Source: an uncultured Chlamydiae bacterium
GTDB lineage: Bacteria; Chlamydiota; Chlamydiia; Chlamydiales; JAJFMB01
Length of the DNA: 64,000 nucleotides
Direction of reading: 5' to 3'
Assembly: GCA_963696295.1 (NCBI GenBank)
Contig: CAVOJR010000001.1
Coordinates: forward strand, 352,001 to 416,000
Positions within the stretch are counted from its first letter, which is position 1, and each line of letters begins with the position of its first letter. Below are positions 1 to 64,000 of this stretch, in pieces. A program made the position numbers and the translations under genes. Under the pieces are notes generated by a model. It was not told where the DNA came from. It did no database searches and saw only the letters and a program-made list of their open reading frames with translations.

Positions 1-10586: not shown

Positions 10587-10976
10587 ATGAAAAAAATCCT
10601 CTTTCTGATTCTATTGATTACCGCCCCCCTTCCCTTTTATGCTGAGCAAGGACCGGAGCACTACTTCGAAGATCTGCAAAAGGAGGAGCCCGCCAACGGG
10701 ATCAAATTCTACAAACAATTTATCAATATGCTCTTCTTTTTGGCCCTCATCCTCGGTGCCCTCTTTCTGGTGCTCCTCTTTTTCAAGAGGCTGCTGCTGA
10801 CGCAATCGAATAAAATTAATGAGCTCAGCCGGATAAAGATCGTGGAGCAGCGCAGCCTCTCCTCCAAATCCACGCTCTACTTGCTGGAAATGGGGGGCCA
10901 GACGCTGCTCGTCGCGGAATCCCCGGCGGGTGTCACCCTCCTGACTAAAGCCCCGCCCTTTACTTTGGAGAAGTAG
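10587..10976 (+). CDS. FliO-like membrane protein
   Basis: Signal peptide, TM helix, IKIVEQRSLSSKSTLYLLEMGGQTLLVAESPAGVTLL typical of the FliO C-domain. Confidence 0.7.
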   Translation: MKKILFLILLITAPLPFYAEQGPEHYFEDLQKEEPANGIKFYKQFINMLFFLALILGALFLVLLFFKRLLLTQSNKINELSRIKIVEQRSLSSKSTLYLLEMGGQTLLVAESPAGVTLLTKAPPFTLEK

Positions 10977-11015
10977 GTAATAAGGCGGGGGCTCAAATCG
11001 GACGTGACTAAACCT

Positions 11016-12443
11016 TCACTTTGGAGAAGCAGGCACAACGGCGGGGATCGGCCACGCCTTGACATCGGTTAGGATGTTGATGATTTCCGGCTTAGGCGCG
11101 TAGGAGCGGGGAATCAGATAAAAAGGCCCGGCGGGAGCTGGAAGCCAGTTCGATTCCTTATCTTTCCCGGGGCTTTCCTTCTGGATATAGATCGTGAAAG
11201 AGCCGTCGCTGTTCTTTTTGAGATTCGAATCGCTGCCGAGCATATAGCGGTTGATCGGATTTGGGACCGTGTAGTTGTTCATGGCGTCGTAAAGCGTCAG
11301 CGACCAGAAGCCGGGAGCATAGTAGGGGATCTCTTTTTGGAAGGTCATCGTGTAGTTTTTGGCCCCGGTCAATGGGCTGCCGTCTTTATCGAGAGGATAC
11401 ATCCAGTAGATCGCTTCATAGGGCGTGTTGGCCGTCAAACCTACCCTGGCAACAATCGCGCGGGTAAAGTAATCGGTGTCGGCATTGCCGATGGCAGGGG
11501 GAGGAATAAAAGCGCCTTGATAGTATGTCCCAAAAGGAAGATGCGCTAATAAGCCCCCGATCTTTTGAGCCGCTTCTTTCATCGAATCGATCACGACGGG
11601 TGCAAGCCGGCTTTTGTCCCAGGGCTTCCCAAACTCAATCCCTAAAGGTTTGAACATAGGCAGCAAAGCATCGATTTGCTCATCTGGCGGCGGATTTTCA
11701 TTCATCGCGATCGCAAAAAGCTCCCAGAACTGCAGCGGGTCCTGGTAATCGAGGGCGCTCACAGGCAGATTGGGATTGGTTACTTTCGGGGATGGGTATT
11801 GGTATTTGACAGGAGCTGCCGCCGTTTTCCCCATAAATTGGGCCAGCCCGGTTGTTTTAATGCCGTCGAGAACAAGCTTTGCTCCAGGAAGATCGATTTT
11901 GCCGTTCGCATAGATATTCACTCTCGGCTGCAGCAACACCCAAGGGGTCGGGGAATCGATCCGCGTCACTTGGGGCGGCAGCGTCCCTCTCCACCCGGGG
12001 CCGACCAGGGCGTACTTACCCCCTTTATAGCCGGTGGCTTTCCCTCCCACATAAGCGAAGGCGTTGGTCCACATATCCACGATCTCCACCATGTAATAGC
12101 GGCCGTTGGAGTCGGGCGCCTCCAGGATAATCGGCTCTTGGCTCAAGTCCATAAAACCAAAGCCGTAAATGACATTCACATTGGGCGTCACATAGCCGGC
12201 CTCTTTGGAGAGGGCGGGTGTTGAGATATTTTCCATTCTCCAGATCGTATTGGGGCTAGCTTTTGCGTTCGGGCCGACCGCGTCATGATCGCGCAGGGCA
12301 TACATCGTCACCAGCGGAGCGCCATAGGTCGCCGCCTGAAGGGCTAGGGAATAGGACCACTCTTTCAATATTTTCGACTGCTGCGTCATTTCCGCCTGCA
12401 GAGCAGTAACGGCCGATAAGAAAAGAATCACCTTTTTAAACAT
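11016..12443 (-). CDS. DUF1254/DUF1214 domain exported protein
   Basis: TPNVNVIY..DLSQEPIIL..RYYMVEIVDMWTN; FWSLTLYD..NPINRY..DGSFTIYIQ..NWLPAP. Confidence 0.85.
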   Translation of the reverse strand: MFKKVILFLSAVTALQAEMTQQSKILKEWSYSLALQAATYGAPLVTMYALRDHDAVGPNAKASPNTIWRMENISTPALSKEAGYVTPNVNVIYGFGFMDLSQEPIILEAPDSNGRYYMVEIVDMWTNAFAYVGGKATGYKGGKYALVGPGWRGTLPPQVTRIDSPTPWVLLQPRVNIYANGKIDLPGAKLVLDGIKTTGLAQFMGKTAAAPVKYQYPSPKVTNPNLPVSALDYQDPLQFWELFAIAMNENPPPDEQIDALLPMFKPLGIEFGKPWDKSRLAPVVIDSMKEAAQKIGGLLAHLPFGTYYQGAFIPPPAIGNADTDYFTRAIVARVGLTANTPYEAIYWMYPLDKDGSPLTGAKNYTMTFQKEIPYYAPGFWSLTLYDAMNNYTVPNPINRYMLGSDSNLKKNSDGSFTIYIQKESPGKDKESNWLPAPAGPFYLIPRSYAPKPEIINILTDVKAWPIPAVVPASPK

Positions 12444-12563
12444 GATGCCCCCAAATAAATTTTCTCATCGCATGAAAGAAGCCTCCTTGTCAAACATTTT
12501 CCCATTGCTCAAATTGAGGAAGACTCCTAAAATAGAAAATGTCAATCTAACCCACTCAAGATT

Positions 12564-12719
12564 ATGATGAAAAATATTCTACTTATTTCCCTGGCAGCCT
12601 TAATTCTCACCTCCTGCTATCGCATGCCCACCGACGATGATTACAATGCGGTCCCCCTATTCAATCACCCTGATCTGACCCGCGAAAAAAGCGATATCAC
12701 ACCCCAGGTAGGCTACTAA
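12564..12719 (+). CDS. small lipoprotein (51 aa, not in ORF track)
   Basis: MMKNILLISLAALILTSCYRMPTDDDYNAVPLFNHPDLTREKSDITPQVGY*; lipobox LTSC; stop 2 nt before next ATG. Confidence 0.75.
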   Translation: MMKNILLISLAALILTSCYRMPTDDDYNAVPLFNHPDLTREKSDITPQVGY

Positions 12720-12721
12720 AC

Positions 12722-13183
12722 ATGTTAGAACTTAAGCTGAACAAAATTCACGAATACCTGCGTCAAAAAAAATTCGACGCCCACATTCAACATGAGACAA
12801 GGCAGATCTATTTCATCAACAAAATTCATAACAAGGAATTTCCTGTCTTTATCCGCATATTCGACGAACAGAAGATGCTGCAGATCCTGATTTTCATGCC
12901 CTGCGGCCTTACCCCCGCCGGCTTAAACGACACAGCGCGTCTCCTGCATCTTTTGAACAAAGAGCTCGACCTCCCCGGGTTTGGCATGGATGAAAACGCC
13001 GGAGCGATTTTTTATCGCCTCACCATCCCCTTTTTCACCGACAAATTCGATGAAACCCTGTTGGATGGCTTTTTAGTTTCGATCAAAGAGCTGAGCCACA
13101 CCCTCTATCCGGCCATAGAACTCGCGGCCACGGGCACCTCGTTAGAAGAGATTATCAAACAAGCAGACGAGAAGCGAAGATAA
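12722..13183 (+). CDS. YbjN-fold type III secretion chaperone (Mcsc/CT260-like)
   Basis: RLLHLLNKELDLPGFGMDE motif; adjacent to dnaQ as in Chlamydia. Confidence 0.75.
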   Translation: MLELKLNKIHEYLRQKKFDAHIQHETRQIYFINKIHNKEFPVFIRIFDEQKMLQILIFMPCGLTPAGLNDTARLLHLLNKELDLPGFGMDENAGAIFYRLTIPFFTDKFDETLLDGFLVSIKELSHTLYPAIELAATGTSLEEIIKQADEKRR

Positions 13184-13185
13184 CC

Positions 13186-13875
13186 ATGCGACCCATCTAC
13201 TACGACACGGAAACTACCGGCGTCAAATCGGAAAAAGACTTCATCATCGAGCTCGCGGCCTTTGATCCCGTCAACAACAGAAGCTTCGAGCAGCTGATAA
13301 ATCCCGGCTGCCCTATCCCGCCCGACGCCACCGCCATCCACCACATCACGAACGAAATGGTCAAAGACGCCCCCCGTTTTGCGGAAGTGGCTCCGATGTT
13401 TATCGAATTTTGCGCCGGTGAAAGCGTCCTGATCGCCCACAACAACGATGCGTTCGACCTGCACTTTCTGAAAGCCGAATTTTCCCGCAGCCAAATCCCT
13501 TTTCCCGAGTGGAAATTTCTCGACTCCCTCAAATGGGCGCGCCGCTACCGACCCGATCTGCCGCGCCACACCCTGCAATTTTTGCGCGAAATTTACAACA
13601 TTCCGGCCAACAACGCCCACCGAGCCCTCGACGACGTGATCGTCCTCCACCGGGTATTTGAACAGATGACCGACGATCTTCCCATCGACGAGGCATACGC
13701 TCTGCTCAATAAACCGAGGAAGCTGCAGCACATGCCCTTTGGCAAGCATCAGGGGCAGCCTTTGAGCCAAGTCCCCAAAACGTACGTCAAGTGGCTTGCC
13801 GAAAGCGGCGCTTTGGACAAGGAAGAAAATCAGCCCTTGCGCGAATGTTTTCTCCAATTGGGGCTGCTGGCTTGA
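13186..13875 (+). CDS. dnaQ: DNA polymerase III epsilon-like DEDDh exonuclease
   Basis: YDTETTG, AHNNDAFD, HRALDD; C-terminal MPFGKHQG. Confidence 0.9.
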   Translation: MRPIYYDTETTGVKSEKDFIIELAAFDPVNNRSFEQLINPGCPIPPDATAIHHITNEMVKDAPRFAEVAPMFIEFCAGESVLIAHNNDAFDLHFLKAEFSRSQIPFPEWKFLDSLKWARRYRPDLPRHTLQFLREIYNIPANNAHRALDDVIVLHRVFEQMTDDLPIDEAYALLNKPRKLQHMPFGKHQGQPLSQVPKTYVKWLAESGALDKEENQPLRECFLQLGLLA

Positions 13876-14621
13876 GAGCCTGCATCATCGGCTGCGGCTA
13901 TGTCGGTACAGCGCTCGCCAAATTTTGGCAAGGCAAGCACCAGCTCACCGTGACGACCCGCTCAAAGAAACGCCTGCCGGAACTTGCCGAATTCCCGGTT
14001 TTCCTCCTCGACCGCAACTTTTCCGACCTTCTCAAACAGCAGCAAATTGTCGTCATCTCCGTCGCCCCCGATACGCGGGACGTGGAAGCCTACCGGAAAA
14101 CCTACGTCGAGACCGCCTGGGAAATCTCGAAAGCCATAGAACAAAACACTCAGGTCATTTACCTCAGCAGCACTTCCGTGTACGGGGAAAAGCAGGGGGC
14201 CCTGGTCGATGAGGAGACGCCCCTCGCCCCTGCCAATCCCCAAGCCGCCATTCTTTGCGAAGCCGAGGCAATTGTGCGCAAGATGCCAACAGCCTGCCTT
14301 TTCCGCTTGGGGGAGATCTACGGACCCGGCCGGGAATTTCGCCTTACCTCAACCACCCCCTTTCCCGGCACCGGCGGCAATTTTATCAATATCGTCCATC
14401 GCGACCTCATCGTCTCAGCCATCGACTTTGCTGTCGAGCGGAGCCTCAGCGGCACCTTTAACCTCTGCGAAGATCTCCACCCCACCCGCAAAGCCTTCTA
14501 CGACGCCCTTTGCGAGCAAGCGGGTCTGCCGAAAGTCAGCTGGGATCCCTCCAGGCCGAGCCTGCACGGCGGCAATAAGCGCGTTTCCTGTGAAAAATTA
14601 AAGGCCTTAGGGTTCAACTAA
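13872..14621 (+). CDS. NAD-dependent epimerase/atypical SDR (YeeZ-like)
   Basis: Likely TTG start overlapping the dnaQ stop; IIGCGYVG, YLSSTSVYG, RLGEIYGPGR. Confidence 0.85.
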   Translation: MRACIIGCGYVGTALAKFWQGKHQLTVTTRSKKRLPELAEFPVFLLDRNFSDLLKQQQIVVISVAPDTRDVEAYRKTYVETAWEISKAIEQNTQVIYLSSTSVYGEKQGALVDEETPLAPANPQAAILCEAEAIVRKMPTACLFRLGEIYGPGREFRLTSTTPFPGTGGNFINIVHRDLIVSAIDFAVERSLSGTFNLCEDLHPTRKAFYDALCEQAGLPKVSWDPSRPSLHGGNKRVSCEKLKALGFN

Positions 14622-14628
14622 AATCTGA

Positions 14629-15372
14629 CTATTGTGCGAAAAATAAGTGGCGTAAATATTGTTCAGGGTTATCTAAGAAATTTTTTGTGATTTGATAGTG
14701 TTCTGTGTCTCTGTATGCGATCTGCTGCAACACCCCTGAGTCGCAAGAGTAAATAGTCGCATCGGGATAGGCCAGCAGCAGCGGCGAGTGGGTGGCGATG
14801 ATAAACTGAGAGTTAGTGTTTTGGCACATTTCATGAATGATGGCCAATAATGTGAGCTGCCGTTGGGGGGAGAGGGCGGCTTCCGGTTCATCAAAGATAA
14901 AAAAGCCCCCATTCCCAAGCCGGTTATTGAAAAATGAGAGAAAACTTTCTCCGTGGGATTGCTCATGCAGCGATTTTCCCCCATACGGGGCGTAGGCGTT
15001 AGCGTCTTCTTTGGCCATTTCGTCGATATAATTGGCGATATTAAAAAAGCTCTCCGCTTTAAAAAAATAGCCGTTTCGCGGCTTAACTCTCCAGGAAAGG
15101 GTGATATTTTCAGCCAGCTTTTGGATGTCAAAATGATTTTTTCCCTCGAGTTGAAAATTCTTGCTGCCCCCCTCTAAGCCAAATCCCGCTTTGCAGGCGA
15201 TAGCTTCGAGAAGCGTCGACTTGCCCGTGCCGTTCTCACCCACAAAAAAAGTGACCCGCGTGGGAAAATTAATATTTTTAAGTTGTTTGATTAAATTTAA
15301 CGAAAATGGGTATCGGCTATGATCTAAGTTATTAGCTATTTTGATTTTAGCTTCAGCAAGTGGGGGTTCCAT
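14629..15372 (-). CDS. ABC/AAA-family ATPase
   Basis: GENGTGKS, SHGESFL, FDEPEAALSP, ATHSP. Confidence 0.85.
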   Translation of the reverse strand: MEPPLAEAKIKIANNLDHSRYPFSLNLIKQLKNINFPTRVTFFVGENGTGKSTLLEAIACKAGFGLEGGSKNFQLEGKNHFDIQKLAENITLSWRVKPRNGYFFKAESFFNIANYIDEMAKEDANAYAPYGGKSLHEQSHGESFLSFFNNRLGNGGFFIFDEPEAALSPQRQLTLLAIIHEMCQNTNSQFIIATHSPLLLAYPDATIYSCDSGVLQQIAYRDTEHYQITKNFLDNPEQYLRHLFFAQ

Positions 15373-15553
15373 GGCAACAATATAACAGATTACCTATTTT
15401 ACAACTTGCGAAAAGCATCATTTACTAGTTCCACAACAAACTAATCTACAGGCATTTAAACAATTCATTAACAGTTAAAGTTTTTTGTATTATAATATAT
15501 ACTAGTTTCTTGAATAAAGAAACTATACCATTATTAACTTTATAATTATAGAG

Positions 15554-16075
15554 GTGTATATGAAAAACAACGACTTATATAAATTATTTTTAGAAGAATT
15601 AAAAACAACATACAGCGCTGAACAACAAATAATTGATGCTCTCCCTACATTAATTAACGCGGTTTCTTTACCTGAATTAAAAGAAGCTTTGAATAACGAA
15701 TTGAAAGAATCAAAAACCGAAATTAAAAGGGTTGAAAAAATCTTCTCTACCCTTGGTGAAACAGCTACAAAAGAACCGAACAAAGCCCTTCAGGCAATTC
15801 TCAATCAAGCAGAAAAATTTGTGAAAGATAAAGCCTCATCTCCAATTCTCGATGCAGCCATCCTTTCATTGGCTCAAAAAATAGAGCATTTCGAGCTTGC
15901 CTCTTATGAATCTCTCCTCAGTTTTGCTAAGAATTTAGATTTGGATCATGAGATAATCGCCCTCCTCCAAGATACAGTCAACGAAGAAACGGTTACGGAT
16001 AAAAAATTCATAAAGCTCGCCGAGACAACGTCTTTTAAAACCGAATTAAACAAAGTTGCTACAGCCAGAAGATAA
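15554..16075 (+). CDS. ferritin-like DUF892 (YciE/YciF) protein
   Basis: LKTTYSAEQQIIDALP...AQKIEHFELASY...EETVTDKKF. Confidence 0.85.
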   Translation: MYMKNNDLYKLFLEELKTTYSAEQQIIDALPTLINAVSLPELKEALNNELKESKTEIKRVEKIFSTLGETATKEPNKALQAILNQAEKFVKDKASSPILDAAILSLAQKIEHFELASYESLLSFAKNLDLDHEIIALLQDTVNEETVTDKKFIKLAETTSFKTELNKVATARR

Positions 16076-16085
16076 TCGCATTTCA

Positions 16086-16119
16086 GTTGGGCATTGGCTC
16101 TCAATGCCCAACACTTTAT
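16086..16119 (+). terminator. probable intrinsic terminator after the DUF892 gene
   Basis: GTTGGGCATTG-gctct-CAATGCCCAAC 11-bp stem; short T tail. Confidence 0.55.
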
Positions 16120-16184
16120 GTTGCCTAATTAATCCATTTTAGCTAAAATCAATTCCTATTAATAATTTTCTGGAGTAATAATAA

Positions 16185-16568
16185 ATGAACAGTATTACTA
16201 TGAATCAAGTCGGCAGCGTCTTGGCAGGAGCTACCATCTTAGTGCCCCATTTTTGCCTAAAAAATATCCTCACGACCAATAAAGTAAAAATTTTCATTGG
16301 GCAATACTATGGCGCCTTGTCAGGCGGAGTATTGTCATATCAAATAGATATTATAAAATCACGCCCGACCACTCGGATCTCATTAGCAGCCAACGCTGGT
16401 CTATGCGCCTTAGTTACAAGATTTTCTGATAAGTATCCTCATAATATTTCGGCGTTGTGGGCTTTTAAAATTACGTACATGGCTATGGGCGCCTTAGCCT
16501 GTGCCAGAGGCGACCGGGCATTCGGCGTTTCCGCGCTGCTCTCCACGGCGCTGACCTGCGTGTTATAG
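16185..16568 (+). CDS. hypothetical membrane protein, possibly frameshifted (hydrophobic continuation to ~16732)
   Basis: Hydrophobic ORF; a downstream frame reads ...TLGKKTLIAIGLTLAAAILFHWIGN*. Confidence 0.45.
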   Translation: MNSITMNQVGSVLAGATILVPHFCLKNILTTNKVKIFIGQYYGALSGGVLSYQIDIIKSRPTTRISLAANAGLCALVTRFSDKYPHNISALWAFKITYMAMGALACARGDRAFGVSALLSTALTCVL

Positions 16569-16810
16569 CGGAGTTCATTTTGTAGGTGTTTGTGCCACTT
16601 TGAACCAGTGGCGGCAACCTATGGAGCGCTATCGCGGAGGGATTTGCCGACGACACGCTAGGTAAAAAGACTCTTATTGCCATCGGCCTCACCCTGGCGG
16701 CTGCGATTCTCTTCCATTGGATTGGAAATTAACATAAAATTAACATAAACCAAATTAAAATTTAATATATTAATATTATAATTATAATTTGTTAATAAAG
16801 TGTGGTTTTT

Positions 16811-18037
16811 ATGTTAACTTCTATATCCAATGCCTCATTTTCATCCTATCTAGAGGAATATGCCTTAAAAAAGAGGCAAAATCCCAAAAATTGCCTCTAT
16901 CTCGAAAAGGGAGGAGCAGTCGTTGTCTCTGACAAAAAACCCAAGTTATCCCAAAAAATCGAATTTGATGCGCTTTTACAAGAAGCAGAAAAGAGAACCC
17001 TGTTACGCCCCCTGCAAAAAATAAGTGTCGCGCGCAATTTAAGCGAGCTAAGCGACATGGAAAACCCATCCTGGTTTGCCAAGACATTTAAAAAAGAGAA
17101 AGTTCAACATAAAACAGAACAGGTAAAACAGGTCATCGACAATCTGAACGCTTCTGCGGAAAATGAAGCTGCGACCACCCTTCAAAAGGCCTTTCGCAAA
17201 CACAGGAAAGAGAAAGCTGCGGCTACGATCCAAAAGGCCTTTCGCAAGTATATGACAGCCAAGAAAGAGAAAGCCGCGACTACCATCCAGAGAGCCTTTC
17301 GCAATCATATTTCAGCCAAGAAAGAGAAAGCCGCGATTCAATCCGAAAAAGTCAATGAAGCGGTTCCAGAAAAGCCAATCACAGAATATTTACAAAAGCT
17401 CGTTAAAGCCATTAAAGCTCTTTTTGCGTCTCTCTTTGAGCTATTTGAACATTTTAATAAAGAAATCAAGCCAGAACCTGAAAAACCGCCTGCGCTCAAC
17501 CCTGTTAAAGCAGAAGAGACTCCTGTAAAACCGCCTGTGCTCAACCCTGTTAAAGCAGAAGAGGCTCCTCCAGTAAAACAGCCTGTGCTCAATCCTGTAA
17601 AACCTGAAAAGCCAAAAGAGAAATCGCTGACAGAAATGATCCAACAACTCAATAAGGATTACATCTCCTTGTTTGAAGCGTTGGGGCAAAAAGAGGGACA
17701 CCCCACAATTGTATCAAGCGAATTTAAAGACAACGTTCTTCACTTCAAACACAACAAACCCTCCCAACTCACCTGCGATTCTTTCGCAAAAGGATCAATT
17801 TGTATTCCTCAGGAACTCGATATGCGTTACGAAATGATCGGGACACAAGCCACAGTCACCTTTCTAACCCCCATACAGATGAAAATCAAACTGCCTTTTC
17901 AATCTGAAAAAACATATGCCATTGAAAATATCGTTTTGCAAAATAACAAGTTTACCATCAACCTCTCCGGAAATGAAAAACATGAGTTTGACATCAGTAA
18001 CATTATAAAATCGATAAATAAGTTAAATTGGAGTTAA
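16811..18037 (+). CDS. IQ-motif and Pro-rich repeat protein, putative effector
   Basis: AATTLQKAFRKH, AATIQKAFRKY, AATTIQRAFRNH; three P[AV]LNPVK repeats. Confidence 0.7.
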   Translation: MLTSISNASFSSYLEEYALKKRQNPKNCLYLEKGGAVVVSDKKPKLSQKIEFDALLQEAEKRTLLRPLQKISVARNLSELSDMENPSWFAKTFKKEKVQHKTEQVKQVIDNLNASAENEAATTLQKAFRKHRKEKAAATIQKAFRKYMTAKKEKAATTIQRAFRNHISAKKEKAAIQSEKVNEAVPEKPITEYLQKLVKAIKALFASLFELFEHFNKEIKPEPEKPPALNPVKAEETPVKPPVLNPVKAEEAPPVKQPVLNPVKPEKPKEKSLTEMIQQLNKDYISLFEALGQKEGHPTIVSSEFKDNVLHFKHNKPSQLTCDSFAKGSICIPQELDMRYEMIGTQATVTFLTPIQMKIKLPFQSEKTYAIENIVLQNNKFTINLSGNEKHEFDISNIIKSINKLNWS

Positions 18038-18144
18038 TGGGTCTATCCTTTTGAACGTACTTCTGAAGCAAAAGCTACTTTATGCTGGCTCGCTTTCGGT
18101 CTACGCCGCTTAATTTTTCTTTAGCGATCATCGAGCCAGGTGTT

Positions 18145-18960
18145 TTAAAACGTCCCGCTCCCGTCGATCGACGACAATTCTTTGCAAAGCGCCGGGCTTC
18201 CATGCACGCGCCGCCCTTTTTTTAGGTGCAGTTTGTTAAAGGGAATATCGAAGATTAGAAGTTCTTCTTTCCCTTCTTTGCTGCGGGAGACTTCCGCGCC
18301 GTCCGGATCGTAGATGACGCTATGGCCCGGACAAGTCAAGCCTCCATCACGCTGCCCTACCCAATCGGCCGTGACAACCCAGCAGCGATTTTCAAAAGAG
18401 CGCGCCACAAAATGGCTATAATAGGAGGGGCGTTTGGCATAAGGATGATCTGAAGGAACAAGATTGCACATAGGGGAAAAAATGATCGTGGCGCCCTGCA
18501 GAGCAAGCAGGCGGGCAGGTTCGAAATAGTTCATATCGAGACAAATCGCCACACCAAAAGCAACTCCTTTGCTTTGAAAGGGTGTAAAAGAAGCCCCTGA
18601 AGAGAAGTAAGAGTGGTACAGATAGTGTTTTCTCTGGACCCCAATCAATTTTCCATTTTCAATGATGGCCGCCGAATCGAATATTTTATCACCAGACCGT
18701 TCATTAAAACCCGCGATGATGGTTGCAGAGTGTCTCTTTGTTATTTCCAGCCAATTTTCAAGCATTCCTGCTTCTAATGAGCTTTTGAAAGCGGGCTCCT
18801 CTTGGGCATAGTAGCCGGTTAGAAAACCTTCTGGAAAGCAAATAAAATCGACTCCTTCAGCCTCTTCTAACAGAAACTGCATCTGAGCCTGCCGTTCTTC
18901 TACCTCTGAAGCCGGTTTCAACTGGCAGGCAGCAACCCTAACCCTTCCATCAACACTCAT
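18145..18960 (-). CDS. carbon-nitrogen hydrolase (nitrilase superfamily)
   Basis: FPEGFLTGY, QRKHYL, ICLDMNYFE (E-K-C triad). Confidence 0.9.
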   Translation of the reverse strand: MSVDGRVRVAACQLKPASEVEERQAQMQFLLEEAEGVDFICFPEGFLTGYYAQEEPAFKSSLEAGMLENWLEITKRHSATIIAGFNERSGDKIFDSAAIIENGKLIGVQRKHYLYHSYFSSGASFTPFQSKGVAFGVAICLDMNYFEPARLLALQGATIIFSPMCNLVPSDHPYAKRPSYYSHFVARSFENRCWVVTADWVGQRDGGLTCPGHSVIYDPDGAEVSRSKEGKEELLIFDIPFNKLHLKKGRRVHGSPALCKELSSIDGSGTF

Positions 18961-18971
18961 ATCACCTCATA

Positions 18972-19901
18972 TTAAAAGAATACTGTGGAGCCTCTTTGTT
19001 CTAACTCCTGCAGCCAATCCGGGATGACTAGTTCCTTATTCAACCTGACATCGAGTTTTTCGAGATTGGGAAGGAAGCGCATACTTGAAGGCAAGGAAGT
19101 TAGCTTATTGTCTCTTAAATCGAGAAATCTCAAAGCCTGCATGTTGCCAATGGTGTCCGGCAGCGAGCTTAAGCTGTTGGTTCTGAGATCAAGATCGGTC
19201 ACATTTTCTAACTGGCCTATGCTGCCGGGCAAAACCTCCAGCAGATTGTTTTCTAATTTTACCTTGCGCAATTGCGAGAGTTTTCCAATGGCTTCTGGGA
19301 GATGGGTCATTTTATTATTCATGGCATGCAGTTCTTTTAAATTAACAAGCTTTTCAATTGAGCCGGGCAGTGAAGCGATATTATTATTGTAAATCCGCAA
19401 TTCTATCAAAGAAGTTAAACCTGCGATACATTCAGGCAAGAGGGGAAAATGGTTATGGGAAATGTTTAAATAAATAAGACTTTTGAGATCTTCGAAGGAT
19501 TGAGGGAGTACGTCTAAACCATTGTCGGCCAAATAAAGAAACTTTAACTTTTTAAGCCTTCCGATCGCAGCAGGAAGAATGTGCAGCTTATTGTGATTCA
19601 CATCCAATACCTCTAAGTTTTTCAACTGGCTGATGAGCTCTGGAAGGGATGAGAGATGATTGACACTCACATTCAGCCGCCGCAGATTTTCCAAAGAAAA
19701 AACAGCATCAGGTAAAGAGGTCAGCTCATTCCTGTAGAGGCTTAATCTTTGCAGCTGAGCGAGGCGGGCTATTTCAGGAGAAAGATCTTTGATTCGATTG
19801 CCATCCAGCCAAATCTCGATCAAGCGATCAAGAGTGTAAACATCTTCGGGAATGATGCTCAGATTTTGCAGGCTTAAATCCAGTCTAAGTTGTTCGCTCA
19901 T
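18972..19901 (-). CDS. leucine-rich repeat protein
   Basis: Tandem 23-aa LxxLxLxxNxLxxLPxxIxxL repeats across the ORF. Confidence 0.92.
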   Translation of the reverse strand: MSEQLRLDLSLQNLSIIPEDVYTLDRLIEIWLDGNRIKDLSPEIARLAQLQRLSLYRNELTSLPDAVFSLENLRRLNVSVNHLSSLPELISQLKNLEVLDVNHNKLHILPAAIGRLKKLKFLYLADNGLDVLPQSFEDLKSLIYLNISHNHFPLLPECIAGLTSLIELRIYNNNIASLPGSIEKLVNLKELHAMNNKMTHLPEAIGKLSQLRKVKLENNLLEVLPGSIGQLENVTDLDLRTNSLSSLPDTIGNMQALRFLDLRDNKLTSLPSSMRFLPNLEKLDVRLNKELVIPDWLQELEQRGSTVFF

Positions 19902-20241
19902 CCTGCCTATATATTGTTATCTTATTGACGCATTTTTGCAAGTTCCATAAAGTTTGTTAGAGGAGGAGATGACGCAAGAGCGAAACTACCTCTAGGCTCC
20001 CTTCTTTGGGATAAGATAGCGCCGCTAAGGCCGGGATCATCTTGTCGCTTTTAGGAGCTGTTGTGCTCTTTATGCACCAGATCAAGGTGGGGCTGTCATA
20101 TTATCTGACAACAAAATGTTGTGTCGATCACTTTATCAAACATGACAGATATTCCCGAAGACCCTCGTTTCCATTCATTGAAATGTTCTTTGTAGAAAAA
20201 TCAACAAGCTGATATAAAGCTGGCCCAAACAGGAAAAAGCC

Positions 20242-20827
20242 ATGCATAAAGTTTCTTTTTTATTAGTCCTCTGCCTTTTTTTCAACGCCCTAAATGCTGA
20301 TCCTACCTCTGAAATCAATAGCCCTGAAAACTTTATTTCGGGCGATCAAGAGTCCCTGGCAACAGTTATGGGTTGTGTCAATGTGATCACAGGCACCTTT
20401 TTTCAAGTCGAGACCGACCTCATCGTCGACGGACCCGAGCGTTTAAGCTTCACTAGAACTTATGACAGCAGACATCTCTTGCACTCAATTTATGGCTTTG
20501 GTTTTGGCACGCAATACCCGAGCGGTAAGTGGAGACTGGGCTAAATTAACTGGGATGTTGCAACAAGCAACAAAGGGAAAAGGTAATTTTACAATTGGCT
20601 CAGCTTCGAGGGAGCAATCAAATGTGATGGGGAAAGCATGGGTCGGTAAAGATTATAAAATCTCCAGCAGTGGAAAAGCATGGACAAGCATAGATGGAAA
20701 TAGGCAATACCGTCCCCCATCTTACAAGCCACATTTAGATAAAACACAGGCTAATTTTGAAAGAAAATTTGAAGGACAAATATGGGACAGCTGGCCTTCT
20801 AATGCACATTTAAATATTGTAGATTAA
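20242..20827 (+). pseudogene. internally deleted RHS polymorphic toxin (N-terminus and out-of-frame toxin tip)
   Basis: Signal peptide + GCVNVITGTFFQVETDLIVDG..LSFTRTYDS (DUF6531-like); junction ~20520; other frame GKGNFTIGSA..GKAWVG..DGNRQYRPPSYKP..QANFE. Confidence 0.75.
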
Positions 20828-20836
20828 GATAAGGAA

Positions 20837-21193
20837 ATGAGAGCTAAGTTAAAAAATATATACAATCCAAATATTGATGATTTGGTTAATTATCAACCAA
20901 AAATCTTTGATAATTTTTGCATACTTTTTAGAGCAATGGTTGGACCTGAAGATGGGCTGGGAGAAGAATCATTTGATATACAAGTCTGTACACCTATGTG
21001 GTTTCTAACTACATTAAAACAAAACGATGTAATTCCAGGGAAATACTTTATTATTGTTTTAGAGTATAACTATGAACGAATTTACAACAAAATTAAATAT
21101 TTGATAGAGGCTTATAGTGCAGATAGCTGGAATGAGCTTGCAGAAAAAATTGCGACTTTAGGACATTGGGAATTTGAGAATTATGATGAATAA
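20837..21193 (+). CDS. Imm8-like immunity protein
   Basis: MVGPEDGLGEESFDIQVCTPMWF..IVLEYNY..WNELAEKIATLGHWEFENY; directly after the toxin tip; AT-rich. Confidence 0.8.
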   Translation: MRAKLKNIYNPNIDDLVNYQPKIFDNFCILFRAMVGPEDGLGEESFDIQVCTPMWFLTTLKQNDVIPGKYFIIVLEYNYERIYNKIKYLIEAYSADSWNELAEKIATLGHWEFENYDE

Positions 21194-21206
21194 AACTAGA
21201 TGAAAA

Positions 21207-21893
21207 CTACACTTGGTTCCTATCATCCTGAATGTAAAACATGTTATATTCCCGAAGGCCCTCGTTACGCAAAAGGCAGGCGGGGCACTCCTCGCAGCCC
21301 ATCCTGGGGATGCCCCGGTAGCAGGTGATGGTCTCCTCAAGCAGATAGTCGAGGCTGCCCAGCTTTGCCGCGACCTCCAGAGTCTCCCTCTTGGTCATCT
21401 TCACGAGCGGCGTGCGGATCTCAAAATGGGGATCGTTCAGATCGATGCGCAGGATCTCTTCCATCAAATCCATATAGGCTCTCGAACAATCCCTGTAGCC
21501 GGAATTGGCGCTCTCCACTTCGATTATCCCCATGTAGATGATGCGGGCGCCCAGGTGATGCGCGTGGATCGCGGCGAGGCGCGCCATAAGTCCATTGCGG
21601 CCGACGACGAGGGTAGAGGGCTCTTTGCCTGACTTGATTTCTACGGCTGGATTTGTGAGGGCGTTGCTGGTGATCTCTTTAAGGCAGTCGATCGATAAAA
21701 TGGTGTGGTCTACATGGAAATGACGGCAGATTTTTTTGGCCTGCTCGATCTCGTTTGAGTGTCTTTGGCTGTAGGAAAAGGAAAGACTCAGGACATTAGG
21801 AGCGCCAAATTCCTTAATCGCGAGCTGGAGGCAGATCGAGGAATCCATCCCGCCGGAATGGACGACGAGAGCCTTTTTACGCATTCGCTTCAA
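21207..21893 (-). CDS. queC: 7-cyano-7-deazaguanine synthase
   Basis: SGGMDS PP-loop, YSQRH, TCY..CEECPACLLR. Confidence 0.92.
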   Translation of the reverse strand: MKRMRKKALVVHSGGMDSSICLQLAIKEFGAPNVLSLSFSYSQRHSNEIEQAKKICRHFHVDHTILSIDCLKEITSNALTNPAVEIKSGKEPSTLVVGRNGLMARLAAIHAHHLGARIIYMGIIEVESANSGYRDCSRAYMDLMEEILRIDLNDPHFEIRTPLVKMTKRETLEVAAKLGSLDYLLEETITCYRGIPRMGCEECPACLLRNEGLREYNMFYIQDDRNQV

Positions 21894-23796
21894 GCCTGTT
21901 TGAGCTGTGCAGCATCTCCCACATCAGGCGAAACTCTGTGCACTGTTGCAGCAATTCTTCTTTAGTGCCCTCGGCGATTTTTTTGCCCCGGTCAAGATAG
22001 ATGATCTTATCGGCGTCTTCGATCGTGCTGAGGCGGTGGGCAATGATGATCTGCGTGACCTTCCCCCGCAGGCGGTTGATGGCGCACTTGATGGCGTTTT
22101 CACTGAGGGTGTCGAGCGATGAGGTAGCTTCATCCATGATCAATATGGGCGCATCTTTGACGAGCGCGCGCGCGATGGCGAGGCGCTGCTGCTGGCCGCC
22201 TGAGAGGTTTTTCCCGGTTTCCGAGAGCTGTGTCAAGTAGCCCTTGGGAAGCTCCCGGATAAACTCGTCAGCATAGGCTTTTTTGGCGGCCTCCTCGATC
22301 TCTTCTTGAGAAAAGGCGCGGCCAAAGGAGATGTTTTCCGCTATGGTGTCTAAAAAGAGGAACGGCCTTTGCGGCACAAAAGCGATATTTTCCCGGATAG
22401 ACTTCTGGGTATAGGCAGAAAGCGGCAGGCCGTCGATCCGGATCTCCCCCCGCTCAACTTCATAAAGCCTGGGGATAAGCTGGACTATCGTCGATTTGCC
22501 CGAGCCGGTCGGACCCACAATGGCCACGGTTTGCCCTTTTTCGACGGTAAAGCTCAAATCCTTCAAAATCCACTTCTCTTCATAACGGAACCAGACATGA
22601 TCAAATTCAATCCGGTCTGAGAATGTGGTGAGGGCTTGCGCGCTCTTCAGGTCTTCAATCTGAGGCTTGATATCCATCACTTCAAATAGACGGTCGGCGG
22701 CGGCGATGCCCTGCTGTATGCGGTTGTTCTCTTCGGCAAATTTTTTGATCGGCTCGTAAAAAACGTAGAGAGTGCCGCAATAGAAGAGAACGACGGAAAC
22801 GTTGAGCTGAAGAATGTAGAGTCCGTAAACCAGGGCGGTGGCGAGAAAAAACATCCCTATCGTATGCACTACGGGGCGGGAAGAGAGGTCGTAGCCGGCG
22901 CTTTTTCGCTCCAGCCTGGCCATCCGCTGGTTGTGTTCCCTATATTTTTTTAAGGAAAAATCCTCCATCGCAAAAATTTTCACGGTCTGTATGCCAGCCA
23001 GAAAGTCGATCAAAACAGATGCGAACCGCTCCTGATTTTTCTGAATCTGCAAGGCGATCCGCTTTACGTGTTTTGAGAGTATCACGATCGGAACAATCAC
23101 CAGGGGAAATCCGAAAAAGATGATCAAAGAGAGCTGCCAGGAAGTCAAAAAGCAAAGGGTCAGGCTCGTTACAACTGAAATAGGCGTTTGTAGGTAGTTC
23201 ATGAGGCAGGAGTTGACCGCATCGGCGATCAGGACGGAGTCTCCCACAACGCGGGAAGATAAACTGCCGATATCGTACTGCTGGAAAAAATTCATCTGCA
23301 GCGACTGAATGTGCTCAAAATATTTTTGGCGCAAATCCCGGCTGATCCGGATCACGACAATGCGGGTCATAAAGCGGTGGGTAAAGAGCATCACGGCCTT
23401 AAAGAGGGCAATGAAAAAGAGCATGATGGCAAGGTTTTTTAAATTGCTCGTAATCGGAAAGAAACGGTTCACAAAGCGGATCAGCCGCTCGACGATATCG
23501 GGCGATTTTTGATGCGAGAAATATTCAAGGGTTTCTTCCCGGGTGATATACCCTTTTCCCGCCGCGTCTATTTCGGCAAAGCGCTTCTCCATGGCCTCTT
23601 TTGAAACGACATCCTGCCTCCCCGTTCTCTCCTGGGAAAAAAACTCAAAGACATCGGGCCCTTTGCGGGTAATAACTCCCAGGGCAAAGATTTCCAGGTT
23701 GGAGGCAACGGTCAAAAGACACATAAAAAAAACGGTCAGGGAGATCAGCAGCCGATAAGTGCGGTTTTGTAAAGCGATCAGAAGAAGTCTTCTCAT
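21877..23796 (-). CDS. msbA: MsbA-like ABC exporter
   Basis: TMD + [24 protein letters not shown]; adjacent to accA as in Chlamydia. Confidence 0.85.
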
Positions 23797-24743
23797 GAGG
23801 AGCGCATTTTTCCCATTTTTCGAAATTTCAGATAGCGCTGCTCTATAAGGAGATCCAAGGGGATGCGTCCCAGAATTTTCATTTGTTCTGTAATAAAATT
23901 TTTCACCTCGCGGTAAACAGCCGCAGGATCGTGGTGAGCGCCTCCGAGCGGTTCCGGCAGAATCGTATCGATAATGCCAAGCTCAAGCAGATTTTCGGAA
24001 TTGAGTTTCAGCATGGAAGCCGAATCGACATTCTTCGAGGCATCCTTCCACAAGATAGAAGCGCAGCCTTCTGGGGAAATCACAGAATAATAGGCGTGTT
24101 CCAGCATGCCTATCACATCCCCGACGCCAATGCCAAGCGCACCGCCTGAGCACCCTTCTCCGATCACAACGACAATGATAGGCGTTTTGATCCTGGCCAT
24201 TTCCTTCAGGTTTTCCGCTATCGCCCATCCCTGTCCCCGCTCTTCGGCTTCTAAGCCGGGATAGGCGCCGGGGGTATCCAGAAGACTGATGACAGGCAGA
24301 TTAAATTTTTCAGCCAAACGCATAAGACGAAGCGCTTTGCGAAAGCCTTCTGGATGCATCATCCCAAAATTCCTATGCACACGGCTGGTAGTGTCATTCC
24401 CTTTCTCTTGCCCGATGATGACGCAATCGATACCGTCAATTTTCGCAAGCCCCCCCACTAAAGCCGCATCATCTCCAAAGAGGCGGTCGCCCGCAAGCTC
24501 CTGGAAGGGATCGCAGAGATTTTTGATATAATCGATAGAGTGGGGTCTGGAGGGATGGCGGCAAATCATCACTCTTTGCCAGGGCGTGAGCTCCGAATAA
24601 ACCTTTCTTTTTAACTCTTCCAGTTTTTGTTCCAGCTTTTGAATTTCGCTCGCGAAAATGGGCTGGTCATGACTCTGTTTTTTTAGATGTTCGATCGTTT
24701 TGACATATTCCTGAATCGGCTTTTCATGAGGTAAAACATCCAT
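23793..24743 (-). CDS. accA: acetyl-CoA carboxylase carboxyltransferase alpha subunit
   Basis: [36 protein letters not shown]. Confidence 0.97.
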
Positions 24744-25717
24744 TATCTTTCTACCCCGGGCAGCTTGGCCAAATGAAAATCCTTAACGATCTCTACGGTG
24801 GTCGGCTTGGTGATGATAATTGCAAAGAGCTCCTCCATATCGGCATTGGCCAAACGTATGCATCCGTCGCTTTCAAATTTGCCGAGACTGCTCTCATCGG
24901 GTATAAGCTCGTTCTGCCCATTTTCTATCCAGGGGACGCCATGGATGCCAAACCCTCGCGCGGCAGCAGTGCAATTCTCCACCTCTTTATCGAAAGGAAT
25001 CCAGCGGGAGCCGAAGACTCTGACCATTTCCGTCTTTTGGCCGTTGTAAAACCCGTACATTTTGGGTTTATAGATCACAATTTTATCCCCGAGCAAATAC
25101 TTGCCGAGCGGAGTCAAACAGCCGGAGGCTTTCGAATCATCGACGCGGCCAAGCCCCACGGGATAAGTTTTGACCAGTTTTCTGTCGTTTGAGTCAAGAT
25201 CGTGATAATAGAGCCACAACTTGCAGCGGGAAGCATCGATCAAAAGATAAAATTCAAAATTTTTATCCTCTTTAAACACATTAAACCGGTCCCCTTCGGC
25301 GATGTTCTGTTTGAAATATTCGGGGGAGTTATTCAAGCTGCGGGCGATGAAGTGCCTTGATGTTTTGTAGTGCGCAGCGTAGTCGGAAATCCAGGCGGGT
25401 CGTCCTTTTTGCCAAGGCACGCGGCTACGGTAAGGGATGGTCTCGACAATCGGAAATTTTGGGTCGTGAAGGTTAAACAGCTCATCCACCCTGTCAACTA
25501 CGGGCACATCGTCCATGGAAAGATTCCGCACCATCGGTACATTTTTTTTGACTTGAGGAGGGGCAACGGGGTGGATTTCGGGCTGTTGTTCAATTTCGAC
25601 AGGTTCGAAGGCGATAGGAGCGTGCACCTCTGCTTTTTCCCTTTTCATTAGGGCAAGAATAGCTATAAAGCCAAACAAACAAAACGCCGTAAGCGCAATA
25701 AATTTGGGAAATGACAT
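24743..25717 (-). CDS. L,D-transpeptidase (YkuD) domain protein
   Basis: N-terminal anchor; YPVGLG, TPLG, GIHG..SDGCIRL. Confidence 0.8.
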
Positions 25718-25820
25718 CTCTAAACCTTCTTGATAATAATATTATACCCAAGAGGAACAATTTTGCCAAGGCAAGAAACGGCTGAGGGACATATTTTACA
25801 TATATTTTTAAATTGAAATT

Positions 25821-25860
25821 ACCTCTCAGATCCCCGAAACAGAAGGGGTATCTGAGAGGT
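25821..25860 (-). terminator. hairpin downstream of the HU/IHF gene
   Basis: ACCTCTCAGATCCCC...GGGGTATCTGAGAGGT imperfect stem. Confidence 0.55.
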
Positions 25861-25870
25861 TAAACGATAT

Positions 25871-26179
25871 CTAGTCGCGCTCGATCAACTTGCGCATCTT
25901 CTTGCCCGGCGTAAACTTCACCGCATTGCGTCTTGGTATCACAATCGGCACATCGGCTTTTTTAGGATTTCTACCAATTTTTTGTTTCCGCTCTACAACT
26001 TCAAAGACTCCAAAATCGCGAAACTCCAAACGGTCTCCCTCTGAAAGACAGTGGGTCATTTTATCCAAGAAAGCTTGGATCACGTGGCGCACATCATTCG
26101 GATGAATAGATTTCTCTTGTGAAATCGAATGGATGAGCTTTTTCTTTGTCATTGTGTTTTTTTTATCCATAGATGACAT
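25871..26179 (-). CDS. HU/IHF-family DNA-binding protein
   Basis: LEFRDFGVFEV..GRNPK..VKFTPGKKM. Confidence 0.92.
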   Translation of the reverse strand: MSSMDKKNTMTKKKLIHSISQEKSIHPNDVRHVIQAFLDKMTHCLSEGDRLEFRDFGVFEVVERKQKIGRNPKKADVPIVIPRRNAVKFTPGKKMRKLIERD

Positions 26180-26303
26180 AGTGCTTTAACTCCTGGTTAA
26201 TTAAACAAATTTTTTCTTAACTGACGGTTTAACGACATTTTGATCAGCAGAGCAATTTCTAGCAAGTCCTTTTTTTACAGCCACTTGTTATTTTCTGATT
26301 TTT

Positions 26304-26456
26304 AGGGATCTTAAGACAATAACTTTTACAATTATCGAGGGGAAAAACGGTTCAGATCGAGAGGATTTTTCCGCAGGGGTATACCCAAGGAAAATATGCT
26401 CGAGATGAATCTGTTTTTACCTCGAGAGTTGTAAAAGTTATTATCTTACGATCCCT
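26304..26456. repeat. ~153-bp imperfect palindromic (MITE-like) element
   Basis: AGGGATCTTAAGACAATAACTTTTACAA... pairs with ...TTGTAAAAGTTATTATCTTACGATCCCT along most of its length. Confidence 0.8.
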
Positions 26457-27712
26457 TAACCGGAAATACGCACTAAAAGCTTATTTTTTTTGCCGGCGCC
26501 CATCAGCAGCAATCGCCCCTCAATCATGTCCCCAGATTGCAAGGAGTATTCCTCATCGTCGATTTTTTTGTTATTGAGGTAAGCTCCTCCGTTATTTACC
26601 AACCGGCGCGCTTCCCCTTTACTCTTCTGCAAACCCACTTTTACAAAGAGGTCGATCAATTTTTGATCCACTACTTCATTCAATTTCAAAGTGCAGCTCG
26701 GCATGTTAACTGCGATCTGCTCGAGAGTTTGGGCATTCAATTCCGCGTCGGATCCAGGCGATACCCCTGCAGTGACCTTCAAGGCGGTATCCAAACCCTC
26801 TGCTCCGTGCACTATGCGGGTGACTTCTTCGGCAAGCTTCTTTTGAGCGGTGTTCGGCACATAATCCGCCTGCTTCATCTGCTCCTCCAAGCGGCGGATT
26901 TCCCCCATATCCATAAAGGTCAGAAGACGCATCAATTTGATCACATCTTCATCGGACACTCTGACTAAATACTGGTAAAACTCGAAGGGAGAGAGCAGAT
27001 CGGGAGAAAGCCATACGGCCCCCTTCTCCGACTTGCCGAATTTTTGCCCGTCGCTTCTGGTCATCAAAGGAAAAGTGAGGCCATAAACGCTTTTACCATG
27101 CACCTTGCGGACCAAGTCGATGCCGGCGGTAATGTTGCCCCACTGGTCGCTGCCCCCGAGCTGGAGGTTGACCTGGTAATGATCGTAAAGATAGAGGAAG
27201 TCGTAGCCTTGTAACAGCTGATAGCTAAACTCGGTGAAACTCATCCCCTCCTCGGAAGTCATCCTCGTTCTGACGCTGTCTTTGCTCAGCATCGGCCCGA
27301 TCCTGAAGTATTTGCCGACATCCCGCAAGAATTCGATGAAAGAGAACTTCTCAAACCAGTCGTAATTGTTGAGAATGAGAGGCTTATTTAAAATAGCTTC
27401 CAGGTTTTTGCGGATCCCCTTCAGGTTTTTCTCAATGGTTTCCGGATTTAACAAAGATCTTTCGGCGGTTTTTCCTGAAGGGTCGCCGATCATTCCGGTT
27501 GCTCCGCCGACCACTGCCACAGGGGTATGGCCAAAGCGCTGAAACCAGGCAAGGCCCATGATGGCCACCATATTGCCAAGATGGAGGCTTTCGGCGGTAG
27601 GATCAAATCCGCAGTAGACTTTCATCGGCTGGTTGGCAGATTGAACGAGCTCTTCGCTGGTCATAGCGTCGATAAAACCGCGCTCTTTGAGAATATCGAT
27701 TACATTTGGCAT
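26456..27712 (-). CDS. tyrS: tyrosine--tRNA ligase
   Basis: YCGFDPTAESLHLGN, GGSDQWGNI, KFGKS, C-terminal S4 domain. Confidence 0.98.
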   Translation of the reverse strand: MPNVIDILKERGFIDAMTSEELVQSANQPMKVYCGFDPTAESLHLGNMVAIMGLAWFQRFGHTPVAVVGGATGMIGDPSGKTAERSLLNPETIEKNLKGIRKNLEAILNKPLILNNYDWFEKFSFIEFLRDVGKYFRIGPMLSKDSVRTRMTSEEGMSFTEFSYQLLQGYDFLYLYDHYQVNLQLGGSDQWGNITAGIDLVRKVHGKSVYGLTFPLMTRSDGQKFGKSEKGAVWLSPDLLSPFEFYQYLVRVSDEDVIKLMRLLTFMDMGEIRRLEEQMKQADYVPNTAQKKLAEEVTRIVHGAEGLDTALKVTAGVSPGSDAELNAQTLEQIAVNMPSCTLKLNEVVDQKLIDLFVKVGLQKSKGEARRLVNNGGAYLNNKKIDDEEYSLQSGDMIEGRLLLMGAGKKNKLLVRISG

Positions 27713-27782
27713 AAATCAACCTTTTGTCTTAAAATTTTCCACATTCTCTAGGTTTGCCTATTTTTCTGTCAATGCGGTCAAA

Positions 27783-27884
27783 ACTTGTGAGGAGTCCATA
27801 GCTTTAGCTATGGACGACGAACAAGATTTGCGAGGCCGCCGGTCGCAGGGCGAAAGACCACTGGACGAAATTAACCAATAGCCG
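27783..27884. repeat. partial copy of the palindromic element at 41846-42156
   Basis: ACTTGTGAGGAGTCCATAGCTTTAGCTATGGACGACGA...GGCCGCCGGTCGCAG...CCACTGGACGAAATT shared. Confidence 0.8.
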
Positions 27885-27991
27885 TCAAAACCATTGCCAA
27901 AAAAAGAGCCAATGGCTATTAGAAAAGTTAAAGGGAAATAGGGGAGAAGCAATTCTCCATTACTTTAATAATTAATAGCTTGAGGGGAACT

Positions 27992-28318
27992 ATGGCAAGT
28001 ACACATAAAAGAGCGAAAGAGAGCGCCTTTATTAAAAGAACGCGCAATAAACTTGAGAGAAGATTAAAAGAAATTGACTCAAAAATCACCTCTCAGGCTC
28101 TGAAAGAAGTCACGCAAAACATACACAAATGGATCAGACGCCACTCAGCCGAAAGAGAGAAAATCCCCGGACTTGTCAAAGTATTTGACCAAAACACCCA
28201 TCCTGCTCAGGAAAAAAGCCTATACGTGCTGGAAAAACTCAAGCAGATCAAGGAAGAATCCAAAAAAGAATATGGAAAATTGCGCGGAAGGATTTCCTCT
28301 CCTGGAGAATCGAGTTAG
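27992..28318 (+). CDS. basic hypothetical protein
   Basis: RBS GAGGGG before ATG; MASTHKRAKES... Confidence 0.6.
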   Translation: MASTHKRAKESAFIKRTRNKLERRLKEIDSKITSQALKEVTQNIHKWIRRHSAEREKIPGLVKVFDQNTHPAQEKSLYVLEKLKQIKEESKKEYGKLRGRISSPGESS

Positions 28319-29337
28319 AGCTTGACCGCCAGCACCGAAACGTTATCAAGGGATTTTGACTTAACAGCGCTGTCTACCAATCGCTTGGATATCTCTTCAG
28401 CGCTTAGGTGCCTGATGCGCTCAAAAGCCGAATCAATCTGTTTGATCGAGGAAACCTCATACAGCCCGTCGCTCGCAATAATCAGATGGGAGCCCGGCTT
28501 TATTGTGTGCAGCGGTGTGAAGAAAATTTTCGGAACCGCGCTGATCCCTTTTGAGTCCTTATCTCCAAAAGCCCGGGCATTGGCATATTTACCGTCAACA
28601 TAGTCCCTATGCACGCTGCTGCCGTCTCTTTCCACCTTTCTCCGGTATCTCTCATATTCTGGATTCGCATCTTCCGTAAGAGCCGAAGCCTTTCCTTCGC
28701 CAAATAAAACAGCGCGAGAATCCCCCACATTGGCCACCCACAGTATGCCATTTAAAATAAGGGCAACCGTGGCCGTTGAGCCGGCATCGCCGGGGCATTG
28801 CTCATTCAGCAAAGGGAAGCTGGTCTTGAACATATTCCACACTGACTCCTCATCCAGCCTGACGCACGCTTCCAGCCCCTGCTTTAAAAAGGAAACCATA
28901 TTTTCTTTCAAAAAATTCGCAGCCGCTATGCCCCCATGACCATCGAAAATTCCAAAAATTTCCGCAGTATGCTTTTTTTCATTCCATTGAAACTCAAAAG
29001 TTTCGGCAATATCCACATCCTCCATCACCCGGCTTCTGCCCTTGGTTGTTGCCCGTCCCACCTCCCGGCCATTGACGGTTAAAGATTCACTGTGCATATT
29101 TTCAATGGTACAAACGTCTGATAAACATAACTTGCCAAGCTTTTCCTCTTCCATTCGATAATTGGCTATTACATAATTGAGCTTGGATCTTTCCACGACA
29201 GTCAGTCTGGATTTGGAACCGGCCGGATAAACGCCCCCCGCTTTGATGTTCTGAACCATTTCCTCAAAGGATAAACACTTTTTCTCCTCAATTGTAACGG
29301 CTGCCATGCCGGTGAGGGCCAAAGATACAACATTCAT
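28315..29337 (-). CDS. PP2C-family Ser/Thr phosphatase
   Basis: RSRVMED, IFDGHGG, GSTA, VANVGDSRAV, RAFGD, IASDGL, DNVSV. Confidence 0.9.
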   Translation of the reverse strand: MNVVSLALTGMAAVTIEEKKCLSFEEMVQNIKAGGVYPAGSKSRLTVVERSKLNYVIANYRMEEEKLGKLCLSDVCTIENMHSESLTVNGREVGRATTKGRSRVMEDVDIAETFEFQWNEKKHTAEIFGIFDGHGGIAAANFLKENMVSFLKQGLEACVRLDEESVWNMFKTSFPLLNEQCPGDAGSTATVALILNGILWVANVGDSRAVLFGEGKASALTEDANPEYERYRRKVERDGSSVHRDYVDGKYANARAFGDKDSKGISAVPKIFFTPLHTIKPGSHLIIASDGLYEVSSIKQIDSAFERIRHLSAEEISKRLVDSAVKSKSLDNVSVLAVKL

Positions 29338-29349
29338 ATAAATCCTGAA

Positions 29350-30093
29350 TTAAAATGGGTTTGCGATATCGATGAATTGAACAGGCAGAGACCATTTCTC
29401 CTGCAGATGCTCCCCTAAAGCGCGCGGACCGATCCGCTCCGTGGCCGAATGGCCCAGGGCAAAAAAATTAATTTTCTCTTCGAAGGCGATATGCCAGACC
29501 GGTTCGTCAAAACTCCCCGTCACAAAACAGTCCACACCCGCAGCTACGGCGTCCTTGATGTTCCAGTGCGCGCCACCCGAAATGATGGCCACGCTCTCTA
29601 CTTTTTCCTTGCCGCCCGGAGCGCACGCGGCCGGATGCTGATAGTACGATTCCAGCCGGCTGCGCAAGATTTCGCAATCAACGGCTTTGATACGCCCCTG
29701 AACGCCTAAAGAATTGCAAAACGGCATCAAATCAGTCAATCCTAAATCCTTGGCCGCCCGCCAGTTATTGCCCACCTGTTCATGGGCGTCCAAGGGGAGA
29801 TGATAAGCGAGCAATGAGATCCCTTTTTCCAGCAGCCGCTTCAGCTTGTCTTTCTTTACACCAACGACTTCAAATTTATCCCGATTCCAGAAAATGCCAT
29901 GGTGCACGACAAGAGCGTCTGCGCCACACTCGACAGCGGCCTCGATGGTGAGCAAAGAAGCGCTCACCGCGGTGGCGATCTTCGAAACCCGCGCTTTCCC
30001 TTCGACTTGCAAGCCGTTAGGGCAAAAGTCTGTGAAAGCCGCGCAGTTTAGGAATTGATCGAGATAGGTACAAAGTTCTTGTAATGTAATCAT
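29350..30093 (-). CDS. Nif3-like dinuclear metal center protein
   Basis: Start MITLQEL; NGLQVEG, VHHGIFW, YHLPLDAH, GHSATE. Confidence 0.92.
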   Translation of the reverse strand: MITLQELCTYLDQFLNCAAFTDFCPNGLQVEGKARVSKIATAVSASLLTIEAAVECGADALVVHHGIFWNRDKFEVVGVKKDKLKRLLEKGISLLAYHLPLDAHEQVGNNWRAAKDLGLTDLMPFCNSLGVQGRIKAVDCEILRSRLESYYQHPAACAPGGKEKVESVAIISGGAHWNIKDAVAAGVDCFVTGSFDEPVWHIAFEEKINFFALGHSATERIGPRALGEHLQEKWSLPVQFIDIANPF

Positions 30094-30153
30094 AGCCTCA
30101 CCAAAATCATAATTGATACGGGTTATTCTAAAGAATCGGGGTTTGTTAGGCAA

Positions 30154-30843
30154 ATGTTGACTGAAGCGGAAATTAGAAACGCCAAAAACGCCGCCGGCAA
30201 AGCTGCTGCGGAACTGGTGCAAGACGATATGCTTGTAGGACTTGGAACGGGATCTACGTCGGCTTTCTTTATTCGCCACCTAAGCGATAGAGTAGCTCAA
30301 GGCCTAAAAATCACGGCTGTTGCCACCTCTCAAGCCTCATCAGAGCTCGCCCGCAAAGGCAAAATCCCCATGGTGGATATTGACCGGATTGCCGGCCTTG
30401 ATTTTTCCGCCGATGGAGCCGATGAAATCGATCCCCAAAACAGAATGATTAAAGGGGGCGGCGGAGCGCTGCTCAGGGAGAAGGTGATTGCAAGCATGAG
30501 CCGCGAGTGGGTGGTGATGATCGATCCCTCCAAAAGGGTGAAAGAGCTCGGCAAGGCTCCCCTCCCGCTGGAAATCCTCCCCTTCGGCCGCCTGGCCACC
30601 CAGGCCAAAATTGAGAAGCTCGGTCTTAAGGGAAAATTTCGGCAGACTGGGGATGATTTTTACATTACAGATAACGGCAATAATATTTTCGACATCCATT
30701 TCCATAAGCACCCGGCCCATCCGGAAGCTTTGAACGAGTCTTTACTGGCGATTCCCGGCGTACTGGAGACAGGTTTTTTCTTTGGCTACGCCAAAAAGGT
30801 CATCATCGGCTATCCCGACGAACGGGCAGAAATTCTCTGCTAA
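30154..30843 (+). CDS. rpiA: ribose-5-phosphate isomerase A
   Basis: GLGTGST, DGADE, KGGGGALLREK. Confidence 0.96.
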   Translation: MLTEAEIRNAKNAAGKAAAELVQDDMLVGLGTGSTSAFFIRHLSDRVAQGLKITAVATSQASSELARKGKIPMVDIDRIAGLDFSADGADEIDPQNRMIKGGGGALLREKVIASMSREWVVMIDPSKRVKELGKAPLPLEILPFGRLATQAKIEKLGLKGKFRQTGDDFYITDNGNNIFDIHFHKHPAHPEALNESLLAIPGVLETGFFFGYAKKVIIGYPDERAEILC

Positions 30844-31081
30844 CAGGTTTGACTACGGTCATCAACCGCTTCCCCGACGAACGGGCAGAAATTCTCTGTT
30901 AACAGGTTTGACTACGGTCATCAACCGCTTCCCCGACGAACGGGCAGAAATTCTCTGCTAACAGGTTTGACTACGGTTATCAACCGCTTCCCCGACGAAC
31001 GGGCGGAAATTCTCTGCTAACAGGTTTGACTACGGTCATCATCCGCTTCCCCGACGAACGGGCAGAAATTCTCTGTTAACA
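30814..31081 (+). repeat. 59-bp tandem repeat, ~4.5 copies
   Basis: CCCGACGAACGGGCAGAAATTCTCTGCTAACAGGTTTGACTACGGTCATCAACCGCTTC starting at 30814, 30873, 30932, 30991, 31050 (last partial). Confidence 0.95.
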
Positions 31082-31128
31082 AAATATTATAGATCCGGTA
31101 TAGGTATATTTTAATCGGGATAACGCCT

Positions 31129-31542
31129 ATGCTCTCAGAACTTGTACAGCTCACCTTCGATAAAATTATGCAGACGCGCTCTTATACGGTTGTGGTTTTA
31201 GGAGCGAAAGAGAAACGCTTTGCGATCTACACCGACCCGAATGTGGGGCATATCCTGCAAATGTATCTGACCGGCACGGAAAGCGCCCGCCCTTTGACTC
31301 ATGATCTTATCGATCATATCTTAAGAGGATTGGATGTCCGCATCAAGCAGGTCGTCATCAATGACGTCAAAGACACAGTCTATTTTGCCAGGCTCTTTTT
31401 AGAGCAAAACATGGGCAATTTGAGGCATATCATCGAAATCGACGCAAGACCAAGCGATTGCATCACGCTTGCCCTGATGAACAATGCGCCGGTCTATTGC
31501 ACTCGGGATGTGCTCGAAAGAACTCTTCCCCTTGAAGAATAA
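31129..31542 (+). CDS. bifunctional nuclease family (DUF151) protein
   Basis: RPLTHDL, YFARL, IDARPSDCITLAL. Confidence 0.9.
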   Translation: MLSELVQLTFDKIMQTRSYTVVVLGAKEKRFAIYTDPNVGHILQMYLTGTESARPLTHDLIDHILRGLDVRIKQVVINDVKDTVYFARLFLEQNMGNLRHIIEIDARPSDCITLALMNNAPVYCTRDVLERTLPLEE

Positions 31543-31854
31543 TCAATAGCTAATATTAAAATTGTTTTTAGCAAGCGTAACCAAACAGGTCACAGCTTTC
31601 TCGGCGTCAATCCCTTCTGCTTCCACTTTAATTTTCGTGCCTTTTGATGCTGCCATCATCAAAATGCCAAGTAGCGATTTCGCGTTTGCTTTGTGCTTTT
31701 GGCAAGTCAAATAAATTTCAGATTTAAATAGCGCGGCGCATTTGACAATTTCCGTTGAAGGGCGAGTGTGCAATCCCCGATCGTTGCTAACAACAAAATA
31801 TCCTTTAGCTTTTTGCTTATTCGGAGCCATTTCTTTAGTGTGCATAAAAGTCAT
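31543..31854 (-). CDS. ptsH: phosphocarrier protein HPr
   Basis: GLHTRPS and AKSLLGILMM motifs. Confidence 0.92.
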   Translation of the reverse strand: MTFMHTKEMAPNKQKAKGYFVVSNDRGLHTRPSTEIVKCAALFKSEIYLTCQKHKANAKSLLGILMMAASKGTKIKVEAEGIDAEKAVTCLVTLAKNNFNISY

Positions 31855-32060
31855 ATTCTAAATTTTGTTAACCAATCACGTTTTATGGATTTGCGTTATT
31901 TTAGTGACTGAAAAAATAAATATCTACAAAATTTATTCTTTTTTTTTCTAAAAGCCGGATTTTCTCCTATCTTCCTAAGAATCAATGGCACCAAATTGAA
32001 ACTTTCCCATAAATAATATTCAGGTTAGAATAAAACATCAAAAATAAGGAGAATTGCGCC

Positions 32061-33893
32061 ATGGTTGTCGCCAGAAATGAAGTCCCTCAGCAAGATCGCT
32101 GGAATGTAGAAGCGCTCTACCCGTCTTTTGAAGCGTGGAATAAAGAATTTGAAGTGGCAAACCGTTCGAAACAACAGCCCAAATGGCCCGAAATTTTAGC
32201 CTTTCACGGACATCTGCATGAAGGTCCGGAAAAGGTTTTCGAGGCCTTTAAACAAATTTTCGACGTTTCCCGCCAGCTTGAAAAACTCTACACCTACGCC
32301 CACCTGAAGCATGACGAGGATATCGCCGAAGAGCGCTATAAAGCAGCGCTTGCCAAAATTATTTCCCTTTATCACGAATTTTCCAAAGAAACATCCTGGT
32401 TTGAACCGGAGCTTTTGGCGATCAACCAGGAATTAATGGACGGCTTTCTGATATCTCCTGAGCTCAAAGAGTTCCGATTCTATCTGGAAAAAATCCTGAG
32501 AAGGCGCAAACACACCCTTTCCCTCAAAGAAGAGAAACTGCTCGCCCTGGCAGGCCCTGCCCTGACGGGCCCCAGCAAGGCCTTTAGCGCATTAAACGAT
32601 GCCGACTTTAACTTCGGCACGGCTAAAGACAGTCAGGATTTTGAACAGGAAATCACCCATGGGACCTATGCCCTTTTTATCAGAAGCCAGGACCGTGTTT
32701 TGCGTAAAAACGCCTTCGAACGGTATCACTCCCAGTACAGGAAATATGAGAACACTCTGGCAGAACTGATCAACGGCCAGGTGCAAACTCACCTCTTTAA
32801 TGCCACTGCGAGAAACTACTCGAGCTGCCTGGAAGCTGCCCTTTATCCAAAAAACATCGACACCCATGTCTACCATTCCCTTATCCGGGCCGCCACTGAC
32901 AGGATGGATTCCCTGCATAAGTATGTCGCTTTAAGAAAGAAAGCTTTAGGCGTCGACGTGCTCAACTATTACGATTTGCAAGTGCCTCTCATAAAAGACG
33001 TTGAAATCAAAATGCCTTACAAGGAAGCCGAAGAGATCGTGATCGAATCGGTCGCTCCCCTTGGCGCTGAATATCAAAACTTACTCCGCAAAGGGTTCAA
33101 AGAGGACCGCTGGGTGGACCGCTATGAAAACAAAAATAAGCGCTCCGGCGGCTACTCATCCGGCTGCTTCGACAGCATGCCCTATATTCTGATGAACTAC
33201 AAAGACCTTTTAAGGGATGTCTTCACCCTGGCCCATGAAGCCGGCCACAGCATGCACAGCCTCTACTCGCGCAACAGCCAGCCCTACTGGTATTCCGACT
33301 ACCCGATTTTTATCGCCGAAGTCGCCTCCACCTTCAACGAAGATCTGCTTATGCGGCTCCTTCTCGAACGGGTCAAATCCAAGGAGGAAAAGATTTATTT
33401 GATTAACCAGAAGATCGACGACATCCGCGGCACGCTGTTTAGACAGACCCTGTTCGCCGAATTTGAACTGGCCATCCATACTTTTGCCGAGAACCACACG
33501 CCGATCACCCCTCAGCTGCTTAGGGACACTTACAGAGGTTTAAATAAAAAATACTTTGGCGAGGAGCTGCATTTAACCGAAAGCTCCGATATCGAGTGGG
33601 CGCGGATTCCCCATTTTTATTATAATTTCTATGTCTTTCAGTATGCTACCGGCATCAGCGCCGCCCTTGCCCTGACCGACCGGGTCCTGGGAGGAGGTAA
33701 AGCGGAGAGGAACGACTACCTGAACTTCCTGAAGTCGGGCAGCAGCCTCTACCCCATTGATACCATGCTGCTCGCGGGAGTGGACATGCGCTCCCCTGAG
33801 CCGGTGATCAAGGCGATCGACAAGTTTTCGGCGCTGGTGGATGAGCTCGACAAACTTATGTTCAGGGACAGCCAAAAAATAAATGCCCCTTAG
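32061..33893 (+). CDS. pepF: oligoendopeptidase F
   Basis: KRSGGYSSG, TLAHEAGHSMHS, AEVAST, WARIPHFY. Confidence 0.96.
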   Translation: MVVARNEVPQQDRWNVEALYPSFEAWNKEFEVANRSKQQPKWPEILAFHGHLHEGPEKVFEAFKQIFDVSRQLEKLYTYAHLKHDEDIAEERYKAALAKIISLYHEFSKETSWFEPELLAINQELMDGFLISPELKEFRFYLEKILRRRKHTLSLKEEKLLALAGPALTGPSKAFSALNDADFNFGTAKDSQDFEQEITHGTYALFIRSQDRVLRKNAFERYHSQYRKYENTLAELINGQVQTHLFNATARNYSSCLEAALYPKNIDTHVYHSLIRAATDRMDSLHKYVALRKKALGVDVLNYYDLQVPLIKDVEIKMPYKEAEEIVIESVAPLGAEYQNLLRKGFKEDRWVDRYENKNKRSGGYSSGCFDSMPYILMNYKDLLRDVFTLAHEAGHSMHSLYSRNSQPYWYSDYPIFIAEVASTFNEDLLMRLLLERVKSKEEKIYLINQKIDDIRGTLFRQTLFAEFELAIHTFAENHTPITPQLLRDTYRGLNKKYFGEELHLTESSDIEWARIPHFYYNFYVFQYATGISAALALTDRVLGGGKAERNDYLNFLKSGSSLYPIDTMLLAGVDMRSPEPVIKAIDKFSALVDELDKLMFRDSQKINAP

Positions 33894-33916
33894 CACTCAA
33901 AGATGAATACTGCTAA
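33890..33916 (+). promoter_or_regulatory. CIRCE (HrcA operator) upstream of groESL
   Basis: TTAGCACTC-N9-TACTGCTAA versus consensus TTAGCACTC-N9-GAGTGCTAA. Confidence 0.8.
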
Positions 33917-33990
33917 CTTTAAAGTTGCTATTTAATAGCCACATCGGTTATTTTTCTAGACGACAAACAACAACCAAGGAGATGCCAGCC

Positions 33991-34336
33991 ATGTCTCAGA
34001 CAGCACTAAAAAATACAAATCAACAACAGAAAGCACATGGAAATCCTAACTTGCAGCCTATAGGAAACCGCGTGCTCGTAAAGCGTTTAGAAGCGGAAGA
34101 AACCCTGAAAGGGGGAATCATCCTGCCCGATACCGCCAAGAAAAAACAGGAGCAGGCGAAAGTGATCGCCATTGGCACAGGCAAAAAAGATAAACAGGGC
34201 AATCTCATTCCCTTTTCCGTGAAAGTCGGAGATATCATCTTGATGGAAAAATATTCCGGACAAGAAGTGACTGTGGGACGATCAAGAATATGTAATCGTT
34301 CGAGCCGATGATCTCATTGCTATTATTGAAAATTAA
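33991..34336 (+). CDS. groES: co-chaperonin GroES (one frameshift near 34276)
   Basis: LQPIGNRVLVKR..GGIILPDTAKKK; removing one G restores EVTVDDQEYVIVRADDLIAIIEN*. Confidence 0.92.
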
Positions 34337-34342
34337 TTTTAA

Positions 34343-35981
<1,639 letters not shown>

Positions 35982-35989
35982 AAAAAGTG

Positions 35990-36012
35990 AGGCCCGGTGC
36001 AAATCGGGCCTT
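35990..36012 (+). terminator. hairpin after groEL
   Basis: AGGCCCGG-tgcaaa-TCGGGCCT. Confidence 0.55.
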
Positions 36013-36054
36013 GCCAAAAAAATAGCCAATCGGCTATAACTGATGTTTCTTTAT

Positions 36055-36126
36055 TCCGGATTAGCTCAGCGGTAGAGCAGTGGACTGTTAATCCATTGGT
36101 CGCTAGTTCGAATCTAGCATCCGGAG
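36055..36126 (+). tRNA. tRNA-Asn(GTT)
   Basis: Acceptor TCCGGAT/ATCCGGA, D arm AGCTCAGCGGTAGAGC, anticodon arm GTGGA-CTGTTAA-TCCAT, T loop GTTCGAAT; CCA not encoded. Confidence 0.97.
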
Positions 36127-36139
36127 AAGTCTAAGATTA

Positions 36140-36178
36140 AGGCAGTTGCGACGAGAGTTGTAACTGCCCTTTTTGTTT
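36140..36178 (+). terminator. intrinsic terminator after tRNA-Asn
   Basis: GGCAGTTGCGAC-gaga-GTTGTAACTGCC followed by CTTTTTGTTT. Confidence 0.75.
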
Positions 36179-36221
36179 CAGATGCCCTCTTAACTAGACA
36201 GCAAGAACCTCTAGCCGGAGT

Positions 36222-36372
36222 TTACAAACTCTGAGCTTCTTCCACATTCCGAAGAGCGATCAGCAAAAGATTTTTTGATTCCTCCCTTAAGACTTTCTTC
36301 CAAAGCGTCATTTAGATAAACAGCGGCCTCATCTTGATTTTTTAGCAGAAATTCCTGATATTTTCTTATCAT
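36222..36372 (-). pseudogene. remnant of an addiction-module antidote (HI1420-like)
   Basis: MIRKYQEFLLKNQDEAAVYLNDALEESLKG then shifted frame LLLIALRNVEEAQ; HTH part missing. Confidence 0.6.
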
Positions 36373-36502
36373 GTTCTCACTCTAAAATAATGAAATTCTA
36401 ACATCAAATTTTATGTTACCAAATGTAGCATAAAAAATATCCCTTTTAGAATAAATGGAATTATAATATCATTATACTCCAAATATATTTGCATGTGAAA
36501 TA

Positions 36503-38068
36503 ATGGCAAATCAAGTACAAAGCTTTCTTAGAAATCAGTGTTTTCTTATTTGGCATAACAATAGAGGACTCATTGCCACCCCACGTGTTCCTTCTGAAAA
36601 CCCGCCCAACGACATTTTTGAGTCGATCAAGGCGATAGCCATGGCTATTCAGGCTAACGTACCGCTCAATTTGGATGCACAGGAGGAAGGAGCTCTGCTA
36701 AAACTCACCTATCCTTTAGCTGGAAGTTATTTAAGCCCATCAGTCCAAAAGATTAACACTTATATTAGACAAAAGTGGCGCAATTCTTACTTGGGTACTC
36801 ACGCAGATCAAGGGAACGTTGTTTTATGGTTCGTTGCGTTTATGGGGCAACGTAATTCCTATTTATACAAAGACCAGGCCTATTTCTACAGGAGTATGGA
36901 TGGCTTTCTAAGCTTTTATCAAAATGTGCCGGCTACCCTAAAGCCCCTTATCAAAGATCTTTGCAAGGCATACCCGCAGGTATTTTCTGCTTGCGGCGAC
37001 CCGGAATCGCATGGCTATTTCCTGGCCCGCCTGCTTGAAAAAAACGATCCTCTCACAGAGCCTTGCCTTAGAAAAATTCTCTCCGGTAAAAACTCGAAGG
37101 AGAACCTTTTAAAAAACTGGCTTAATGTTCCGAGAAGGCTCTACTGCATCCCGTTTAATTCCTCTCTCAAAGAGCTAAGGGATCTTGCTTCAAATGAAAT
37201 TCCCCCCGAGTGGATTCATCGCACCCTGCAACAACTGCTCTTTTTTACAGATGCCACCCTCCCCAACAATTCGGTCAATCTGCTCGCTCTAAATCCATCT
37301 TTCTTCGATTTTTACTACTATTTAAGGGTAGGCCACCCCTATGACCATGAGCGTTTGAAGCAGACATTCCCATTGCCCAAGGAGTTTAACCAGGAAAAGC
37401 AAACACAGTATAGAGCGCTTCTTCATCAAAGCGTCTGTATGGCTGCAGAATGCCTTCGAGACAATAATTGGAACCTGGATCAAATCCTGGCCTATTTTAT
37501 GCTGCGGAGAAACTTTATCGCGCATTATTTAGGTGAAAAGGATCCGGAAGAGACGGCCATACCCGGACCGGTCGAAGGAAAATCGCTAAAAACGCCTTGT
37601 CATGGGCCTTTATGGGCTGATCTCCGTGCGCTACTCTCCAATCCTCAAAATTGGAACGGATTTGTCCATCAGGAAGGAGATGCTTATCACCTTCAGGCCG
37701 CTCTTGGCAATCAACAGTTCACACACTCCACAATTGTCTTAAGCGGTGAGGATGTGATAGTGGAGCACGGCAAGAACCCCCAAATCAGGAAAGAGATTCT
37801 TAAAGGGGTGGGAATCCTGTTTGAACGCGCAAAAAACGAACAGGGCCTGCCGTTTATGAAAAGTCTGGGACTGATTTTTTGGTGGATCATCCGATCGAAA
37901 CAGTGGCTTTCCGGAGAAGTCGGAATCGCCGAGGGGGTTGTTCGATCCCTCGCCTTGACAAAGGGGGTTCTCCCTCCCTGGAAACCGGGCGTTGCGCCGG
38001 CTGATGAGGTGATGAAGCATTTCGATCCAAATGAGTTTGCAGAGAAATTCCCGAGTTTCTTTCTTTAG
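36503..38068 (+). CDS. hypothetical protein with AvrB/AvrC-like C-terminus
   Basis: IFWWIIRSKQWLSGEVGIAEGVVRSLALTKGVLPPWKPGVAPADEV..EFAEKFPSFF. Confidence 0.6.
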   Translation: MANQVQSFLRNQCFLIWHNNRGLIATPRVPSENPPNDIFESIKAIAMAIQANVPLNLDAQEEGALLKLTYPLAGSYLSPSVQKINTYIRQKWRNSYLGTHADQGNVVLWFVAFMGQRNSYLYKDQAYFYRSMDGFLSFYQNVPATLKPLIKDLCKAYPQVFSACGDPESHGYFLARLLEKNDPLTEPCLRKILSGKNSKENLLKNWLNVPRRLYCIPFNSSLKELRDLASNEIPPEWIHRTLQQLLFFTDATLPNNSVNLLALNPSFFDFYYYLRVGHPYDHERLKQTFPLPKEFNQEKQTQYRALLHQSVCMAAECLRDNNWNLDQILAYFMLRRNFIAHYLGEKDPEETAIPGPVEGKSLKTPCHGPLWADLRALLSNPQNWNGFVHQEGDAYHLQAALGNQQFTHSTIVLSGEDVIVEHGKNPQIRKEILKGVGILFERAKNEQGLPFMKSLGLIFWWIIRSKQWLSGEVGIAEGVVRSLALTKGVLPPWKPGVAPADEVMKHFDPNEFAEKFPSFFL

Positions 38069-38892
38069 ATCGCTAAGCAGACGTAGGCTACAGCTGAGAC
38101 GGCCAGGAAGCCCTGCAAAGTTCTCTCCTTCTTTTTGAGATTCAGGCCGTAAATGGAGATTTGGAGGGCATTCAGGCTCAATCGCGGTTTATTCTCCTCA
38201 GGAGCGGCGTTTTGCAGTTCGAGGTTTTCCCGGATAAGATTTTCTTTGCTCTCTTGAAGCTCTTTAATGCTCTTGACGAGGTCTTCGCACACGGCTTTTT
38301 GCTTCCAATCGAAAACGTCTAGAGAGGCTAGTTCCATTTCTTCAAAAACTTCCCTGGCGGCGCTGGCAGCTGTTGCCGAGGGTCTTGTCGACACTATCCG
38401 GTCGATGCGGCTTAAACCCGATTCCCGGGGGAGCTGCTGAAATAAACGCTCGGTTCGCTCGGGATGGAAATGGAGCCTTAATGTCTTCAGCCACGGGACC
38501 AGGAATCTGACGATCGTGTGAGGCTTTTTCGTGAAGAGTGCGGGATTTTGCGGAGAAACGGGGGAGCGCGTTTTAAATTCTTCAGGGGCGTGATGGTGAT
38601 AAACTCTTAAGAATTGGTTTCCGTAAGCAAAACCGTCGCTGCCGAGCCAGGATTTGTCGTCGAGCGGTTCGTGGGTAATGGGATTGGTTAACAGCTGCTC
38701 CAGGAGATCGAGAAACTGGGAGGCAGCGGCCTCTCCCCTTAGGGTAAATTCCCGGTGCCACACCCGAAGCGCTTGCGAAAGATCGTCTTGCAAGGGGGAG
38801 CTGCTCAGTAAATTCCCAATCTCTTCCAATTTGCCGGGAAGAGGGAGTGGGGTCAAAATTTGGGGTGAAGGGTAAAGGGAAATTCGGTTCAT
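38065..38892 (-). CDS. U-box-like protein with coiled coil and C-terminal hydrophobic anchor
   Basis: LTNPITHEPLDD..GSDGFAY..RSPVS..PHTIVRFLVPWL; start MNRISL. Confidence 0.55.
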   Translation of the reverse strand: MNRISLYPSPQILTPLPLPGKLEEIGNLLSSSPLQDDLSQALRVWHREFTLRGEAAASQFLDLLEQLLTNPITHEPLDDKSWLGSDGFAYGNQFLRVYHHHAPEEFKTRSPVSPQNPALFTKKPHTIVRFLVPWLKTLRLHFHPERTERLFQQLPRESGLSRIDRIVSTRPSATAASAAREVFEEMELASLDVFDWKQKAVCEDLVKSIKELQESKENLIRENLELQNAAPEENKPRLSLNALQISIYGLNLKKKERTLQGFLAVSAVAYVCLAI

Positions 38893-38893
38893 T

Positions 38894-39772
38894 TCATGAA
38901 AATAATTGGGAAAATTCTTGCGCGGGCATGGCGTAATTAAATGCCGTTTGATGCGACTGCATATTTCCAAAGTCTTTTTTCCGGTATTTCGGAAAGTTTT
39001 CTAAAGTGATGAAACATACCATCGAATATCGGCCTGTATGGGCTGTCTGATTGGTGGCTACCACCCGGTGGTAAAGGGCTTTCAGCTCTCCCTTGGAAAT
39101 AAGCTGCAGCTGCATCGAAGGGATGATGACCGTTTGCTTTTCATTCACGGGCATATCGTTCCATTCCGGCTTATCGAGGGAATAGTATTGCAAGCCTTCA
39201 TCGCTTTCATACAGATGGAGGGTAAAGCCCCCTTTATCGGCATGGGGAGCGGCGATTTCGGCGCCCTCACTTTGATTCCCAAAGTAGTGAAGGTAGCGCA
39301 AAGTCCAGTAGGGCTTGCTTAACTTCACTTCCTCCTCCAGTCCTTTCAGGCCAAACTCCTTTTCAAGGCTTGCCGCGTACTGCAAAATAATGGGCTCCAT
39401 CCGGTCCAGAAGATTTTTGGCATCCTGTAAAAAAAGGAAGGAGCGCCCTAGCGCGATTTTTTCCAGGCGTTCGGATTGATGCAGAGTCACGTGGAAATTT
39501 TCCTTGAGATCTTTCCCGGCCCCCTTCTCCTCCTTCAATTCATACCCGCAGCCATCCCCATGGGTATCTTCGAGGAAAGCAAAAAGCCCTTTTTCCTCAC
39601 GGGTAAGGGAGCAAAAATCCTTCCAGGAAGCCACCGCCCTCTCTACTATCCCCCTCAAATTGTCGGGATAATCCACATTACTGAGGCCGAGCTTGCGCAG
39701 CTCCTGCATGGAATTTGAAGATTGCGTATCCAATACAGCGCCTGGACGAGATAAGGATGTTACCGCACTCAT
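38894..39772 (-). CDS. 2OG-Fe(II) oxygenase (IPNS-like)
   Basis: LRYLHY, HADKGGFTL, LYHRV, RYSMV. Confidence 0.88.
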   Translation of the reverse strand: MSAVTSLSRPGAVLDTQSSNSMQELRKLGLSNVDYPDNLRGIVERAVASWKDFCSLTREEKGLFAFLEDTHGDGCGYELKEEKGAGKDLKENFHVTLHQSERLEKIALGRSFLFLQDAKNLLDRMEPIILQYAASLEKEFGLKGLEEEVKLSKPYWTLRYLHYFGNQSEGAEIAAPHADKGGFTLHLYESDEGLQYYSLDKPEWNDMPVNEKQTVIIPSMQLQLISKGELKALYHRVVATNQTAHTGRYSMVCFITLENFPKYRKKDFGNMQSHQTAFNYAMPAQEFSQLFS

Positions 39773-39818
39773 ATGATGTCCTTTAAGAAATAGCAAAATT
39801 TTAGCTAATCTCACTTTT

Positions 39819-40286
39819 TTAAAGATAGGAAATCTTTCGAAAACGGCTGCTCAAGCGCGCTCCATCGTGCCGATCTTCCCAGGAAGGATCTGCTTTTGAA
39901 AGGACCATAACTTCACAATTTTCTTCCGTTTTCAGGTGGGAAATCACTTGATTGTCTTCGGAGAGAAGACAGGCATTGAGCTGACCGGGGGTAAGCTTAT
40001 ACTTGCTTCCCGTTACCGCATCCACAGCAATACCGATGACCCCACCAAACACCAGGTTTCCAAACACCCATCCGCTCACTGTAGGAACAATTTGGGCATT
40101 ATACGGTTTAAACACTTCGAGTTCGATCTGCACCATATAGGGCTCTGCGCGCTTTAAGCAAACATACATCGGGGTCGTTCCCATTAATTGCTGATTTACC
40201 CAGACATTAGCGCCTTGCGGCTCGCTGTTGAAAGCTACCTGCTGGTATTTCCCATTCTTAATAGTAGCGCAGCTGGTTAAAATCGT
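39819..40286 (-). pseudogene. 5'-truncated PEGA-domain lipoprotein
   Basis: TILTSCATIKNGKYQQVAFNSEPQGANVWVNQQLMGTTP; lipobox retained, upstream in-frame stop, no start. Confidence 0.65.
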
Positions 40287-40422
40287 TTATTGGCACCGGC
40301 TGACAGTCGCCCAATTTGTGGAGAATGCCCTCAGAGAAGCAATCACCAAGGCTGAGAATGAAAATGGGGGAACATTTAAGAAGCGGGCTTCCAAGCTGAG
40401 ACCTGGACGACCTTTGAAGTAG
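40280..40422 (+). pseudogene. C-terminal remnant of a small plasmid-type (RHH-like) protein
   Basis: IVYWHRLTVAQFVENALREAITKAENENGGTFKKRASKLRPGRPLK*; abuts the PEGA fragment. Confidence 0.45.
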
Positions 40423-40430
40423 GGTCGCCG

Positions 40431-41273
40431 CTATCCCCAATGATACCACTTTTTCTTTACCCTTCCGCAATAAAAACAAAAAGTGTGTCTCTCCTCACCG
40501 AGATCATAGGTGAACATGACATATTGAAGCTCTTTTGCGATATTCTTGGGTATTTCGATTCTAAAGTCTGCAGTGTAAGAAGTACCAGGGAATATTGTAG
40601 TTGAATCAAAATAATTATTATTTAGTTGAAATAAAACCGCATCATGTTTTGCGTTAATATTATTACCAATGACTGCTGCATCATAGGCGACTTGTCTTTG
40701 AGCCTGTTGACGAAGAGCTTCAACGTGTATCGTGCCGCTAGTGGTAGAAGAGCCACTACCATATACAGAACCATTGGCCCATTCATTTGATCCAATAACA
40801 TTAATGTTGGAATTATAATTCCCATAGGTTTGTGATTGGTAATTGATATCACCTGCGGATTGAGCATTAGCCGCCTGAAGGCCAACGCATAATGCTGCCC
40901 CAAATTGTCTCCAGGACCTGGAGCTTTCGTTCTCAGCTATTAATTCCTTTTTACGAATACATTTTATAGAACGCCCTAATTGATCAGAGATTCGTAAATT
41001 TGAAACATAGAAATTGATGGGTTTATCCGAGAAGTTAGATATGCCAAAAGAAAAATCTGCTTTTCTATCAGCTATCGTTTCACTTATTTGGCACATCATC
41101 ACTAAGTTATTCTTTTGCGAGGAAATAATTGAAACCCCTTTATCTAATATTTCATTCTGATAATCGTATTTCGTCGATTTTATGTATCTCTCAGCAAAAC
41201 AAGCATTAACAAATAAGCAACTTACTATAAAAAAAACTGTAGCATTCATCTTCAATCCCAGATCCATTATCAT
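40431..41273 (-). CDS. exported hypothetical protein
   Basis: Signal peptide-like N-terminus; AT-rich 280-aa ORF. Confidence 0.7.
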   Translation of the reverse strand: MIMDLGLKMNATVFFIVSCLFVNACFAERYIKSTKYDYQNEILDKGVSIISSQKNNLVMMCQISETIADRKADFSFGISNFSDKPINFYVSNLRISDQLGRSIKCIRKKELIAENESSRSWRQFGAALCVGLQAANAQSAGDINYQSQTYGNYNSNINVIGSNEWANGSVYGSGSSTTSGTIHVEALRQQAQRQVAYDAAVIGNNINAKHDAVLFQLNNNYFDSTTIFPGTSYTADFRIEIPKNIAKELQYVMFTYDLGEERHTFCFYCGRVKKKWYHWG

Positions 41274-41335
41274 AATTGAAGGTATTATCAGAAATGCTGG
41301 TATTTACTGTAAATTGATATGATTTTTTGAGAGGC

Positions 41336-41739
41336 TTAGAAGGGAATGCCGTCTTCCTCGATCTTCTCTTGAGCCCCTGAATGGATGGACATGCTTGCGG
41401 CATATTCACCTTTTTCAGCTGGCTTTGAGGATGGCAAGAAGTTCACGTCAGAGACAAAGATTGTTAGGTCGATTTCATGGTAACCATTCCTACTCGTAAA
41501 CTCTTGGCTTTTGCAGTCTATCTACCTACAACACAAATGGAGCTGCCTTTATCTTAATAGGTGGTGGCTATGGCAGAGTTATCTCCATTCATCAACATGC
41601 AGCGATACCAGGTGGTTTCTTCCTTCTGCCCTTTCTTCTCTGAAAATGCCAAGCTGAAAGAGAGATAGTTTGTTCCATTTTTGGATTGCTTTAACTCAGG
41701 CTTATTGACCATGCGACCGTTAGCCATAATCAATGTCAT
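41336..41739 (-). pseudogene. ssb: single-stranded DNA-binding protein pseudogene (mobile-element type)
   Basis: GRMVNKPELKQSKNG..TTWYRC..Y*DKGSSICVVGR* then frameshift to ..IFVSDVNFL..EEDGIPF* acidic tip. Confidence 0.8.
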
Positions 41740-41845
41740 TCTGCGGTTAAAGAGAGAAGTAATGCTATCAATAAATTAAATTTCATTTCCTGCCTCGTTT
41801 AAGGATCATTTTGAGAGAACAGTCTATCAGTTTCTCATTTCCAAT

Positions 41846-42156
41846 GCAATCACGGCTATTGGTATATTTTCGTCCACTTGGTATTTCGGAGCGAGACCTA
41901 AGGAATCGCAATACTTGTGAGGAGTTCATAGCTTTAGCTATGGAAGACGAGGCCGCCGGTCGCAGCCGAAATGCCACTGGACGAAATTATACCAGTAGCC
42001 GCAATCACGGCTATTGGTATATTTTCGTCCACTTGGTATTTCGGAGCGAGATCAAGGAATCGCAATACTTGTGAGGAGTTCATAGCTTTAGCTATGGAAG
42101 ACGAGGCCGCCGGTCGCAGCCCGAAATGCCACTGGACACCAGTAGCCGCAATCACG
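41846..42156. repeat. two tandem copies (155 and 147 bp) of a palindromic element separated and flanked by GCAATCACG
   Basis: Arms GGCTATTGGTATATTTTCGTCCA..TTTCGG / CCGAAATGCCACTGGACGAAATTATACCAGTAGCC; central TTCATAGCTTTAGCTATGGAA. Confidence 0.9.
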
Positions 42157-42221
42157 ATTTTTTATTTGCTAAACTAAAGACTCATTTTATAAAATGGCGC
42201 AAATCCTTACCCGGGAGCATC

Positions 42222-43868
42222 ATGAAAACTTTATATAAAATCTGTTTCTTCTTCGCCCTTCTCATCACCTCTTTGCACGCTGCTGAAAGCGATTATTTAT
42301 TTTCGTTCGGAACCTCTAATCAGGGAAACGGCCAATTTTCTCAGCCTGACGGAGTCGCTGTTTATGGGGAGGAAGTTTTTGTGGCCGACTCGGGCAATGA
42401 CCGTGTGCAAGTCTTCGATAAGGCCGGTAATTTCTTGCGGAAATGGGGAGAAAACGGGAATAAGGCAGGGCAATTTTCAAATCCGGGGGATATCGCTGTC
42501 TACGAAGGGGAAGTCTTTGTCGTAGACCAAAACAATAACCGGGTCCAAGTATTTGATACCTCGGGAAACTTCTTGCGTCAATGGACCAGAGACTTTTTTG
42601 GCGAATTCAGACCGGCCGGCATGGCGGTGTTCGAAGGTGAAGTTTATATTACAGATACTCTCAATGATGGTATCCACGTCTTCGACACTAAAGGGACTTT
42701 TTTAAGATATTGGTCCGCCATAGAACCCTCCTCTATTGTGGTTAATAAATATCACGTGTGCGTCTCTTCCAAAGATAGTTTTATGATGATTTTTGACCGC
42801 AAGGGAAGGCTTATAAGAGAGTGGAATAATGAGGATGACGATTTATTTCGCAGGTCGCCAAACCACATCACTTTTTATCAGGGACGGATTTATGCCTGTG
42901 ACGAGTACGACAGCCGAATTCTATGTTACAACTTGGATGGAAAACTTAAAAAAACTTTTGAAATCAAAGGGCATCCGATTGGGATCACCATCCGGCAGGA
43001 TGAAATTTTCGTGACAAGCGAGGATCAGGTTTTTGTCTATAATTTGGAGGGCCATTTCTTGCGGAAATGGGGAACTTCTAAAACAAAAGAGGGGGAACTT
43101 AACAGGCCAACAAACATAGCCGTAGAGGGGGAAGAAGTTTATGTCCTCGACACAGGCAATCATCGCGTGCAAGTTTTCGATCAATTGGGCAATTTCTTGA
43201 GAAAGTGGGGCGCTAAGGGAGAAGAGGAAGGGGAATTTGATTTTCCCTTTGGGATAGCCGTAGAGAAAAGCAAGGTGTTCATCGCCGATACGTTCAACAA
43301 CCGCATACAAGTATTCGATAAAATGGGCAATTTCGTGACTCAATGGGGCGAGGAAGGAGATGACGAGGGGGAATTTGACTTCCCGGTATCCATTGCCGTC
43401 GATCAAGGCGAAGTCTATGTGGCGGATGTAGAAAATAAACGCATTCAAGTCTTCAATCAATCAGGCAAATTTTTGCGCGAATGGGAAGTTATCTGCGAGG
43501 GTATAAGATCCATCGCCGTTCACGCAGGCAGGGTATATCTCACAGACGTAGAAAGCCACCTGATCAAGATCTATGACACGAGCGGGGATCTTCTGGATGA
43601 ATTCCTGCATGATAATTTCTTCCCCTGGGGTCTCGCTGTGCACCAGGAGTCTCTTTTTGCGATAGATGCTGATACGGTGCAAATACTGGATCTTTCGGGA
43701 AATCTGGCTGGAAAATTGGAAAATAAGGAGGTCATTGGAAATCCTTATGGCTTAGCCGTGAATGACCATTTGATCTATATCACTGACACCAAAAAGGATA
43801 AAGTGCATGTCTTTTCTAATCCGTCCGGCCAAGCCCCTTTATGCGGCTTTTTTCAAACATCCAAATGA
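42222..43868 (+). CDS. exported NHL-repeat beta-propeller protein
   Basis: Signal peptide MKTLYK..LHA; repeated FxxPxGIAVxxxEVYVADxxNxRIQVFD. Confidence 0.9.
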   Translation: MKTLYKICFFFALLITSLHAAESDYLFSFGTSNQGNGQFSQPDGVAVYGEEVFVADSGNDRVQVFDKAGNFLRKWGENGNKAGQFSNPGDIAVYEGEVFVVDQNNNRVQVFDTSGNFLRQWTRDFFGEFRPAGMAVFEGEVYITDTLNDGIHVFDTKGTFLRYWSAIEPSSIVVNKYHVCVSSKDSFMMIFDRKGRLIREWNNEDDDLFRRSPNHITFYQGRIYACDEYDSRILCYNLDGKLKKTFEIKGHPIGITIRQDEIFVTSEDQVFVYNLEGHFLRKWGTSKTKEGELNRPTNIAVEGEEVYVLDTGNHRVQVFDQLGNFLRKWGAKGEEEGEFDFPFGIAVEKSKVFIADTFNNRIQVFDKMGNFVTQWGEEGDDEGEFDFPVSIAVDQGEVYVADVENKRIQVFNQSGKFLREWEVICEGIRSIAVHAGRVYLTDVESHLIKIYDTSGDLLDEFLHDNFFPWGLAVHQESLFAIDADTVQILDLSGNLAGKLENKEVIGNPYGLAVNDHLIYITDTKKDKVHVFSNPSGQAPLCGFFQTSK

Positions 43869-44598
43869 AAAATAGAATGGCTAAGGTGAGATAGATCAGA
43901 TTCAACAGAAGGCTATAGCAAAGATAGGATACAGGAAGGGGTGAGCCGCTTAACAACTTTCTCATCCCTTCAAAGACATAAGTCGTGGGCAGACACCAGG
44001 AAACCTTCTGCGCCCAAGGAGGAAGGATTTCCACCGGATAGAAAACGGCGCTAAACGGGGCGAATAAAAAGCCCATCGTCCAGGCCAGCATTTCCACCTG
44101 GTGCCCGAAATAGATGATGAACCCGGAGGAGGTAAAGCCAAGCGCCCACCCGAAGATAAGCAACAGGGCGGCAAAGGGGAGGAATACCCATCCGATGGCA
44201 AAGATATTCAATGAGTAAAGAACCCACACCATCAAGGTTCCAAAGGCGATCGTCACGGCTAATTTACCTAAGCAAAGCAGGATCACTCCCCCAATCCATT
44301 CGGAAATTTTCACAGGTGTCGAGAAGAGGTTGACCAGATTGCGGTGCCAAAATTCCTGGAGGATGTTGATCGAGATATCCATCGAGCCGCGCAGCGCAAT
44401 CTGCCAAAAAATAAGCGCTGTCATCAAAACCAGCGGAAGATTGGAAATGTGACTTTGATTTGTTATCCAGATGGAAGTTAAACCCCACAACAGAATGTCA
44501 ATCAGGGGCCAATAAAAAAGGTCTGCCAGCTGGATGGGTCCTTTCAACAGGTTGTAATAATACCGTAAAAATACCCCTTTTATTCTGCTTAGTTTCAT
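43816..44598 (-). CDS. ABC-2 type permease
   Basis: Multiple TMs; FSAVFYPVEILPPWAQKVSWCLPTTYVFEGMR. Confidence 0.9.
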   Translation of the reverse strand: MKLSRIKGVFLRYYYNLLKGPIQLADLFYWPLIDILLWGLTSIWITNQSHISNLPLVLMTALIFWQIALRGSMDISINILQEFWHRNLVNLFSTPVKISEWIGGVILLCLGKLAVTIAFGTLMVWVLYSLNIFAIGWVFLPFAALLLIFGWALGFTSSGFIIYFGHQVEMLAWTMGFLFAPFSAVFYPVEILPPWAQKVSWCLPTTYVFEGMRKLLSGSPLPVSYLCYSLLLNLIYLTLAILFFIWMFEKSRIKGLGRTD

Positions 44599-45527
44599 GC
44601 GTTCTTCTTGGCGATTTGGAGGAAAAAGTTCTCTAAAGAGGGTTCCTCGATTTTTATGGAAGCGTAATTGACGTTATTTTGACTGAGAGCGTGTAAAAAT
44701 TCAGGAATCACCTCTTCGTCTATCAAAATTTCGACCATCCTGTGATCGACGGTAGAGGGGAGTTTCCTCTCCTTAGCCAGGGCGACGGTCCTCTTCAATC
44801 CGTCGGTTATGAGCAATCGGATACTATATGTAGAGACGCTTTTCGCCAGATTTTTGGGAATATCATCCGCTATGATTTTGCCCTTCTTTAAAAAGATGGC
44901 GCGATCGCACACTTCCATCACCTCTTCCATTTTGTGGGAAGTGAAGAGGATCGACACTCCCCTTTTATCTCTTTGCTCCAAAAGAAAGGAGCAGATATCG
45001 CGGGCGATGTCGGGATCAAGCGAGGCGGTGGGCTCATCCAGAAGAATGATTTTCGGCAGCGTGAAGAAGGCTTTAACCAGCATCAGGCGGGTCGCTTGCC
45101 CGGCTGACAGGGAGGTCACCTGATGGTGTTTTTTCTCCCCAATGCCGAAGCGCTCAAGGAGGGGTTCATAGCTTTTCCGGCTCTCATGCTTATTCATCCC
45201 GTAAAGATAGCCGAACACTTCGAGATTCTCGGCAATCGACAACAACCCGGGCAGGCTGGTGTAGGTGCTCGCAAAAGAGACATGCTGCAGAACTTCGGAG
45301 CGATGCCGAAAAAAATCTTTGCCAAAGTAGGTAATGCTCCCGGAGGTTGCCGTCAAGGTTCCCAGCAGCATTTGAATCGTGGTCGTCTTTCCCGATCCAT
45401 TGGGCCCAAGAAGCCCTAAGATCTCCCCCTCTTTCAAATCAAAGGAAATATCATCTACGGCAATGCAGGGAGTCTTGCCGGCATACGCCTTCCTCAAGTT
45501 TCGAATAGATAAGACAGGTGGTTTCAT
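44595..45527 (-). CDS. ABC transporter ATP-binding protein
   Basis: GPNGSGKTT, LSAGQ, LLDEPT, TSH. Confidence 0.92.
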   Translation of the reverse strand: MKPPVLSIRNLRKAYAGKTPCIAVDDISFDLKEGEILGLLGPNGSGKTTTIQMLLGTLTATSGSITYFGKDFFRHRSEVLQHVSFASTYTSLPGLLSIAENLEVFGYLYGMNKHESRKSYEPLLERFGIGEKKHHQVTSLSAGQATRLMLVKAFFTLPKIILLDEPTASLDPDIARDICSFLLEQRDKRGVSILFTSHKMEEVMEVCDRAIFLKKGKIIADDIPKNLAKSVSTYSIRLLITDGLKRTVALAKERKLPSTVDHRMVEILIDEEVIPEFLHALSQNNVNYASIKIEEPSLENFFLQIAKKNA

Positions 45528-45625
45528 GATTGTGAGATATTTTACGAAAAGGGTTCCATAATATTCAATCTTTATTTCATGCTCTCAGCGTAATAAATTT
45601 CGAAGGATTGAGTGTTCAGGAAGCC

Positions 45626-47236
45626 TCAATCGGAAGGTGAGTTCATAAATTTTACAAAGTCGAGTAAGGCCTCGCTCGCAGAAACACGCTCTTCCGGATC
45701 GACTCTCAGCATTTTAGAAATAAGCCCCCAAAGGGAAGCATAGTCGGGGGTTTTTACTTTCCAGGCAGCGATATCCCCGTCGATGGAATCTTGCTGAAGG
45801 TCGGATAAATGACCATCATAAAAGCCTCCTTTTGAACCTTTTAAAAAAAGATCATTAATAGACTGTAATGGAGGAGTAATTATTCCAACAATTCGATCTT
45901 TTTTTGATATTTGAACAACATCTATTCTTCCAGTGAGAAGAGACGTGAAAATAAGTCCCAATGCCCATACATCCCTTTTTTGACCGATGGGAGGGAGTTT
46001 TTTCTTAAATTCATCACTCACAGCAATAGGAGGAGTACCGGGGCCGTTAGGATAAACCTGGCCTCGCAATTTCACCTCTGCAGGCGAAAGATACCCGATC
46101 GTCCCATTTCCAGGAGCAAAATTTCCCGAAACCCCAAAATCGATAAGCACAGCTTCCCATTTCCCCTCTGACTTCCGCAATAGAATATTGGAAAGATTGA
46201 TATCTAAATGGGTGGCTTTAGGAAAGGTTCTTGTTGTAATACCTTCTAAATCAATTGTGACTTCAGTTGGCGTAAAGGCATGGAGCGCGGAAAGACCCGT
46301 CAGCAGCTGCTGCATGATGGAGAGCACATCTTCCTTTTTTTTTATATGCCCCAAGAGATTTCGAAGGGTTCCTTCAAAAACCGGCTCAATGATATGATCG
46401 CTTTTAAATCCCGGATCTTTTGATAAAATATCCTGCACCGGTTCGATACCGGGCACCGGATTTTTTTTAAAATGGAGCAAAACAAGTTTTTCGATAGAGT
46501 TGGAAAGACATTTCTTTCGGACTGAGAATTCCCCGGTCATAAGGTCGTAACACCTTTTCACCTTTCTTTCCCCCCCTTTGGCAATGATCTCTTTGCTCCA
46601 TAACATAATCCGGCTCAATCTCCTGGGAGATTCCCTAATCACTTTGACAGTAATGGGAACATCAAACTCATTTTTAAGAGTAGTGTTATGAAACAGTTGT
46701 AATTTACGCTTAGTTCCCCCCTCTGATTTGACTTTGCTGCATATAAGAGTATGATTGTCCCCTTCTTCTCCAAAAGCTAATGGAACAACCTCGGAAAGGG
46801 CTTTTTCAAGGAAAGTTTTTTGACTATCAGTAAGACCGAGTTTGGCAGCATCAGCCGGCCATTTCATGGGTAATGGGGGAAGCAGACTATCAAAATCACA
46901 CGAGCCGACCTCATATTTGTAATTAGTTTTTTTCAGTAAAGGTTCGTAAAATTTTTTCTTAAAGCCTTCAAGAGAGGCATCGTCCAGAAATTCTTTATTA
47001 GCTTTGAAATAGGAAAAAAGGCTCTTGGCCACATTATTGACACGCACATGGCTGTATAGATCAATGCCAATTAGAGCAAGAAAGGGGCGGAACAGGCAAA
47101 GCAGCCTCCACTTAAAGCCCCCTTTTTGGACCACCTCCAGACGGTCGTTAATGAGTTGGCGCTGGTTAAGAGCGTTTTCGAACCCTGTTATCTTTCTTAA
47201 AAAATCATCTTTATTTTTTTCGGCAGAAAAAATCAC
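45626..47236 (-). CDS. Hanks-type Ser/Thr protein kinase
   Basis: IAKGGERKV, VRKK, HLDINLSNILL, IDFG, GTIGYLSP, DVWALG, DPEERVSA; GTG start overlapping the upstream TGA. Confidence 0.85.
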   Translation of the reverse strand: MIFSAEKNKDDFLRKITGFENALNQRQLINDRLEVVQKGGFKWRLLCLFRPFLALIGIDLYSHVRVNNVAKSLFSYFKANKEFLDDASLEGFKKKFYEPLLKKTNYKYEVGSCDFDSLLPPLPMKWPADAAKLGLTDSQKTFLEKALSEVVPLAFGEEGDNHTLICSKVKSEGGTKRKLQLFHNTTLKNEFDVPITVKVIRESPRRLSRIMLWSKEIIAKGGERKVKRCYDLMTGEFSVRKKCLSNSIEKLVLLHFKKNPVPGIEPVQDILSKDPGFKSDHIIEPVFEGTLRNLLGHIKKKEDVLSIMQQLLTGLSALHAFTPTEVTIDLEGITTRTFPKATHLDINLSNILLRKSEGKWEAVLIDFGVSGNFAPGNGTIGYLSPAEVKLRGQVYPNGPGTPPIAVSDEFKKKLPPIGQKRDVWALGLIFTSLLTGRIDVVQISKKDRIVGIITPPLQSINDLFLKGSKGGFYDGHLSDLQQDSIDGDIAAWKVKTPDYASLWGLISKMLRVDPEERVSASEALLDFVKFMNSPSD

Positions 47237-47910
47237 GACAACCCCCCGCCGCCGTAGTAGTAATAGCGGCAACTCTCATAATAACTTTCCAGCACGCTCT
47301 GTTTGAACGTGGCATAAAGCAGGGAAATATGGGGGTAAAATTCTTTTCTCTTTTCTAAGACAAAGGCTCTCATCTGCTGCGCCTTTAGATAATTGTCATT
47401 TTGGAAGCTCCGCATAGGACTTGCAAAGTTATTGTCCGGCTGAGAGAGAATTTCCAGCCCTTCAGTGACATCTATCCAGCCGAAGAGGAATAGGGCGTCA
47501 TATAAACCCCAAACTTCGTGCACTAAAGTTTTACCCGTCAAATCGTCCACCTTCATTTTCAACAGGCTGACAACTTCCTGTTGCGAGAAATTTTCGAGTC
47601 TCCACTGCAGAGTCCGGCATATAAAACAATATCCTTCTATCAAATCCTCGCTTATATAAGGGGAGGAATTCCGGCTCGGAGAGGGTAAACCTCTGTCCCG
47701 AAAAAATTGGTCATTTGTCAGTTCGTATATTTTGTTGTTTTTCCACTTCCCCAGCTCTTTCCATCCAGCGGTAATTAATTCGCTGATTTCTCTGTTACTG
47801 AAATTTTCAAGCAAGGGCCTGAGCGACCCTTCCGCTCCAACGACATCTTTAGCCGATAGGGGAAAATAATCAGTTCCGTAAGGATGGACGAGGAGCTCCT
47901 TGAGAACCAT
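47233..47910 (-). CDS. hypothetical protein
   Basis: 225-aa ORF coupled to the kinase gene. Confidence 0.6.
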   Translation of the reverse strand: MVLKELLVHPYGTDYFPLSAKDVVGAEGSLRPLLENFSNREISELITAGWKELGKWKNNKIYELTNDQFFRDRGLPSPSRNSSPYISEDLIEGYCFICRTLQWRLENFSQQEVVSLLKMKVDDLTGKTLVHEVWGLYDALFLFGWIDVTEGLEILSQPDNNFASPMRSFQNDNYLKAQQMRAFVLEKRKEFYPHISLLYATFKQSVLESYYESCRYYYYGGGGLS

Positions 47911-47958
47911 AAAACCCCATTAAATTAACCCGGAGGAGGGCATAATAATAGTGTTCAA

Positions 47959-48495
47959 TTAAAAACTCAACGGTATTTTCAACTTCATTAAGGACAGCGT
48001 AACGGGGCGTTTTAATGCGTCCTCCGAGGCGATGTTTTTATGGAATTCAAAACCGCATTTTTGGAACATCCTTTTCGAGGCGCTGTTGCGCTCATCGGGG
48101 TCGGCAAAACACCAGGAATATTTGGGCCAGATCTCTTTTTCAAGAAATGCTAAGACGATTTGGGAGCCGAGCCCCTTCCCTATCATTTCCGCCTCGCCTA
48201 GAAAAAGATCCAGACCCGCCGCCGTTTTGCTGACCTCCTCCCTGATCTCCTGATCCGGCCAGGGGTGCTCCTCTATGGGGCAGTATTGAATGTACCCGAC
48301 CGGTTTTTTTCCCATATAAATGATAAAGGCGAACACGCTCCTTTCTTTCTCGAGGACGGGCTGGAGCTTTTTCAGGACCTCCTCTTCGCTCCATTCGCGC
48401 AAGGAAAAAAAGGCCTGCACATGGGGCGTATTGAACCAGCGGTGGATCAAGGGGATATCCTCATAGGTTATGGGGTGGAAAGTAAACTTTTTCAT
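47959..48495 (-). CDS. GNAT N-acetyltransferase (AAC(6')-like)
   Basis: WFNTPHV, PVGYIQY, GLDLFLGE..GKGLG, DPDERNSASKRMFQKCGF. Confidence 0.85.
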   Translation of the reverse strand: MKKFTFHPITYEDIPLIHRWFNTPHVQAFFSLREWSEEEVLKKLQPVLEKERSVFAFIIYMGKKPVGYIQYCPIEEHPWPDQEIREEVSKTAAGLDLFLGEAEMIGKGLGSQIVLAFLEKEIWPKYSWCFADPDERNSASKRMFQKCGFEFHKNIASEDALKRPVTLSLMKLKIPLSF

Positions 48496-48539
48496 GTTTA
48501 TGATATTACCAAAATTGGAAAATTTGATATACTATTAAT

Positions 48540-49355
48540 ATGCTAAACTGGAATGAGATAATTAAAAATTATATTATTAAACACTCCAACCGGATAAGTA
48601 AAACCACGCGCCCATTGCACGATCACTTCGGCATAGCCTATTTCACCTATCACCGCATCGACAACGCCGGGAAATACACCGTCCTGGTAGACCGCCCCAA
48701 CTGGGCGGAATACTATGTGGGCGCCGAGATTTTTCGGATCGACCCCTACTTGAAGCACCCCTCGGTCTATCAAGCCGGCATGAGTCTTTTCGACAGCCAT
48801 GGCTCGAAGGAATATAAAGAAAATGTGACAAAAGCGGGAAAAGAGGTACTCGATGTCGATCTTGGAGCAATCCTTATTCAAAAAAACAATCAATGTGTGG
48901 AGTTTTTTGGATTCTCTGCCAATAAAGAGAGAAGCTCGCTGCAAAACCTCTTCCTCAACCATTCCCATCTCTTAAAATCGTTCGCCCAGCATTTCAAAAA
49001 TGAGCTTGGCAGCGTGCTGAATCAGATGGAACAGGAGGCCGCCTCGCTGCTCGACCTGGGGACGGACTTCAATAATCCTGATCCCATCGCACCCGACATC
49101 TCCTCCGACGTCCGCCTGGCTTATTATAAAGACTTAGGAATGATAAGCGGCGCGGAAAAGCTCTCCCCAAGAGAGCGGGAATGCCTGAAATTGCTCATCG
49201 AAGAGAAATCGGCCAAAGAGACCGCCGTTGCCCTTGGTTTAAAGCCGAGGACTGTGGAATTTTATTTTGAAAACATCAAAGACAAACTCACCTGCTGGAG
49301 CAAGCAGGAAGTACTAAAAATTGCCCGAAATTGGAATGAACTAGGGCTTCTCTAA
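48540..49355 (+). CDS. LuxR-family transcriptional regulator
   Basis: C-terminal LSPRERECL..SAKETA..PRTVEFYFENIKDKL; N-terminal ligand-binding-like domain (WAEYY..IDPYL). Confidence 0.88.
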   Translation: MLNWNEIIKNYIIKHSNRISKTTRPLHDHFGIAYFTYHRIDNAGKYTVLVDRPNWAEYYVGAEIFRIDPYLKHPSVYQAGMSLFDSHGSKEYKENVTKAGKEVLDVDLGAILIQKNNQCVEFFGFSANKERSSLQNLFLNHSHLLKSFAQHFKNELGSVLNQMEQEAASLLDLGTDFNNPDPIAPDISSDVRLAYYKDLGMISGAEKLSPRERECLKLLIEEKSAKETAVALGLKPRTVEFYFENIKDKLTCWSKQEVLKIARNWNELGLL

Positions 49356-49591
49356 CTCGTTTGGTCAGATTTCAAACTTTTGTTTGTTTTTACCGCTGCC
49401 CTGTGCTGGTCGCCCAGCTCGATTGCTTTGGCTAATTGGGATTGATAAACATTGGTAACACGGTTTGCATAGTCGGCTTTGCTATATTGACCCGTATCCA
49501 TTTTAGGAACAGCAGACTCACGGGCTATTAATCCTCTCAAGGCTTCCATATCCGAACCCTCTAGTTGTGATTCGGAAATATGATAAAGCAT
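49352..49591 (-). CDS. small hypothetical protein (paralog of 49615-49839)
   Basis: MEALRGL..GQYSK.DY..LAKAIELGDQ. Confidence 0.6.
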   Translation of the reverse strand: MLYHISESQLEGSDMEALRGLIARESAVPKMDTGQYSKADYANRVTNVYQSQLAKAIELGDQHRAAVKTNKSLKSDQTS

Positions 49592-49614
49592 CCCCCTAGT
49601 TAATGCAAGAAGAA

Positions 49615-49839
49615 TCAGTTTAAAAGTAAATTAACCTTACAGTGGCAAGCATTTGCAATATTTTGTTTTTGTTTATTCATTTGCCTGGTGGCTTCTATGT
49701 TTTGGTCTCCTAAAAGAATGGCTTTTCCTATTTGTTCTGCTCTTTGATTTACGAGTTGCTTTTGGTACTCATCCTTAGAATATTGACCTGAAAAATGTGT
49801 CGGCGGTTCTGAATCTACTAAACCTCTAATGGCGTCCAT
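49615..49839 (-). CDS. small hypothetical protein (paralog of 49352-49591)
   Basis: MDAIRGL..GQYSKDEY..IGKAILLGDQ; RBS AAGGAAG. Confidence 0.65.
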   Translation of the reverse strand: MDAIRGLVDSEPPTHFSGQYSKDEYQKQLVNQRAEQIGKAILLGDQNIEATRQMNKQKQNIANACHCKVNLLLN

Positions 49840-49909
49840 GTTTTTTCTTCCTTAATTTTTAAAGGGATGGTTTGAGCAAGATACTGTTGATATCCCATGC
49901 TGTTTGCTC

Positions 49910-51637
49910 TTAATAACTCTTTACATTATAATCTTCTTCCATGGCTATCTGGACCAATTCTTTGGTAAACTGAAAAACATCGGTAATCGATCCCGGATAA
50001 TGAATCATCGTCGATATGGCAAGGGATGCTAATTCAGGGCCGCATTCTTTAATGGTTTGAATACATTTTTTTCTTCTGGCGGGATCGTTTCTATATTCCT
50101 CATCCGCCCATCCGATAAGAGAACGAAGTTGTTGAGGAGGAAGGACTTTTCCTTTAGCGGCAACATCTTCGAACAGCTCCACCACATTCTGCGGCTTATG
50201 TCCCAAAAGCAACTCTAAATTGGAATCGGACACATCCATAGGATGAGCCATTTGACTCTCCACTCCCCTGTAAGCATAATTAGTGGCATGTCCAATATTG
50301 ATAGTATCGCAAATTTTTTCTGTTATTTTCAGCGGAAGAACAAAGGGGCGTGGCTGATTTCCATAAGCTTTAGTCATCGCTTCTGTCAATTCGGCGGAAT
50401 TGGTCATGTGCCCAACAGCTGTTACAACAAATTTTCCATCGACACAAGCTGAGAAAGCTTCTCCAATATCATTAGATGAGGTGACGGGCAGCGGGATATT
50501 CCCGCCCCCTAAAGGCTGAATGGGGAGAAAAGCTGTGAAGGCAAGGCCGAAGGCTGTTGATTTACGAGTAGGAGCTCCGGGGCCGTCAATATAAGGCACT
50601 CTGATGAGGGTGCAATTGGTCGGCCCATATTGCAGCACTCTTTTTTCTTCTTCCTTTTTGAACTTTGCATAAATATCATCGGGAAGCATATCGACAACGG
50701 GGGAAGAAGCCGCATTCAATTGTATTCTTATGCCCATTTTATTTCCCTGGGTAGTTTCAAATTGGGCAGCCGCTTTGGCAATCATTTCACTCCGGTTAAG
50801 AGCTTTATCATAAGCTTCCTTGCAATTTTGCTGTACGGGTACGCCTAACAGGTTGTTAAATTGAACCTCTTTTTTCCCGGTTGAAACTTTTGTTATTAAA
50901 TTGACCCACTCATCTTGGCTGGTTGGAGTTAAGACATAATGGAGGCGTTCTAACTGCTTGGGTGTCAATTTTTTGATTATCTCAGCCATTTCAGGCGTGT
51001 CATAAGGGTTTTCCTTTCTTGAAGTAAAAGTCACATCAAAACCGCTTTTCAGGGCCTGAATGATACTATAATAGGCAATGTCTCCCGTTCCCCCTGCAAT
51101 GAGGACAGCCACTTCTTCTGGATGGTTAACATAGTGGTTTTGATGAATGACAGCAGAGGAAGCCGATCCATCCGGAAGCTTGGAAACAACGGCAACATCT
51201 TTTTCAGGTTTGAGCTCTACAGGTTTAATCTCCTCTTCATAGATATCAATTATTTGAGCTATCCCTTTATGCCTGGCATTAGAATTGGCATAGTCATGGG
51301 CAAGGGCTGCGGCGCCTAAAAGACCCACTCCAGCGGCCGCTTTGGTCCCGGTACCGGCGCCCTTCCCCGATTGTTTGGGGTTGGGGAGTCCTGTAGGGAA
51401 TTTGACTTGCGGTTTAATAAGCTCGAGCTCTTTTATTCTGAAATTGAAGGGGCGGGCTTGTGGTATACTGAGAGGTGTAGCGTGGAAATTTCGGGCGCTG
51501 TTTTCGAAGAGAGTGGTTTTGGCAACCTTGCCCGTATTGGTTATTGTTCTGGGAACCCCTTTTGTTAGGCCGTTTCTAAGGGCGTAGCCCATGGTGACCA
51601 TTATTCTTTCTGCCGGACCTCTGATAATATTTAACAT
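49910..51637 (-). CDS. atypical SDR/Rossmann protein with long N-terminal extension
   Basis: VLIAGGTGDIA, YAKFKKEEE, LIRVPYIDGPG; basic N-terminus with ARNFHAT and hydrophobic AAAGVGLLGAAALA. Confidence 0.65.
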   Translation of the reverse strand: MLNIIRGPAERIMVTMGYALRNGLTKGVPRTITNTGKVAKTTLFENSARNFHATPLSIPQARPFNFRIKELELIKPQVKFPTGLPNPKQSGKGAGTGTKAAAGVGLLGAAALAHDYANSNARHKGIAQIIDIYEEEIKPVELKPEKDVAVVSKLPDGSASSAVIHQNHYVNHPEEVAVLIAGGTGDIAYYSIIQALKSGFDVTFTSRKENPYDTPEMAEIIKKLTPKQLERLHYVLTPTSQDEWVNLITKVSTGKKEVQFNNLLGVPVQQNCKEAYDKALNRSEMIAKAAAQFETTQGNKMGIRIQLNAASSPVVDMLPDDIYAKFKKEEEKRVLQYGPTNCTLIRVPYIDGPGAPTRKSTAFGLAFTAFLPIQPLGGGNIPLPVTSSNDIGEAFSACVDGKFVVTAVGHMTNSAELTEAMTKAYGNQPRPFVLPLKITEKICDTINIGHATNYAYRGVESQMAHPMDVSDSNLELLLGHKPQNVVELFEDVAAKGKVLPPQQLRSLIGWADEEYRNDPARRKKCIQTIKECGPELASLAISTMIHYPGSITDVFQFTKELVQIAMEEDYNVKSY

Positions 51638-51743
51638 ATAATCTCATTAATTACTTACATACATTATACAAATTAATCATTAGCAAAAAAACAATACTAG
51701 ATTAATTTATAATAAAGATATTAAAGTAATTAATGAGGGGTGG

Positions 51744-52844
51744 TTAATGGCGGCAGAGATCTTCCTGCATCCATTGTAACGCTTTTCTTAAATCCGGTTC
51801 CGCGACTTCAGCACAGTAGTGCTCCCCGCAGCTCAAAGAAGAGCCGATCCCGTCGATCATCACAAAACGGGGCTTGCCCTGGCGGGCTTTCTTATCCAAC
51901 GCCATCGCCTCCAAAATAGATTCCACAGGCAACCGGCAAGGCAAGCGCAAAGGAAGCCCGTACTGACTGAGAATCTGTCTGATTTTGTCGCTCAAGGAAA
52001 GGCCGCCAGGCGAAAGGCGGCTTTCGACAAGAAGCCCGATCGCCACGGCTTCCCCATGGGAGAGGGCGTAATGGGTCAGCCGCTCCAAGGCGTGTCCGAT
52101 CGTATGGCCAAAATTCAATAGATGCCGCCTCCCTTTCTCCTTTTCATCTTGCTCCACGATCTCTTTTTTGATGCGGCAGCTCTCAAAAATCGCCTTTTCC
52201 AGAGTCGGGGGATCTAAGCTCAAAATCTGATGGGCATGAGTGTCAAGATACTCAAAAAAAGCGCGGTCTGCGATCAAACCGTGTTTTATCATCTCGACTA
52301 CTCCGTTGGAGAGCTCGTTTGCAGGCAAGCTTTTAAGGGTGGAGGGATCGATTACCACTTTCTTGGGCTGATAAATACATCCCAGCAAATTTTTTCCATA
52401 GGGAACATTGACCCCTGTTTTCCCCCCGATACTGGCATCCACCATCCCAAGGAGGGAGGTGGGGACCTGGACATAGGGAACGCCGCGGCAAAAGGTGGCG
52501 GCGAGATACCCGGCCACATCGGTTGCCACGCCGCCCCCAAGGGCGATCACACAGGTGTCGCGGCCAAGCCCCTTTTCAAACAGCCGATTTTCCAATTGCT
52601 CCTTGGTCTCCCGCGTTTTGTTCTGCTCCCCATGAGGAAAGGGGAAGAGATAGGCTTCCAAACCCAAAGAGGCAAAGGCCTCGCGGAGCGCTTCTCCATA
52701 CAAGGCCGCCACAATGTCATCGGAGATGATGGCTACCCGCTCCTTCAATATAGCGAGGCTCTGAGGGAGCTGCTGCAGCGCTCCGCTGCGGATTTCAATT
52801 TCATAAGATTCGGATTCATGTGGGATGTTACAAATCAATTTCAT
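51744..52844 (-). CDS. aroB: 3-dehydroquinate synthase
   Basis: GEQNKT, LGGGVATD, DASIGGKTGVN, LNFGHTIGHALE, HGEAV; start MKLIC. Confidence 0.96.
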   Translation of the reverse strand: MKLICNIPHESESYEIEIRSGALQQLPQSLAILKERVAIISDDIVAALYGEALREAFASLGLEAYLFPFPHGEQNKTRETKEQLENRLFEKGLGRDTCVIALGGGVATDVAGYLAATFCRGVPYVQVPTSLLGMVDASIGGKTGVNVPYGKNLLGCIYQPKKVVIDPSTLKSLPANELSNGVVEMIKHGLIADRAFFEYLDTHAHQILSLDPPTLEKAIFESCRIKKEIVEQDEKEKGRRHLLNFGHTIGHALERLTHYALSHGEAVAIGLLVESRLSPGGLSLSDKIRQILSQYGLPLRLPCRLPVESILEAMALDKKARQGKPRFVMIDGIGSSLSCGEHYCAEVAEPDLRKALQWMQEDLCRH

Positions 52845-53932
52845 AGTTTCGCGCACCTGTTTAAGAGGAGGGCATCCGCAATCACTAAAGCGGCCATCGC
52901 TTCCACAATCGGGACAGCGCGTATCGCCACACAAGGATCGTGCCGCGACCCTATTGTGAGTTGAAACGACGCCTCTTCTTTGGACGTGGAAAGAGTCTGC
53001 TGCGGTTTCATGATACTCGAGGTGGGTTTGAAGGCTACCCTGCCGACGAGGGGCATCCCCGTGGATATCCCCCCTAAAGTCCCTCCCGCGTAATTGGTTG
53101 CGGTCTTCACTTCGCCCCCCACCTGTATGAAAGGATCGTTGTGTTCCGATCCCGGCATGGCGACCGACCTGAATCCCGAGCCGATTTCAAACCCCTTGGT
53201 GGCAGGCAGGCTCATCATGGCGTGCGCCAGATTAGCCTCCAATTTTTCATAAACCGGATCGCCAAGACCGGGCGGAAGCGAGAGAGCCATAAACTCGATC
53301 AGGCCCCCCAGAGAATCCCCTTCCGCTTTTGCCCGCTCTATCAGAGCCGCCATCTCAGACGCGGCCCTGGCATCGGGACAAAATAGGGGGCTTTGGTATG
53401 TTAAGGTGCGGATTAACTCGATATTGTCCCCTTCGACGATAGCCTCGACAGGGCCGATCTGCCTGATATAGGCCGTGAGCTTTATGCCATAGTGATCGAG
53501 CAGCTTCCTAGCCACAGCCCCGGCGGCCACGCGGCAGGCCGTTTCTCTCGCGGAGGAGCGGCCTCCCCCCCTGTAATCAAAAATCCCATATTTTTCCAGA
53601 TAGGTATAATTAGCATGCCCGGGCCGCAGCAAATCTTTGATCGGCTCATATTTGCTGGAATCGGCGTCTTGATTAGGAATAAGGATGCAGATCGGCGCGC
53701 CGGTCGTTTTCCCTTCAAAGACGCCCGAGAGAATTTCCGCTTTGTCCCCTTCTGTCCTCGGGGTGGTATAGGGGCTTTTTCCGGGGGCCCGCAATGCCAG
53801 AGCCGCATTGATTTCGCTCTCCTCAATGGCCAGGCCGGCCGGGCATCCGTCGATCACAACGCCTATCGCCTTGCCATGGGATTCTCCCCAGGTGGTAATC
53901 TTAAAAATATTCCCAAATGTATTACTTCCCAT
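52841..53932 (-). CDS. aroC: chorismate synthase
   Basis: TWGESHG, RPGHA, GGGRSSARET, GGISTG, RHDPCV. Confidence 0.97.
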   Translation of the reverse strand: MGSNTFGNIFKITTWGESHGKAIGVVIDGCPAGLAIEESEINAALALRAPGKSPYTTPRTEGDKAEILSGVFEGKTTGAPICILIPNQDADSSKYEPIKDLLRPGHANYTYLEKYGIFDYRGGGRSSARETACRVAAGAVARKLLDHYGIKLTAYIRQIGPVEAIVEGDNIELIRTLTYQSPLFCPDARAASEMAALIERAKAEGDSLGGLIEFMALSLPPGLGDPVYEKLEANLAHAMMSLPATKGFEIGSGFRSVAMPGSEHNDPFIQVGGEVKTATNYAGGTLGGISTGMPLVGRVAFKPTSSIMKPQQTLSTSKEEASFQLTIGSRHDPCVAIRAVPIVEAMAALVIADALLLNRCAKL

Positions 53933-54425
53933 AAGACAATTCCTTTAGGATGGCGGCCACAACTTCACTTTCGCTTAAGCAGCCTGTGTCAATAATCGCA
54001 TGCGCGGCTTTCTCATAAAGCGGTAAGCGCCTTTTTGCGAGTTCGGCAAATGATTTTTCCGGATCCCGGCGATCCAGATAGGCCGGGATCTCCTGCATTC
54101 TTTCAAGGAGCCTGTTTAGCGGAGCTTGAAGGTAAACCAATTTCCCGTTTGCCTGGAGGTTTCTCACATTGTCAGGATCATTCAGGCTTCCTCCCCCTAC
54201 TGCGATCACACTCTTTGAAACCCCTTGCAAAGAGGCGATTTGCTCTTTTTCCAGTTCCCGGAACGCCTTTTCCCCCTCTGCGAGAAATATGGCGCGGCAA
54301 GGGCTTCCCCTGACTTGCTCGATCAGCCGGTCGGTGTCGATAAAATTCCAGCCAAGCTTCTCTGCCACCCTTTTTCCGATCGTCGTTTTTCCGCTCATCG
54401 GCAGTCCGCACAAAATAATGTTCAT
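53922..54425 (-). CDS. aroK: shikimate kinase
   Basis: GLPMSGKTT, DTD, GEKAFRELE, GGG, RLPLY. Confidence 0.93.
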   Translation of the reverse strand: MNIILCGLPMSGKTTIGKRVAEKLGWNFIDTDRLIEQVRGSPCRAIFLAEGEKAFRELEKEQIASLQGVSKSVIAVGGGSLNDPDNVRNLQANGKLVYLQAPLNRLLERMQEIPAYLDRRDPEKSFAELAKRRLPLYEKAAHAIIDTGCLSESEVVAAILKELSYGK

Positions 54426-55717
54426 AAAAGCTCCTCAATGTCAGCGCCCAGGGCATTGAAATCGCGCTTGAAGGTCGGGAACGTTTTGGAAACGCATTCC
54501 ACAGAATCCACTATCGTTTCCCCCTCGGCGCCCAAGGCGGCCACAGCGAGCGACATCGCCATCCGGTGGTCGTGGTGCGAGTGCACATGCGCTCCCTTGA
54601 GCGAGGATTTCCTGATGCATAAACCCTCTTCTGTTTCGGTGATGTCCGCCCCCATTTTCCTCAATTCTTCGGCAATGCAGCGGATCCGGTTGCACTCTTT
54701 TTGCTTCGCGACGGCGGCATTGACGATGCGCGTCTCCCCTTCGGCATAGCACGACACCACGGCTAAAATAGTGATGGCATCGATGAAGGCGTTGATATCC
54801 ACCTCAAGGCCTCTTAGAGGGCCCCCTTTTTTGACATGCACCGTTTTGTTTTCCTCGTCGATTTCGATCGCGCCCCCCATCTTCTGAAATACCCTCAGAA
54901 GCTCTTTATCTCCTTGAGAATCGTTCATATCGATATTGTGCACAGTCAATTCCGATTGGGTGATTAAGGCCGCCGCAATCGGAAAGGCAGCGGAACTGAA
55001 ATCGCCTGGAACCGTGTATTCAAAACCCTCGATCCTGCTATTTCCCAAAAGGCGGTACCGCTCAAATGCCCGATTTTCATAAGGGATGCTAAGCTTGTCA
55101 AACCAATCCAATGTCAGCGAAATCCACGGTTTTTCCCCGGGATTTTGAACCTCAAGCTCTACGGGGCCTTCGGCGAAAGCGGAAGCGATCAGCAGCGCAG
55201 ACACCGGCTGTGAATCTTCCCCGTTGAGCAAGGCTCTTCCCGGCTTGATTGGGCCTTGAATGATCACCGGCGCATAGCCGTCCCCCCGCATGGAGGCGGT
55301 TGATACGCCGAGCTGAGCGAGGCCGCCTAGCAGCGGTTTCATCGGCCGCTGATGGCGAATAGAATAATCTCCTGTGATGACGACCGGTTTTTTGGCGAGC
55401 GCGCCGATGGCGGTACAAAACCGCAGCACAATGCCTGAGTTGCCGGCGTTGATCACATCTTCCGTATGATCGACTTTGCCGCTGATCCCTTCAATATCGA
55501 TGTGATGAGGGGAAACATCCAAAGCGGCCCCGAAAAGGCGGCAAGCCTCGATCATGGCGTGCGTATCCGAAGAGGGGAGATAGCGGTTAATCCGGCTCTT
55601 TCCCCTTCCCAGCGCTCCGAAAAGGAGGGCTCTTAGCGTATGGGATTTGGAGGCAGGGACCGAAATCCCTCCCTTCACTGTCCCTTGTTTTATTCTGTAT
55701 CTCATTTTTGACATCAT
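54422..55717 (-). CDS. aroA: EPSP synthase
   Basis: PASKSHTLR, GNSGIVLRF, RPMKPL, KECNRI, HDHRMAMS, KTFP. Confidence 0.96.
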   Translation of the reverse strand: MMSKMRYRIKQGTVKGGISVPASKSHTLRALLFGALGRGKSRINRYLPSSDTHAMIEACRLFGAALDVSPHHIDIEGISGKVDHTEDVINAGNSGIVLRFCTAIGALAKKPVVITGDYSIRHQRPMKPLLGGLAQLGVSTASMRGDGYAPVIIQGPIKPGRALLNGEDSQPVSALLIASAFAEGPVELEVQNPGEKPWISLTLDWFDKLSIPYENRAFERYRLLGNSRIEGFEYTVPGDFSSAAFPIAAALITQSELTVHNIDMNDSQGDKELLRVFQKMGGAIEIDEENKTVHVKKGGPLRGLEVDINAFIDAITILAVVSCYAEGETRIVNAAVAKQKECNRIRCIAEELRKMGADITETEEGLCIRKSSLKGAHVHSHHDHRMAMSLAVAALGAEGETIVDSVECVSKTFPTFKRDFNALGADIEELL

Positions 55718-56727
55718 ATCATCCCTGCCTTTAAATAATCCAGCCATCGCTCCAAGTAATAGCGGATGAGAGGCTGGTTTTCTATTTCCCCATTGTCGCG
55801 AGCCAGGCGGGTAAAGGATTGAAACCCGGGTCCGGCTATCCTCAAGCTCTCCTTGTCGTGGGCGCTCACAAAATCGAAATACGATTTCGATAATACAGCG
55901 GGAAGGTGGGAAACCAAAGCCGCCTGATGGTCATGGACGGCAGCCTCTAAAAAGACGGGTTTGCCCCCCAAGTACTTGATCCACTCGATGATGCTGTCAA
56001 TACCATTTCCCTGGTGAGGCACAACCACCCATGGCCTGTTAACAAACAAAGTCGCCTGGCTATTGGCAAATCCCCCGTTCTCCTTGCCGGCCATCGGGTG
56101 GGTGCTGATATATTCCAAGCCCTCCCCCGACAGCTTTTCAAAAGTTGCCGCGATGGCCGTTTTCACACCGGCAATATCGATCACGATCAATTTTTTCTGG
56201 CAGTGCCGCTTAATCTCCTCTGCCAAAGGGATTATCGTTGAGAGAGGGGAAGCTAAAACAATCAGCTCCGCGTTCTGAACCAGCTCTTGCATCCCGGAAT
56301 ACACCTTGTCAATCCATCCCCCTGCCAGCGCCTCCTCATCCACAGCGCCGCTGACCGTCCCGATCTCAATAGAGGGATCTTTCGTTTTGAGCGCTTTAGC
56401 GAGCGACCCCCCCATCAGCCCCACCCCCACGATGCCGATGCGGCGGAACGGTTGAGAAAGGTGTTGAAAAAAATGTTGCGCCACCTTCGATTCCTGCATG
56501 ATTTCCCTATAGATATGTCCGATATTCTCTTTTAAAACCGGATGCCGGACGACCCTCTCCACCTGATCCAGAACTTTCTCTTCCCGGGAAAAATCGGTCA
56601 CATCCTGGTGCCGCTCGGCCTTGATTTTTCCCGCCTGATCGGCCGCGCTCATCCTTTCATTGAGCAATGAGGCAATTTGAGCATCCAGCCAATCGATCCT
56701 TTCCCGCAATTTCTCTAATTTGTCCAT
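55714..56727 (-). CDS. tyrA: chorismate mutase (AroQ)-prephenate dehydrogenase fusion
   Basis: LRERIDWLDAQIASLLNER..REEKVL; GVGLMGGS, HPMAG, HDHQAALVSHLP, GPGFQSFTRLA. Confidence 0.9.
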   Translation of the reverse strand: MDKLEKLRERIDWLDAQIASLLNERMSAADQAGKIKAERHQDVTDFSREEKVLDQVERVVRHPVLKENIGHIYREIMQESKVAQHFFQHLSQPFRRIGIVGVGLMGGSLAKALKTKDPSIEIGTVSGAVDEEALAGGWIDKVYSGMQELVQNAELIVLASPLSTIIPLAEEIKRHCQKKLIVIDIAGVKTAIAATFEKLSGEGLEYISTHPMAGKENGGFANSQATLFVNRPWVVVPHQGNGIDSIIEWIKYLGGKPVFLEAAVHDHQAALVSHLPAVLSKSYFDFVSAHDKESLRIAGPGFQSFTRLARDNGEIENQPLIRYYLERWLDYLKAGMI

Positions 56728-57524
56728 CCCAATCCTCTTTGATATAAACCCAATAATTTGTGTTTTTTAAGTTTCTCCAAAACCTTTTCAATCTCTATTC
56801 CCCTAAATTCGAAGTCGAGATAGAACAGATACTCAAAAGGGGAGCCCTTTAAAGGGCGGGACTCCAGCCTGGTTAAATTAATCCCAGCCTCGGCGAAAGG
56901 ATTCAGTATTTCAGCAAGAGCTCCCGGAACATGGTTCAGCTGCAACAGCAGCGAGCACTTATCGGCAAGTTCCCCAGGCTCTGCTTTTTTTGCGAGCGTC
57001 ACAAAGCGGGTATAATTCCTCGGATCGTCTTCAATCCCCTTTTCAATCATTTCCAACCCATACAGCCTTTGCGCGCTTGCGCTGGCAATGGCTGCGAGGG
57101 AGGGATCTCCTAAAGAGGCGATCTCTTGCGCTGCGGCGGCCGTATCGATAAAGACGACCGCTTCCATCCAGGGATGCCGCTCAAAAAAGTTCCGGCATTG
57201 ATCCAGCGCTTTTGGGTGGGACAGCACCTTTTTTATCCCCTTTAAATCCTTTTGCACCCCAAGCAGGCACTGTTCGATTTTAGTGTAATGCTCTCCAATA
57301 ATCTGCATGTCAAAGGCGTTCAGAAGATCGTAGTTCTCGCAGATGGAGCCGATCAGACTGTTTTCGATGGGGATCACCGCATAATCAGCCGCCCCCGTCT
57401 CAATATGCTCAAAAACGGCTTTAAAGGTGGGCAACCCTAAGTAATTGTGCCCCTCGCCAAACGCTTTTAAAGCCGTCATATGGCTGAAGGCTCCCTCAAC
57501 TCCCTGATAAGCAATCGTTTTCAT
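56715..57524 (-). CDS. pheA: prephenate dehydratase with ACT domain
   Basis: AYQGVEGAFS, PIENS, SHPKALDQC, NYTRF, INLTRLESRP. Confidence 0.94.
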   Translation of the reverse strand: MKTIAYQGVEGAFSHMTALKAFGEGHNYLGLPTFKAVFEHIETGAADYAVIPIENSLIGSICENYDLLNAFDMQIIGEHYTKIEQCLLGVQKDLKGIKKVLSHPKALDQCRNFFERHPWMEAVVFIDTAAAAQEIASLGDPSLAAIASASAQRLYGLEMIEKGIEDDPRNYTRFVTLAKKAEPGELADKCSLLLQLNHVPGALAEILNPFAEAGINLTRLESRPLKGSPFEYLFYLDFEFRGIEIEKVLEKLKKHKLLGLYQRGLGWTN

Positions 57525-58288
57525 GCCGCCTCTAGCTTTTTTAACAAATCTTGCAACTGAGGCGGAGAAAGCTGCTGCTTCGCATCGGTTATCGCATTTC
57601 CGGGATCGGAGTGCATTTCGATGAGATACCCATCAAAATCATACGCCAGGGCGCTTTGACAAATCGCGAGGACATTCTCTTGAGTGCCTCCGATATGGGA
57701 GGGATCGAGAATCATTGGGAGACCTGTCTTTGCCTTGACCCGCATGGCCATCTCAAAATCGGGCAGGTTGCGGTAACCGTTCAGATTTGGCGCCTTGCCC
57801 GGAGAAAATCCCCGATGGCAGATCATCAGCCGTTCCCGGGGAAACCCCTCGGAGAGAATATGTTCGTGGATCCCCAGCCAATGCTTTTCATCCTCCCACA
57901 TCTGGTTCTTGAACATCAAGGTGATCCCCTCAGGCCCGGTGGAAAGTATTTTAGAGATCTTCTGCTGCTCCATGTGATTTTGATTGCGGGATCCGAGCCA
58001 CACGACCATCCGCGCCTCAGGCCCATAGTGCTCCATCGCGTGCACCACCATCAGGGCGTGTTCCGCCGTCATGATTTCCGTGGCCGGCACTAACCCGTAA
58101 GGGATCGTTTCCTCAAGCAGAAGGGGAAGGCCCATCCTTCCGAACCCCTCCCACCCGGGCTGTGTGCGGGGCTTCCACAAAGAAGCGCGCACCATCGCGA
58201 CCCCCATCCGCCTCAAGACCTGCACACACTCCTTCAGCTGCTGCGGGGACTCCAAGGCGCACGGTCCTGCTATGACCATTTTATTCAT
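57521..58288 (-). CDS. DAHP synthase class I-beta, catalytic barrel only
   Basis: IAGPCALES, WKPRT, GSRN, CHRG, DPSH, EMH..DAKQQL. Confidence 0.88.
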   Translation of the reverse strand: MNKMVIAGPCALESPQQLKECVQVLRRMGVAMVRASLWKPRTQPGWEGFGRMGLPLLLEETIPYGLVPATEIMTAEHALMVVHAMEHYGPEARMVVWLGSRNQNHMEQQKISKILSTGPEGITLMFKNQMWEDEKHWLGIHEHILSEGFPRERLMICHRGFSPGKAPNLNGYRNLPDFEMAMRVKAKTGLPMILDPSHIGGTQENVLAICQSALAYDFDGYLIEMHSDPGNAITDAKQQLSPPQLQDLLKKLEAA

Positions 58289-58313
58289 ATAAATTCTCCT
58301 GTTTATTTTTGGG

Positions 58314-58341
58314 CAAAAAAAAACCCCGCTTTTGGCGGGGT
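58314..58341 (-). terminator. attenuator terminator of the aro/phe/tyr operon
   Basis: Minus strand ACCCCGC-caaaa-GCGGGGT followed by a long U run. Confidence 0.88.
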
Positions 58342-58371
58342 CTGTTTTTAGCTTGTCTTTTTTTACAAGCG

Positions 58372-58440
58372 TCAGTCAGCCTCCCGCCTCATGGGTTTAG
58401 TAAAAAAGAAAAAAAAGGCGGTAAAAGACAAACGGTTCAT
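58372..58440 (-). CDS. Phe-rich attenuation leader peptide (PheL-like)
   Basis: MNRLSFTAFFFFFTKPMRREAD*; RBS AAGGAA; five consecutive Phe codons. Confidence 0.85.
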   Translation of the reverse strand: MNRLSFTAFFFFFTKPMRREAD

Positions 58441-58464
58441 GTAAAATTCCTTCATTTAACTATA

Positions 58465-58493
58465 ATTCTATATTATAATAAATTAATTGTCAA
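58465..58493 (-). promoter_or_regulatory. sigma70/sigma66-type promoter of the leader-aro operon
   Basis: TTGACA-17 nt-TAGAAT on the minus strand. Confidence 0.8.
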
Positions 58494-58609
58494 TATAATA
58501 TTACATTAGTTGAAATAAAATAAAACAAAAGCGCGGATGCTTTTGACCAAAAGTTACTCAATTGATAAGACTCTTTCCGATGAATTTATCTTTCTGCTAA
58601 ATTGCAAGC

Positions 58610-60346
58610 GTGAATTCTCGGACTCAAAAATTTTTGTCGTATTATAAACCCCATTTGGGATTGTTTTGCGCTGACATGGCCTGCGCCATTATCGTTTCGG
58701 CAATTACTTTGGCTCTTCCCCTAATCGTCAGATACATCACCAAAAATTTGCTGGAACCCGACACGCCCGATGCCCTCAGTCAAATCTATGCGATGGGCGC
58801 CCTCATGCTTTTGCTGGTGGCCATTCATACGGCATGCCACGCCTTCATCGACTATAAAGGGCATGTGATGGGCGCGCTGATGGAAGGGGACATGCGCAAT
58901 GATTTGTTTGAACATTACCAAAAGCTCTCGTTCAATTTTTATGATGAGCAAAGAACGGGACAGCTGATGACCCGGATCTCAAACGATTCGTTCGACCTTT
59001 CCGAATTATACCATCACGGCCCTGAGGATATCGTCATTTCCCTGCTGAATTTTATCGGCGCGTGCATCATCTTATTCTACATCAATGTCAAGCTGACCCT
59101 TATCGTCCTGCTCTTTGTGCCCGTCATGGGTGCGTATGGCTATTATTTCAGCCGTAAAATGAGAATCGCTTTGAGAAAAAGCAAGGACCGCATCGGCGAT
59201 ATCAACGCTCAGGTGGAAGATACCCTTGCGGGCATTAGAGTGGTCAAGTCATTTACAAACGAAGAAATTGAAAAGCAAAAGTTCGCCGAAGAAAACCGCC
59301 GTTTTGTCGAAAGCCGCAAAGAAGGATATAAAAGCGAGGCCTATTTTTATGACGGATTGATCCTGTTCACGCAGCTCATGACCATTGCCGTTGTCATTTT
59401 TGGAGGAGCCGGCATTGTTAAAAAGTCGATCGATTTAGCCGATTTACTGACATTCTTGCTTTATATCGGCATTCTCATTGAACCCATACAGAGGCTCGGC
59501 AATTTTACGAGGCTATACCAGGAAGGGTTTACCGGTTTTGAAAGATTTATGGAAGTCTTGGAGGTAGCGCCCGATATCAAAGACGCGCCTGATGCCATGG
59601 AGCTTACAGACGTAAAAGGGAATATAGAATTTAAAAATGTGAGCTTCAAGTATAAAGAAGGTTATGACCATATCCTGAAGCATATTAATCTGCAAATAAA
59701 AGCCGGAGATTATCTGGCCTTGGTCGGGCCCTCGGGCGCCGGGAAAACAACTCTTTGCTCCTTGATTCCCCGGTTTTATGAAGTCAGCAAAGGGGAAATC
59801 CTGCTTGACGGCAAAAATATCAACAGCCTTACCATGCGCTCGTTAAGAAGAAATATTGGCATCGTCCAGCAAGATGTCTATCTCTTTGCCGGAACGGTTT
59901 CCGACAATATACGCTACGGCAAACTCAATGCGGGCGAGGAGGAAATCATAAGGGCCGCCAAAAAGGCCAATGCCCATGATTTTATCATGGCGCTGCCGAA
60001 GGGATATGCCACAGATATCGGGGAGCGGGGCGTAAAATTATCGGGAGGGCAAAAGCAGAGACTGAGCATCGCGCGCGTTTTCCTGAAAGACCCCCCCATT
60101 ATCATTTTTGATGAAGCTACGAGCTCTCTGGACAATGAAAGCGAAAAAGCCGTGCGGGATTCTCTGGAGACATTGACGCATAACCGCACCACCATCGTCA
60201 TCGCCCATCGTTTGTCAACCGTCCGAAACGCCAGGAAAATTCTGGTATTAACCGACAATGGAATAGAGGAGCAAGGCACCCACGAGGAGTTGATTGCCTT
60301 GAATGGCACTTATGCGAGTTTATACAAACTGCAGCTAAGGATTTAA
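58610..60346 (+). CDS. ABC exporter, fused permease/ATPase
   Basis: TMD + GPSGAGKTT, LSGGQKQRL, FDEATS. Confidence 0.92.
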   Translation: MNSRTQKFLSYYKPHLGLFCADMACAIIVSAITLALPLIVRYITKNLLEPDTPDALSQIYAMGALMLLLVAIHTACHAFIDYKGHVMGALMEGDMRNDLFEHYQKLSFNFYDEQRTGQLMTRISNDSFDLSELYHHGPEDIVISLLNFIGACIILFYINVKLTLIVLLFVPVMGAYGYYFSRKMRIALRKSKDRIGDINAQVEDTLAGIRVVKSFTNEEIEKQKFAEENRRFVESRKEGYKSEAYFYDGLILFTQLMTIAVVIFGGAGIVKKSIDLADLLTFLLYIGILIEPIQRLGNFTRLYQEGFTGFERFMEVLEVAPDIKDAPDAMELTDVKGNIEFKNVSFKYKEGYDHILKHINLQIKAGDYLALVGPSGAGKTTLCSLIPRFYEVSKGEILLDGKNINSLTMRSLRRNIGIVQQDVYLFAGTVSDNIRYGKLNAGEEEIIRAAKKANAHDFIMALPKGYATDIGERGVKLSGGQKQRLSIARVFLKDPPIIIFDEATSSLDNESEKAVRDSLETLTHNRTTIVIAHRLSTVRNARKILVLTDNGIEEQGTHEELIALNGTYASLYKLQLRI

Positions 60347-60439
60347 ATCGTCGCTTGAACAACCCTCCAGGGGGCGAATGCCTGGTCCAGAAGATATCCC
60401 TAACATTCATTCAATAATGGCGGCAAGGCCCGGGGGGGC

Positions 60440-60732
60440 TGTTTTAGAGCTATCAGAGGATCCCGGCTCCGGTAATACAGCTCAATTCTAAGGAATAATA
60501 ATCATTCTCTGAGACCGGTTCCATAACGCCAAGGAAAAGCCCGCAAAAAAGAAGGCAGACGGCTCTTGAGGCATGCTTAGAGAGCGTCATCCAGCAATTC
60601 GGCAATACCCTTAATTTTCATCCCCATTTCCACTTGACTCGTGATCCACCCCACTGGATTGATTAGACTTTAAGAGAAAACGACCTCTGCCGGCAGTGGG
60701 AATAGATCACTCTACAAATAATTGCTTTTCCC
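60440..60732 (+). mobile_element. internally deleted IS91-family (HUH/Y2) transposase remnant, copy 1
   Basis: ESVIQQFGNTLNFHPHFHL (HUH motif) joined directly to DPPHWID*; left boundary approximate. Confidence 0.6.
60643..60732 (+). repeat. ~90-bp direct repeat, second copy at 61806-61899
   Basis: GATCCwCCCCACTGGATTGATTAGACTTTAAGAGAAAACGACCwCTGCCGGCAGTGGGAATAGATCACTCTAC..AAATAATTGCTTTTCCC. Confidence 0.92.
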
Positions 60733-60769
60733 CAGCAGAGTGGGTAAGGGGGCGCGCTTTATCTTGTGC

Positions 60770-61213
60770 CTCAAAGATATCGTCTGCTGGAATGAACTCC
60801 TGAAAGAAGTGAAAAACTCCGTCCTCATCCTCTTTTTGATGTTTTCGCAAAAGGCGAAGGAAAACCTGATCAAACGGTTCGACCCTGAGGTGCGGAACAG
60901 GATCTATTTCGTCGGCGCCGCCCCCAAGTGGCTCCATTTGCACAGGCTTCGCGGCATGGATCTCATCCTCGATTTCTTTTATTACGGAGCGCATACCACT
61001 GCCGGCGACGCCCTTTCGCAAGTCCCTATTGCGACCGGCCTTGGCGAGGCAATGGAGTCGAGAGTGTGCAGCAGCATGCAGCGGGCCTCAGGGCTTTGGC
61101 GGCAGGAGTATGCCGAGTTCGCCAGGCGGTGCGCGAGCGACCCCGATTTCTATAGGCAGATCAGGGAAAGCCTTAAGGGGGGTGAGGGATATAAAATCTT
61201 AATAAGAAATTAA
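60770..61213 (+). pseudogene. O-GlcNAc transferase (GT41/SPINDLY) C-terminal fragment
   Basis: WNELLKEVKNSVL..HLHRLRGMDLILDFFYYGAHTTAGDAL..VPI..SRVCSSM; N-terminal part absent. Confidence 0.75.
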
Positions 61214-61253
61214 TAAATAAAAGATATAATTAAAGGAAAAAAATGAGGTTTTT

Positions 61254-61613
61254 ATGTCAGCAAGTACTCATGCGGCTGTGGGACAGTGTTCCATCTGTTT
61301 ATTAGATATCGTGCCCAACGCCACCCAGGCAGGTGAAAAAAGCCGGAAGCTAAACTGCTCCCACGTGTTTCATCAGCTTTGCATCGGGGAGTGGATGAAA
61401 GTAAGCCACACGTGCCCTTTATGCCGGGCAGCCGTGGATGATGATACCCCGCTGACAAACCGCCCTAGCCATGACATGAGCTGGGAGGAGCTTATAGCAT
61501 TCACGAGCGATCGCGTTCGGGAAATCAGAGTGTTAAACCTCAATGAGAATACCCAAGTCGCGAGAACTGCGAGAAAGGTGAATTCGCTTGCGGCCTTTAT
61601 ATTCAGACAATAA
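61254..61613 (+). CDS. RING-H2 finger protein (E3 ligase-like)
   Basis: CSIC..LNCSHVFHQLCIGEW..TCPLCR; RBS GAGG. Confidence 0.9.
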   Translation: MSASTHAAVGQCSICLLDIVPNATQAGEKSRKLNCSHVFHQLCIGEWMKVSHTCPLCRAAVDDDTPLTNRPSHDMSWEELIAFTSDRVREIRVLNLNENTQVARTARKVNSLAAFIFRQ

Positions 61614-61654
61614 ATTATGTGTAGAATATAAGCGGCCAAACAGGTGCTGGAGAC

Positions 61655-64000: not shown

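Follow-up and report, generated by a model that had tools for sequence, protein, structure and literature searches.

Ribosome-mediated attenuation of aromatic amino acid genes is a classical mechanism, represented by pheL and aroR, and is in itself not new. In the E. coli pheL-pheA leader, as described in the available part of PMC3082878, a short ORF with an internal run of Phe codons is combined with 1:2, 2:3 and 3:4 helices and a U run, all of which recur, the 1:2 helix as a putative one, in the element studied here. In functional terms, the nearest precedents are leaders of DAHP synthase genes, namely aroR of C. glutamicum and uORFC-13-1 of Acholeplasma. The C. glutamicum aroR-aroF attenuator (Neshat et al. 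2014) is presented, in the accessible portion of PMC11802643, as a Phe-Tyr-Phe leader of a DAHP synthase operon which responds to Phe and not to Tyr. The uORFC-13-1 motif, according to the accessible text of PMC8632094, is a predicted uORF for Phe, equipped with a promoter, an RBS and a terminator and located upstream of DAHP synthase (aroF); its 24 examples stem from Acholeplasma and environmental sequences. Compared by these partial descriptions, both resemble our element in that a Phe/Tyr or Phe leader is placed directly upstream of DAHP synthase. Putative attenuators before tyrA operons are listed in the available part of PMC1173090.

The element lies on a window, i.e., the whole analyzed stretch of 64,000 nucleotides, from an uncultured chlamydia whose genome (G000) comprises 3.43 Mb and is 97.4% complete. 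The nearest relatives of its DAHP synthase carry the label Parachlamydiaceae, and the genome has a match to Hc1, a family that also matched one of 14 control genomes; both observations support its chlamydial origin.

Chlamydiae possess few regulators. The sole leader-peptide attenuator proposed for the phylum, TrpL of C. trachomatis, is reported to be non-functional as such, TrpL-mediated attenuation being stated as absent in the available text of PMC7755916. Candidate trpL ORFs of C. trachomatis and C. felis are given in the accessible part of PMC3937554, where Simkania is named as the one chlamydia for which synthesis of Phe and Tyr was known at that time. As far as these two partly available articles describe it, control of trpRBA in C. 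trachomatis shares with our element the phylum and the sensing of an aromatic amino acid by ribosome stalling; TrpL, however, is unvalidated and atypical and YtgR (WWW motif) acts in trans, whereas the window element would be a cis-acting Phe attenuator. Phe synthesis is inferred to have been lost in the chlamydial ancestor in the available sections of PMC9816063, which, along with its patchy distribution, suggests that the operon was regained.

Our literature search returned no Phe or Tyr attenuator for Chlamydiota or Patescibacteria, most subscription papers and the supplements lying outside its scope. The parts of PMC4833913 and PMC2659441 that were available contain nothing on chlamydial attenuators, and the screen of PMC8632094, by its accessible text, took in a Chlamydiae genome, so that its supplements may bear on novelty. 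A preliminary description of the locus had held a Phe attenuator to be undescribed in Chlamydiota; this agrees with the search, and as far as searched the element is new for the phylum. A canonical, compact attenuator at this place would show tight coupling of transcription and translation as well as Phe sensing in Chlamydiota, and it is amenable to a reporter test in E. coli.

Leader, alternative folds and operon

The preliminary description had read a promoter, an RBS, a 22-aa ORF with five tandem Phe codons and four pairing segments with a U run from the minus strand. All of them are present in the sequence where they had been placed. In direction of transcription, the leader comprises the following features:

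58465..58493, minus strand: sigma-70/66-type promoter TTGACA-17-TAGAAT (promoter score 11/12)
58447..58452, minus strand: Shine-Dalgarno sequence AAGGAA of the leader ORF (sequence)
58372..58440, minus strand: leader ORF of 22 codons, MNRLSFTAFFFFFTKPMRREAD, followed by the stop codon (sequence, homologues)
58415..58421, minus strand: segment 1, the protector arm, pairing with segment 2 in the untranslated leader; its sequence is not conserved
58402..58416, minus strand: five tandem Phe control codons, leader codons 9-13, TTT TTT TTC TTT TTT (sequence)
58377..58389, minus strand: segment 2, the 5' arm of the antiterminator, its core starting 13 nt past the last Phe codon (folding, family comparison)
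58351..58370, minus strand: post-stop hairpin of 6 bp with an 8-nt loop (folding; 33 of 35 chlamydia-type units)
58334..58340, minus strand: segment 3, CCCCGCC, common to antiterminator and terminator (folding, family comparison)
58324..58329, minus strand: segment 4, GCGGGG (sequence)
58315..58343, minus strand: intrinsic terminator, 3:4 stem plus nine-U run (9 pairs, 6 of them G-C)
58295..58300, minus strand: RBS AGGAGA of DAHP synthase (sequence, folding)

The promoter is the best of two promoter-like sites within 57500-59500, and transcription of the leader is predicted to start near 58458. Another in-frame ATG is situated at 58455, 3 nt past this predicted start site and without space for an RBS; if used leaderless, it would extend the leader by five residues including Phe and Tyr. 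Besides the five control codons, the leader contains an extra Phe codon (Phe6, 58425-58423). CCGCCT of segment 1 begins at 58421, directly 5' of the Phe run, and overlaps the run with its final base only; segments 2 (GGCGGG), 3 and 4 begin at 58388, 58340 and 58329. Downstream of the run, the ORF continues for nine codons through segment 2 and ends in GCT-GAC-TGA, unlike the ORFs of the pheL group, which end in UUC-CCC-UGA as far as PMC3082878 was available. The nine-U run (58323-58315) ends 27 nt before the start of DAHP synthase. Since the nearest upstream gene, encoding an ABC transporter (58610, plus strand), is divergent, the terminator ends no other gene.

Five consecutive Phe residues are encoded in just two of the 5309 short ORFs with Shine-Dalgarno sequence and ATG found in the 3.43-Mb genome, namely the window leader and a permease-linked paralogue. 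A scan of 301 terminator-like sites in the genome yielded three with an aromatic-rich ORF upstream, including the same two elements; the third, C1:1398261, lacks the family helices and was rejected as a family member.

The leader folds with -43.6 kcal/mol (z = -3.38), and none of 200 shuffles folds as well. For constrained folding, the ribosome was modelled as a pairing block with an assumed footprint of -18 to +12 nt relative to the A-site codon, and nascent RNA was represented by cutting just after segment 3. On this cut RNA, P(2:3) amounts to 1.00 as long as the modelled ribosome occupies any of codons 5-14, drops to 0.88 at codon 15 and is 0.00 at codon 16 and all later positions up to the stop codon; even in absence of the ribosome it is 0.81. 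The exclusive pairing proposed beforehand, 1:2 and 3:4 versus 2:3, is thus reproduced in silico, with 2:3 formed while the ribosome covers the Phe codons and no 2:3 at the stop codon. Full-length untranslated RNA folds as 1:2 plus 3:4, the 1:2 helix of the window having a probability of 0.88. The terminator prevails on full-length RNA at equilibrium despite a stalled ribosome (P(3:4) of 0.77-1.00 at codons 9-13). When 2:3 or 3:4 is enforced, the energy difference between the two folds is 1.1 kcal/mol for a ribosome at Phe11 and 4.8 kcal/mol at Phe13. Therefore, read-through would need kinetic trapping, in which 2:3 is formed first. The post-stop hairpin sits within the antiterminator loop, and in the window copy its 3' part can instead pair with ORF codons 3-6. 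Translational control of DAHP synthase by sequestering of its RBS was rejected, as AGGAGA lies outside of all helices.

The dominance of the terminator at equilibrium might be taken to mean that it is an unregulated, leaky dampener of transcription, accompanied by an ORF that either arose incidentally from a U-rich tract or is the decaying remnant of an ancestral tandem attenuator. T-rich DNA gives Phe codons by chance, and the window lacks the second unit and the Tyr codons of its nearest relatives. Nevertheless, RBS, start, frame, spacing and all helices are intact, the two ORFs with five tandem Phe codons both precede aromatic genes, and the paralogue uses TTC for three of its five Phe codons, which makes such a dampener extremely unlikely. 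We rather assign a probability of roughly 0.88 to the window element being a real, intact and classical ribosome-mediated transcription attenuator reading Phe-tRNA(Phe). This reading is supported by the constrained folding, by helices that co-vary among approximately 100 homologous units, and by the paralogue with a Phe run before a permease gene. The same three lines favor the earlier idea of stalling-dependent read-through under Phe limitation, at the level of a model.

In this attenuator, translation of the leader would set the choice of fold. With plentiful Phe, the ribosome would reach the leader stop codon and cover segment 2, such that 3:4 forms and transcription terminates at 58323-58315. 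With scarce Phe, it would stall on codons 9-13 and mask segment 1; segment 2, then free, could pair with segment 3 ahead of the synthesis of segment 4, allowing RNA polymerase to proceed into the seven-gene operon. In an untranslated leader 1:2 would form, with termination as the default.

The operon had been described as a seven-gene shikimate/Phe/Tyr operon, and its genes could be identified from DAHP synthase to aroB:

57521..58288, minus strand: DAHP synthase, type I-beta, 255 aa (PRK08673 positions 95-327 of 338; best PDB match 1zco, 262 aa)
56715..57524, minus strand: prephenate dehydratase with ACT domain (profile match)
55714..56727, minus strand: chorismate mutase-prephenate dehydrogenase fusion (profile match)
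54422..55720, minus strand: aroA, EPSP synthase (profile match over cut-off)
53922..54425, minus strand: aroK, shikimate kinase (profile match)
52841..53932, minus strand: aroC, chorismate synthase (profile match over cut-off)
51744..52850, minus strand: aroB, 3-dehydroquinate synthase (profile match over cut-off)

Every gene overlaps its successor and frameshifts are absent; shikimate dehydrogenase is encoded elsewhere in the genome. Thus, while pheL controls pheA alone, the element at hand precedes the whole shikimate-to-Phe/Tyr pathway with DAHP synthase at its head, and its paralogue a permease gene. Because the match to PRK08673 is confined to positions 95-327 of 338 and the best PDB match is 1zco, an unregulated enzyme of 262 residues, the DAHP synthase of the operon is devoid of an N-terminal regulatory domain. 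Consequently, the attenuator is the sole visible control on pathway entry.

Some further observations concern this region. Compared with most of their close relatives, DAHP synthase, dehydratase and mutase-dehydrogenase (55714-58288) are all shortened by about 10-15 residues, and the alignments of the latter two show small in-frame deletions. A 575-aa ORF (49910-51637) follows on the same strand, 107 nt past aroB, with no match in Pfam or NCBIfam; a strong terminator between aroB and this ORF was looked for and none was seen. Farther along, 48540-49355 encodes a regulator with a LuxR/GerE domain and 45626-47272 a 548-aa protein with putative kinase-like motifs read by eye.

A search for trpE-like genes in G000 gave none apart from one chorismate-binding protein, which precedes a TPP enzyme and was read as part of a menF-menD pair. 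With this single protein being a probable MenF, chorismate probably does not feed Trp in G000. The genome also contains a cluster (C1:1224636-1231473) of trpR, a permease gene, trp genes and kynureninase, resembling the kynurenine-salvage operon of C. caviae; TrpR, TrpA and kynureninase were tested, and the other names were read from the sequences.

The leader family at DAHP synthase loci

Loci were collected from 61 relatives, 400 genomes of the phylum (11 of which, including G000, have this DAHP clade), 15 GTDB loci and the best 80 of 201 metagenome matches. Duplicates, the window itself and loci with less than 300 nt upstream were left out of the count. At an identity of at least 43%, a unit of leader and terminator precedes 67 of 82 loci, split into 42 single and 25 tandem arrangements with 15 loci devoid of a unit, where the metagenome part represents the best 80 of 201 matches. 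The leader, which the preliminary description had suggested to look for before orthologous operons, is hence conserved. At an identity of at least 60% all 19 loci have a unit, 13 in tandem, and upstream of distant DAHP homologues it was found in 0 of 14 cases. The leaders contain Phe and Tyr, partly also Trp, and their hosts belong to Chlamydiota and Patescibacteria; named records comprise Parachlamydiaceae, Chlamydiales, an Oligoflexia MAG, Roizmanbacteria and other Patescibacteria. Compared with C. glutamicum aroR, the family resides in other phyla and has longer F/Y runs, often in tandem.

The family is uncatalogued. The best Rfam match of the window element is Phe_leader (RF01859; 36.5 bits, E 4e-4) over the full model, with a score below the gathering score of 55 bits, which was reached by none of 20 related loci either; Rfam cut-offs thus miss the family. 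One of its core forms, GGGAGG/CCTCCC, resembles the Phe_leader consensus. The 22 Rfam matches at E up to 10 include neither a T-box nor a riboswitch model.

A two-sided switch was obtained in silico in 74 of 102 distinct units versus 105 of 1020 shuffles, the other 28 units failing to give one (metagenome part, best 80 of 201 matches). In 95 of 101 units, the distance from the final control codon to the start of segment 2 is 8-16 nt. Between sub-families, segments 2, 3 and 4 vary in concert (GGCGGG/CCCGCC/GCGGGG, GGGAGG/CCTCCC/GGGAGG and GGAAGG/CCTTCC/GGAAGG), a complementarity which is partly built in, as segment 2 was chosen by folding against segment 3. In 31 chlamydia-type units the 2:3 core is nearly invariant, being 97.2% paired with no two-sided changes, versus 43-65% in slid controls; covariation therefore comes from the wider family only. 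A short segment-2 hairpin suggested by RNAalifold was not reproduced, since segment 2 pairs downstream in 0 of 101 single-sequence ensembles.

With respect to the four segments, the preliminary scheme holds in part: all of them exist, but just 4 of 35 chlamydia-type units share the segment 1 sequence of the window, and the post-stop hairpin had been overlooked. In 33 of the 35 units, a partner for segment 2 exists somewhere in the preceding portion of the ORF. The hairpin, occurring in as many, is varied in sequence and has a mean energy of -7.5 kcal/mol versus -2.6 kcal/mol in shuffled sequences.

Tandem loci have a promoter scoring at least 10/12 before unit 1 in 15 of 25 cases and between the units in none, so the two units act in series. 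A comparable pair of short leader ORFs per leader, as in these 25 relatives, is given for the tandem attenuators of Salmonella mgtCBR in the available part of PMC3641672; the genes there are unrelated, and the window itself is a single unit. Two complete Phe/Tyr attenuators in series behind one promoter are seen in L024, L025, L026, L030, L037, L041, L052-L055, L057, L058 and others. In L028 and L056, a single leader is succeeded by two terminators with a spacing of 28-29 nt, which may be what is left after deletion of a second unit. Shikimate operons of Patescibacteria (Roizmanbacteria) under the same attenuators are represented by L032-L036 and many metagenome loci. The tree places L031 and L034, whose contigs are labelled Gammaproteobacteria, among these Patescibacteria, possibly owing to mis-binning or transfer.

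Both synonyms of the control codons are in use across the family (TTT 282, TTC 47, TAT 168, TAC 98). The Tyr fraction of the leaders is 0.60-1.00 in all four operons with dehydrogenase and without dehydratase and 0-0.56 in 16 operons with both, where two of the four are sisters, the contig of one breaks off shortly behind, and a value of 0.40 is still reached by two operons lacking the dehydrogenase. This is suggestive only of a leader Tyr content that tracks operon content, operons without dehydratase being Tyr-rich.

Codon usage also bears on whether the attenuator reads the general state of translation, or the modification of UNN-reading tRNAs at A37 by MiaA/MiaB, in place of or besides Phe supply. 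Loss of miaA derepresses Phe and Trp attenuators. MiaA is linked to Trp attenuation in the accessible part of PMC13434334, and it is encoded in G000. Of 657 control-cluster codons, 626 start with T, a share largely built in because clusters were picked for F/Y/W. On the other hand, the codons for Ser, Cys and Leu of the UNN type are rare in these clusters, and their make-up follows the regulated genes, being Phe-dominant before permeases and Tyr-rich in operons without dehydratase. We thus regard tRNA modification or translation state as an improbable signal compared with Phe supply.

The Phe-only leader of the window

The window leader is the only one without a Tyr codon among 102 DAHP-linked units, the metagenome part of which comprises the best 80 of 201 matches. 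A quick tree was built from 97 DAHP sequences, leaving out duplicates, truncated or frameshifted loci and those below 43% identity; in it, the window DAHP synthase falls into a clade of 11 with a support of 97. The other ten members all have Tyr codons and eight have two units. In its simplest reading, the window lineage would descend from a tandem Phe/Tyr ancestor and have lost unit 2 and the Tyr codons, the Phe-only state being derived. The claim of Phe sensing made beforehand would accordingly apply to the window, whose leader is Phe-only, but not to the family as a whole, which appears to sense Phe plus Tyr, sometimes Trp, and often with two units in series.

Its solitary position among the 102 units, along with T8 and T6 runs in the tract, could point to an assembly error that conceals Tyr codons of the true leader. 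We consider such an error highly improbable: downstream of the Phe run the frame agrees with relatives, the seven operon genes are free of frameshifts, a second all-Phe leader with mixed TTC and TTT exists in the same genome, and a run of five Phe codons is also found in another genome (L147). Contigs assembled from three DNA runs contained no sequence of this leader.

An intact Phe-only attenuator leaves a point against it, since the operon encodes the Tyr branch too, which a Phe-only sensor would not monitor. Synthesis of Tyr from Phe as a reason for Phe-only sensing was rejected, PF00351 Phe hydroxylase being absent in G000 and in five of five relatives tested. Decay of the Tyr branch found no support either. 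The dehydrogenase retains its NAD-binding, HPM and FTRLA motifs, with a 6-residue deletion near the C-terminus, and the identity gap of the enzyme is similar to that of its neighbors: identities to six close relatives versus among these are 0.64/0.69 for the dehydrogenase, 0.69/0.74 for the mutase, 0.79/0.83 for DAHP synthase and 0.64/0.70 for the dehydratase.

Copies before permease and aminotransferase genes

A second attenuator with five Phe codons is located at C1:2563355-2563236 of G000 (L151, L138; minus strand), upstream of an aromatic amino acid permease gene (C1:2563210-2562032), the predicted substrate being Phe. The attenuator has a promoter of its own (TTGACA-17-TAAAAT), three of its Phe codons are TTC, and its switch RNA is nearly the same as that of the window, read in another frame. 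Gene conversion between the two copies was rejected for want of evidence, the shared motif being equally conserved in other genomes. By this second copy, the permease would be put under the same Phe signal. Behind the permease gene follow gatC and an amidase gene (gatA), which may be read through from the attenuator.

A pattern search gave matches in 9 of 401 genomes and none in the reversed control. In six of the nine, which have no DAHP-clade match, the element directly precedes a permease gene (three) or an operon of a HisC-like aminotransferase, an unknown gene and a permease-like gene (three). Including G000, Phe-rich copies before aromatic permeases are thus present in four genomes. The non-DAHP copies have Phe-dominant leaders, and the switch works in silico in seven of seven. 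G000 encodes seven permeases of the TyrP family, whose substrates are otherwise ambiguous and for which such a leader predicts Phe.

Taken together, these copies raise the possibility that environmental chlamydiae possess a small RNA-only aromatic regulon derived from one portable attenuator module, to which we give about even odds. The module would be used twice in series to sharpen the response, occur as further copies before permeases and the aminotransferase operon, and be retuned by a few codons, being Phe-only for uptake and in this genome and Tyr-rich where the dehydratase is missing. If true, it would provide the first working leader-peptide attenuator in Chlamydiota, within a family common to Patescibacteria, and an intracellular symbiont would gauge the phenylalanine of its host with its ribosomes. 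The natural variants, single or tandem and Phe, Phe/Tyr, Tyr or Trp-containing, offer a means to probe the benefit of tandem units and the specificity of codon sets.

The three aminotransferase operons (L142, L147 and L148 in G047, G219 and G232) reveal two additional features. They encode a protein of 330-390 aa, with no Pfam match in the two tested. Between terminator and aminotransferase gene, each has a second, longer ORF of 50-59 codons with a Phe-rich run at its end and a hairpin behind it, possibly a second sensor of a different kind.
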